Positions 1 to 64,000 of a stretch of DNA of 64,000 bases are shown here, piece after piece (positions within the stretch are counted from its first letter, which is position 1; the number at the start of each line of letters is the position of its first letter). The notes below the pieces were generated by a model. The model was given only the letters and a program-made list of their open reading frames with translations. It had not been told where the DNA came from and did not search any database. The DNA is from Octopus sinensis (lineage: Eukaryota), in assembly GCF_006345805.1 (NCBI RefSeq), contig NC_043002.1, positions 19,654,001-19,718,000 of the forward strand, read 5' to 3'. The position numbers and the translations under genes are program-made.

Positions 1-379
1 CGAGGAACCAACAAACGTGATAACAATAGTTAAACAGTAATAACAATAACAACAAACCTTACGATGAATCAGAAAGCAGTAAGCAGTTGAAGCTTTAGTC
101 CTTTATGTATTAGAAATAAACCAACAGCAGTACTCTGTGGAAGCGGCTGTTCGAGAAAACAGATATTACATACAGCCAAACTTCATATAGATACTTAATG
201 CTAGCTAATTAGCAGATAATCTAATGTAAAAGCACAGCTCCATCTGGACTATTCCATTTCTGCACGCTAATTTTATTTTTAATTTATTCCCATTCATGTG
301 AAACCACTTATTCAAGTTCAAGTCATTGATGCAATTTTATACCAATTGCTATTTTTACTTTTGTTATGTTACGATTATA

Positions 380-558
380 TTATACTTTAGTTTGATTTTA
401 ATTATTACTTACTACATATAATTCAATTTTGCCCAAGACACTCCCCGGACCCTAAGTAAGGCATGTGTAAAATTTGAATGAAATTGGTTGTGTAGTTCTA
501 AAGTTTTAGGGAAACACACAGACAGACAGACACACATTCTCAGTTTTATATATATAGA
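380..558 (-). mobile_element. Helitron-like non-autonomous element, 5' end (left boundary uncertain)
   Basis: The minus strand reads A|TCTATATATATAAAACTGAGAATGTGTGTCTGTCTGTCTG from 559. A 5' TC after a host A, followed by a (TGTC)n tract, is typical of Lep1-like Helitron 5' ends. Confidence 0.5.
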
Positions 559-731
559 TTATGCTTCAAGTCAGTTCTCATCAGCAGGGCTATGATAAAA
601 GAGGTTCCTGACGAGCCCATCCTATCCCTTTTTTTTCTATAGATATAATGTAATTAGGATTACTCTTAGATTTTAGAACTAGCATTTTTACTTAGGATTA
701 CGTTATCAAATAAATCCTTTCCTTGGTACTA

Positions 732-790
732 CTAGCGAATACTGGTCCCGGTGCGCGCACACGCGCAGTCACGCGTCCGCGCTAGCTAAT
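732..790 (-). mobile_element. Helitron-like 3' terminus (GC-rich hairpin followed by CTAG|T)
   Basis: The minus strand has TGCGCG-TGTG-CGCGCA (hairpin), then 16 nt, then CTAG (732-735) followed by T. Confidence 0.4.
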
Positions 791-1005
791 CGTAAGTAGT
801 TGATTCTACAACGACTTGCGCGTATGCAAATGAGTTGATTTGCGCATGCGCAATACATACTTGTATCACACGTGCACGATAAATGTTTGCGAACAAAATA
901 AAATAATTTTTTACAGAATAAAATAAAAGAATTTTTTAAAGAAAGTAAATAAATTATTTCTTAAAACAATGTATATGATTTTTTTACACAAATCAAATAA
1001 AAAGC

Positions 1006-1830
1006 GGATCTTTTCCTTTTGAACGGCAGTTTTCAACACAATTTCTAGTTAACTAAACACTTTTAAACTTCGTATACTGGTAGAATGTGTCAAAATAAAA
1101 CATTTTTTTTCTCTTGGCTTTCTTGAGAAAATTGTAATTTGTAAGTTTAACGTAGTTTAATTTTTCGAATTTTAACCAATCCTATGCTCTCTTTTGAACT
1201 AAAATCATTTGCTGCGTCTAAAACTGAGACAACATCCTGTCACTAACCCTAACCCTAAATTTTAGCCTTTCGTTTTTTTTCTTAATTGTTAAATTAATTT
1301 AATTGTTACGCGTGTGTCTAAAATTATTCGTTTTGTTTTTGCTTTCGTTTCTTTTTCTTAATTGTTAAATTAAAATTATTTTCCATTTCTTTCGGTTTTT
1401 TTTTCTTAATTGTTATCCTTAAATTAATTTAACAATTAAGAAAAAAAAAAACGAAAGGCTAAAACGAAAGTAAAAACTCAAAACAAAAACAAAACGAATA
1501 ATTTTAGACACACGGGTAACAATTAAATTAATTTAACAATAAAAAAAAAAAATGAAAGGCTAAAATTTAGGGTTAGGGTTAGAGTTAGGGTTAGTGACAG
1601 GATGTTGTCTCAGTTTTAGACGCAGCAAATGATTTTAGCTCAATAGAGGTCATTGATTGGTTAAAATTCGAAAAATTAAACTACGTTAAACTTACAAATT
1701 ACAATTTTCTCAAAAAAGCCAAGAGAAAAATGTTTTATTTTGACATTCTACCAGTATACGAAGTTTAAAAGTGTTTAGTTAACTAGAAATTGTGTTGAAA
1801 ACTGCAGATCAGTTCAAAAGGAAAAGATCC
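1006..1830. mobile_element. Foldback/MITE-like element with long inverted arms (~400 bp) and internal TAACCC/TTAGGG tracts
   Basis: GGATCTTTTCCTTTTGAAC at 1006 is the reverse complement of GTTCAAAAGGAAAAGATCC ending at 1830. Arm complementarity continues inward to about 1400. There is no ORF. Confidence 0.8.
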
Positions 1831-1954
1831 CCCTTTCCTATTTATCAAGACAGCAGAGTATTATCTCAGATAGATTTGACTGCTATTTCTAGCAGATTGA
1901 GTGACTATATGGAGGCTTCGATATTCCCTTTTATTTAATTATTTGTGTTTCGTT

Positions 1955-2122
1955 TAACCAACGGTTTCCAAACTCAGCTGTTCTTGGAGTGGATGAATAG
2001 TTTCCCCCACAACAACGTAGTTGACCAATCAGCGATCGTCTAGGTGTGACGTCAGAATAACTTCCCCTTCTTACTACGGTTAAAAATTACAAACGAAGTA
2101 AAACCCCGGCAAACTTAAAATC
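1955..2122 (+). promoter_or_regulatory. Putative proximal promoter of the MAD2L1BP-like gene
   Basis: Myb/MSA-like CCAACGGTT (1958-1966), CCAAT (2025-2029) and a perfect CRE TGACGTCA (2047-2054) lie in a CpG-retaining patch just upstream of the ATG. Confidence 0.4.
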
Positions 2123-2305
2123 ATGGCTTGTAGATCAGCTGTACATCCAAATTCTGTCGTCTGTGATATACCTTTTAAAGGCATTATTGACACAGAAATT
2201 AGGGCTTATTTGCTCAACGAACTCATCAAATATATTTTATATGAGAAAAGCCAAATGCCTGAGATGTTTGACCAACTCAAGAAACATATCAATGTTCGTG
2301 GTAAA
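2123..2305 (+). CDS. MAD2L1BP: MAD2L1-binding protein (p31comet)-like, coding exon 1
   Basis: ATG at 2123. LLNELIKYILYEKSQMP resembles the p31comet N-terminal ELLKHIMYQRQQLP motif. Donor GTAAGT at 2306, phase 0 (61 codons). Confidence 0.8.
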
Positions 2306-4481
2306 GTAAGTATATATATATATATATGTAATTATTGTTGAATTTCTGTTTGGAATATTGGAAAATTTTTATTCCTGTTTTCGTTTGTTTTTCTTTATAA
2401 AGTTTAATATTAATTTTAGTAATATACATATTCTATAGTGTTGAAATATGCTTATTTCTTAAAATAACAACGTGACTTTTCCCTCTGTTGAAGTATTTAA
2501 AAGTTTTCGTGTTTTTTGTTACTTCAGGCAAATATAAAAATTCTTAAAAATACTTCAAAAAATAAATATCATGATTGGTTATTTTTACATTTAAACTGGA
2601 TATTTAAATTTGTGCTGGCAAACAAAATAGACACCCTCGACTGAATAGGAAACCCCAATCTACGGTTTTATATAACACTAACCGAAAAATAATTTACTTT
2701 ATATTATTTTTTGAAATTACTAATTGTTAACGTAGGAGTCTGTACGTGGTCGTTCGATCTGCTAGAAAGAAATACCAGGAAGGATACAATATAGTCTAAG
2801 GTACAAAATTTTCAAAATAGGGAGTCTGCTGACTACAAACGAAAATAGATAAAATAAAATAAAAAGACGGGAGGATTACGATTGGAAAGCTCTTACAAAA
2901 GACGGACATTAGGAAGACAACGAATTGTCCGGTCTTAAAGATATTCAACTTTTTAAAGGGAGAGCTAAACCCCTCCTTTAAATCAGTACATTTTAAAATA
3001 AGATTTTAATTTCGTCCCCATAATCGTAACCCCAACTCCTAGAACTTTGTTTCCTTTAACATTTAAAAAACAAATAAAATCCTTGCATGTACATAGGAAT
3101 CAACAGACTTCGTGTTTAGAAGATTTTCTGTTTTGGAGCTCAAGTTCTTGGATATCCAAAGACAGTATGTTCATAGCTTTAATCACATAGCATTATCATT
3201 CCCAAACACTAAGATACGTCTGCAACACTACCCAAAAAGACTTTGCTGTTTCCACTAGAAAACACGACAGCAATCTCCCTCGCAATAACTATTGGTCCGG
3301 TCCTTTCGAAAGAAATGTAACACCATTGTAGCGGGCTGGATGTGATGTGCCATATCAATTCGATATGAGTAGCCCACTACTAAATGTAGCGTGTAGATGT
3401 AACGCTGCAAGGTTCTCGTGTCAGAGTAACCAGTAAACATCGAAGAATCAACACTAAGAAAGAAGAAATATTATTTACATATGTTTATTCGTTTGCCCGA
3501 CAGATAAAGAGATAGTAGCAATTCTAGTGATAGTGACAAGAAGGATGGCTCGCTGGTTAGTAGCTGATAGTGTAGAAAAAGGTTGTCTGTCACCAGTGAA
3601 AGAGTAAGGAATGCACAGTGCTGACTAGAAAGGAAAGAAGGATAAAGGCAGCACTGGCATTGACCATGCTCAAATCGTGCTTTTTACGTGCCATCGGCAT
3701 GGCAGAAAAAAAAAAGTTGATTTGATCGACACACTGAAAGAAGCCTGTCTTTTGTGTGTCTTTCCTTGTCTTGATATCACATCATTGTGATAAATGAAAG
3801 TCACCATCAAACAGTATCTTTCATTTCTAGTCTTCCATAAAAACATGTCCAGCCATGGGAAAATATTAACTTGCTTGAAACATGTCAGGGTTGGTGACGA
3901 AGGGCATCTGGCCATAGAGAATCTACCTCAATGAATTCTGTTTGACCCATACAAGCATGGACAAGTAGATATTAAACCATTGATGAGGATGACACAAGGC
4001 CATAAATATTGTAGCAAAGGTCCAATCAATTTATTTTATCAACTCCAGAAGGTTGAAAACCAAAGTTGATCCCAGCAGGATTTGAGCTGGAAACAAACCT
4101 ACAACTAAATAAAAGTCATTTTTTAATGTTTTTCTGACTCTACCAAGCCATCAAAAATTCAATAAACATTTATATTAAATGCACTAAAACACCTTTTACA
4201 TAATATTCCTTGTTGAAATGGGTGTAGAAGGTCATCAAATATTTTCATTTTTAGTATTATATCAATTAGCTCTTTAAAATGAAGTTCTAAAATTGAATGT
4301 AATTATTTAATTCACTTCCTAAATTAGTTTTGGCCTAAAACAGCCTCACCTCCATCATTATTTTATATACTTCATTTTTATTTATATAATTTTTACTTAA
4401 TTTTTCATTTCCATATTTTTAGTTTTGTTTCCATTTTAAATTCGTATATTATAGCTTCATTTATTTATTTTCTTTTTTCAG

Positions 4482-5120
4482 AATGCAAACCCCAAGAGTT
4501 CAAACAAGAATGACAGACAGGCTTTCTTACTTTATTCTAGCTGTGAAAAGTTATTTGGAAGTATTGTGGCTAATTTCCAAACTAACCCCCAAATCCAAGA
4601 GTGTGCCATTATCCTTGGTTCCTCAGCTCTCAGCCCCAAAGAGGTGTTCCACATCACTTTTCCTCCTGCAGACTCTAGTCAACACTCACAAAAGCCCCTG
4701 TCTGCCAAAGACTGCAAGCGATTTCTTTTCTTACAGATTTTCGCAAAGGACCCATTCTTTAGTGGTTCAAGACTCCCGTGCACCAACATGCATGTGTTAC
4801 TGCTTGGCCCACGCCAGCTTAAGTTGACTGGCTTCTCTGCCAAACCTGTCTACAAACCTTCAAAACGTGGACAACATTATTACTTGAACTTATTACAAGA
4901 TAGTGACCCAGATGATGATGAAGTCTCTTTCCATCCTAAACACAACTACAGTCATGATTTGTCTGGGTTTGAACCACTCATGCCATCCAAGAAAGATGAC
5001 AGTGTCCTGAGTGATCTTCATGCCTTAAACCTTTTGGACGATGATGACGACTCTCAAATATGGTATCAGGCAAACATTAGTGTAAAAGGTTATCACATAA
5101 CTATGCCAAAACATTTATAG
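4482..5120 (+). CDS. MAD2L1BP: MAD2L1-binding protein (p31comet)-like, coding exon 2 (terminal)
   Basis: A polypyrimidine tract and CAG end at 4481, and phase 0 matches exon 1. ECAIILGSSALSPKEVF resembles p31comet LILLGGNALSPKEFY, and the C-terminal IWYQANISVKGY resembles IWFQAPVTFKGF. The spliced product is 273 aa. Confidence 0.88.
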   Translation, partial: NANPKSSNKNDRQAFLLYSSCEKLFGSIVANFQTNPQIQECAIILGSSALSPKEVFHITFPPADSSQHSQKPLSAKDCKRFLFLQIFAKDPFFSGSRLPCTNMHVLLLGPRQLKLTGFSAKPVYKPSKRGQHYYLNLLQDSDPDDDEVSFHPKHNYSHDLSGFEPLMPSKKDDSVLSDLHALNLLDDDDDSQIWYQANISVKGYHITMPKHL

Positions 5121-6199
5121 CTCACATACTTTCTGAAAAGAATTTGGCTGAAATGGATGGACAGGATATGAGGATTTGAGATTCTGGTTTATTAAAATTG
5201 ATAACGATGGGATAAAATGACTTGCAGTATTTATATTCCTTTATATTCTGGGTTCAAATCCAGCCAAGGTCAGCTTTGCCTTTCTTTCTAGGGATAAATA
5301 TAATAAAATACCAGTCAAGTTCCAGCATTGATTTAATTAACTATACACCTTTTCACCAAAATTTATGCCGTATTTGTTTTATTTCTATTTTTATCATCAT
5401 TATGAATTTATGCATGTATATGTGTGTATAGAGTTTTTACATACGCACAAACAGAATTGGATGTTGCTATTAAAGAATGAGAACAATTCAAAACTATACT
5501 ATGTATAGAGTGGATATATTAACATAATGACCGGTATGTAATTAGTCCTATTTCTTCTTTAGACTTTGTTGGAGAATTCTAAAGGCTAGTTTTGTAACAC
5601 ACACACACATGTATGTACCCATATATACATGAACGCACTTAGTCATGTGTTGCTTCTGGTTTAACCTTTAATTTAATATGGTAAAAGAAATACCTGTAAT
5701 AGTTGGTGTCACTCCAATTAAATTTACTTGATTCTCTGAAAAATTTAAAAAACCTTTACCTAGTTGATCTGTCATTTATTTATTCTAGGTCATAGAGAAT
5801 TGGGTCTCAGATCAGATTTTAATGGTCAGATATCACAAATCACTATATTACTTATGCCTTTGAATGAGACATGAATGTAACACTATATTTCACTCTCTGT
5901 GTAGCTATAGCTTTTTAATTATCAAATAACATGTTAATTATTAACTGGGCATATCTTCTTAAACAAATTTTTTTTACTTTCCTACCTGTTGGCTGCCCTA
6001 GGTGAAACTAGTTTGTCATTGTTCTAGAGGTTGGATCACATCGATGTACAGCAGTATCTGCTCGGTGATCAAACTCAGAGGCCATATAAGAGAACATTCT
6101 CTAATGACATACTCAGTCTGAAAAGGGTGCCCTTCACATCACTTCTGTACCTTCTGTCTATTAGGTATGTTAAGGGACATTCTTCTTGAACTGAGTTAC

Positions 6200-6352
6200 A
6201 TCATCATCATCATCATCGTTTAGCGTCTGCTTTCCATGCTAGCATAGGTTGGATGGTTCAACTGGGGTCTGGGAAGCCAGAAGGCTGCACCAGTCTGATC
6301 TCGCAATGTTTCTACGGCTGGATGCCCTTCCTAATGCCAACCACTCCGTGAG
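6200..6352 (-). mobile_element. Short 3'-end copy of the RTE-type LINE family with (GAT)n tail
   Basis: (CAT)n-CGTTTAGCGTCTGCTTTCCATGCTAGCAT...GGATGCCCTTCCTAATGCCAACC is shared with the longer copies at 40190 and 60978. Confidence 0.75.
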
Positions 6353-7754
6353 TACAAGTGTTATATTGCGTCCATGTACTATGTTAATGTCATGTCCGAA
6401 ATCTTAGAAACCAAAGTGATCATAACCATACCAGGAGAATATGAGATGGTAACAGAAGATGTGTTTACCATGACAAGTCAATAAGCTTGCAATTTTGAGA
6501 GACAAGTCCATGCTGGTCACTGTCTGTTACAAGACTGAAAGTGCTGTTAAGGTGTTTGAAGTCTTCTTTGGTTCATATCTCCAAGTGAATGGGAACAGGT
6601 ATGTAGTTATGAGGAAAGTGGCCAATTTCAACCAGAAATGAGCTGTGCAAAAGCTATTCCTGAAATTTCAAACAGAAACATTTACATATAAAGAAAGTTC
6701 CCTTATTTGTTGTCTTACATCTGGCTCCATACTGTACATACTGGGTTGATCTTTGAAACTATTCTTCTTCATTCTACTAGGCTCATCAGGCATTTGCCAA
6801 GTGCAAAAGTACCCCTGTTGTTTCAAGCCATCAAGATCAATCATGACAATATCCATCCCATTTCTTCAATGTCCCCCCCAGAGCTAGCCTCTATCCTTGC
6901 CAAACTATATCTTTCTTTACAAAGATCTGTCTTAATCTTTGAAAATCCACTAAAATTTGTCTCATTCCAAAGAAGAGTAACCTCTCTGACTTGCTCTCCT
7001 CTCTAACATCTCAAAGATGAGGAAAATATTTTTTAACAACCTCTTTCTCCAACACTATGACAAGTACATTTTTCCATAAAGTCAAATCAACCAGGGTCCT
7101 AGTGGGCCTCACTGTAGAGAAATTTGTTTAAAAATAGTGTTGCCATTGTCAGTTGCCAAACATTTGACCATCTCCTGTATGCAAATCTAACAAAACTCTG
7201 CTTTCTTGTCAGATTGCCTCATCACTGCATATGCTGATGGAGCTCTCTCTGACCTTCACTCTATCATCCTCTGGTGTGCTCTATATTTGGGGCAGTTCTG
7301 ATACTACACAAACATCCTAGTCCACTTGCAAAAGAAAGCAATCCACTGATTGTCATGAAGTTGCTCACCAAAACATTCCAAACTCTGGTCCACATGCATG
7401 CTGTCATCTCATTCTGTATTTTCTATCACTTCTACAATTGGTGTCTGCTCCTTTGAGTAGGCTTGTATTTTTTTAATGGCCCCCCCCATTTCTACTCTTG
7501 GCACCCTTATTGTATCCAGGTTCTACTCTAACCATCTCACTCGGATCTTCCTTATCTATAATTTTCTGAACGTCTATCACTTCCTATGTTTTACATAAAA
7601 TTTTCAGCTGTTGGAGAAAAACTTTAGCTGCATTAATTTCGCTGATCTTAGGACCTTCAAAGGTCATGGAGTCAATTCTTTCGTTAAATTGTGCTGTTAA
7701 AAAAACCCCAAAAAAACTTTAATGCTTATATTGCCTCTGTAATCTGTTACTGGT

Positions 7755-8035
7755 GGAGGCACATGGCCTAGTGGTTAGAGCAGCAGTCGAGGGATCACAG
7801 GTTTTAATCTCAGACCGGGTGATGTGTGTATTTATGAGCGAAACACCTAAGCTCCAGCAGAAGGTAATGGCGAACTTCTGTGACTCTTTCACCCCAACTT
7901 TCTCTCACTCTTTCCTCCTGCATCTTGCAGTCACCTGCGACAGACTGGCATCCCATCCAGGTGGGGAACCTATGCGCCAAGGAAACCAGGAAACTGGCCC
8001 TAATGAGCCAGGGATGGCTCGAGAAGGAGCAAACA
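7755..8035 (+). mobile_element. tRNA-derived SINE with V-domain-like core
   Basis: A-box-like TGGCCTAGTGGTTAG head and GACAGACTGGCATCCCATCCAGG core. Related copies occur at about 29141-29395, 30630-30850, 31070-31205 and 46840-46955. Confidence 0.6.
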
Positions 8036-8324
8036 ATCTGTTACTGCCTAACTACTGTACCTTGGTTCATGCTTCATTTAACCCAATTGGAATGCCTGCT
8101 CTTGATTCTTGTTAATAAGATAGGTTATCATGCTTAGGTGACTCATCTGATGCCAACTGTGTATGTGAAAGACATGTGATACCTTGGCTAATGGATGCAT
8201 TGAAGCTGCACTTTCTGCAAATCAAACCACGCTTAGTTGCCTTTTGTCATGTCAATCTTCTACATTTTCTCTTTTACCCAGCAATGTACTCATGGGTCAT
8301 GCATAGACCAAAGGTGTGCATCTA

Positions 8325-9410
<1,086 letters not shown>

Positions 9411-10621
9411 TAGATTTTCAAGTGCTCGCTACTTTCTACCAATTACCTAATGCAGCTAATTCAACATTGGCTTCAAATTTTGGCACAAGGTTAGCAATTC
9501 CAGGATAGGGACTAAATCAAATTATCCCCATTGATCAACTGGTATTTATTTCATCAACTCCAAAAGGATGAAAGACGAAGTTGATCTTGGAGGCATTTGA
9601 ACCCAGGATGTAAAGAAGACTAAAATGCCACTACATATTTTGCCCAGTGTTCTAATGAAGCAGCGAATTCAATATTAACTCTTGCATTCTCTAGAGGGTT
9701 AGTGAAAGTCATGTGTCAAATTTCTGAACTACACTCTGGGCATGAATGAAGATCAACTGAGCATTCTTTTCCAGAGGACTTGAGCTAGTGTTTATTTAAA
9801 AAAAAGGGTCTTCCCTGATCCTGTCTGCAGGTTCATAAATCTAGAACTTATCCTTATTTTCAAAGTTTAAGTAGAGAAAAATGAAATGCCAGTCTGTCGT
9901 AGGGTTAAAATTCTGGTACCAATGGTGTTCTTTCAGCCAAGAGTACTGGAACAATGTGATGTGAAATGAAATGCCTTCTCTGTCTGAGAATTAAATCTAG
10001 ATTCTAATATGAGCCAATGACTTAACCACTGCCTGCCATGGGCTTGTAGGTCTCTTTGGCCAGGGTTTATCCTAGATTCTGTGGTGTTTAAGTGACTGAA
10101 AGTACATGACTCTATCCGGAGTGGGATGCCAATTTCTTACAAGGATTAAAAGTTATGCTAGTTCAGTTTCTGAGCATTGTTGAATTGTGGAGTTATTCCA
10201 TACAACTGTTGCCACACAAGATGAATATAAGTTAGTTGAGTCCTGCTACCTTTTCTGGGAAGAAAAGTCAAACAGTTGTCTTCTTTCATGGCAGTGGTGG
10301 ACAAGACTGAGAGAACAGAGCTTTTCTTATCTGACCACTTCTTGTCGATCAGAGGAAGTGTATCCTCCAGTAATCACAACAGACCAGCAAAAGAGTTTAT
10401 TTTGGTTATTTGGTCTGCTAGAAGTAGCAACCTAATCGTTCCGAAATATACTCTGTCATGAAAAGGATAGGATGCAGTGGATAGTGTAGTCCTAGATACT
10501 CAGTGCATGAGTGAAGGATTGGATGGCCATGCCTTCAACCAATAGGTTGGTTGGCTTGGGGGCTAAACAGCAACAGAATTAATCTTAAAAGTACTTTGTT
10601 TAATCATGCTTCAAAATAGTT

Positions 10622-10623
<2 letters not shown>

Positions 10624-10682
<59 letters not shown>

Positions 10683-10692
10683 CACACACACA
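10624..10692. repeat. (CT)n microsatellite
   Basis: Long perfect TC run followed by a short CA run. Confidence 0.95.
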
Positions 10693-11365
10693 CTGAATTT
10701 TTATGCTTTATAAGTTGATTTAAATATATCGCAAAAAAGACATTTTTAGTGTTGATAGCAGTTATCTCCCTTAGACTAATGCTTTTTGACTCACGGTGTT
10801 AAAAACCAGTTTTTTTTTCTTTTCCTTTTTCTGTTTTTATCCCTTTATAGGCGAAACCTGATAATATATAGCCATAATTTATTACAATAAAGATGGTATA
10901 TATATCAGAAAATGTGGATTTGTATCTAAGGAATTATTCCTATATTTTTATTTAGAAAACTAACCTGTACATACTAACATGCAATTGTAGTTTTTAAATT
11001 TCTTTTTAAATGAAAATATAGAAATTCTATTTGATTTTACATTATATAAACATATTTTATATTCCTATAAAACCGTTATATATTCTCTTATCCTATCACA
11101 ACATCGCATAACTTGGAAATCTATTAAATGCGTCAAATACAATTATGTTTTGTACAATGAAGCCTTATTTTCCATTATCTTTTCTTTTTGAAGTGAACAA
11201 CTTCTTTTCTTTTTTCAGATGGAGTTTTCCATTGGTTGTTCATACATGTTTTGATATAAGAAAATAGTTTGATCACCAGCTTTAGACTCTATTTTAGTTG
11301 GCCTTCAGGAATGCAAAATATATTACTCAAATATTTCTTTACTTAAAAACTATTAGTTCAAAAGT

Positions 11366-11730
11366 TTACTCTTTTACTTGTTTCAGTCATTTGACTGCTG
11401 TCATGATGGAGCAAATCGACCTCGGGACTTATTCTATCAGTCTCTTTTGCCGAACCGCTAAGTTACAGAGATGCACACCAGCATCGGTTGTCAAGCGATG
11501 TTGGTGGGACAAACACAGACACACAAACATATACACACACATATATATATATATATACTTATATACGACGGGCTTCCTTCAGTGTCTGTCTACCAAATCC
11601 ACTCACAAGGCTTTGGTCAGCCCGAGGCTATAGTAGAAGACACTTGCCCAAAATGCCATGCAGTGGGACTGAACCCAGTACCATGTGGTTGGTAAGCAAG
11701 CTACTTACCACACAGCCGCTCCTGCACCTA
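11366..11730 (-). mobile_element. tRNA-derived SINE family A with internal (CA)n/(TA)n tract
   Basis: The minus-strand head GGCTGTGTGGTAAGTAGCTTGCTTACCAACCACATGG..GGGTTCAGTCCC and tail CAAATGACTGAAACAAGTAAAAGAGT recur many times in the window. Confidence 0.85.
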
Positions 11731-13004
11731 CAGCTACTTTATTTTATCAAATTTGCCATAGAGGCAGTACAAAGATGGAGAGCTTTGCGGGCTGGACAAG
11801 ACATTGATGAGGCGAATGATAAAGATGGGAGAAGACAGAAAGCGCCTGTCGACCCTCTGCTTCTCTGTAACATTGTTCTTTACCACACAGCCACTCCTGC
11901 ACCTAGTTTAGGTGATTAATTGCTTGGAAATAAATGATTTTTATATATCAAGAAACATTTCCTGACTTTAAGCTATTGTAACCAGTTCAGTGGATAAAAC
12001 TACTTAGTAGGATGACATTATTTATGAGTATATTGCTCAAAAGTTGGGATTGATTAGTTTCCTTGTCAAGCCACTCCTGTCACCAACCTTCAGTCCTTGA
12101 AAAGGCTCAGCCTAATGCACTTACCTCTCTATCGTTTTAGTCTACAAACTCCTGCACTAAACATACTCTAGAACTTCAGCTCCCTGAAACTCCCAAAGGG
12201 TAAAAGTTCAAGTTAAACATAATTGATAAAATTGGTGTTCAACTAGGACTTTTTCAGGTCTTCACTGGCCTATATATGTTCTAGATATCTATACTCCTGT
12301 AAAGATTGAGTGAAGTGTTTTGTATAGAATGGGATATGGATGATGACATGTACATTTGGTGGGCACTGACAGCCAACAGTAATCCATGAAATGTCAGATG
12401 TAGTTTGGTGTTTCAACTTTTTTTAATTCTCATTAGCTTCAATATGAAAAGACAGAGTTACTTGCTTTGTTAATTAATGCCTACCCTAAATCTAGAATTG
12501 GCAAATTATTTTCTCGTCAAGAAATGTTTTAAGGCTTAATCCACTGTTGTATACAGTGCAGAATCAGAAGAAATTGACAAAGCGTCTACCTCAAGAATTT
12601 ATCCAAAGGAGTTTGAAGTTCATTTTCTACAAGGAGTTGTATTTTTGATTCTTCTCCTTCTGCAGAGAATAGAGAAAAATGGTAGGAAAGTGCAGTAAAG
12701 TGGGTTGGAAGCGGAGAGGTGAAAATAGTGGCATAAAAAGGGAAGACAGTACTGGACAGAAGTACACTACTGTTTAAGCCCCACTTGATGCTGTCATGCA
12801 TATATACACATAAACATGAGTATCAAAGCTGCAAATTAGAGTGTTGTGGGGCAAAGAATGAAACTAGAAAAGGGGAAGTGGTGCTGGGGGATCAGACTAA
12901 ATATCAAACCCAGTATTCATTAAAAGGAATACTGGGTTTGATTTAACCAACTGGATACTTCACAGCAGCACTCCAGTAATGACTGAAACGTGTGTGTGTG
13001 TGTA

Positions 13005-13223
13005 CAGTAATCCCATGACTATTGTGGGTGGTACATTCCAAAATCCCCATAAGTGAAAATCCTTGAAGTAGAAATGGTACTGTGGTGTATTTTTTAAAAT
13101 TATTTTTTATAATTTGTAAATATTTATTTTATTAAAAATGCAAAACAACACCACAGAGGAATCGATGTAAGCTTAAATAATAATCCGTGATAGGTGAACT
13201 GCGATATGGCAAGGGGGTTACTA
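13005..13223. mobile_element. Tigger/pogo-like MITE
   Basis: TA|CAGTAATCCC...GGGGTTACTA|TA imperfect TIRs. The subterminal sequence resembles the end of the Tigger fragment at about 50210-50260. Confidence 0.55.
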
Positions 13224-13458
13224 TACAGGGAAAAGCGTTTCGTTTCATTTAAATATATTAGAAACAAACTATGGTCAAGTTTAACCTTACAAGTATTTTT
13301 TCTATTTCCTTACTAGTCCTTTAAATTTAGTCTGGAATAATAGCATTCCTAAATTCATTAGTTCATTGATAATTGAAGACATTCACTGCCTCGCCATAGT
13401 GTAGTGATGATATACTTTGAAGTTAAGTTCATGGGAATACTGTTGTAATAGACAAGGT

Positions 13459-14278
13459 CATCAACATCATCATTTAGCGTCCGTTTTCCATGCTAGCATG
13501 GGTTGGACGGTTCAACTGGGGTCTGGGGAGCCCGAAGGCTGCACCAGGCCAGTCAGATCTGGCAGTGTTTCTACAGCTGGATGCCCTTCCTAACGCCCAC
13601 CCACTCCGAGAGTGTAGTGGGTGATTTTATGTGCCACCGACACAGGTGCCAGACGGCTGGCGAACGGCCACGCTCGGATGGGTTTTTATGTGCCACCGAC
13701 ACAGTGCCAGACGAGGCGGCAGACGGCCACCTCGGATGGTGTTTTTATGTGCCACCGACACAGGTGCCAGATGAGGCTGGCGGACGGCCACGATCGGTGT
13801 GTTGTTACGTCCCCAAAGCACGGAGGCCAGTCTATGCGGTACTGGCTACGGCAGTTCGGATGATTTTCTTGTGTGCCACCGGCACTGGTACCACAAAGAT
13901 ACAAATTCCATTGAGTTCACTATTTTGATTTGTTTTGATTTGATTTTCACTTGCCTCAACAGTTCTTCACAAGTGTCACAAGAGGAAGGTATGCACAGGT
14001 GGACTGACTACGTCCCAGGTAGGGGCCACGGGTTATGGCCTGACTAGTCTTGCCGGGTCTTCGGATGGTGTTTTTATGTGCAACCGACACAGGTGCCAGA
14101 TGAGGCTGGCGAACGGCCACGATCGGATGGTGTTTGTTACGTGCCCACAGCACGGAGGCCAGTCGATGCGGTACTGGCTACGGCCATGTTCGGATGTTTT
14201 CTGTGTGCCACCGGCATGGTACCACAAAGATACAAATCCATTGATGTTCATCTATTTTGATTTGATTTGATTTGATTT
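13459..14278 (-). mobile_element. RTE-type LINE 3' UTR copy with ~58-bp unit array and internal ~215-bp duplication
   Basis: (CAT)n tail and GGATGCCCTTCCTAACGCC motif. TTTTATGTGCCACCGACAC units are repeated, and 13733-13945 recurs at 14061-14278. Confidence 0.8.
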
Positions 14279-14410
14279 TTTTAACACTGGGTTAAAAAAA
14301 ATTATACAGAAATTAAGTCCTGATGGATTTCCTGATTTTTGGTTTGTATTTTGCTATCAGTAAGGCTTCTGTATAATTCATGAGCAGGACAAATATCCGT
14401 CAAATGTAAA

Positions 14411-14614
14411 TACTCTTTACTCTTTTACTTGTTTCAGTCATTTGACTGTGGCCATGCTGGAGCACCGCCTTTAGTTGAGCAAATCGACCCCGGGACTTAT
14501 TCTTTGTAAGCCCAGTACTTATTCTATTGGTCTCCTTTGCCGAACCGCTAAGTAACGGGGACGTAAACACACCAGCATCGATTGTCAAGCAATGCCAGGG
14601 GGTCAAACACAAAA

Positions 14615-14669
<55 letters not shown>

Positions 14670-14792
14670 TACGACAGGCTTCTTTCAGTTTCCATCTACG
14701 AAATCCACTCACAAGGCATTGGTCGGCCCGGGGCTATAGCAGAAGACACTTGCCCAAGATGCCACACAGTGGGACTGAACCCGGAATCATGT
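14411..14792 (-). mobile_element. SINE family A copy (head truncated)
   Basis: Same body and tail as 11366-11730, with an internal (TA)n tract. Confidence 0.85.
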
Positions 14793-15214
14793 AATTCTCT
14801 TTAGTTTTTAATTGTACATAAAACTGTTGTGCTGTCAAGTGATGTTTCTACATTCTGTGTACTTTATTACAAGGTATCCTGTGTTGTTTATCTCTAAATC
14901 AGGGATAAACTTTAAACTGGTCAAAATTCTACCTGTTTTGCATTCAAACTAACTGGATCCAGCCTCTCACACCTATTCTACAATGACATTCGAAAAATAA
15001 ACAATCACATCACTGAGATCTCAAAGCTTCAATACAATTCATGATTGATTTAAAACACAAATAAATAAGCATTACATTTAACCAATTAATCTGAACACTA
15101 AAGGGTCAAAACAGTAAGGGTTGATTTTGAGGGGGAAGGATTTGGTTGTTGTTTCTAACAGATCAAGTGACAATAGAGAGAGGCTCTTGTTCATGTGAAG
15201 AGACAATGTAGAGT

Positions 15215-16320
15215 AAAATAGAAATTGCCACATGGGAGTGCCAAGACAGAAATTTCCATGTAGGAGTTTCCTCATCAGAAATTGTGACATGGGAGTTTCA
15301 AGAAGGTAATTTTGACATGTGGTTTCAAGAAAGAAATTACTACATGCAAGTTTCAAAGCAGAAATTGTCACATGGAGTGCCATGATAAAAATTGCCTCAT
15401 GGAAGTGACAAGACAGAAATTGTTACATGGGAATGACAAGATAGAAATTGCTGCATGGGAGTAAGTGCTAAGACAGAAATTTCCACATGGATCAACATCA
15501 GTGGGAATTGCAGCTGTGGTTAAGCGAACCATCCGATTGTGGTTGTTGCCGGCGCCGCCCCGTCTAGCCTCCGTGTCGGTGGCATGTAAAAGCACCATCC
15601 GTTTGTGTTCGTTGCCAGCCTCGCCTGGCCCCCATGCCGGTGACACGTAAAAGCACCATCCGTTCGTGACTGTTTGCCAGCCCTGTCTGGCCCCGTGCCG
15701 GTGACACGTAAAAGCACCATCCGTTTCGTGGCCGTTTGCCAGCTCTGTCTGGCCCCGTGTTGGTGGCATGTAAAAGCACCATCCGTTCGTGTCCGTTGCC
15801 AGCCTCGCCTGGCCCCCGTGCCGGTGACACGTAAAAGCACCATCCGTTTCGTGGCCGTTTGCCAGCTCTGTCTGGCCCCGTGTTGGTGGCACGTAAAAGC
15901 ACCATCCGTTCATGTCCGTTGCCAGCCTCGCCTGGCCCCCGTGCCGGTGACACGTAAAAGCACCATCCATTCGTGGCCGTTTGCCAGCTCTGTCTGGCAC
16001 CTGTGCGGGTGGCACGTAAAAAGCACCCACTACACTCACGGAGTGGTTGGCGTTAGGAAGGGCATCCAGCCGTAGAAACACTGCCAGATCTGACTGGGCC
16101 TGATGAAGCCTTCCAGCTTCACAGACCCCAGTTGAACCGTCCAACCCATGCTAGCATGGAAAACGGACGCTAAATGATGATGATGATGATGATGTGACAA
16201 CATAGAAGTTTCCACAGGGGAGTGCTATGACATAAGTTGCCGTATAAGAATCTCAAAATAAAAATTGTCACATGGGGAGGCCAAAAAAGAAATTGTTGCA
16301 TGGAATGCCATAACAAAACA
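15215..16320. repeat. Degenerate ~28-bp minisatellite (AGAAATTGCCACATGGGAGTGCCAAGAC-like), split by an insertion
   Basis: About ten units at 15215-15490 and about four more at 16195-16320, on either side of the RTE 3'-end insertion. Confidence 0.7.
15491..16194 (+). mobile_element. RTE-type LINE 3' UTR copy with an 8-core, ~61-bp tandem array
   Basis: AGCACC core at 15591, 15652, 15713, 15775, 15836, 15898, 15959 and 16022, followed by GGCGTTAGGAAGGGCATCCAGCCGTAGAAAC and a (GAT)n tail. Confidence 0.85.
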
Positions 16321-16782
16321 ATGGAAGAAGAAGAAAAATGCTGTGGATCTTTTTAAAATATTCATTATTTTATTTCTTTAATTAATATCTTTTCTTCGAC
16401 ATGACATGTCAGAAGGTAACAGTGGGGCAGGGAGGAGAGGTTACGTCTCGCAGCAGTAAATCTGGTAAATAAGAACAAACTGACACAAATACATTAAAAA
16501 AAAAAAAAGAATTTGGAACAAAAGACAAACAATAAATACAAAAAGGAAAACAAAAACAGACATGCAAGTATGTGTGTATACACGTATATAAATATATATA
16601 CACACTCATATATATTATATATATATGTGTATATATAATATGCATACATGCGTGTATATGTGTATGCATTTTCATAGACAATTATTTTTATGTGTGTATA
16701 TATGTATATTTATAAACACAACTGTGTATATACATTATGTCTATACATGTGTGTGTATGTAATATATGTATATATATATATG

Positions 16783-16815
<33 letters not shown>

Positions 16816-18109
16816 TTTTCTAGTTTCAGCTCAGAGCTGCAGCCATGCTGATGCACCGCCGTTTATATATATATATATATATGCATGCACATACATGAAA
16901 AAAATATTCAATAAATTAAAGTCTTGTATTTCTTAATAGTAATAATAATGTTAAAATGTTTTGACTGCAAAGCTTATTTTTTGGTCTGGCTTTTGACAAT
17001 CACTGGCGAGATTTGACTGCTATTTCTAGCAGATCTTTTACATGGTTCTCTTTGTGGTTCTTTTTTTTTTTCATTCTCTTCTCTTTTAGTGCTATCTTTC
17101 TTTCTTACTTTTTTTTTCCCTCAATATTTATTGTTGTTGTTGCTACTGGCTTTATTTAAACAATCTTGACAAGAAAACCACCACCAACAACAACATACCA
17201 ATATTTCTCTTTTTTGAATCTCAATACAAGGCCAACTTTTTTTGCAGGAGTAGGCAAAAAGAATAGACAAAGTTGACACCTACCCCACATTCTAGCAATA
17301 TTTACTGGTTCTTATTTCATCAACTCCTCCCCTAGTAGAATTTGAACTTGGAATGAAAGTGGGGGAGAAAACTAAATACTGTTGAATTCACTTCGACCAA
17401 CAGTCGTTTTTGTGTCTCGTCCATTTTCACCACCTTCAACAACAACAACAGCAGCAACAACGAAATAATGATAATAATAATGGTTTCTTATGCAGGCACA
17501 AAGCCTGAGATTTTTAGGGCAAAGGAAGAATCTTAAGAGAAATGTTTTAACATTAATACCTTTCCAAAAGTTTTAGTGATTTAAGGTGAAATGAAGCAGT
17601 TCTGACTGGGAACTGAAACCCCTCCCAAGAACTTGCAACTTTCTTCTACTCTATGGTGCTTGCTCCACAACATAAACATCAAAAAATGATTTTTTTAAAC
17701 AAAGGCACATGGCCTATGAGGAGCAGTCAATTATATGAACTTTCAGTATGACAGGTATTTATTTTATCCACCCCAGAAGGATGATACCACTGTTTGCCAT
17801 CTTCACCACCTGGACCATGGGTACTTTTAGCAGAGTTCATTTTGTTGTAAGCATTTGAGTCAGGTCTTTGATTTAAGGATAACTTATTCCCTTCCTCCTA
17901 CCAATCACAGAAGCCTTGAAAAAGGGTCATGGATACTCCTCTTTTACTTCTTAAAATGAAAAAAAAAAGGAAATAAAAGAAGGGAAAAAATGAGGAATTG
18001 AGGGGGCAAAGACAATCATGATAAGGTTTGGACTTGGAATGTAAAAATATATAACTGAATATTGCTTGCCCCTTAACCAACTCTGTCATTCACCACCATT
18101 ACTATAATA

Positions 18110-18481
18110 ATAACAGCACTCAGAGGGTGCAAACTACTGCCAAGGCAACACCAATGTCTTCTCAATGATTAACCAGAGATGATTTTTAAAATGAGAATAT
18201 CTGAAATAAACTTGACTGCTCTCACAAACGAGAATACTAAAAATGAACCCAACCACTCTCAAATATTAAGTAAAAAAAAAAACAGGAAAAATAATCCAGA
18301 ATCATTGTCTGGTACCGGATTGATCCCAAAATCTAATCAGTTTGTGCCAGTCCCAAGGCCAGACATCCCTGAAAGTTTCATCAGAATCCATCCAGCAGTT
18401 CTTGAGATATCTTGTCCATCGACAGACAAACAAACATGACTGAAAACAATACCTCTGCCTTCGCTAAGGCGAAGGTAATAA
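18110..18481 (+). mobile_element. Helentron-associated (HINE/DINE-like) non-autonomous element
   Basis: Starts TAACAGCACTCAGAGGGTGCAAACTACTGCCAAGG, carries a GACAGACAAACAAAC tract, and has a terminal hairpin CCTTCGC-TAAG-GCGAAGG (18458-18475) before TAATAA. Confidence 0.6.
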
Positions 18482-18741
18482 TGTTTTCTTTCTTTATAAC
18501 AATGTTGTTATAAGAAAAGAGAAAAGGAGATCTAGTAACATTCAAGTCTTTTTCTGAAGGCCTTATCAATGTAATTCTTGGACAATGTCCCTCAGCTATG
18601 AACTTGACACTGATTAAGATTTTCTTCTACACTGTTGTTGAAAGCTAGATGATTGTAACTAAAATAATTATTATTTCTTATATATACAGGTCCCAATATT
18701 TGGAAGTGGGCAGGGTGGGTGGGGATATAGTTAATTATATT

Positions 18742-19714
18742 TATTTCTTTATTGCCCACAGGAGTCTAAACATAGAGGGGACAGACAAGGACAAATGGAT
18801 TAAGTCAATTACATCGACCCCAATGCATAACTGGTACTTATTTAATCAATCCTAAAAGGATGAGAGGCGAAGTTGACCTTGGCGGAATTTGAATTCAAAC
18901 CGTAAAGGCAAATGAAATGCCCCGAAGTATTTTGCCTGCCATGCTAATGATTCTGCCAGCTTACTACCTTAATAATAATAATAATAATAATAATAATTTT
19001 CTTCTTTTGACTAGACACTATGATTAATTGTATATAGAGGAACAATATATTTATTGAACACATAGCATAATCTTATTGCTATATGTTGCATCAGAGGTAG
19101 AAAGTAAAAGAGTGACAGGTGAGATTTGAACTCACAATGAAGACTCTCTAGTTTTCCCTATGTTGTTTGCTGCACTGCTAATTGTACCACCACCATATTT
19201 CTAATGTAGGCTACAAGTAGGAGAAGGGGTTCTCAGTCAATTTCACCAACTCCAGTTACTTGACCTTGCTTATTTTAAATGATTCATATATGAAAAATAA
19301 AGTTGACATGAGGACAAAATTTAAATACAAAATATATAGGAACACAGCTAACTCTCACAGAGTATTTAGATTTAGTCTGATACTCCACCAATTCTGACAC
19401 TCTACCACCATACTCTTCCTCCTCCTCCTAATTAGATGCAAAGTCTCAAATTTTATGGGAGGGAACAGTCAATAATATCAACTCTAGCATGATTTGAGCT
19501 CAGAATATCATGGAATGCACTCAGCTAAATATAGTGTGTCATTTTGTACTCTAATGATTCAGCCAACCCATAACACAACAGCAATAATAATAATAATCCT
19601 TTCTACTATAGGTACAAGGCCTGAAATTTGGGGCAAGGGGTTAAGTCAATTACATCAACCCCAGTACTCAACTGGTGCTTAAGGTAAAGTCAACCCCAGC
19701 AGAATTTGAACTCA

Positions 19715-19748
<34 letters not shown>

Positions 19749-21118
19749 TTTATCATTTTGGCACAATGCCAGCAGTTTTGAGGGAGGGTAAGTTGATTGC
19801 ATCAACCCCAATATGTAAATGGTCTAGAAGGAATGAAAGGCAAAACTGAAGATTTGAACCCAGAATGTAAAGTGTTGGAATAAATGCCTGTAAGCAATTT
19901 ATCCAATATGCAAATAATTCAACCAGTTCACTAACTTAATAATTCTTTCTACTATAGGCACAAGGCCTGAAATTTTGAGGGAGGTGGATAGTTGATTACA
20001 TCAACCCCAAAAGGATGAAAGGCAAAGTTGACCTTGGCAGAATTTGAACTCAGAACATGAAAACAGATGAAATACCACTAAGCATTTTGTCTGGTGTTCT
20101 AATGATTCTGCCAGCTTGCCCTTCACTGCCTTAATAATAATAATAAATCTTTCTAATTTTGGCACAAGGCCACTAATTTTTAGGGAAGGGATTAAGTTGA
20201 TTACATTGACCTCAGTATTCTACTGGTACTTATTTTATTGACCCCAAAAGACAAAGTTAACCTCAGCAGCATTTTAACTCAGAATGTAAACAGTCAGAAA
20301 AAATGCTCCAAAGCATTTTGCCCTGCGTGCTTATAATTCTACCAGCTCACTGCCTTAATAATAATAATAATAATAATAATAGATGATGAATAATAGTAGT
20401 AGTAATAATAATGATGGTTTCAAATTTTGGCATAAGGCCAGCAATTTCAGAGGAAGGGTGTAAGTCAGTTACAGTGACTCCCAGTGTTCAAATGGTACTT
20501 ATTTTATCAACCCTGAATGGATGAAAGGCAAAGTCAATCTTGGTGGAATTTGAATTCAGAACATAAAGATGGACGCAACGGTGCTAAGCATTTTGCCCGG
20601 TATGCTAATAGTAATTGTGTGCTAAGGACTAAGTAAAAAAGGTTAAGCCTAGTACTTAAATTATTGATCTTCCGAGAGACTAAAGACAATATTAGATTTC
20701 TGAGTAATTGAACCTGGATACTGGTAGAACAAAACTAAATATTCTTTTCTACTCTAGGCACAAGACCCAAATTTTTGGGGGAGGGCGCCAGTCGATTAGA
20801 TTGACCCCAGTATGCAACTGGTACTTAATTTATCGACCCTGAAAGGATGAAAGGCAAAGTTGACCTCGGCGGAATTTGAACTCAGAACGTAAAGACAGAC
20901 GAAATACCGCTAAGCAGTTCGCCCGGCGTGCTAATCTTTCTGCCAGCTTGCTGCCTTAGAACAAAACTAAATATTGCAATGCAGTGAGTCGTCTACATAA
21001 CCATTATTACCCTTGCCCATACTAATAACAATATCAAGGATTTATAAATTTGGCACAAAGTCACACAGATTGATGGATATTGTTGACAGACTCAACTTCT
21101 GTACATGATTAATATGTG

Positions 21119-21159
<41 letters not shown>

Positions 21160-21515
21160 AACCCTGGAAGGATGAAAGCAAAATTACCCCCAGAGGAATT
21201 TGAACTCATATTCCAGAGAGGTGAGACTAAATACTAAACAGTATTTAGTCCAATGTTCTACAATTTCTGCCATTCCATGACTCTTGAATGTTGAAGATTA
21301 TACTAGTAATACTACTACTAATAATAATGGTTGCAAATTTTGGCACGGGGCCAGCAGTTTTTTGAGAGGAGGGAGAAGTTGATTATATCGACCCCAGTAC
21401 GTCACTGGTACTTATTTTATCAAATCTGAAAGGATGAAAGGCAAAGTCGGCCTTGGAGAAATTTTAAGTCTGAATATGACAGTGTACTAACAACGCTGTC
21501 AGCTTGCCACCTTAA
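18742..21515 (-). mobile_element. Cluster of about 9-10 co-oriented Nin/Deu-domain SINE copies of different ages, separated by (TAA)n
   Basis: Repeated GGCACAAGGCC...GGTACTTA..ATCGACCC.GAAAGGATGAAAGGCAAAGT...GGAATTTGAACTCAGAA blocks. The copy at 20744-20956 has a 19-bp TSD TAGAACAAAACTAAATATT. Confidence 0.85.
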
Positions 21516-21526
21516 TAATAAGGATG

Positions 21527-21573
<47 letters not shown>

Positions 21574-21685
21574 CTCTAACTTTGGCTCAAGGTCACAGGT
21601 TTAGGGGCAGGAAAAGGAACCAACAATTAATTCAAACCCAGTGTTAGTCAGGCATCAGTTTTTGCCATTCCACCATCTTAACAAA

Positions 21686-21731
<46 letters not shown>

Positions 21732-22054
21732 GTAATTAGAATGTAAAGGAATGTTTAAAAAAAAAAATCAAAAACTAAGAAAAAAAAATTACAAAAAAAA
21801 CCCAGAAAACGAGAAAACAAAAGCAGAATATCCATTGAGGTGTAGGAGGGGACTTAAGGAAGCTGGGTAGATAAAAGGTGGGTAGGTTCTGGATGTAGGT
21901 ACAATTGATGAAGAAGTTATGCATACATATAAGCTACACACCACATGACTGCCACCTTAGGTTTGAAGACAGAGAGAGAGAGAGAGAGAATGTAATACAG
22001 ATAGCTTCTCACTCTCTCTCTCTCTCCCCCTCTCTATAAATATGAAAGCAAGAG

Positions 22055-23510
<1,456 letters not shown>

Positions 23511-23834
23511 ATATTTCTTTCTTCAGTTTTGTTTCCCCTTCTTTGCCTATCATTTCTTTATATCTACAATTTTTACATCTCGTGTGTATGTACACGTGCA
23601 CATGTGTGTGTATGTGTGCATCAAAGGATATAATAAGTTAGTTGTGCTCCCCTTATTGCAGTTTCAGCATTCATGAATTATTCAAATGGTATACATTCAA
23701 CTATATGTTAGCATTTGATTAATCCATAATGGTAAAATTGTGCAGTAACTAACCTGCTTTACCATTTAGTATACACATATATACATATACATTTACCATC
23801 TCCTTCTTAAATCAGTTTTTCACCAAATGATGGA

Positions 23835-24295
23835 ATCATGGTTGTGCTAATATCGGTTGTTGTTAGGATGGTTAAAGAGTTAGTGTAAGAGATGGCTGTA
23901 TGTTGTTGGCAGGGACGGTTGTATAATTGTTGTTGTTGGTGTTAGGGGTGTTTGTATGGCTGAATTTAACCCCAAATCTACCCTGATCAAGCAGACATAT
24001 GATCAAAGCAGTCTGACCATGACCATCCAACACTTGTAGGGGGATTTGTATTGGACAAATTATCTAATGTATTTTTGCTTTAACGATTGTAAGGTGTAGT
24101 TTGAGAGTAATTTGTCTGATATTTCTAGCAGCTCAATCGACCACATATAGACTCCCTTGTTGTTTGTTAGGGGTGGCTCTATGATTGCTGTGTGTACTGT
24201 TAGTGTAAGTGGTGGTTGTATGGTTGGTATTAGGAGTAGCTGCACAGTTGGTGTTAGCAGTGGTTGCATGGTTGCATGTTGAGGGTTGATCAGTT
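23835..24295. repeat. Degenerate ~24-bp tandem repeat in the channel 3' UTR, interrupted by an old repeat fragment
   Basis: GGTTG(T/C)ATGGTTGGTGTTAG-like units recur at 23835-23960 and 24155-24295. Confidence 0.5.
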
Positions 24296-24308
24296 GGTAA
24301 CGTCAGAA

Positions 24309-24559
24309 TCAGTTGAGGTTTGACTGGTCAACAGCACTGACAGCTGTAAACTCGGGCCTCATTTGACAGTTCGGGTCGTCATCGACTTGCTGTGTGTATT
24401 TTGGCCCATGTGGTGTGTCTGCAGGACGGAGTATAGCCCTCTCCTCCTCTTGGTTGTGGTCACTCTTCAAGTAGAAATGGAAGCCCAGGTTCAGTTCCGG
24501 AATCTCATACATCACTGTCAGGGTTAGCATCATCATGATCAAGCCAAATATGAGGTATC
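24309..24559 (-). CDS. KCNK1: Two-pore-domain K+ channel (TWIK/KCNK1-like), coding exon 4 (M4 and C-tail)
   Basis: Acceptor TTCATCTTCAG, phase 1. Encodes (G)YLIFGLIMMMLTLTVMYEIPEL...QSNLN and a TGA stop ending at 24309. Confidence 0.85.
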
Positions 24560-25114
24560 CTGAAGATGAAAGGGAGTGAAAGTTAGAGGATGAGTAAGAG
24601 TACAGGAGAGAGAGAGAGAGAGAGAGAGAAAGAAAGAAACAATGAAAATGTGTGTCTAACAACAAGAATAGATGGGGTGTGTGTAAAAAAAAAGCTGATG
24701 CATATGTATGTGTAAAAAAGAGACAGAGTTAATAGTGTATGAGCTTATATGTGTGTGGGAAAATAGATAGTGTGTGTGTGTATGCTTGTGTATGATAGAA
24801 GAAATGGATGTTATTTGTTTGAGTGTGAATGGCGGAGTGTGAGAGAGAAAGAGAAATGTATAAAAGTAAATGGTTGTGTATAAAAGAAAGACAAGAAGTA
24901 AGAGAATGTATGTGTGGATAAATCATCAGAATAAAAGAATTTTAATGATAAAACTGATTCAAAATTTGAATGATACAAAGAATTGCAATTCTTCTAATGA
25001 AGTGAAATCACAATCACACACATACACACACACACTCCTATATACATATAGCACACACACTCTTATATACATACAGCACACACACGTACATACACACACT
25101 CCTATATACATACA

Positions 25115-25450
25115 GGTCCGCCTGACTGGCTCCCATGCCAGTCGTACATAAAAAGTACCAACTGACTGGCTCTTGTGCTGGTGGCATGTAAAAAGCACCA
25201 TCTGAATGTGATCGATGCCAGGCCTGCCTCCTGTGCCAGTGGAATGTAAAAAGCACCCACTACACTCTCAGAGTGGTTGGTGTTAGGAAGGGCATCCAGC
25301 TGTAGAAACCCTGCCAGATCAGATTGGAGCCTGGTGCAGCCGCTGGCTCTCCGGATCTCAGTCAAACCGTCCGACCCATGCTAGCATGGAAAACGGACGT
25401 TAAACGATGATGATGATGATGACGATGACGACGACGACGACGACGACGAC
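25115..25450 (+). mobile_element. RTE-type LINE 3' UTR copy with three array cores and a (GAT)n/(GAC)n tail
   Basis: AAAAAG(T/C)ACC cores, GTTAGGAAGGGCATCCAGC and CCATGCTAGCATGGAAAACGGACGTTAAACGATGATG. Confidence 0.8.
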
Positions 25451-27149
25451 TATGTATGTGTCTGTGTTAATAATGAACTAGAAGAAAAACTATACAACAC
25501 AGGGAAGGTGGATATGCAATTCCTTTTAACAGAATTTGTTAAGAAAATTAGTAATTACTTAACCAGAATTTACGATAGCACATGACACTTCAGCTTTGTT
25601 GTTGACAAGACTGTGATATGAAATTACAAATGAGATATCGACATCATCAAAACACTGAACAAAAGCTTGTAAAAGTTAGCTATAGTTGCCATCTCAACAT
25701 AGACTTGCAAATATTTAGCTATAACAAAAGCGTTAGGAACCACCATCCACAATTTTGTAACTAGACATCCTTTGACTGCAGTTCTCGAAACAACAGATGT
25801 CATGTGGAGGAGCTATTGTAAGGAGCCTACATTTCTAATGTTGATACGTTGGATTAACAGGAAATACCTTCAAGGAAAGATTTGCATAGCATAGAGCTTT
25901 ATTTAAAAAGTAGAAGCAAATGAAATACCACTGTGTATATAACTGTGTACGTAAAAGTACACAGTTATATACACACAACATACATTTGGCTTCAAGCACT
26001 ATTGTATTCCCTTATACTAAGCTTTATACCAATATTTTATGTCATTTATTCTCATATTTATTTTATTTCATTCTCTTCTCTATTTATACTTTATTCCTAA
26101 TATATATATTCGAAGTTTCAAAAGAGGTAGAAAATCTGCATTAAGTTAATTTTCGTATTACGCTGCAAACAAGGGAAACAACTAACGCTACAATTCCACA
26201 ATGATTATTTCCCCTCACACGTCCATATGTGCTTCTCAGTCTCCTCTTTTTCTACGATAGCATGAGATAAACGAATACATTATCTCAGCATCGTTTTACA
26301 GCAAGATGCCCTTTCTGTCACTAACCCATACCTGCTTTTCAAGTAAAGGATCTATTATTTCATACATCTTTGAAGGTGCAAACCAAAGGCTGAAACTTTA
26401 ATGACATCTGTGGAATGAATTTTCTAAAATTCAGTTCCAGCAGAATTTGAACTCAGAATGTTGAGGTGCATTTAAGATATCAAGGTCGCATACATCAGAG
26501 TTGCCTGCTTATTAAAATGCGCATGCGTGCGTGCGTCTGTGTGAAACTAATACTGTTGTCTGGAAGTATTGATTTTTCACGTTAGTGTTAATTACTTATA
26601 CTCTGTGTGTATGTGTGAATGTGTACATCTGTGTATAAATGCATGGTTGTGTTTGGGTATGAACACATGAGTATGTGTCCGTCTGTCTGTGTATTGTCTG
26701 GTTATAGTGTGAAGTGTATCAGCCTTCAATGGTTATACACTATGTGTCAGTGTTGAGTGTGTGTTTTTCAGTATTCAATGGTTGTATAGTCATTAATGTC
26801 TAATATATCTACACATCCGTTCATTGTGTTAGCTCGATGTAGAATGTCTGTACTTGATCTCTTCAAAAAATCCTAACAAATCTAACACACAGATAAAGCC
26901 AGTGTCCTCATAGTTAAAGTATATCATAGTTAAAGAATATCACAGTTAAAGTATATCATAGCCAACAGCAAAAAGCTAGTTCAGCTCTTTTGATATCAAT
27001 ATGCCTGAGATCACCCCTGGCTCTGTAATGACAAACCCTCCATTTTCAAGTGCTTATATTTAGATCTGATTCTTACATCAGAGTAAGAATCTTTTGTTCA
27101 GTTGTGCACCCACCCCCGTCTTTATAATAGTTATTATTATTATTTTTTT

Positions 27150-27362
27150 TTCTACTCTAGGCATAAGGCCCCAAATTTTTTTTGGCTGGGGGAGTAGTCA
27201 ATTAGATCGACACCAGTTTGCAATTGGTACTTAATTTATCAATCCCGAAAGGATGAAAGGCAAAGTCAACCTTGGCGGAATTTGAACTCAGAACGTAAAG
27301 ACAGACGAAATACTGCTAAGCATTTTGCCCGGTGTGCTAACGTTTCTGCCAGCTCACCGCCT
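27150..27362 (-). mobile_element. Nin/Deu-domain SINE
   Basis: Full-length match to the family at 8645 and 53331, in reverse orientation. Confidence 0.85.
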
Positions 27363-27547
27363 TTTATAATAGTAATTATACTATGACAAAATGTTTCAGA
27401 AGTTCCTTTAGAATTAAAATTTTAAAATACCCCCTGAATCACAACTTATAAATCCACACAAATTCTTGAGTATTTTTCAAAATGAAATGAAATGCATAGG
27501 CGGTGTTGCTAGGAATATAATAATGAAAGGATTAAGGTGTGATATAC

Positions 27548-27946
27548 CTGTAATGGCCACTTTGTAGACAGCTCGGTACCTCTGGTCAGGACTGTCTCCA
27601 GGAATGTAATCTCCAAGACCGATGGTTGTGAGCGATATAAAACAGTAATAGAATCCATCCAGGTAGTTCCAGTTTGGTTCAAGGACTGAGAAAATGGCAG
27701 ACGGAATGAGGAAGAACAGTGTAATGATGATTATGCCAACAAGCATCAGGTGCAACATCCGGATGTGAAAGACACGATACAGGTGACCAAGTTTCTGTAG
27801 CATCCAGTGCAGCAACGCTGTGACTGGGATCATCAGTCGTTCAACTAATGCCGTGAACATGATGAGGGTCAAAGGGATGCCAATCAGAGCGTAGATTATA
27901 CAGAATCCTTTGCCAACATCTGACAGCGGAGTCACTCGACCATAAC
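27548..27946 (-). CDS. KCNK1: Two-pore-domain K+ channel (TWIK/KCNK1-like), coding exon 3 (end of P1, M2, M3, P2)
   Basis: Acceptor TTTTCAG and donor GTATAT; 399 nt, phase 1 to 1. Encodes GYGRVTPLS, YALIGIPLTL and WNYLDGFYYCFISLTTIGLGDYIPG. A GLG second filter is typical of the TWIK subfamily. Confidence 0.95.
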
Positions 27947-30125
27947 CTGAAAAGGTAAAAAAAAGAAAAGAAAATAACTTATACATCTAAGTATGTATGT
28001 ATAAAAGCGTGTGTGTGTTGTAATTGATTAGCTCCAGTTCAGTCCTGACTTAGCACACTTGTGATTGAATGTGCTCCAACCATGACTCTCCTACCTTTTA
28101 TTCCGACTTAGTGTATCTAACATATCATAATCCAGTGTTCGCTTCCTTTTTCAAGATGATAGGAAGTGATTTTAGGGAGATTTGACTGCTCTATCTAGCA
28201 CATCAAGCAACTTTGTAGAAGCTCCCATTTGCTTACTGCAGAGATGACAAAATGGTTAAGAATTTCAGTTAGCAATTAATAGATTCCAGGCTCAATCTTA
28301 CTCTTGGGAAGTATCTTCTAGCAGAGCCTTATACCAATCCAAGCCTTGTGAATGGTACGGGGACAGAGGTACTGAAGATCATCAAAAGAAGCCCAGCTTT
28401 GTCCCACACATTGTCAGTTTCATTCTACCTGAAGACTATGTCAAGAATACAAGTATCCTTAACCACTAACACTCATCATCATCATATATCATATGCTTTT
28501 TGCACTGGATTGATGACACTACATCAAAAGTCTTTCCAATTAAGCACAGGTTCGGTCTGATGAAGCCATAGCATCACTTTGTTCTGACTTTCTCATAGTG
28601 TTTTCTTTACAGAGATGTTGAAATGGTTTGCCATTACCTTCCGCAACTAGATGGCCGATAGTACACAAGGAGCTCAGGTTTTTAGTTCAGCTGGATTCAC
28701 AAGAGTAGCAAGCTATTCAAGTGGGGGATCCAGTTTAGTCACCAACCACCTGACTATGGAGCAGGTGGTACTGGTTTATATGGTACCAGTAGCAAGTCAC
28801 ATCAGACTGTGATGAGATCTCTGACTTAACAATAACCATTAACACAAAGATTCAATAAATTGATTAAATAATTGGAATACTTATTGCTGATGTCAACTTG
28901 AAATTTATTTAATTTAATTTGTAAGCATGTTTAAGTAAAAGAAAATGGATTTTCCATATTTAATGGTATATAAGACACAATTTTTTCCCTCAAAAATTCC
29001 ATAAAAATATCACCCCAGGTCCTGTATGCAAAGTAGTGTCTCTTTTTCTGAATACGTGTTACTGAAATTGGGGTATGTCTAATATGCCCATATGTCTTTT
29101 TTATGTCATCAAATATGGGTACATTACATATAGTCAAGTGTGGAGGCACGTAGCTTAGTGGTTAGGGTGTCAGCATCATGATCGTAAGATTGTGGTTTCG
29201 ATTCCTGGACCAGGCGATGCATTGTGTTCTTGAGCAAAACACTTCATTTCACATTGCTCCAGTCCACTGAGCTGGCAAAAATGAGTAAAGCTGCGATGGA
29301 CTGGCATCCTGTCCAGCTGGGGAACACATATGCCATTGAAACCGGGAAACTGGGCCCATGAGCTTGGCTAGGCTTTAAAAGAGCACATTTATTCTTCATA
29401 CATATAGTCAAGCACTAGGATGTTTATATGAACTGGTTTGTGACATTAGGGAAATACTGAATAACTATCCCCCTTGAGAGTAAACTTGTTTGTTACAGGT
29501 TTCCAAATAACAAGGTGAACTATCTTTCATGGAACTATGAATATTGTCAAGATAGCTGGGGAAACTGAGGTACATAGTCTTAAATGTGCTGTCAAAATAC
29601 TTAAATGAAACAATCTACAATGTATGTGAACCATGAATTAGTATAGTTCAATATCATATACACTCAGCTATGTCTTCTTTACATGTTACACATACACATA
29701 TATAGACATCAAGTCTTCCCAATTAAGCAGAGGTTCTCTTGTCAGATGAAATCATAGCATTACTTCGTTTTTACTTTTCCATAGTGTTTTCTTAACAGAG
29801 ATATTAGGGTGGTTCGTCACTGCCTTCTCCAGCTGGATGACCATTGGCCCACAAGGCAATACATTATTTACATGTAACTTTTCTTGTATGTTAACATTTG
29901 TACATCCATTTTACAATGCAATTAACTCAGTGATAACAGAGACCCTCTTTATTTGCTGCTCTACTTGCAGTATTATTCCTTATCTCACAGTGATTCCTAT
30001 ATGAAACTTTCCTTTCATATGAGAACAGAAATGCTCTCCTTTGTAGTCAAAAGCATCAGAAATTTTCATAATTTCTCCCAGGCATTTCAAGCCATAGTGA
30101 AAATGGGGTACTATCTTGATAACAT

Positions 30126-30520
30126 ACTCTTTTACTTGTTTCAGTCATTTGACTGTGGCCATGCTGGAGCACTGCCTTTAGTCGAGCAAATCGACCCTAG
30201 AACTTATTCTTTGTAAGCCTAGTACTTATTCTATCGGTCTCTTTTGCCGAACAGCTTAGTTACTGGGACATAAACACACCAGCAGTGGTTGTCAAGTGAT
30301 GTCGGGGGGACAAACATAGACACACAAACATACACACACACACACATACATATATATGACGGGCTTCTTTCAGTTTCCGTTTACCAAATCTACTGCCAAG
30401 ACTTTGGTCAGCCCGAGGCTATAGTAGAATACACTTGCCCAAGGTGCCACGCTGTGGGACTGAACCCAGAACCATGTGGTTGGTAAGCAAGCTACTTACC
30501 ACACAGCCACTCCTACGCCT
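30126..30520 (-). mobile_element. SINE family A copy
   Basis: Full head-to-tail match to 11366-11730. Confidence 0.85.
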
Positions 30521-31299
30521 ATTCATAAATTTTATATATGATACATAACAGTGACAACCACTGAGCCTTGTATCAGTCTTCTCATCACTAACCAAGCCCT
30601 GAACATTACTGTGTCAAGACCTAGTCCTCATAGGGCTGGCTACCTGGTTTGCACGGTGTATAAGTAACCAAGATCACAACATTTTTTTCTAAATGGGATG
30701 CCAGTCAATTGCAGGGTTACTCATTTACAGCTGAACATGAGAAATATTAAATGCTCAAGAACACAACATACCACCTGGTCCAGGAATCAAGACTATGATC
30801 TTGGGACTGTGAGTGCAACACCCTAACCACTAGTCCGCTTGCCTTCACTTAGTCATCCCACCCCGGCAAAGAAACAACAGACATATAAATTGTGATGAAT
30901 GACCATGGGATTGCACTTAGAAAGTTACCCTCCAAGGCACAAGTCCGGGCAAGGTTCTTTGTGGAAGGCCAACAGTCGCATATGCATACCAGCTTCCTCG
31001 CTCCACGCCACTGATGTTATCCAAGGGAAAGGTAAAGGCCGATACAGATTGGCACTTGTGATGTCACAACTCATTTCTACAGCTGAGTGAACTGGAGCAA
31101 CATGAAATAAAGTGTCTTGCTCAAGAACACAACACGCAGCCTGGTCCAGGAATCGAACTCACAACCTTACGATTGTAAGCTCGACGCTCTAACCACTGAG
31201 CCATGCTGATGATGATGAAGATGCTGATGATAATAATGGTGCTGTGGATACTCTGAAAAACTATATTCAAATAGGTAGACATGCATCAATAACACTTAC

Positions 31300-31443
31300 C
31301 TATGGTGGTAAGTACGGTAGTTGCAAAAAACAGTGACTGGCCAAAACTCCAGTTCGGTTCATAGATAGTGATGTTCTTTGCAGCAAAGACACCTCGGTTG
31401 GCAGCTGTCACTATGATGTTTATGAATCCTTCTAGTTCCTCCT
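31300..31443 (-). CDS. KCNK1: Two-pore-domain K+ channel (TWIK/KCNK1-like), coding exon 2 (cap helix and P1); not in the ORF track
   Basis: Acceptor TCTTTCCAG and donor GTAAGT; 144 nt, phase 1 to 1. Hand translation gives (E)EELEGFINIIVTAANRGVFAAKNITIYEPNWSFGQSLFFATTVLTTI(G). Confidence 0.93.
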
Positions 31444-31625
31444 CTGGAAAGATATTTAAAAAATCAGCAATTTAGACATTGTTAATAATCATTACAACTG
31501 GTAAACAGAAATCAATAAGCAAAAATAATAACAGCAATAACAACAACAACAACAATAATAATAATAATAATAATGATAATAATAATAATAATAATAATAA
31601 TAATAGTAATGATAATAATAATAAT

Positions 31626-33100
31626 TCACAAAACTGAGGCAGAACTGGACAGCCTAGTATAACCTGCTCAGATTTTCTCCAATGGTATTAAGATGGAGTT
31701 TGGACTCTCAAAATGTGCTATGATCGTGATGAGATGAGGAAAGTTTGCCAGGATAGAAGGCATAAGGTTGCCAAGTGGAGAAATGATGGAGGTAATTCAA
31801 CCTCAATCCAGTTATAAATACCTGGGAATACTTGAGGCAGATGGAATTAAACACACCGACATGAAGGAAAAGACAAAAAGAGAGTACCTGCAGTGAGTGA
31901 GAAAAATATTGGCTTCAAGGCTGAATGCCAGAAACATAATTTCGGCAATAAACTTGCATGCAAGCACAGTAGTTTGATATGGCACTGGGATCCGTAAGTG
32001 GACAGATGAGGAAGGAGCTAAAGGAGATAGACAGGAAGTCAAGAAAGCTCTTAATGATGCATGGAACTCATTATCCACATGCAGACACTGATCGCCTATA
32101 CATGAAGAGAGTAAATGGAGGAAGGGGACTGATAAGTGTGGAAGACTGCATGTATATTGAACTTGAGAGCTTAATGAAATACCTAGCTCAAAGTAAGGAA
32201 ACCTTACTAGTGACAGTTAGGAACGAAGGAGCATTGAGAGCAGAGAAAAAAGGGAAAACAAAGGACATGAAGAAGAATTACGCAAGAAGGGACTACACAG
32301 TCAATTTCATGTAGCCACAACTGAAGTTGCTGGAAAAAATAGGTGGGATTGGCTGATGAAAGGAACCTTAAAAAAAGAGGCTGAGAGCACTATACTGCAG
32401 TGCACCACCAAGTTCTGGCCATGAACTGTAAGGTCAACCTGAGGAATGAGCAAATGTCTCCACTGTGCCACATCTGCAATAGAGTGGATGAAACCATTGC
32501 CTATATCACGAACGAATGCCCTAAACTTGCTCAAAACCACTACAAGTAATAGTAACATGACCAGATAGTGAAAGTGCTACATTGGAAACTGTGCGAAAAG
32601 TGGGGGCTAGAGAGGGGAAAAATGTGGTATGAGCACAAACCACAGGGAATGGCAGAATTGGAGACTAGCAAATCCTCTGGAATTTTCCAATCCAAACAAA
32701 TCAGGTCCTAGAGCATAATAGACTGGACCTTGTGGTGGTGGACAAGGTGCACCACATATGCTATATAGTTGACGTTGCATGTCAAAAGATCGAGAGATAC
32801 AACCCTCTTAAGTATGAAAAGCCAGGCTATGGAAAATGAAGAAGGTGAAGATAGTGCCAATTATTGTTGGGTCCTTGGGGACAGTATCAGAAGGCATCAA
32901 GAGGGATATAAAAGAAATCAGAAAAGAGTGCACAGTAGAACTGTTACAAAAGGTTTGCCTCCTTGGCACAGCCAGAATAATCAGGAAAGTATTAGATAGC
33001 TGAAAAAAACAAATAGTATGGTACTGTAGGATGCAGGTAGTAAGCCTGCTATGCATGCAAGACTCCAGGATCTCCAATAAAACCTGTGATAAAGAGAAAA
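31626..33100 (+). mobile_element. 5'-truncated R4/Dong-clade (RLE) non-LTR retrotransposon, degenerate
   Basis: Remnants MEFGLSKCA, YKYLGILE and DRLYMKRVNGGRGL, a CCHC-like region and an NRLDLVVVDK (PD-like) endonuclease segment. (TAA)n flanks both sides. Confidence 0.75.
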
Positions 33101-33134
33101 AATAATAATAATAACAACAACAACAACAACAACA

Positions 33135-33722
33135 ACTGCCCTGATGCAGTACCAGACAGTGGCTTGCATAGCTTTTGATCGTAACAGTTTGGAAGTGCTA
33201 TTATGTATAGGTTATGTCTTGGTATGAAAGATGGGCTGCAGCAAATATTCTGCTCAATACTACAAATTTGCTTGTCAGTTGTTTGACCGTAACCAGTTGA
33301 GCATGTCCCTTAGTGGCTGACGATATGTGCATCTCTGATCACAAGCAGAAGTAGTGGGGGAGCATTTTAGCCATGTGTTGAGAGGAATTCTTTGGGGTTT
33401 GAATAATTCACCACTGGAAACAGGGGTGTTTCATTCAACATCCTTAAACAAACCTTATCCAGGGATCTTTTGAGTGACATGGGCTACTCAACCTGAAAGA
33501 AATTCTAACTGGATCACACCTGCAAGGTCATGTACTGTTTATCTTGATATGAGATCACTATGTCATGCACACATGGTTGTGATGCATGTGCCTGGTGTAC
33601 CCTTATCAGACAGGTAGTCAAGATGGGTATACTGGGCTTCGTATATTTTACCTCAGTATCACTTTGATGGCATGTACTGCTCTCTCACTCAATAATAATA
33701 ACAATAATGATGATGATGATAA
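33135..33722. mobile_element. Interspersed repeat with (AAT)n end, class unresolved
   Basis: The segment CATGTGCCTGGTGTAC..CTTATCAGAC..GGTAGTC..CACTTTGATGGCATG..CACTCAATAATAAT recurs at 57975-58125. Confidence 0.6.
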
Positions 33723-34185
33723 TTTCTTTATTATTGCCTCAAGAGCAATGAATGTTAAGACATTAGAAGGACTCCTTACAAATGCAGAGTGGGCTTAAAA
33801 GAAACTGAATAAAGAGAACCAAATATGTACCTATTTATCTGTATGTTACTGTGCATTTTGAGTCACCTTTAATATCATGGCCAAGGCAGGCCTTTCTGTT
33901 TGCCCTTTAGTCTTTATCAACCATTCTTTCTATATTTCTAATTTTTCTGTAACCTTTGCCATGTAGTTAGTGGAATGAGTTCATGTGTATTAAAAGTACT
34001 CCATTTGTCTATCGATATTGGATTTAAATACAAAATACGTAGAGATATTATTAAATATTGCTTGACCAGTAAAAATACCATTTAAATGTGTATTTTCACA
34101 TGTAAACTCAATCAATTGGTCCATATACTCACACACAGGTCTATTAAATTTAAATCTGGTTGACAATCATCCTCAACTACAAAGA

Positions 34186-34189
<4 letters not shown>

Positions 34190-34228
<39 letters not shown>

Positions 34229-34354
34229 GTGTGTGTGAGAGTGAGTGTGTAGATAGATAGATAGATAGGCAGATAGATAGATAGATAGATAGACAGACAG
34301 ATAGATAGATAGACAGACAGATAGAGAGATAGATAGACAGATAGACAGACAGAC

Positions 34355-34447
<93 letters not shown>

Positions 34448-34450
34448 TAC
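34190..34450. repeat. Compound (TG)n-(GATA)n-(GACA)n microsatellite
   Basis: Directly visible in the sequence. Confidence 0.95.
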
Positions 34451-35759
34451 ATACACATATACACATGTGTAGTACACTCACAAAATTAAGATTTTGCATG
34501 CATTAATATTATTTAAACAGTCTCATTTTTCATGTTGACATGAGTTGTATGAAATGTTTTGAGGCAGTTTTCTGAAGCTAGATGCTTTTTTTTAAGACCA
34601 ACCCCTACTTGTTTCCATGTAAGATACTTTATTCCAGTAATTTATTGCTCTAAGATATATAATATACAAAATAAGATTATATGTAGAAATATAGATAATC
34701 AGATAGATAAACCTACAGAGAGATATACAGACAGATAGAACTACTGTTTTATCTATCTGTTGGGTGGATAAAGAGACAGATGAATAGATAAATTGCCAGA
34801 TGTATATAACACGCAGCCAGGCACTTAGTCAAACATACAGACAGACAGACAAAGCTTTACAGATAGAACAAATTGAAAGTGTGTATATATGTAAGTAGGT
34901 AAATATGTAGGTAGGCAGGAAGGTACATAGGTAAGTATGTAAGTAGATAGGCAGGCACATATGTATGTACGCATGCTTGTGTGTGTGTGTGTGTGTGTGT
35001 GCGTGTATGTGTGTGTGTGCGTGCGTGCGTGTGTGTGCGTGTGCGTGCGTGTGTGTTGTCTCTTTTGATTAGAATTTATTTTAACAGGCCACCTGTTAAG
35101 TAGCAACGTAGTAAAGAAAAGGTATTTAAAATCCAAAAAATATAGTGTGTGTGTGTGTGTTGTGTATGTGTGTGTGTGTGCGTGTGTGTGTTTGTGTATT
35201 TATGTATGTATATATGTATGTACAGATGAAGTTTTACAAATCTTGTTGAAGATATAAAAGATTATCTGAAAAAGGATTAGAGACCAGTAAAAGTGGGAGT
35301 AAAGAGTATGAACGAAAACTGGCTAACCACAAATCTCTCTGAGAAGACCTAAATGTGTAAATGTGTATGAGAGGGAAGAGGGGGAAGATAATAAAATCAG
35401 ACTAAGGACTGCGGATTAGATGACGGATCACAGATAATTACATCTTAGAGTACTTTCAAGGGAGACACACAGTGACATCTGGTGAAAACTGGTAACAAAT
35501 AACTTTGACAGGAAAGATGAGTTTACAGAACTTTATAGTAAGAGAACAGTGGTGTTTTAGTACAAAAACATAGTGGCCTACATCTAATGCATTATGTTGG
35601 TGTTTCTAAGAGAATGGAGGTGAGGCTAAGAGGATTGAAAATGGAGCTGATAATTGTTTACCATCCTAGCATGAGTTGGATGGCTTGACTAGATTCCAGT
35701 CTGATTTGGTATGGTTTCTATGGCTAATGACAAAGCCCTTCCTATATACACACATTTTT

Positions 35760-35968
35760 TTACTCTAGGTACAAGGCCCGAAATATTTTGGGGAAGAGGC
35801 CAGTCGATTAGATCGACCCCAATATGCAAATAGTACTTAATTTATCGACCACGAATGGATGAAAGGCAAAGTCGACCTTGGCGGAATTTGAACTCAGAAC
35901 GTAGTGGCAGACGAAATACTGCTAAGCATTTCGCCCGGCGTGCTAACAAGTCTGCCAGCTCGCCGCCT
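35760..35968 (-). mobile_element. Nin/Deu-domain SINE
   Basis: Family motifs in reverse orientation. Confidence 0.85.
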
Positions 35969-35972
35969 ATTC

Positions 35973-36013
<41 letters not shown>

Positions 36014-36117
36014 TATTTATGTGTGTGTGTGTGTATTTCTGTACCCTTGTTTTCTTATCATGTGATGATTGTAAAATGAGCATCACTGCCATGCAAGGGA
36101 TGTTGCTCATTTCCAGT

Positions 36118-36422
36118 CATCATCATCATCATCATCATCATCATTTAGCGTCCGCTTTCCATGCTAGTATGGGTTGGACAGTTCAACTGGGGTCTGGGAA
36201 GCCAGAAGGCTGCACCAGGCCCAGTCTGATCTGGCAATGTTTCTACGGCTGGATGCCCTTCCTAACGCCAACCACTCCATGAGTGTAGTGGGTGCTTTTA
36301 ACGTGCCAGACGGGGCTGGCAAACAGCTACAGTCAGATGGTGCTTTTTACGTGCCACCGGCACAGGGGCCAGGTGAGGCTGGCAATGGCCACAATCGGAT
36401 GGTGCTTTTTACGTGCCACCAG
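36118..36422 (-). mobile_element. RTE-type LINE 3' UTR copy with three array cores
   Basis: (CAT)n tail, GGATGCCCTTCCTAACGCC and three GGTGCTTTT(T/A)ACGTGCCA units. Confidence 0.8.
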
Positions 36423-36691
36423 TCTCCTTTTAAAACCATGTTTGGCCATGTGGAAATATTAAAGGCATCTGGTGGTAGAAAATCTGCTTGAACAAATCTT
36501 GTCTAACCCATGCAACCTTTAAAAAAACGCATGTTAAAAAATAATCATAAATATATGATTATAAAGGAATCTCCACCCTGTGTAATCACTTGATCAGTTA
36601 GAAGTAGCAGTAAAATTTAAAGGAAAGTACACATTGTGTACTCTAGTTCTGGATTATTTTATTTTATTTATTTATTTTTTTTGTGTCACCT

Positions 36692-37104
36692 AGTGTAGGA
36701 GTGGCTGTGTGGTAAGTTGCTTGCTTATGAACCACATGATTCCAGGTTCAGTCCCACTGTGTGGCACCTTGGGCAAGTGTCTTCCACTATAGCCTTGGGC
36801 TGACCAAAACCTTGTGAGTGGATTTGGTAGACGGAAACTGAAAAGAAGCCCATTATATATATGTATATATGTGTGTGTGTGTGTGTGTGTATGTTTGTGT
36901 GTCTGTGTTTGTCATCCCCAACATCACTTGACAACCGATGCTGGTGTGTTTACGTCCTCATAACTTATCGGTTTGGCGAAAGAGACCAATAGAATAAGTA
37001 CTAGGCTTACAAAGAATAAGTCATGGTGTCGATTTGCTCGACTAAAGGCGGTGCTCCAGCATGGCCACAGTCAAATGACTGAAACAAGTAAAAGAGTAAA
37101 AGAA
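36692..37104 (+). mobile_element. SINE family A copy
   Basis: Runs from the GGAGTGGCTGTGTGGTAAG head to the AAAAGAGTAAAAGAAT tail. Confidence 0.85.
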
Positions 37105-37401
37105 TAGCCAAAGGAGGAAGTGTAGCACCATTGTGACCATTTTTAAGATCTCTGAGACTGGCAAAAAAAAGGAAGGAAGTTATATTCAGATTGAATATTT
37201 GGTTTGAATTCTTGCAACAGAGAGTACCCAAAGGCCAAGTGGTGGTGGTCTTAAACGGGGCAATGTATTAAGCCTATTATTTCAAAATACTGGTGTTTCT
37301 ACATGGTTTCTTTCTCCGCTAAAAATAGCAGGTAAACCTCCCTCAAATCACATCGCATTGTCTTAAACAATGGAACAGTCAAATTCAATAATACAGTCCT
37401 G

Positions 37402-37600
37402 AACAACAACAACAACAACAGCAGCAGCAGCAGCAGCAACAACAACAACAACATCATCATCATCATCATCATCATCACCACCACCACCACCACTACCATC
37501 ATCATCATCTGCTGCCACCACCACCACCACCACCACCACCACCACCACCACCACCACCACCACCACCACCACCACCACCACCACCACCACCACCACCACC
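37402..37600. repeat. Compound CAN trinucleotide repeat (CAA, CAG, CAT, CAC)
   Basis: Directly visible in the sequence. Confidence 0.95.
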
Positions 37601-38175
37601 TAAGAATGAAATATAACGGATGGATATAGACGAAGGGCATTTCATCATAGCTCTACTTTAATCAGGGTTGACCAATGGCTAAGTAACGCACATACACACA
37701 CTTGAAGCTAGAGACTTCCAGAACAGATGAATAAAGCTCGCTGGTCACAGCTGGACCAGGGACTCATTTGGCACTAAGAGATAACCATTGTACACCTACT
37801 AAAGAAATAAAAGGTAAACATAAGATAAGTGCTGTAATTGCGACAGGTTACCTTTGATTGTGATATTTTACCTTTTAATCAATAATGAAAAAGAATGTGG
37901 GAGGAAGATAGAATGGGATAAACCACGACATTTCGTTATTTGTTCTTAGCAGACAGTTCTTGCTTTTTTTTTCTTCTTCTTCTTCTTCTAATCTTCCTTG
38001 ATCTTTTATTGATCTTCTCCTCACACCCATGTTTCTTTCATATGAAGTAATATTTTTATCGATAACATTACAACTGTTGCTACTTAAGAACGTCCATTTC
38101 TTGTTCATCGAGCAGTTGTTCCACTCCCAACCCCTTTCACTCCACCACACCACCACCACCACCACTGTCATTGCT

Positions 38176-38965
38176 GTCATCATCTTTTAACATCTGTTTT
38201 CCATGCTGGCATGGGTTTGACAGGAGCTGTCCAGCCAGAAAGCTGCACCTGGCCCCAACTGTCTGTTCGGGCATGTTTCTGCAGCTGGATGCCCTTTCTA
38301 ATGCCAACCACTTAACAGAGTGTACTGGGTGTTCTCTATGTGACACTGGTACGGCTGCTTCTCTATGTGGCACTGGTAGGGCGGCAAGTTGGCAGAAACG
38401 TTAGCACGCCGGGCGAAATGCATTGCTGTATTTCGTCTACCGTTACGTTCTGAGTTCAAATTCCGCCGAGGTCGACTTTGCCTTTCATCCTTTCGGGGTC
38501 GATTAAATAAGTACCAGTTACGCACTGGGGTCGATATAATCAACTTAATCCGTTTGTCTGACCTTGTTTGTCCTCCCTGTGCTTAGCCCCTTATGGGTAG
38601 TAAAGAAATAGATATGGCTGCTTCATACATAATGCTGGCATGAGTGTTTTATATGTGGCACCAACATGGTTACTTTCACATAGCACTGGCACAGGTATTT
38701 CTATATGACTCTGGCATGCGTGCTTTTTATGTGACACTGAAACAAGCGCTTTTTACATGGCACCAGCATATGTGATCCTGAAAGTCAAGGTCTCTCAGCT
38801 GAGAGACAGAATGAGCGGTGGAGGGGGGGCATTATCATAAAGGACACGCCAGTATTAATGAATGGTCACAAGTTCACTTAGCTTGACATGTTTTCTCAAG
38901 CACAGCAAATCACTAGAAGTCTTGGTTCTTTGTCATCATTTCAGTAAGGCCCAACATCTGAAGAT
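38176..38965 (-). mobile_element. Older RTE-type 3' UTR copy with ~27-bp unit array, interrupted by a Nin/Deu SINE (38380-38610, +)
   Basis: (CAT)n and TTCCATGCTGGCATGGG tail and GCTGGATGCCCTT motif. Short TGCTTTTTATGTGACACTGGCA-like units lie on both sides of the SINE. Confidence 0.65.
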
Positions 38966-38977
38966 CCTTTTATATAT

Positions 38978-39029
<52 letters not shown>

Positions 39030-39549
39030 TGGTGCAGGAGTGGCTGTGTGGTAAGAAGCTAGTTTCCTAATAACATTGTTCCGGGGTCAGTCCCACAGCA
39101 TGGCACTTTGGCCAAGTGTCTTCTACTATAGCTTTAGGTCGACCAAAGCCTTGTGTGTGGGTTTGGTAGACAGAAACTGAAAGATGCCTGTCATATATAT
39201 ATATGTGTGTATGTATGTATTTGTTATTTCTGTCTGTGTTTTGTCCCCCCATCACTGTCCTGTTTTAGTCCCTAACTTTGACCCTCCATAGATTCCAAAT
39301 TTTATTTGGCTACTTATGGGGACAACTGACTTTGAAGACTCATATTGTCGTTCAATGCTCGAAATGAGGAGTAGACAGACAGCCGACAACTGATGAAGGG
39401 TCATTCTTTATGTTACTTGTCCTGTTTTTCATTTGTTTCTCTCATTGTTTGCATATTGAACTCCTTTATTTTCGTATTTCATGTTGTTCACTGTTGGTGA
39501 CATCCTGTACCCATATATATATATATATATATATATAAACATATATATA

Positions 39550-39875
39550 ATAATAATAATAATGAAATTATTGTATACAGTGCTCAGGTGCACCACAACT
39601 TGTCAGAAAGTGCATATAAAGTGTATGCAGTAATGTACAAATGTCTGGAAAGCAAAAAATGTATGAGTCAGATACATGCTTGTGTGTGTATGGAGGGGAG
39701 AAAATCAGGTGTAGTGTTGGCGAATCTCAGAAAGCATGGAAGTTTTGAAGGATGCAGTGCTCCGACAACTAACAACTGATGCCAGCAGTTTTGTTCCATG
39801 CTTCAGCAACTCTTAGCGTGAAAAAAATGTTTCCTAAAGTCATGGGAGCTGTGCTGTTTTCTGACTTTGTAAATA
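39550..39875 (-). mobile_element. CR1-like LINE 3' fragment
   Basis: Encodes FFTLRVAEAWNK, a CR1 ORF2 C-terminal motif. Same family as 43485-43945 and 60300-60507. Confidence 0.75.
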
Positions 39876-39894
39876 TATGCATATATATATTATT

Positions 39895-39956
<62 letters not shown>

Positions 39957-40191
39957 TTATAAATATATTTATTTCTTTATTGCCCACAGGGGGCTAAACA
40001 TAGAGGGGACAAACAAGGACAGACGAAGGGATCAAGTGCATAACTGGTACTTATTTAATCAACCCCGAAAGGATAAAAGGCAAAGTTGACCTAAGTGGAA
40101 TGTGAACTTAGAATGTAACAACAGACAAAATACTGCAAAGCATTTTGCTCAGCATGCTAATGTTTCTGCCAGCTTGCCTTATATATATATC

Positions 40192-41975
40192 CTCATCATC
40201 ATCATCATCATCATCGTTTAACGTTCGCTTTCCATGCTAGCATGGGTTGGATGATTTGACTGAGGGCTGCTGAACCAGATGGCTGCACCAGGCTTCAATC
40301 TTGATCTGGGAGAGTTTCTACAGGTGAATGCTCTTCCTAACGCCAACCACTCTGAGAGTGTAGTGGGTGCTCTTATGTGCCACCGGCATGGAAGCCAGTT
40401 AGTCACTCTGGCAACGATCCCGCTGGGATGGTGCTCTTAGCACCCTACTAGCACGGGGCACAAGTGCCAGTAAGGCACACTTGAATGGTGTCTTTTATGT
40501 GCCACTGGCACAGAAGCCGGTTAGCCACTCTGTCAACGATCACACTCATATGGTGCTCTTTGCACCCCACTAGCATGGATGCCCGTCATTGAATTTGATT
40601 TCGATTTCACTTGCCTCAACAGGTCTTCGCATGCAGAGTTTAGTGTCTAAAGAAGGAAAAGGTATGCATAAGTGGGCTGGTTACGCCCCTGACCACAGGT
40701 TATGGTCTCATTTGGCTTGCTGGGTCTTCTCAAGCACAGAATATTTCCAAAAGTCTCAGTCACTAGTCATTTCTTGGTGAGGCCTAAAATTCGAAGGTTG
40801 TGCTTCATCACTTCATCCCAGGTCTTCCTGGGTCTACCTCTTCCACAGGTTCCCTCAACCGCTAGGGTGTGGCCCTTTTTCACACAGCTATCCTCATCCA
40901 TTCTTACCACATGACGATAGCAGCACACATCTGATGCTTCTTAGGTCGAACTATTCTCTCAAGGTACTTACACTCTGCCGAGTATGAACACTGACATTAC
41001 ACATCCATCGGATCATACTGGCTTCATTCCTTGTGAGCTTACACATGTCCTCAGCAATCATGGCCCATGTTTCACTGCCATGTAGCATGGCTGTTCATAC
41101 ACATGCATCATACAGTCTAACTTTTACTCTGAGCGAGAGGCCCTTTGTCACCAGCAGAAGTAAGAGCTCTCTGAACTTTGCCCAGGCTATTCTTATTCTA
41201 GCAGCTACACTTTCAGCACACCCTCCCCTGCTACAGGCTTGGTCACCCAGGTAACGGAAGCTATCAACTACTTCTAGTTTTTCTCCCTAGAATGTGGCGG
41301 AAGTTGTTCTCTGCATTTTCAGTGTTTATTGCTCCTGAGCATCAGCCACATACAAAAACTATCTTCCCAGTTAGCCTTCCTTTGATATTACTGCACCTCT
41401 TATGTGTCCATAGCTTACACTGGGTACATCTTATAGAGTTTCTACCTACGCCTTTCTACAGATTGAGCAGGGCCATCTACCTGAAGGGATTTGTGATTTG
41501 CCTGCCTCCCTACTTATTAGGACTTTGGTTTTAGCTAGGTTGACTCTAAGGCCCTTCGATTCTAATCCTTGTTTCCACACTTGAAACTTCTCCTCTAGTT
41601 CTGATAGTGACTCAGCAATTAGAGCAAGGTCATCAGCATAGAGGATCTCCTAGGGGCATCATGTCTTGAATTCCTCTGTTATTGCCCAGAGGACTATGAT
41701 AAATAGGAGGGGGCTGAGGACTGAACCTTGGTGGACCCCTACCTCTACAATGAATTCTTCAGTGTACTCATTGCAAACCCTCACCTTACTGACAGAGTCC
41801 CTGTACATGGCTTGCATGGCTCTCACTAACCATTCATCAATCTCTAGTTTCCTCATTGACCACCAGATAAGGGATCGGGAGGGACCCTGTCAAAGGCTTT
41901 CTCTGTCAATGAAAGCCAGGTACAGGGGTTTATCTTTGGCTAGGTATTTCTCCTGCAGCTGTCTTACCAGAATAC
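40192..41975 (-). mobile_element. 5'-truncated RTE-clade LINE: RT fragment, PHD-like finger, 3' UTR array and (GAT)n tail
   Basis: GVHQGSVLSPLLF, EILYADDL (about 41625-41650) and GLRVNLAKTKV, with HGSETW downstream. The ORF is contiguous with the array-bearing 3' UTR at 40370-40590 and the tail at 40192. Confidence 0.88.
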
Positions 41976-42411
41976 TTTCCATGGCTGAGTGATTGTTTTG
42001 TTAAGTTAGAAACATCTGTTGAATTTTTTCAGCTGCATTCACAGATTATATACTTTTTCCATAATCTTTTTCCAATTATTTTCAAATTTTGTATACCAGT
42101 TTAGCTTTGTGTGTCAATTATAAAATGAAGTTAATTTTTGCCATAAATTAATAAAGGGAAAGTAAATGGCTTTTAAAGTTAGCAAATTCTAGCCAATTGA
42201 AAGCCACCATTATACACATGATCATAAATCTCACATTAGTGGTTGTTTCCATAGTAATAAGCAAAGCTGTAGCCTGATTTGTTTCAGTGTAATAGGGACG
42301 CTGTAAGTGTGTGACTGTGACACTTTCACCACCTCAATCACCACCACAACTACCACCACAAGTTTTGACATAGCTAAAAATTATCAAACCTTTTAACCAC
42401 TCTCTGTTATT

Positions 42412-42810
42412 ATCTTTTACTTGTTTCAGTCATTTGACTGCAGCCATGCTGGAGCACGCCTTTAGTCGAGCAAATCGACCCCAGGACTTATTCTTTGGAA
42501 GCCTAGTACTTATTCTATCGGTCTCTTTTGCTGAACCACTAAGTTACGGGGACGTAAACACACCACCTTTGGTTGTCAAGTAATGTTGGGGGACAAACAG
42601 ACACACAAACATATACACACACATACATATATATATACAAATATACAACGGGCTTCTTTCAGTTTCTGTCTACCAAATCCACTCACAAGGCTTTGGTCGG
42701 CCTGAGGCTATAGTAGAAAACACTTGCCCAAGGTGCCATGCAGTGGGAATGAACCTGAAACCATATGGTTGGTAAGCAAGCTACTTACCACACAGTCACT
42801 CCTGCACCTG
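42412..42810 (-). mobile_element. SINE family A copy
   Basis: Full match to the family. Confidence 0.85.
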
Positions 42811-43484
42811 TAGCATTTTTCTAAATTTTTTTGGTATATTTCAGTATACCAAAATTGAAAATTTTCACTTAATTTTAAAATTTCCAATTCTGTGACAGCA
42901 ACTAAAAAGATCCATCTGTTTGTTTATCGAATTTCAGTTTTCATGTTTTGAAAAATGTATCTGAGTGTGTAGGTTTGTATTTCTTTACAATTTTTTTTTA
43001 TGTAAGATATCAATAAAATTGGTCGGATTCTCATCTTAAGCTGTTCATAAGGCATTTGTGGGCCCAATTTCATAGTGAAATTAGAAGTAAATTGAGAACT
43101 CTCCACAAGTTTATTCTTGGTTCTTGTGAAACAAACTAGATTGAATTGCAATGCTTTGGTTATTGGCCCCCACATGTTATCTTTAGGTGCCAACCATCCC
43201 AAATTTGTGTTAAAGCAGGGGAAGAAATAATTTCACATAGGCAATAATAATAAGTAAAGTAATTTCACTCTCCACCCACCCACCCTCTCTCTCCAGCTAG
43301 GGTAGCCATGGATTCACCTCTTCAGCATGACACCTGTTCATGTCCCTCATTCACATTTTCACACCCTTCACTACTATAACTCATTCAGTTGAGGAATTAA
43401 GGTGTCTTGTCTTGTGAGTAATTGCTTGGCACTAAGAAAGGCATCCAGTTGCAGAAACTACATTGAAGCAGATATTGGAACTTA

Positions 43485-43945
43485 TAATAATGAAATTATT
43501 GTATACAGTGCTCAGGTGCACCACAACTTGTCAAAAGAGCGTATAAAGCATATGCAGTAATGTACAAATGTCTGGAAAGCGAACAATGTATGAGTCAGAT
43601 ACATGCTTGTGTGTGTGTATGGAGGGGAGAAAATCAGGAATAGTGTTGGCGAATCTCAGGAATCGTGTTGGCGAATCTCAGGAATCATGGAAGTTTTGAC
43701 GGATGCAGTGCTCTGACAACTAACAACTGATGCCAGCAGTTTGTTCCATGCTTCAGCAACTCTCAGCGTGAAAAAATGTTTCCGAAAGTCATGGGAGCTG
43801 TGCTGTTTTCTGACTTTGTAAATATGTCCACGGGTGTTAGACGGGTGGAGTTTGAAAAGGTCCTCAGAGTTATTGTTTGTAAGATGGTTAATAATTTTAT
43901 GGGTGTCTGCCAAGTCAGCTGCCACCACATCAGAGTTTCAATGTG
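43485..43945 (-). mobile_element. CR1-like LINE 3' fragment
   Basis: ORF DLADTHKII...SNTRGHIYKVRKQ...RKHFFTLRVAEAWNKL, with a 22-bp internal tandem duplication near 43635-43685. Confidence 0.8.
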
Positions 43946-44419
43946 TCCATGCCCAGGGAAGTAAGGCGTTCAGAACATGGCAAATGCCTGATGGAGGGTG
44001 CAGCCCTCTGGTTTGTCAGTTTCTGTCAAACAAGCCAAAGCATGACAGCATTGAAAAAGGGACATTAAATGATGATGATGATGATGATGATGATTTCTGT
44101 TGAAACACAATACCTTTGCTTAAATCAATTTTGAAAATAATTAAGAATTTACCAAAGTAACCTTGCCTTTATTAAGCTTGTGTTAAGGCAGCAAACTGGC
44201 AGAATCGTTAGTGTGCTGGGCAAAATGCTTAGCAGCATTTCATCCATCTTTATGTTCTGAGTTCAAATTCTGACGGGGACCGACTTTGCCTTTCATTCTT
44301 CCAAAATTGAATACCAGTTAAGCACAGGGGCTAGTATAAGTGACTAGCTCCTTCTTCTAAGATTTCATGCCTGTACATTAAATTTTGGGGGAAGGAGCAG
44401 AAAGGATTATTAAGTCTCT

Positions 44420-44638
44420 CTTACTCTTTTTCTCTTTTACTTGTTTCAGTCATTTGACCGTGGCCATGCTGGAGCACCACCTTTAGTCGAGCTAATCGAC
44501 CCCAGGACTTATTCTTTGTAAGCCTAGTACTTATACTATCGATCTCTTTTGCCGAATCTCCAAATTACAGGAACATAAACACACCAACATCGGTTGTCAA
44601 GCGATGTTGGGGGGACAAACACATACACACAAACATAT

Positions 44639-44681
<43 letters not shown>

Positions 44682-44880
44682 ATATATATACACACACATA
44701 CATATATACGACGGGCTTCTTTCAGTTTCCGTCTACCATATCCACTCACAAGTCACAAGGCTTTGGTCGGCTCGAGGCTATAGTAGAAGACACTTGCCCA
44801 AGGTACCATGTAGTGGGACTGAACCTGGAACTATATGGTTGGTAAGCAAGCTACTTACCACACAGCCACTTCTGCACCTA
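44420..44880 (-). mobile_element. SINE family A copy
   Basis: Full match to the family, with an internal (TA)n tract. Confidence 0.85.
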
Positions 44881-45135
44881 TGTATTTGAAACATAAATAT
44901 ACATGAAATTTTGCTGGAAAATTTTGCTTTAGATTATTTTAAAAAAGAAAGTTTCTACATAGGACCAGGAGCAATCTCAGGTGAGTCAGTGTCAAAAGGT
45001 TCAAGCAGTGAAGGAGAGGAAGAGATAATAACATTTGGGACAATTGGTCCATTGCTACTTTACAATGTGGTCTACCATAGTATTTGTAGTCTATGCTGTG
45101 AAATGACTTGCCCTATGTTAGGATTAGGGTTAGAG

Positions 45136-45612
45136 TGTAGCGGCACAAGCAGTCAGTGCCATATTGGATGAGATCTTGCAGCAGCCATTGCCATCTCTGA
45201 GATTGGAGCGAGACCTCACCTGCATCCATTTGCCATGCATGAGATCACAACGAGCGCTTGCAATGGCAAACTGTTTATAAGGGCAAAACAGAAACAGATT
45301 CTCTCTCTCTGCTTCTATGCAGCAGCGCTTGCTGAGCACACTTCACTGGCTGGGCCTGTCTGCATGTTGTACCTCCAGAGGCAATGTGCCTGCACCAATG
45401 GAAATACAACACAAACGCACACAGCTCGAGATGGTTTCTGAGAGCAACACACTTCACCTGTTCTGTGAAACTTGTAAATAAACCAGTAGTAAATTGCATT
45501 TGTACTTAAAGACTTCTTTCTTTACCTGCCGGAGCCTGAACTACACGAAGAACAAAATATAATGGGAGAAGGTGATATTCTCCTGATATCGTAAACCTTG
45601 CCTTCCATTATA
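45136..45612 (+). mobile_element. Putative solo LTR
   Basis: Begins TGTAGCGG, with TTTATAAG at about 45274 and AATAAA at about 45477. Ends CCATTATA, possibly a decayed TTACA. It is higher in GC than its flanks, and the TSD is imperfect (AGAG/AGGG). Confidence 0.5.
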
Positions 45613-46958
45613 AGGGTTTAGAGTTAAGGTTAGGTTTATGAGTTAGGGGTTAGAGTTTTGAGATAGGGTTAGACTGCATGCTAAAGTGTAAATGATCAGG
45701 TAGACTGCAAACTTAAGTGGCAAGATTTGTCCTTTGTTAACATCGATAGATGAAGGAGAACAAAAATGTATGCTTAGATAAGTAACTTTGTGAGTAATGA
45801 TGGAATGGAAGTGGGTGAGAGTCATAGGTTTCTGTCAGAGAAGAGTGGGTTGAGTAGAGAGCTAATGTTGGTCGTGCCCTGAAGGGATTAGGTGTTTGAA
45901 AGTGGCTGAGTGTATGTGTTGAATAGAGAAAGTAAGTCAAAATGGGGAAGGTGGTAGTGGTGGTAGTAGGAGCAATTCAGGTAATGTTAACATAACAGTG
46001 GGTACAAGTGAGCAGATGCAATATTGTCATAATACAATGATGTAACACTGAGACATGATGACATTCTTACTTTTATCTGCAAATAAGGCAATAAACAGTA
46101 AAAGGATGGTGTGGAGTACAAATCAAAGCCATTTTAGTTTAAACAAAGAATAACTGCATCAAATAATTTCCTATGATCAGAAATTAACTGGTTCTGATCA
46201 CAGATCTGCTTAATCAGAGATTCTCTGGAGCAAACAACAACAATGACAATAACATACATACAAAATTAAATGACAGCATCGTTTATGCTTTGCTTGTTTC
46301 AGTCGTTGGAGTGTGGCCATGCTGGGGCACTGATTTGAAGTGTTTTAATCAAACAGATTGACTCCCAGTATCTTATTTACGGGAATGTAGGCAAACTAAC
46401 ACTGATTGTCAGGTGGTGGTAGGGGACAAACACATACACGTGTGTGTGTATACATACATACATACATATATATATATCATTATTATTATTATACATATAT
46501 ACACTCTTGGAGTGGTTGGCGTTAGGAAGGGCATCCAGCTGTAGAAATTCTGCCAGATCAGATTGGAGCCTGGTGCAGCCATCTGGCTCGCCAGTCCTCA
46601 GTCAAACCATCCAATTCGTGCCAGCATGGAAAGCGGACGTTAAACGATGATGATGATGATGGACTTTCCCTTTGAAGATGATGTATAAGTTTTCAGTTTT
46701 TGCGGAATGATCTGCACAAAGGATTTGCTTACAATGATCAAATGTATGTGTTGCACATTAGCTCACTCCCTCCATCAAATTGATGTTGTCTGAACAGAGC
46801 ATGGTGTACCTCATGTCAGGTGTCAAAGTGATAGCAGAACAACGTGAGATGAAGTGTTTTGCTCAAGAACACCAACACACCATCCAGTCCAGGAACTGAA
46901 ATCACGATCTCATGATCATGAGTGCAACACCCTAACCACTAGGCCATGCACCCTCACT

Positions 46959-47006
<48 letters not shown>

Positions 47007-47149
47007 TTATTTATTTATATATATATATATATGGAATAAGTGGAGCAAGAACACACAGAAACGAAAAGGTATTGTCTTACAAGTTTTTTGACATATGACA
47101 CAAGTTGTAAAAGGCGGTTGGGCATTATGATTTTCATGTGACTTCATAT

Positions 47150-48083
47150 GGTTCATGTATCCTGCTTTTGACAACAGAACACAATCACATATAATATATA
47201 CCCTTGTTCACTGTTGATTACAGTTCTAATTGCTCCTTTACGACAGGTCCTTTTAAGTTCAAAGTGCTGAATTATCTTTTCCTCCCCGGCATTACAACCA
47301 GTCCTAATAGCACCTCTCCACTTGTTCTGATCTAGAACATCATTTTTCCCAATCACTTTTGTTCATGTCTAGTTTCTTCAGGTTTTCCTTCACAAAGTCC
47401 TTATACCTTTTCCTTGACTTATGTTGTGGTCATTTACCAGAGTTGAGCCCACCATAAAAAAGACGCTTTGGCAAACTCGTCTTTCATTCTAATAACATGT
47501 CCAGTCCATCTCATTTTAGCCAAGATAACATGTTGTTCAATTGAGCTGCAATGTGCCATGTGCAAAACCTCTGTATCTGGTATGAAACGTTCCCACTTGA
47601 CTCCTAAGATAGATTTGAGGCTCTTTTGATGAAATCTCTCCAGCATTTTTATGTGATGCTTGTAAGTGGTCCGTGTCTCACTTGAATAAAGAAGTGCAGA
47701 CAATACACACGCTTTATAGACACTGATTTTTGTCTGCAGGGAAATACTTCTATCCACTCATACTTGCTTTACGAGCTTTCAAAATGCAACACTTTCCTTC
47801 CCTATTTGATAGTATATCTCTGCATCAAGACCACCATCTCTTGACAAGTGTGCTTCCAAGGTAAACAAAGGTGTCAGCAACTTCTAACCTAGTTCCATTC
47901 TCAAAATTGTTTGGTTCAGAATATGTTTGTCCTGGCATGGGAGTAAAAATTACTTTGGTTTTCCCCAAACAAATTGTGAGTCTGAAATGTACACATGCAG
48001 GGGAAAATCTTTCCATTAAATGTTGCATATCCCCCTCTGAGTGTGCCAACAAATCAGCATCATCGGCATAAAGTAATTCTCAC
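47150..48083 (-). mobile_element. RTE (BovB-like) LINE, 3' part of RT ORF, degenerate
   Basis: ELLYADDADLLAHSE, TKV, FVYLGS, TKISVYKACVLSALLYSSET and RWTGHVIRM. Confidence 0.88.
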
Positions 48084-48255
48084 CATCATCATCATCATCA
48101 CCATCATAATCATCATCATCATCATCGTTTAACGTCCACTTTCCATGCTAGCAGGGGTGTTCGATTTGACTGAGGACTGGTGAACCAGATGGCTGCACCA
48201 GGCTCCAATCTGATCTGGCAGAGTTTCTACAGCTGGATGCCCTTCCTAACGCCAT
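48084..48255 (-). mobile_element. Short (GAT)n-tailed RTE 3'-end copy at the inversion junction
   Basis: (CAT)n-CGTTTAACGTCCACTTTCCATGCTAGCA...GGATGCCCTTCCTAACGCCA. Confidence 0.75.
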
Positions 48256-49222
48256 TTGGATCGCAATCTTCATCATCATATGTTCCCTTGAAGTCGAAAG
48301 ATGGAAATGAGGTTATTAAAGATCCTTCTGGAATAATGAATAGATGGAGAGAACACTTTGCAGATCTTTTCCACAATCCATCTGTAGTGAACATGGATGT
48401 CATAAACAACATTCTGCAAAGAGAGGTAGTGCAACACATGGATAATACACCTTCCATTGAAGAAGTAAATCTGGCATTATGTAAACTGAGACCAGGTAAA
48501 GCTCTTGGATTGGATGGCATTCCAGTTGAAATTCTGAAAGCAGGTAGGGATCATATTTCATCTGAAATTCAAAACCTGATAAGTCAAGTTTGGAATGGAT
48601 CTTCTGTGCCACAAGAATGGATAAATGGCATTCTGATCCCTGTATACAAAGTTAAGGGCCTGAAAGCAGTGTGTGGTAATTCTAGAGGGATAATTCTTCT
48701 GGCACATACCAGTAAGAAACTTTCAAGGATCATGTTAGATCGTCTTGTTGAGAATGTGTGTCCACATGTGATTCCTGAAGAACAGTGCGGTTTCAGGCCT
48801 GAGTGAGGAACAATGGACATGATAATTTTTGTGAGGCAGGTTCAAGAGAAATGCTTAGAGGAACAAATGCCACTATACCAAGTCTTCATAGATTTAACTA
48901 AGGTATTTGACATGGTAAACAGGGAGTCACTGTGGATTGTTTTGCATAAACTTGGTTGTCCAATGCATTTTGTGAGCATATTTAAAAAACAACACAGAAA
49001 CATGAAAGGTCAGGTAGTCCTTTGATGCTGAGCTATCTCATGAATTTTCAGTGGACAACAGTGTCAAACAAGGAGATATTCCTGCCCCTACACTTTTCTC
49101 TGTTTATTTTGCTGCATTACTTTGGTAAGTTTTTAAGGATTGCAACAGGGGAATCGGAATCAAATTTCAGACATCTAGTCATATTTTTAATTTGACCTGG
49201 TTTAACTGCAAAGCAAAGATGT
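48256..49222 (+). mobile_element. RTE (BovB-like) LINE, upstream RT segment, inverted relative to its 3' part
   Basis: RWREHFADL, GKALGLDGIPVE, CGNSRGIILL, PEEQCGFR, FIDLTKVFD, VKQGDIPAPTLF and FNLTWFNCKAK. Confidence 0.9.
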
Positions 49223-49251
49223 ATGTATGTGTGTGTGTGTATATATACACT

Positions 49252-50258
49252 TTCATTATGAAGAGGAGGCCAGAGCCTCTGGATTTAAGGTGTACAAAGA
49301 TCACGTCACAATTATAATGTGTGGAAATGTTGCAGGCTTTATGATAAAGCCAGGGCTTTTTTATAAGTCCCAAAAATCCAAAGGCCCTCAAAAACAAAAC
49401 TAAGAACCCGCTGCCAGTGCACTGGATGCACAACCAGAAGGCATGGACAACAAAACCACTGACATCGGATTGGTTTCACCAGTGTTTCATCTTTGAAGTC
49501 AAAGTTTATCTCATCAAAAAAAGGACTGGAATTCAAAGTGCTTCTCCGAATGGACAATACTGGAGGTTACATGCTTGACCTGTTGTACTGGGGTGTACAA
49601 ATCAAAGGAGATGAAGAATGAAACTCTGAATGCCAGCTGGAAGAAATTGTGGTCGGAAGCAGTCCACAACTATAAAGGATTCTCTCCTGACAAAATCCAC
49701 CACTCTGCCGTAGATAAGTCAGTGAAGCTGGCAAAATTTCTAGAAGGAGGTGACTTCCCTGACATGACCTGATATGATTACCGAAGATGTTAATAACCTG
49801 ATCGAGGCCCACTCAGATCTGTTAACGGATGAAGATCTGACAGAGATGACAAAGTTAGCAAGTGATGAAGAACAAAAACAAGAAGATCCAGGGGAAGAAG
49901 AAGAAGTCAGCCTATCACTAGAATGCCTCTCAACTCTAGCAAAAATGGCAGAACTTCAGAGAATGGTGGAAGATTGAGACCCCCAGATGTTTCATGCATT
50001 GCAGTTCAGAAATGCAGTCGACGGCACCGTGGAAGTTTATGAAAACCTTCTTACACAGAAGAAAAGGCAGCACCAGCAACTGCCCATCGATATGTTCCTC
50101 GCCCGCAAAAAAAGAGAAGACATAGGTACTCCTAGGAGTGTGGGGAGAGTTTATAAAAGCTTAAGTTTATAAAAATAATAAGAAAAAATATACAGTACTG
50201 TTTATACTTTGCAGATTTTCACCTATCGCAGGAGGTTTAGAGCCACAATAGTCGAGGG

Positions 50259-50262
<4 letters not shown>
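49252..50262 (+). mobile_element. Tigger/pogo DDE transposase fragment with 3' end
   Basis: Remnants ALKNK..LPVHWMHNQKAWTT..WFHQCF..KVLLRMDN, WKKLW and LTDEDL. The terminal segment GATTTTCACCTATCGC...GAGGGAT precedes a (TA)n tract. Confidence 0.75.
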
Positions 50263-50295
<33 letters not shown>

Positions 50296-50299
<4 letters not shown>

Positions 50300-50660
50300 A
50301 AAAAGGTTTGAACGGTACAACAATGCACTATAATATATTAAAAAAAATGGACTATATACCTGTTGTAATTTAGTTATCCATACTCCGATAATATTTCGGA
50401 GTACAATTCCTTCTTCAGATAGTCTTAGATGGAATCGCTGTTATAATTGGTTTTCCAACAGCTTTTCTTTTTTCGGAATCGTCTCAGCAGTGGTCTCATG
50501 AAGCTCCTTCCGGAATTCATCATGATAAGTGCGTGAGGTCGGCTATAGGTATATAGTCCAATTTTTTTAATTTTTATTATAGTGCATTATTATACCATTC
50601 AAAACTTTTTATTCCTTACAAACAATACACAATGCTTCAAGCGAACAACAATACTCAATA
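50296..50660. mobile_element. Penelope-like remnant with ~65-bp inverted repeat and hammerhead-like core
   Basis: 50296-50361 is inverted at 50547-50614. The minus strand reads CTGAAGA-A-GGA-N7-TCC-GAAA at about 50394-50418. (TA)n flanks both sides. Confidence 0.5.
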
Positions 50661-50671
50661 TATATACAATG

Positions 50672-50746
<75 letters not shown>

Positions 50747-52046
50747 CAATAAGAATTGCTCTATAAATTAATGGTAAAATATCTCTTTACCCTCACCCAT
50801 TTAGTACACTCAGTAATGTAATTGCAATGTAATAAAAAAACACTTGTGTATTAGTAATTGGGTATTCTACCAGTAGTATATTGGATAGATATCCCTTGGT
50901 TGGTTCGATTCACAACCTCTAACTTTCTTGGAATATATATATATATATAAATATATTATATTTGAAAAATGACTTATATATATCAATATTCATTCATAGA
51001 CAACAGAAAGATCAGAAATGCAACAAAAATTAAAAATATCAAGGTCAAATTGAAAGGGGATCATGGAAAAATTGCACATGACATGAAATTAACGAAAATC
51101 AACTAAATCGGAAAAAAAAATCAACATAAAATATTCTCTATAGCTTCTTCATGATCTGCTGGGGTGTCCTCTTCGTGACGTACATACACACCATACAGTT
51201 AAAGAGAAGAAATTAATGAAATTTGTCCTTATTCATTTGTCCCAGTTTAGACACCATTTTTTAAAAGTTGAAAATGATCATATTCGACATCAGTGTGGGG
51301 AAAAAATTGACTTGGAATTCAACAAAGAAAAGAATACTGAATATTATATACCAAAAATTATCCAGATGTTTAATTAGCAAACTGAATTACAATTGAGTCA
51401 AAGTTGAGGAAAGTACATGTCACCTGTTTCAAACTCAGCTTCAACAATAACTATGCTGAACAATTTTTAATCCCAAAGATGATGCAATGGTGTCAAACAG
51501 ATAGGGAAAAAATAAGGAGATAACAGAAACTACTCATTTTGCCCCAGTTACCAATTTTGCCCCACCCAAACAATTTTTACGACAGGTTCTTTCGTTTCTT
51601 TTTTCTAATTTTTTTTTAAAATAAAGGAATACATACATACATTGTTTACGCGTGAGAGTGCATGCATGTGTGCGCAAGCAACACTACATGTGCGCGTACA
51701 CACACGATGTACCTTTTGATAAGCCAAGCATGACGTCCCCAGCATCGTAACCGATACAAAGTAAGTATAATTATATATAATTTATAAGCATTGTTTGACG
51801 TATAATGACTGGAATAAATTAAACGGACTTAATAACAGAGCATATTCTATAAACATAAAACACTGTGGTTAAGTAACTGATTTAATTAACGCTTTATAAT
51901 GCCTTTTATAATCATTGTTTACATGTATTAACAACTAAATTGGTAAACATTACCATTTAACAGTTTATTTTATAACAATTGTTTGACGTGATGACTATTA
52001 CCATCTTATAGTATATATTTTTTAATTATATATATTTATATAATTA

Positions 52047-52194
52047 TAATTTAGGGTATCTCTTAGATACCACCACGCTTGAAATAGCAGCCAAAACTTC
52101 ACTCTAAAACCACATTAAACATTTAATGTGACTTTAGAGTCAAATTTTATCTGCTATTTCAAGCGTGGTGGTATCTCTTAGATACCCTAAATTA
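52047..52194. repeat. 148-bp near-perfect palindrome with nested hairpins
   Basis: The outer 44-bp arms are reverse complements except for a 3-nt loop; the inner arms are diverged. Confidence 0.85.
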
Positions 52195-52706
52195 CAATTT
52201 TGATAATAATTATTACCTTTGAAGGTTTTTATTCCCATGCTGGCCACTTGATAAGATCGATATTTAAATTAACGATCTTATCCCTATACACACACACACA
52301 CCCAAGTTCTTGGCTTTAAGGATATCGTGGAGGGCCTAGCTGGAAGCCCAAACTTCCGCGTTTTTTTACAGGGCTTAGAAAAACTGAAGGACCACTGCAA
52401 TAAGTGTGTGAATCTGAGAGGGGATTATGTAAAATTAAATTACAATTAACTGATCCTCTTGTATCTTTTTTTTTACCCAAAGCCAGGAACTTTTATATGT
52501 ATATATATTGTATGCCGGCTGCCAAATCACTTCCAAGAGTAAACAATGGTTATCACTAAGGCGCTTCCATTCTCTCTTCCGTTTTGAATTGGGGGTGAAG
52601 GCCGCTACGATTGGTTTCTCAAAACGTATAACTCCGACAATTCTCTCTCTCTCACACAAACACATACACAGACATGTGTGCGCGTATGTGAGTATGTAGA
52701 CATACA

Positions 52707-52742
<36 letters not shown>

Positions 52743-52752
52743 TACACACACA

Positions 52753-52952
52753 CAGTCATTAGACTGCGGCCATGCTGGGGCACCGCCTCGAAGAATCTTA
52801 GTCGAACATAACAATGCAAATTTTTTCTTTAGCCTGGTACTTATTCTATAGGTTTCTTTTCGCTGAATTGCTAAATCACAGAAATACAAACAAACCAACA
52901 CCGGTTGTCAAGCAGTGGGGCGGTGGCAAACACAAACAGACACAAAGACATA

Positions 52953-52985
<33 letters not shown>

Positions 52986-53060
52986 CTCACATATGTAATC
53001 GACGGGCTTCTTTCAGTTTCCATCTATCCACTTCGCTCACAAAGCTTTGGTCGGCTATGG
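52753..53060 (-). mobile_element. SINE family A-related copy, truncated
   Basis: CAGTCATTAGACTGCGGCCATGCTGG...GGTTGTCAAGC...GACGGGCTTCTTTCAGTTTCC. A similar truncated copy lies at 56738-56975. Confidence 0.75.
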
Positions 53061-53102
53061 ACCGTACAGAGGTATTTGGTTGAGTGAATGGTCATTATTA
53101 TA

Positions 53103-54200
53103 AGGCGGTGTAAGGTGGTGAGCTGGCAGAAATGTTAGCATGCCGGGCGAAATGCATAGCGGTATTTCGTCGGTCGCTACGTTCTGAGTTCAAATTCCGC
53201 CGAGGTCGACTTTGCCTTTCATCTCTTAGAGGTCGATAAAATAAGTACCAGTTGCATACTAGGGTCGATCTAATCGCTGGTCCCGTCTCCAAAAATTTCG
53301 GGCCTTGTGCCTAGAGCAGAATAGATTATAAGGCGGCGAGCTGGCAGAAACGTTAGCACGCCGGGCGAAATGCATAGCGGTATTTCGTCTGCCGTTACGT
53401 TCTGAGTTCAAATTCCGCCGAGGTCGACTTTGCCTTTCATCCTTTCGGGGTCGATTAAATAAGTACCAGTTACGCACTGGAGTCGATGTAATCGACTAGC
53501 CCCCTCCCCCATCATTTCAGGCCTTGTGCCTATAGTAGAAAGGATTATTACAAGACGGTGGAGCTGGCAGAATCATTAGCACACTGGACAAAATGCTTAG
53601 CGGCATTTCGCCCTGTCACTACGTTCTGAGTTCAAATTCCGTCGAGGTCAACTTTGCCATTCATCCTTTCGAGATCGATAAAAAAAAGTACCAGTCGAGC
53701 ATTGGCGTCAATGTGATCGACTAGCCCAGTGGTTCTCAATCTGGGTCCATATGGCCCTTGGGTATCCATTTAAGATTCTATTAAAATTTGTGTAATAAAT
53801 TGGTTAAACTTCTACAAAACACAAAATATTTTAATTTTTTATACAATTCCTAATAAGAGTTTTTCTCATATATATACGTATGTATGTATGTATGTATGTA
53901 TGTATGTATGTATGTATGTATGTATGTATGTATGTATGTGTGTGTATGTATGTATGTATGTATGTATGTATGTATGTGTATGTATGTATGTATGTATGTA
54001 TGTTATGTATGTATGTATGTATTATGTATTTATGTATGTATATATATGTGTGTGTGTGTGTGTGTATACAGTAAATTATGGCGATCCAATTGGGTAAAAG
54101 ATGATCAAAATAGGAATCAAAGGGGCTCATAGGCAACAAAAAAAATGATTGAGAACCACTGGACTAGCCCCTTCCCGTAAAAATTTCTGGCCTTGTGCCA
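53103..54200 (+). mobile_element. Three head-to-tail Nin/Deu-domain SINEs
   Basis: Heads at about 53115, 53332 and 53555. The third copy is split by the hAT MITE and resumes at 54162. Confidence 0.88.
53727..54161. mobile_element. hAT (Charlie-like) MITE carrying an expanded (TATG)n tract
   Basis: Perfect 15-bp TIR CAGTGGTTCTCAATC / GATTGAGAACCACTG, with an 8-bp TSD GACTAGCC at 53719-53726 and 54162-54169. Confidence 0.92.
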
Positions 54201-55660
54201 ATTTTTAGCAAGAATTAAACAAAAACATACAAATAATGCGGGACAAAGCGAAGGGAAAAGAAAAGAAGTAAAAGGAAACGAACAAATGGTTGTGATGATG
54301 ATGATGAGGGCGAGGAGGAAGGCGACGGCGACAGTACTGGTTGCAGACATTATAACGTGTATGTGTGTACACACACAAAAATGTATACTAAACAAACAGA
54401 AAATCCCTACACACACGTTTGTCTTTTGTTTCGCTCAGCCGTCCTGTCGCAACCCTCACTCGGTAAAGTAAGAGCGAGAATGAGAAGGGCTAATATGTGA
54501 ACTCAACTTGGCTGTTGTTGTTTAGCCCTCCTCCGCCAAGTCAACACCTGATTAAGCAGACCTATGATGAAGGACATTCCAACTGTGACTATCCCGTCTA
54601 TTTATACCCTTCCTACTGTGACTATCTCGTCTAACATACCCTTCTATTTTGTCTTAAGACAGTAAGTTGAATTTGTGGGAGATATGGCTTTTATTTTTAG
54701 TAGGTCGTGCAAATTGGTTCGTATTTAGTCCATTGCTTGGTTTAACGGCAGCGGCGGCCCTTAGGGGTCTGTAATGGCTTCACACTACCAGAGCCTTTAG
54801 TGGTTTGACATCATCACCAGATACTCGGTTATCGTTGGTGGAATCCGCTCTATAGTAAACTTTCCGTCGATTTGTCTCTGAAATGAGATTACTTGATATC
54901 TTGATGAACAATCGTCATTTGCAGCAACGTATGAGTCCAATGATAAAGATTCTAAGCTTTCACCAAAGCGGTCAGGGTTCAATTCCTGAAAATACTAACT
55001 TTTCGGGGCAGCCTTGACAGAACCGCTTCTGCTTGTGCAGTGAAACTTCTTTCAATTACAATTTCAACCGTCTTGAAAAAAAGAAATAACTTACGGAGTT
55101 GTAATGGCTAGAACGTCTTTGATTATAGGTCTGCTTCATCGAGGCTAACCTGTAACTAAACAACGACCACCCTCGTGTTGTGGTTTCTCTCTTTTTCTAT
55201 CACCAGTCTCGGCAGCCCTACAAAAGTCAGGGACACCCTTCTCCTCTCACTAAACTATAAATTAAGTCACCATGTAATTTACTTGTCTCCACCGAGAATG
55301 GAGCCGGCGGGAGCCGTGGAACATCCACTATCAAAATTACTCCGGAAATGGGTTTGACGTAGTCCGAAGCGCTAGATAAGGCCTTACACCGTAGCATAGC
55401 TAAGGGGATGGATGCTGGGGCGGTCCGTGAAGATTTTAAGGAGGCGGCTCCTTTGGGTCTGCTGTATAAGGACCAGGAGAGGCAAATTTAAGGCTTGTTT
55501 TGGGTGGCACGCACTCTAGCTACAACACTGCTCTTACAGGTCGTATCACTTTAAAAAAAAATGTTTATTTTAGTAGATAATCTCACTAACAACAAAAGAC
55601 AATTCAACAACCATGAAATTTTTGCGATATTGTGAAAGTATTATTTAAAAGTTCTGTCTG

Positions 55661-55713
<53 letters not shown>

Positions 55714-55840
55714 GCATGCATGTATGTATGAATTTTGTAGTTATTACCGCCACGGATTGATTTGCTTTGCGAGACGAATGATAGTTTTGGTAAAAATAAT
55801 TAGGAACAGGGAAGAGAAATTTAAGTTACCTACAGCTTAC

Positions 55841-56030
55841 CTGAGATGCAAGTGTGGTTCCGCTTGAATTCCATGATAAATTTGAGATTCTCTTGAATGC
55901 TCTGCTTTTCGAGCGGGTACTCCAAAATGCACCAAACAGCCCCACCAAGTATCCAGTATAAGATAAGAAATACAACGAGGCCCCATAATCGTTGGGTAGG
56001 AGTCGTATTTGATAGCCAAAGAGCTTTCAT
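55841..56030 (-). CDS. KCNK1: Two-pore-domain K+ channel (TWIK/KCNK1-like), coding exon 1 (M1 and cap)
   Basis: ATG at 56030. Encodes LVVFLILYWILGGAVWCILEYPLE (M1) and NHTCIS (cap Cys). Donor GTAAGC, 190 nt, phase 1, matching exon 2. Confidence 0.88.
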
Positions 56031-56159
56031 CTGAACGACAGCCGAGGCGAGACTAGCAGGTTTTTGTCCCCCGTTTTTCTGTCTTTTTTCTCTTTTTCTT
56101 TGCGAAGTGTTACAGAATGGAAACGAAGAATGGAACTGGTAAAGGACAGAACTCACCGA

Positions 56160-56230
56160 CACGCGCGACAGGAACAGCGAAGCGAAGTTTATAAAGCAAG
56201 CGCAACTTCAGAGAAAATATTTACAAAATA
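56160..56230 (-). promoter_or_regulatory. Possible core promoter or 5' UTR of the channel gene
   Basis: TTTATAAA (56188-56195) lies in a CpG-retaining patch about 160 bp upstream of the ATG. Confidence 0.25.
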
Positions 56231-56405
56231 GGAGAGAGAGAGAGAAAGAAAAAGAGAGAGGGAGAGAGAGAGAGAGGGAAAGAGCGAACGATCGCGGTGT
56301 TGAACAGCCGTGCACCTAAACAAGAAAATGTGACAGTTTTCATATAGAGGGTGATGTGTCGGGTTAAATATTGATATTTTCTAGAGAGAGAGAGAGAAAG
56401 ACACA

Positions 56406-56449
<44 letters not shown>

Positions 56450-56933
56450 TTGACAGAGAGAGAGAGAGAGAAAGGAGTATATATGTATGTGTTAACAATA
56501 TTCGTGTATTGTAGGAGGGTTGATAAGAATGGGAGGGAAATTAAACGCGTGTGGCTTATAAAGAGGAGGAAGGGGAACGGACAGTAAGGAAAAAAAAACA
56601 AACATACGAGCGAGAAAGGAAATAGAGGGAGAAGGGAGGATTAATACAAGGATGACAGAAACACACACACATACACATACACACACGCCGACACATACAC
56701 ACATACACACATGCCGACACACACACACACAACTAATTTTTGCTTGTTTCAGTCATTAGACTGTGACCAAGCTGGAGCAGCGCCTTGAATTTTTAGATGA
56801 ATGAATCGACCTCCGTACTTTATTTTTTAAGCCTTGTACTTATTCTATTGGTTTATTTTGCCGAACCGCTAAGCTACGAGGACGTAAACATACCAACATC
56901 GGTTGTCAAGTGGCGATGGGGAGACAAACACAG

Positions 56934-56972
<39 letters not shown>

Positions 56973-57067
56973 CATCTATTATAATAATACCCTTGTGTTT
57001 TTCTCCGTCACAACATATGAATGAGAAAGGAAGGGGTGATAGATGAATAAGGAAGGAAGTGGTATGG

Positions 57068-57280
57068 TGAAAAAAAATCAAACAGCGTTTCAACTCTTTG
57101 TGAGTATATGTGTGTATATGTAAAAGGGAGGTATGTGAATGTGTGTGTGTGTGTGCAATGGAAGTGATGAACATTCAATACTGAAAAGAAAAATCAAACA
57201 GCGTTTCAACTCCATGTGAGCATATGTGTGTATGTGTGTGCATGTACAAGAGAAATATGTGAATGTTTGTATGTGTGAAC
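57068..57280. repeat. ~118-bp tandem duplication
   Basis: AAAAATCAAACAGCGTTTCAACTC...ATGTGAATGT occurs at about 57073 and about 57190. Confidence 0.75.
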
Positions 57281-57438
57281 CAGCGTTCTTTCAGTAACAA
57301 ACGATGATCGATGTCACATCTCAAAAGACAACCACTAGATAACGTTGTGAAGTGTATTAATTTGAATTACCATCCATATTCTATCTTATTTATATACAAA
57401 ATACTACAATTAGCCATCATTTTTGATGGCACAGGGCC

Positions 57439-57765
57439 ATCATCATCATCGTTTAACGTCCGTTTTCCATGCTGGCATGGGTTGAACGGTTTGACTGAGG
57501 ACTGGCGAGCCAGTTGGCTGCACCAGGCTCCAATCTGATCTGGCAGAGTTTCTACAACTGGATGCCTTCCTAATGCTAACCACTCCAAGAGTGAAGAGGG
57601 TGCTTTTACGTGCCACTGGCACAAGGGCCAGTCAGGCAGTACTGGCAATGGCCACGCTAAAATGGTGTTTTTTTCAATGCCACTTGTACAGGAGCCAGTC
57701 CAGTGACACAGGCAACGACCTCGCGCGAATGTTGTTTTTCATACGTCACCGGCACAAGTGCCAAT
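57439..57765 (-). mobile_element. RTE-type LINE 3' UTR copy with three array cores
   Basis: (CAT)n tail, GGATGCCTTCCTAATGC and GGTGCTTTTACGTGCCAC-like units. Confidence 0.8.
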
Positions 57766-57773
57766 GTACATAT

Positions 57774-57805
<32 letters not shown>

Positions 57806-57880
57806 GTCATGAGCTTCTGAACTCTCTTAACATACATTATTTACATTTGACGGATATTTCTCCTCATCTTGTTTGTTGTT

Positions 57881-57926
57881 AACACAACATTTCAGCTGAT
57901 ATACCCTCCAGCCTTCATCAGGTGTC
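57881..57926 (-). ncRNA. Degenerate minimal hammerhead ribozyme (Penelope-type)
   Basis: The minus strand reads GACAC-CTGATGA-A-GGCTG-N10-CAGCT-GAAA-TGTT-GTGTT, giving both core boxes with stems I and II. Confidence 0.55.
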
Positions 57927-59179
57927 TTGGGGAAATTTCGAACCTGGGTTCTCATTCCTAAGGTATTTTTCGATCACCATGTCGCACACATATGGTTGTG
58001 AAACATGTGCCTGGTGTACTCTTATCAGACGGGTAGTCATGATGGGTATACTGGGCTTTGTATATTTTACCCCAGTGTCACTTTGATGGCATGCACTGCT
58101 CTTTCACTCAATAATAATAATGATAATGACATGATGTGTTAATGTATATTTTGTATAATGCTTTATCAATGTTCCTACAGGTAAATCGGTGTTGAAATAA
58201 TTGTATTGTAATGTAATAAAGCAAGTTGCTCAATCTATTTTCTATTATTCATATTTGTGTGTATGTGTGTGTGTGTGTGTGTGTTTGTGTGATCAACATC
58301 ATCACTTAACATTTATGTTTCATGCTGGTATGGGTCAGATGGTTTGAGAGGATCTGGTGGGCCCAAAGACTACATCAAGCTCCAATGCGTGCTTTGGCAT
58401 GGTTTCTAAGGCTAGATGCCCTTCCTAATGGTAACCACCTCACAGCATGTACTGGGTGCTTTTTTCATGCTACATTCGGCTTACAAGACTACCAAACTTG
58501 GGGTGTGGGGAAGCAGGGGGCAACTTTATGCCAATAGATGAAGAGCAGAATATATATCATCATCATCATCATCATTATCATTCTATACCTGTTTTCCATG
58601 TTGGCTCGGGTACAATGTTTTGACAGACATTAAAAAAAAAAACTATGCCAGAAATTAAGACACTGGAGTAAGATGTGGTTCTCTGACCCATTGGACCATG
58701 TTGAACTGCCCAATCCATTCCGGCACAGAAAACAGACAGATGATGATGATGATGATGTATATCAAACATGCATGTGAATGAATTCACAATTTAATCACAC
58801 ACACACACTGTGTCTCAATGTTTTGGCTGTTTTATTCAATGTGTGTTGTCAATAAATGCTCTGATATGCAAATGAGCGGCATCAACACCTGTTAATCTTA
58901 GTATTTCCTACAAGAATCTTGGAAGTTGTTTCCTCTATCTGTCCATCTTCCCCACCTCTCTTTCTCTCTCTCTTTCTCTTTCTCTCTCTGTCTCAGACAA
59001 ACACGAGTACACACTCTTGATAAGATGGCAATAATTAAGTCCTAACAACTGGAGCTCTTGGTTTTAAACTGCAGAAAAAGCTGTGGGTCAACCACCAGAT
59101 CTATTTCTACAGTGAGGCTAAATTTATGCAAATACTTGCTGTCTGAGTACTTTAGTTATATACACATGCAGACATATAT

Positions 59180-59218
<39 letters not shown>

Positions 59219-60299
59219 GTTCATACACACACACACACACACACAAACACACATCTATAAACAGTAAGAATCAAAAGGATGGCTGGCATAATTATTCTTA
59301 ATATCTTCTGACAGATTCAAACATGAATATCACTGTTCTCTGTGCATAAGATGATTTATTACCGGTTGGCAGATATCAGCATGGATCAGCAGACAGCTTG
59401 CTCATTGAAGTTATGGACAAGATTCTCAACTCATGTGAGATTCATCAGTCTAGGATAACTCTGGCTGATGAGACACAATGATGTTGAAACACCGATTGAC
59501 CCAAAATTAATGAATTATGAAATGCAAACAATTGCATCATAAAGGTAATTGTCCTCTTGTGACGAAACATGGCGGTGATGAGTATATCCATGTTTGAATG
59601 TGCCATAAATATGAAAATTGTTTTGATTCTCCATGTTCACTATGTATATAATGATTTACATATACTATATCTTTTATAAATAAGGGCAAAAGAATAAAAT
59701 TTTCTATGCCAATATGCTGAAAAATAGACTTTAGATCGTCTAACCACAAATAATATTTTTCACTTATAATTTTCACCTTAAAAGGTGTTTTAATATGCAG
59801 GCCACTGATAAAATTTTTTTTTTTTGAAAAAATTTTATCCTTATATTAGAAGTAAATTTATTATATCCTTTAAGAATGTAGCACAATTGTATCCAAAAAC
59901 TGCTAAAATGATTACTAACATAAGTGTAAGACCAGAAATTTACAGAAATAAAGGTGATTAAATCAATTGAAGCACTTAGCAACCTCTTAGTTTATGGGTC
60001 TCAATTTTATGGGTCCCAGAAAGATTAAAAAAAAGAAATACAAATTCAACCCTGGTGAAATTTGAACCCAGTGCATAAAGAGACATAAACATACACTGCA
60101 AGGCATTCTACCAACTCTACCAATTCTTCCAATAAATAATTTACAGACACACAGGCGGGGGTGGGGTGGGGTGCAGGAGAGAATAGACCTTTTATTGATT
60201 TTAACATTGAATATTCAATATACTGAAATAAATGCCTTCTCATTGATTTATAGTCTAGGTGGTTAAGTGTTCCACAGTCATATATGCCCTTAAAGTAAT

Positions 60300-60507
60300 C
60301 CTTCAAAACTTCCATGCTTCCGGAAATTTGCCAACAGTATACCCAATGCCCCGCCCCATTGCTTCTTTTTAACAGAAAATGGCTCATTCGCTATACATTT
60401 CCTGTGTATTATTCTATCTGCGGTTTATGCACATTTTTGGCTACCTTTTCTGATGAGTTGTTGTGCACCTGGACACTGTATACAGTAAGTACATTATTAT
60501 TATTACT
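60300..60507 (+). mobile_element. CR1-like LINE 3' end
   Basis: GTTGTTGTGCACCTGGACACTGTATACAG...(ATT)n matches the reverse complement of the ends at 39550 and 43485. Confidence 0.6.
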
Positions 60508-60977
60508 AGCAGGACTCGTGAATATTTCATGGTAAACTTATTGGGTTATTTCTGAAAACTTTATCCAAAAACCTGAAAGCATAGCTTGTGTTGTGTCTGT
60601 ATAGAAAGATAGTTGCTCATCTGCTACTCTTTGCAAAGAGAAGGAAACTAGAATACGGTGATTACTTAATGCACTTTATATATACATTTAATATACTTTA
60701 TGCACAATCTTATAAACTTAATACACAATACTCCCCCTCTTTCTCTCTCACTCTTCACCTTACCCTCTTTTTCTCTCACTCTTTGCCTTTCCCTTCAACT
60801 AATCATATGAAAGCATTACAGATGGGCTAAGTAACAGAGGAAAAAAAACTTAGCTAAAAAAAAATTACTCATTTTATATATCATCAACATCATCATACGC
60901 ACACACACACACACACACACACATATACATCAGAAAAATATATGTATGAATATATGTATATATGAATGAGTGTATGA

Positions 60978-61860
60978 ATCATCGTCGTCATCATCATCAT
61001 TTAGCATCCATTGTCCATGCTGGCATGGGTTGGATAGTTTGACCAGGGCTGGTAAGCTGAGGGGCTGCACCAGACTCTAGTCTTATTTGGTATGGTTTCT
61101 ATGGCTGGATGCCTTCCTAACACCAACCTCAAGTGTAATGAGTGCTTTTATGTGCCACTGGCATTGGTGTCAGTTTGCATGACATCAATAGTTGCCATGA
61201 TTATCATTTCATTTGGCTCAATGGGTTTTCTTCTCAAGCATGGCACACTGCCAAAAGTTTTGGTCATTTGTCATTACCTCCAAGAGGCCCAGAGCACAAA
61301 AGGTGCTTTTTATGTGCCAACAGCAGAGGTACCAGTTACATGACACTGACAATGACCACAGCTATGATTTCACTTGGTCTGATGGGTCTTCTTGAGCATG
61401 GCATACCGCCAAAGGTCTCAGTCAATAGTCATTGCCTTCATGACGCCCAACGTTTGAAGATCATGCTTCACCACTTTGTCCCATATCTCCTGGATTTCCC
61501 TCTTCCACAGCTTCCTTCCACTGGTAGAGATCGGCACATCTTCACACAGCTGTCCACATCCATACACATTACATGACCATACCAATACAGTTGTCTCCCT
61601 TGTGCACCACATCTGATGCCTCTTATGCCCAGCTTTTTCTCTCAAGATGCTTACACTCTGTTGTATATGCACACTGTCATTACACATCCAGTGAAGCATA
61701 CTGGCTTGATTTCTTTCAAGTCTACGCATGTCCTCAGCAATCACAGCCCATGTTTCACTGCCATGTAACATGGCTGTTCATACACAGGTATCATACAGTC
61801 TGCTTTTCATTCTGGGGGAGAGGCCTTTTGTTACCAACTGAGGTAGGAGCTCTCTGGACA
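60978..61860 (-). mobile_element. Second 5'-truncated RTE-clade LINE (ORF end and 3' UTR)
   Basis: MLHGSETWAVIAEDMRRLERN, homologous to 40750-41200, with a (CAT)n tail at 60978 and a duplicated 3' UTR block. Confidence 0.8.
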
Positions 61861-62699
61861 TTGGTAGCTGGACGCCTTGGTGTGGAAGCAGCAGGGTTGG
61901 TAGTTAGACACAAAAAATACGAAGGCATTTTCACAGACTCACAATGTCACTCGCCATCAGAGTTCCAACTCCTCAGAGCTGGTCTAAGTTGCATCCTGTC
62001 TGGTAAGAAGTCAGGGCCATAGAGAATGAATGGGTGGTCAAGCCTAGCATGCGCATAAGGGGCTTCTGTCAGATCTCCAGAAAGCTCTAATTCTATGCAC
62101 ATACGTGGATGAATGTTCCAAAATGGCGTCTAGAACCAGGCATCACTACAAATACCTAGAAGGTGGCTTTGAACACTAAGGTAGTGGCAGAAGATTTGAG
62201 AGGCTACAGCAAAACACCATGTGGGAGTAAAATACGTGGGAAATTGAAGTTGAACACTACAGGAAGAGGAGAGATTTTGGGAAGCAATACAGAAGAATAT
62301 GGTGGAGGAGAATACATGTAAAGCCACAGCAGAATGTAACAAAACGTGGGTAAAAGACTTGGGAAGCCACAACTGAAAACTAAGGAAGGCAGACCTAGAA
62401 GGGCAAAGTGAGGGTAGAAGATCTGGGATTGTACAGCAGAATTTATAAGGGTGGGGAACACCTAGAACCACGTGATTGGTAATCAGGCTTCTTACCACAC
62501 AGCCACTCCTGCACCTATGTATTTCCAGTTTGCAAATTTGCTCACACACCATTGTTGAGCCCAAGGCTATAGTAGAAGACTATAGACACAGTAAAAGAAC
62601 ACACAGACACATTAAAAGGTATGAGCTTTAATGTAGGTCTATACAGCCCAGAGTGCTGCACTGTGTGACAAAATCTGAAACTTCACAAAATATATGTTT

Positions 62700-63238
62700 A
62701 CATGTTGGTGGCAATTAGGGCCTCACAGAGGAAATGACGAAGACCGAGACCTCTGAGATATGCTGTGAGTCCATGGCCCAAAGGACGGCCTGCTTTGCTA
62801 ACCTTGGATCATGGAGTGACCCGCTGTTCTTGAGGAAACCTATTGAGTCAACTACGTTAACACCAACATCAAAATGAAAATCAAATGGAAATTTTAGTTA
62901 AGATACCCATGCCAGTGACATGTAAAAGGCACTGTCCAAATGTGGCAGATGCCAGCGCCGACAGACTGGCGTCCATGTTGGTGACACGTAAAAGCACCAA
63001 CTGATTGTGGCCATTTGCCAGCCTTCTCTGGCCCCTGTGCTGGTGGCACGTAAAAGCACCCACTACACTCTCGGAGTGGTTGGCATTAGGAAGGGGCATC
63101 CAGCTGTAGAAACACTGCTAGATCAGACTGGAGCCTGGTGCAGTCTCCTGGCTTCCCAGACCCCGGTAGAACCATCCAACCCATGCTAGCATGGAAAACG
63201 GACGTTAAACGATGATGATGATGATGATGATGATGATG
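62700..63238 (+). mobile_element. RTE-type LINE 3' UTR copy with three array cores
   Basis: GTGACATGTAAAAGGCAC, GGTGACACGTAAAAGCACC and GGTGGCACGTAAAAGCACC units, followed by a (GAT)n tail. Confidence 0.8.
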
Positions 63239-63705
63239 AAAATGTAGAATCTTTGAGAAAATGTAAAATAAATTGTTTTAACAGTGAATTGCAAAGTGAA
63301 TTGCATATAATTATTAGGTTAAAAAAAAAACCTTGGATGGGAAAAAAAAGTTGAAAGACTACCTGTGGGACACGAACCTGCATCTCCTTCACCTTTTAAT
63401 GTTTATTGTATTCAAATTCTCTGTCGTCTTCCTCTTCACCTACCCTACTACATCTCCACACCACTCCCCATTTGCATAATATTCCCTTGGCAGCCATCTG
63501 TTACACAGGATTAACTAGAGAAATCACAGCTTACATTGTCTGCTAATCCCCACTTGGAGACCATCGTTTTATTTGCTGATTGAACAGACATTTTTCTTGA
63601 AATAAGATTAAAAGACAAAGGAGAAAAGAAAAATGCAAATTTTCTTCAAATTCCATAGATTTTTGTTTTTTTTTGTCTTGCAATTCTACTTCTTGGTTGC
63701 TATTT

Positions 63706-63708
63706 CCA

Positions 63709-63760
<52 letters not shown>

Positions 63761-63785
63761 CACATATATATATATATATATACAC

Positions 63786-63818
<33 letters not shown>

Positions 63819-63902
63819 CACATATACATATATATATATATATACACACACACACACCCACACATATATATATATAACATATATATACATATATATATAT
63901 AC

Positions 63903-63999
<97 letters not shown>

Positions 64000-64000
64000 C
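63706..64000. repeat. (CA)n/(TA)n microsatellite
   Basis: Directly visible in the sequence. Confidence 0.95.

What the first reader, a model, noticed from the sequence alone, without database searches (positions are those of the whole stretch)
15520..16030. Retrotransposon-borne ~61-bp array: constant core and constant stem with hypervariable loop
Seen: eight cores GGTGRCAYGTAAAAGCACC spaced 61-63 bp apart. Between cores a GCCAG-loop-CTGGC stem is kept while the loop alternates (CCTCGC versus CTCTGT), giving a ~123-bp higher-order dimer. Other copies keep the same stem with different loops: ACGG and ATGAGG (about 13650-13780), ACGGGG and GTGAGG (about 36305-36385), TTAGTCACT (about 40395), TCAGGCAGTA (about 57630), CGCCGACAGA and CCTTCT (about 62950-63030). 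Core number ranges from 0 to 8. The array is physically linked to an RT ORF at 40192-41975. Inference: a structured, expandable RNA module of an RT element, superficially CRISPR-like, possibly for RNP assembly, processing or targeting. I do not know of a description of it, but cannot exclude a Repbase/Dfam entry.
Basis: partly seen in the sequence, partly recalled or inferred. Interest (0 to 1): 0.75.

Follow-up and report, generated by a model that had tools for sequence, protein, structure and literature searches.

The report
Retrotransposon tail built from leader pseudoknots
The repeat array is the tail end of a very abundant jumping gene (an RTE-type LINE); its constant part is a predicted small RNA knot that related elements carry in front of their gene and that this lineage likely moved to the back and multiplied by copying slips, so it is not a CRISPR-like memory.

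Summary
The eight cores are real (61-62 bp apart). They form the 3' UTR of a 5'-truncated copy (15490-16195) of a LINE with one 1059-aa endonuclease-RT-PHD ORF and a (TGA)n tail; one junction 27-mer occurs 30,782 times in G000. The RT at 40.7-42.0 kb is a separate broken copy. The constant part across old and young subfamilies is a ~26-nt unit that can fold as an H-type pseudoknot, followed after the last unit by a conserved GGAAGGGCATCC block. In related RTEs from other organisms that block lies in the 5' UTR, 32-46 nt before the AUG (10 of 11), and covaries; three relatives carry the same pseudoknot with compensatory stems just upstream of it. Here the 5' UTR is 607-bp monomers without the block. 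Best reading: a 5'-leader module relocated to the 3' end (bipartite-RTE layout) and expanded by slippage. Against structure in the array itself: no covariation within the genome (p=0.56), ordinary folding energies. Function untested.

The parts
15490..16195 (+). 5'-truncated copy of an RTE-type LINE (3' UTR only), inserted in a 28-bp minisatellite; no target-site duplication seen
   Evidence: 5' part matches the region upstream of the array in L006; tail and (TGA)n; 28-bp repeat 15220-15490
15519..15571 (+). degenerate first unit (core decayed, long-loop class, stem imperfect)
   Evidence: same sequence in L006
15572..16027 (+). array of eight ~26-nt pseudoknot candidates (S1 YRTGY/RCAYR, S2 GGTG/CACC, A-rich loop 3) at 15572, 15633, 15694, 15756, 15817, 15879, 15940, 16002
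   Evidence: coordinates; pair tables; cross-lineage pairs
   Evidence: 735 of 885 units genome-wide perfect, 2 compensatory
16033..16045 (+). short hairpin CACTC/GAGTG between last core and block
   Evidence: a hairpin at the same slot in L192
16050..16085 (+). conserved RTE 5'-UTR block (bulged stem with loop AGGGCA, A-rich linker, possible second pseudoknot strand TGCC), here in the 3' UTR
   Evidence: [quoted passage not shown]
16137..16169 (+). RTE-type 3' terminal stem-loop (RT recognition tail, inferred)
   Evidence: profile of 13 tails from related elements scores 21-24.5 bits on four subfamilies, shuffles at most 4.2; z -1.79
16175..16195 (+). (TGA)n terminal microsatellite
40197..41973 (-). 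separate, older, broken copy: RT residues 631-1059 with stops and frameshifts (40711-41973), own short array and tail
13458..14230 (-). copy of another subfamily (loops CCTCRT and long class; two partial copies in tandem)
36124..36421 (-). truncated copy, three cores, with the recurrent stem-to-core deletion
57438..57765 (-). truncated copy of an older subfamily, three cores, long loops
62830..63239 (+). truncated copy, three cores
60980..61855 (-). old copy with a broken RT C-terminal fragment (61373-61855), degenerate cores and tail

Best explanation
The array is the 3' UTR of a 5'-truncated copy of a young, very high-copy RTE-type LINE, and its constant unit is a predicted H-type pseudoknot that likely came from the 5' leader of this RTE lineage, was likely relocated to the 3' end with the adjacent conserved block, and was likely multiplied by microhomology slippage. 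Shown: architecture ORF - array - hairpin - block - RTE tail - (TGA)n in all subfamilies examined; inheritance of unit order by retrotransposition; the block and, in three relatives, the same pseudoknot upstream of the AUG in other RTEs; absence of the block from the sampled 5' monomers. Inferred: relocation by capture of a bipartite (5' UTR + 3' tail) derivative, through template switching or read-through; copy-number change by slippage at the repeated TGGCAC/GGTG motifs. Inferred function: the last pseudoknot plus block would act as a cis element that brings the RNA to the ribosome or the RT protein (as it is kept by bipartite SINEs), while the extra upstream units would be largely redundant copies under weak constraint, not guides.
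For: Array directly after the RT stop in L003, L030-L037, L051-L063, L372-L381. 39 other best copies 94-96% identical over the 634 bp (40 scored of 4892 candidates). Loop identical by position in 26, 25, 27 and 25 of 29 copies at units 1, 2, 3, 5 from the 3' end. 30,782 exact junction matches, control 0. 96 scored RT hits 99-100% identical, 10 with an unbroken 1059-aa frame; Pfam EN + RVT_1 + weak PHD. Block upstream of the ORF in 13 of 79 metagenome loci by pattern (most of the 79 lack their 5' end), 32-46 nt before the first in-frame ATG in 10 of 11, 91% of cells paired with two two-sided pairs, 0 of 500 shuffles. [quoted passage not shown] Pseudoknot descriptor: 3 hits in 79 loci (215,192 bases, both strands), all just upstream of the block, 0.05 per shuffled set; S1 transversion pairs T-A/A-T and C-G/A-T. 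Two of the three (L184, L192) share a 100/99 branch with the six G000 proteins. Older subfamilies repeat the core alone at 26-28 bp (11 of 30 multi-core tails with spacing of 52 or less). A stem-to-core deletion at the TGGCAC microhomology recurs: 13 true cases among 18 pattern hits, against 1081 full units. No block in the 5' regions of 13 near-full copies; 607-bp monomers instead.
Against: Within G000 the S1 arms do not covary among 17 recurrent variants (66 of 85 Watson-Crick, shuffle mean 65.7, p=0.56; 9 of 17 carry a mismatch); per-copy excess at pairs 1-2 can come from CpG decay and relatedness, and pair 5 is below expectation. Unit folding energies are ordinary (z -0.12 to +0.99; ViennaRNA ignores pseudoknots). 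The descriptor was loosened after I had seen the three relatives, the alignment has only 7 hand-picked rows, and it found 0 hits in 6 held-out loci, one of which has a 5' block. The third relative (L210) lies outside the branch (midpoint root only). No relic of an earlier tail after the ORF scored above 0 bits, so the capture event itself is not seen. All sampled long copies start inside the monomers, so a block further upstream is not excluded. No function was tested.
Confidence: 0.6

Rival explanations
1. Ordinary LINE 3'-UTR minisatellite: the sequence may descend from a 5' leader, but no part of the array folds or works any more; conservation reflects recent duplication and homogenisation.
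For: No covariation among recurrent variants; stem almost never compensated (2 of 885) and broken in 4 of 18 types; z-scores near 0; unit number ranges from about 2 in the youngest subfamily to 21; the same element also has 607-bp and 48-bp tandem repeats in its 5' UTR, so it slips everywhere.
Against: Paired-looking and A-rich positions differ 0.02-0.17 among types while unpaired ones differ 0.28-0.58 (the profile was seeded on these motifs); the core persists from subfamilies at about 83% to 99% protein identity with changing period.
Confidence: 0.27
2. Every unit is a working structured module: tandem pseudoknots give multivalent RT-protein or ribosome binding, or block 5'-3' exonucleases and yield 3'-coterminal RNAs that are themselves retrotransposed.
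For: Repeated amplification of the same core with different spacers in independent subfamilies; near-invariant S2 and A-rich loop; most genomic copies are short 3' pieces (depth gradient, 79).
Against: 5' ends of copies are scattered: about 11 of about 31 hand-read in-array junctions fall in the 26-nt core, which is 42% of a unit (rough); the youngest subfamily has the fewest clean units; S1 mismatches are fixed in many variants.
Confidence: 0.09
3. CRISPR-like or guide array: constant repeats processed into unit RNAs whose loops specify targets.
For: Constant core with regular spacing; loop is the most variable part.
Against: Loops are 6-10 nt, 17 sequences recur in five or more loci, inherited by position; 30,782 dispersed copies; the only ORF is EN-RT.
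Confidence: 0.01
4. The unit is a variant self-cleaving ribozyme (twister- or HDV-derived), since ribozymes occupy the same slot in related leaders.
For: Twister-P1 matches immediately upstream of the block in L202 (E 3.5e-9) and L239 (E 1.9e-4), both below the gathering score; loose word likeness of the core to the twister 3' half (read from the consensus).
Against: No Rfam match overlapping any copy at E up to 5; twister L4/L1 residues and an HDV-type J4/2 are absent on reading; cleavage inside a 3' UTR would separate ORF from tail.
Confidence: 0.03

Closest known systems
RTE-clade LINEs of the RTE-2_EBu / RTE-4_EBu type (Kojima 2020, PMC7245038)
   Same: Single EN+RT ORF, microsatellite end, same GGAAGGGCATCC block (seen in the paper's supplement).
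   Different: There the block is in the 5' UTR behind a ribozyme-like sequence and the 3' UTR is short; here it is in a 0.6-1.4 kb 3' UTR behind an array, and the 5' UTR is 607-bp monomers.
Bipartite non-autonomous RTEs and SINEs with RTE 5'+3' parts (Kojima 2018, PMC5786205; SINE1-1_EBu, SINE2-1/9/10_EBu)
   Same: 5'-UTR piece joined to the RTE 3' tail; the hagfish SINEs keep this very block.
   Different: Here the bipartite layout is the 3' end of an autonomous LINE, and its upstream pseudoknot is tandemly amplified; no free bipartite family with a fixed 5' end was seen.
RTE-2_OV (Petrosino 2022, PMC9115989)
   Same: RTE-clade LINE from Octopus with an intact single ORF.
   Different: 1109 aa with a C2H2 finger and a 3' UTR that is mostly microsatellite (passages); ours has 1059 aa, a PHD-like insert within the RT and a structured 3' UTR. 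Motifs not found in 8 searched supplement files; 4 were not searched.
Ribozyme-bearing RTE leaders (twister in Perere-3, PMC8501958; HDV-like in RTEs as cited in PMC5786205 and PMC6765202)
   Same: Structured RNA in the RTE leader tied to processing and cap-independent translation.
   Different: The repeated unit lacks ribozyme cores; it corresponds to the slot between ribozyme and block.
Tandem monomers and VNTRs in retrotransposon UTRs (mouse L1 5' monomers, SVA VNTR; recalled, no call)
   Same: Subfamily-specific repeat order, copy-number change by slippage.
   Different: Unit here is a predicted pseudoknot with homologues outside the lineage.
CRISPR arrays
   Same: Only the look: constant repeat at regular spacing.
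   Different: No unique spacers, no polarity, no cas genes, eukaryotic dispersed repeat.

Membership tests
RTE-clade LINE | single long ORF with AP-type endonuclease and RT | tested here: met
   1059-aa frame, PF03372/PF14529 + PF00078; best solved relatives L1 ORF2 and R2
RTE-clade LINE | 3' end in a short microsatellite after a stem-loop tail | tested here: met
   (TGA)n; tail profile 21-24.5 bits; the profile comes from unnamed relatives
RTE-clade LINE | shared UTR sequence with named RTE families | tested here: met
RTE-clade LINE | RT phylogeny groups with named RTE references | not testable with these tools
   tree holds only unnamed relatives; no Repbase or Dfam library on hand
RTE-clade LINE | no ORF1 | tested here: inconclusive
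   5' region is tandem monomers and the true 5' end was not reached
RTE-clade LINE | short 3' UTR (usual, recalled; seen in relatives) | tested here: not met
   0.6-1.4 kb here against short tails in most of 40 relatives read; a derived trait, not a clade criterion
Bipartite non-autonomous RTE | 5'-UTR segment joined to the 3' tail | tested here: met
   block 16050-16085 lies 50 nt before the tail
Bipartite non-autonomous RTE | lacks the ORF and has its own fixed 5' end | tested here: not met
   5' ends ragged; long copies continue into the RT ORF
RTE-2_OV | 1109-aa ORF with C2H2 finger; 3' UTR mostly microsatellite | tested here: not met
CRISPR array | unique spacers added at one end | tested here: not met
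CRISPR array | associated cas/processing genes | tested here: not met
   only EN-RT in the element; window ORFs scanned were RT, K2P channel, p31comet
CRISPR array | processing into unit-length RNAs | not testable with these tools
   no raw RNA reads offered
Twister / HDV-like / hammerhead ribozyme | conserved catalytic core and fold | tested here: not met
   no Rfam match on any copy at E up to 5, while twister was found in relatives' leaders; cores absent on reading
H-type pseudoknot | two crossing stems with a short loop 1 and A-rich loop 3 can form | tested here: met
   all eight cores allow S2 4 bp and S1 3-5 bp
H-type pseudoknot | compensatory changes | tested here: inconclusive
   present across lineages (n=3, post hoc), absent within G000
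H-type pseudoknot | fold shown by probing or structure | not testable with these tools
   needs SHAPE/NMR

The most novel reading that the evidence does not exclude
RTE LINEs carry an undescribed two-pseudoknot leader element at a fixed 32-46 nt before the AUG that recruits ribosomes or the RT after ribozyme cleavage; this lineage moved it to the 3' end when it adopted monomer promoters, where it still loads the RNA in cis, and selection or slippage multiplied its first pseudoknot, helping the family reach tens of thousands of copies.
Probability: 0.25. Interest if true: 0.72.

Novelty: new variant of a known kind. Interest (0 to 1): 0.45.

Why it matters
The array as first read is not a new guide system. 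What remains of interest is a conserved, covarying leader block at a fixed distance from the RTE start codon, kept by bipartite SINEs, with no Rfam family and no description found in my searches. Why bipartite RTE elements keep a 5'-UTR piece is left open in the passages I read (PMC5786205). This family is a natural transplant of that piece to the 3' end of an element with intact, near-identical copies, which makes the question testable in reporter and retrotransposition assays. It also explains a major share of dispersed repeat DNA in this genome.

Tried and rejected
Rfam on the window (E up to 5): nothing on any copy; gathering-level scan of 20 relatives: 0. Viral contigs: no protein relative; 39 pattern matches to the block were chance hits in unrelated sequence. 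Sequencing runs: no RNA holder listed on record; only contigs, so no statement on expression or unit-length RNA. Tail-only search with 16030-16176 returned nothing (very common words are skipped). Pseudoknot as RT roadblock: automated junction mapping was confounded by (AT)n and nested repeats; hand reading shows no clustering. Relic tail after the ORF: not detected (one search gave no hits through a wrong option). Origin of the linker+hairpin from the tail: only suggestive (14, 9, 136, 1 and 178 of 300 shuffles reach the score in five tails, at differing positions). Region table was off by one column and was redone. Twister, HDV, hammerhead and pistol readings were tried by eye against recalled consensus features and dropped. 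Literature searches found no description of the array or of the pseudoknots; Repbase, Dfam, subscription papers and unsearched supplements may hold the family. Ruminski 2011 was not held.

Full report
1. Observation. The core pattern has 15 matches in the window with up to three mismatches, 0.05 expected. Seven exact cores lie at 15578-15964 and an eighth with one more A at 16008-16027, spaced 61-62 bp, with seven GCCAG-6nt-CTGGC stems between them; TRF gives periods 61 and 123. The loops read CCTCGC, CCCTGT, CTCTGT, CCTCGC, CTCTGT, CCTCGC, CTCTGT. The RT at 40711-41973 is on the other strand, 24 kb away, broken, and has its own array.

2. What the array belongs to. The window is G000:C6:19654001-19718000 in a 2.7-Gb genome; that it is an octopus is my inference from recalled repeat content, not a tool result. 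The 40 best of 4892 candidates match the 634-bp array plus tail at 94-100%. Longer copies run upstream into an RT frame. A 436-aa RT query gave 96 scored hits of 108,067 candidates at 99-100% identity, 10 with an unbroken 1059-aa frame; Pfam finds endonuclease, RVT_1 and a sub-threshold PHD. One 27-mer at the last core occurs 30,782 times, reversed control 0. The window copy starts at 15490, as shown by its match to L006, and is a 5'-truncated 3' end. All ten further loci checked, at about 83-99% protein identity in their best segments, have the order ORF, cores, block. The last 42 nt score 21-24.5 bits against a profile of 13 tails from related elements, shuffles at most 4.2.

3. Loops are inherited, not acquired. 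In 29 copies the loop at units 1, 2, 3 and 5 from the 3' end is the same in 26, 25, 27 and 25; further 5' the same few alleles are reshuffled; core number is 8-21 in this set, which was selected for long arrays. Across 230 loci, 149 loop strings occur, 17 in five or more loci, in two length classes. In its favour, the stem arms differ by 0.08 and 0.02 among types, against 0.58 for the loop, 0.51 for the spacer and 0.28 for the linker, though the profile was seeded on these motifs. Older subfamilies repeat the core alone with 26-28 bp periods (11 of 30 multi-core tails have spacings of 52 or less), and others use periods of 66, 90-112, 134 or 208. The constant element is therefore the core, not the stem.

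4. The core as a pseudoknot. With six upstream bases the core reads S1(5) - 1 nt - GGTG - S1'(5) - A-rich 6-7 nt - CACC, the layout of an H-type pseudoknot (general knowledge). Within G000 the evidence is conservation only: among 17 recurrent variants S1 pairs no better than shuffled partners (p=0.56) and 9 carry a mismatch, mostly at a stem end; S2 counts there are biased by the search pattern. Single units fold no better than shuffles (z -0.12 to +0.99).

5. Relatives outside the genome. 588 metagenome stretches encode relatives; 79 loci were kept. Forty 3' ends read have no array and mostly short tails, and the core pattern has no hit in the 79. The block that follows the last core here lies upstream of the ORF in 13 loci, 32-46 nt before the first in-frame ATG in 10 of 11. 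On 19 rows its six-pair bulged stem is 91% paired, with G-C/T-A/C-G and C-G/T-A exchanges, 0 of 500 shuffles (relatedness not controlled). By eye its loop can pair with a downstream TGCC-like strand in about 10 of 14 non-G000 rows. A pseudoknot descriptor hits three places in 215,192 bases, all sense and just upstream of the block (L184, L192, L210), 0.05 per shuffled set; S1 differs by transversion pairs. The descriptor was loosened after seeing them, and found nothing in six held-out loci. Other leaders hold other structures in that slot: twister-P1 in L202 and L239 and compact pseudoknot candidates in 8 of 12, about 7% in shuffles. In a 32-row RT tree (26 of 28 relatives and 6 of 12 G000 loci had a long enough open frame; midpoint root) the G000 proteins form one branch inside a 100/99 group that includes L184 and L192; L210 lies outside.

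6. The element's own 5' end. Thirteen near-full copies have the block only behind the ORF or in flanks, and their 5' region is 607-bp tandem monomers, up to more than three, each copy starting at a different point. The true 5' end was not reached.

7. Mechanism. Shown: architecture, inheritance, homologous block in other leaders. Inferred: a 5'-UTR segment (pseudoknot, hairpin, block) was joined to the RTE tail and attached behind the ORF, as by capture of a bipartite derivative; no relic tail was found. Slippage is supported by a deletion between two TGGCAC words that recurs in 13 cases (18 pattern hits, 5 false on reading; 1081 full units) and by duplications of many sizes. Function is inferred from position before the AUG and retention in SINEs: ribosome or RT loading by the last core and block, with extra units redundant. 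5' truncations do not cluster at the core (rough), which argues against a roadblock.

8. Literature. [quoted passage not shown] PMC5786205 (parts 1-3 of 5, supplement search): bipartite RTEs are common; the Ceph-domain piece is a different sequence, block not found in the supplement. PMC9115989 (passages; 8 supplement files searched, 4 not): RTE-2_OV differs. PMC8501958, PMC6765202, PMC5737381, PMC4824008, PMC4758252, PMC6007223: passages only. PMC13282606: first third, 13 recently active RTE families in O. vulgaris, no sequences seen. Nine searches found no description of the array or pseudoknots; Repbase and Dfam could not be checked and probably hold the family.

9. Verdict. A real array, an ordinary carrier (RTE-type LINE), a rejected CRISPR analogy, and a less ordinary anatomy: a leader module at the 3' end with its first predicted pseudoknot amplified. 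New variant of a known kind; interest 0.45.

Noticed in passing
L193:35-105, L199:130-198, L231:215-290, L367:3930-4005: A shared leader motif (stem with loop TGCCTT, variable hairpin, AAAGGCTAGG, further stem) upstream of the block in several related RTEs, duplicated in L199; looks like a pseudoknot with varying stems; no Rfam match in the three loci scanned.
   Followed up: no
L202:583-673, L239:333-412: Twister-P1-like ribozymes below the Rfam gathering score directly upstream of the block.
   Followed up: partly
L208, L209, L216, L221, L223, L227, L238, L256, L261: A short dispersed element that begins just upstream of the block and, in L216 and L261, ends in an RTE tail: a free bipartite RTE in these metagenome contigs.
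   Followed up: partly
L051-L063, L362-L364 (5' regions): Youngest subfamily has 607-bp tandem 5' monomers, like a monomer promoter, and in L053 a further 48-bp repeat just before the ORF.
   Followed up: partly
L051 ORF residues 799-842: PHD-like finger inserted inside the RT region; the same domain order is common among 2156 homologues. No paper on it found in one search.
   Followed up: partly
window 15220-15490 and about 16200-16320: 28-bp minisatellite into which the copy inserted, apparently without target-site duplication.
   Followed up: no
window 48174-49016 (+): Fragment of a more distant LINE RT (32% to the family protein) with a tail-only copy inserted next to it at 48109-48254.
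   Followed up: no
window 27477-27986 (-) and 4455-5120 (+): Host coding stretches: a two-pore potassium channel exon (PF07885) and a p31comet-like ORF (PF06581).
   Followed up: no
window 53120-53727: Tandem 218-bp repeat of a SINE-like element, 2.8 copies.
   Followed up: no
L366-L371: Six prokaryotic MAG contigs encode this eukaryotic LINE protein, likely assembly contamination.
   Followed up: no
many copies, e.g. L304, L322, L344-L346: 5' junctions of truncated copies are often preceded by (AT)n runs, suggesting a target preference or untemplated additions.
   Followed up: no
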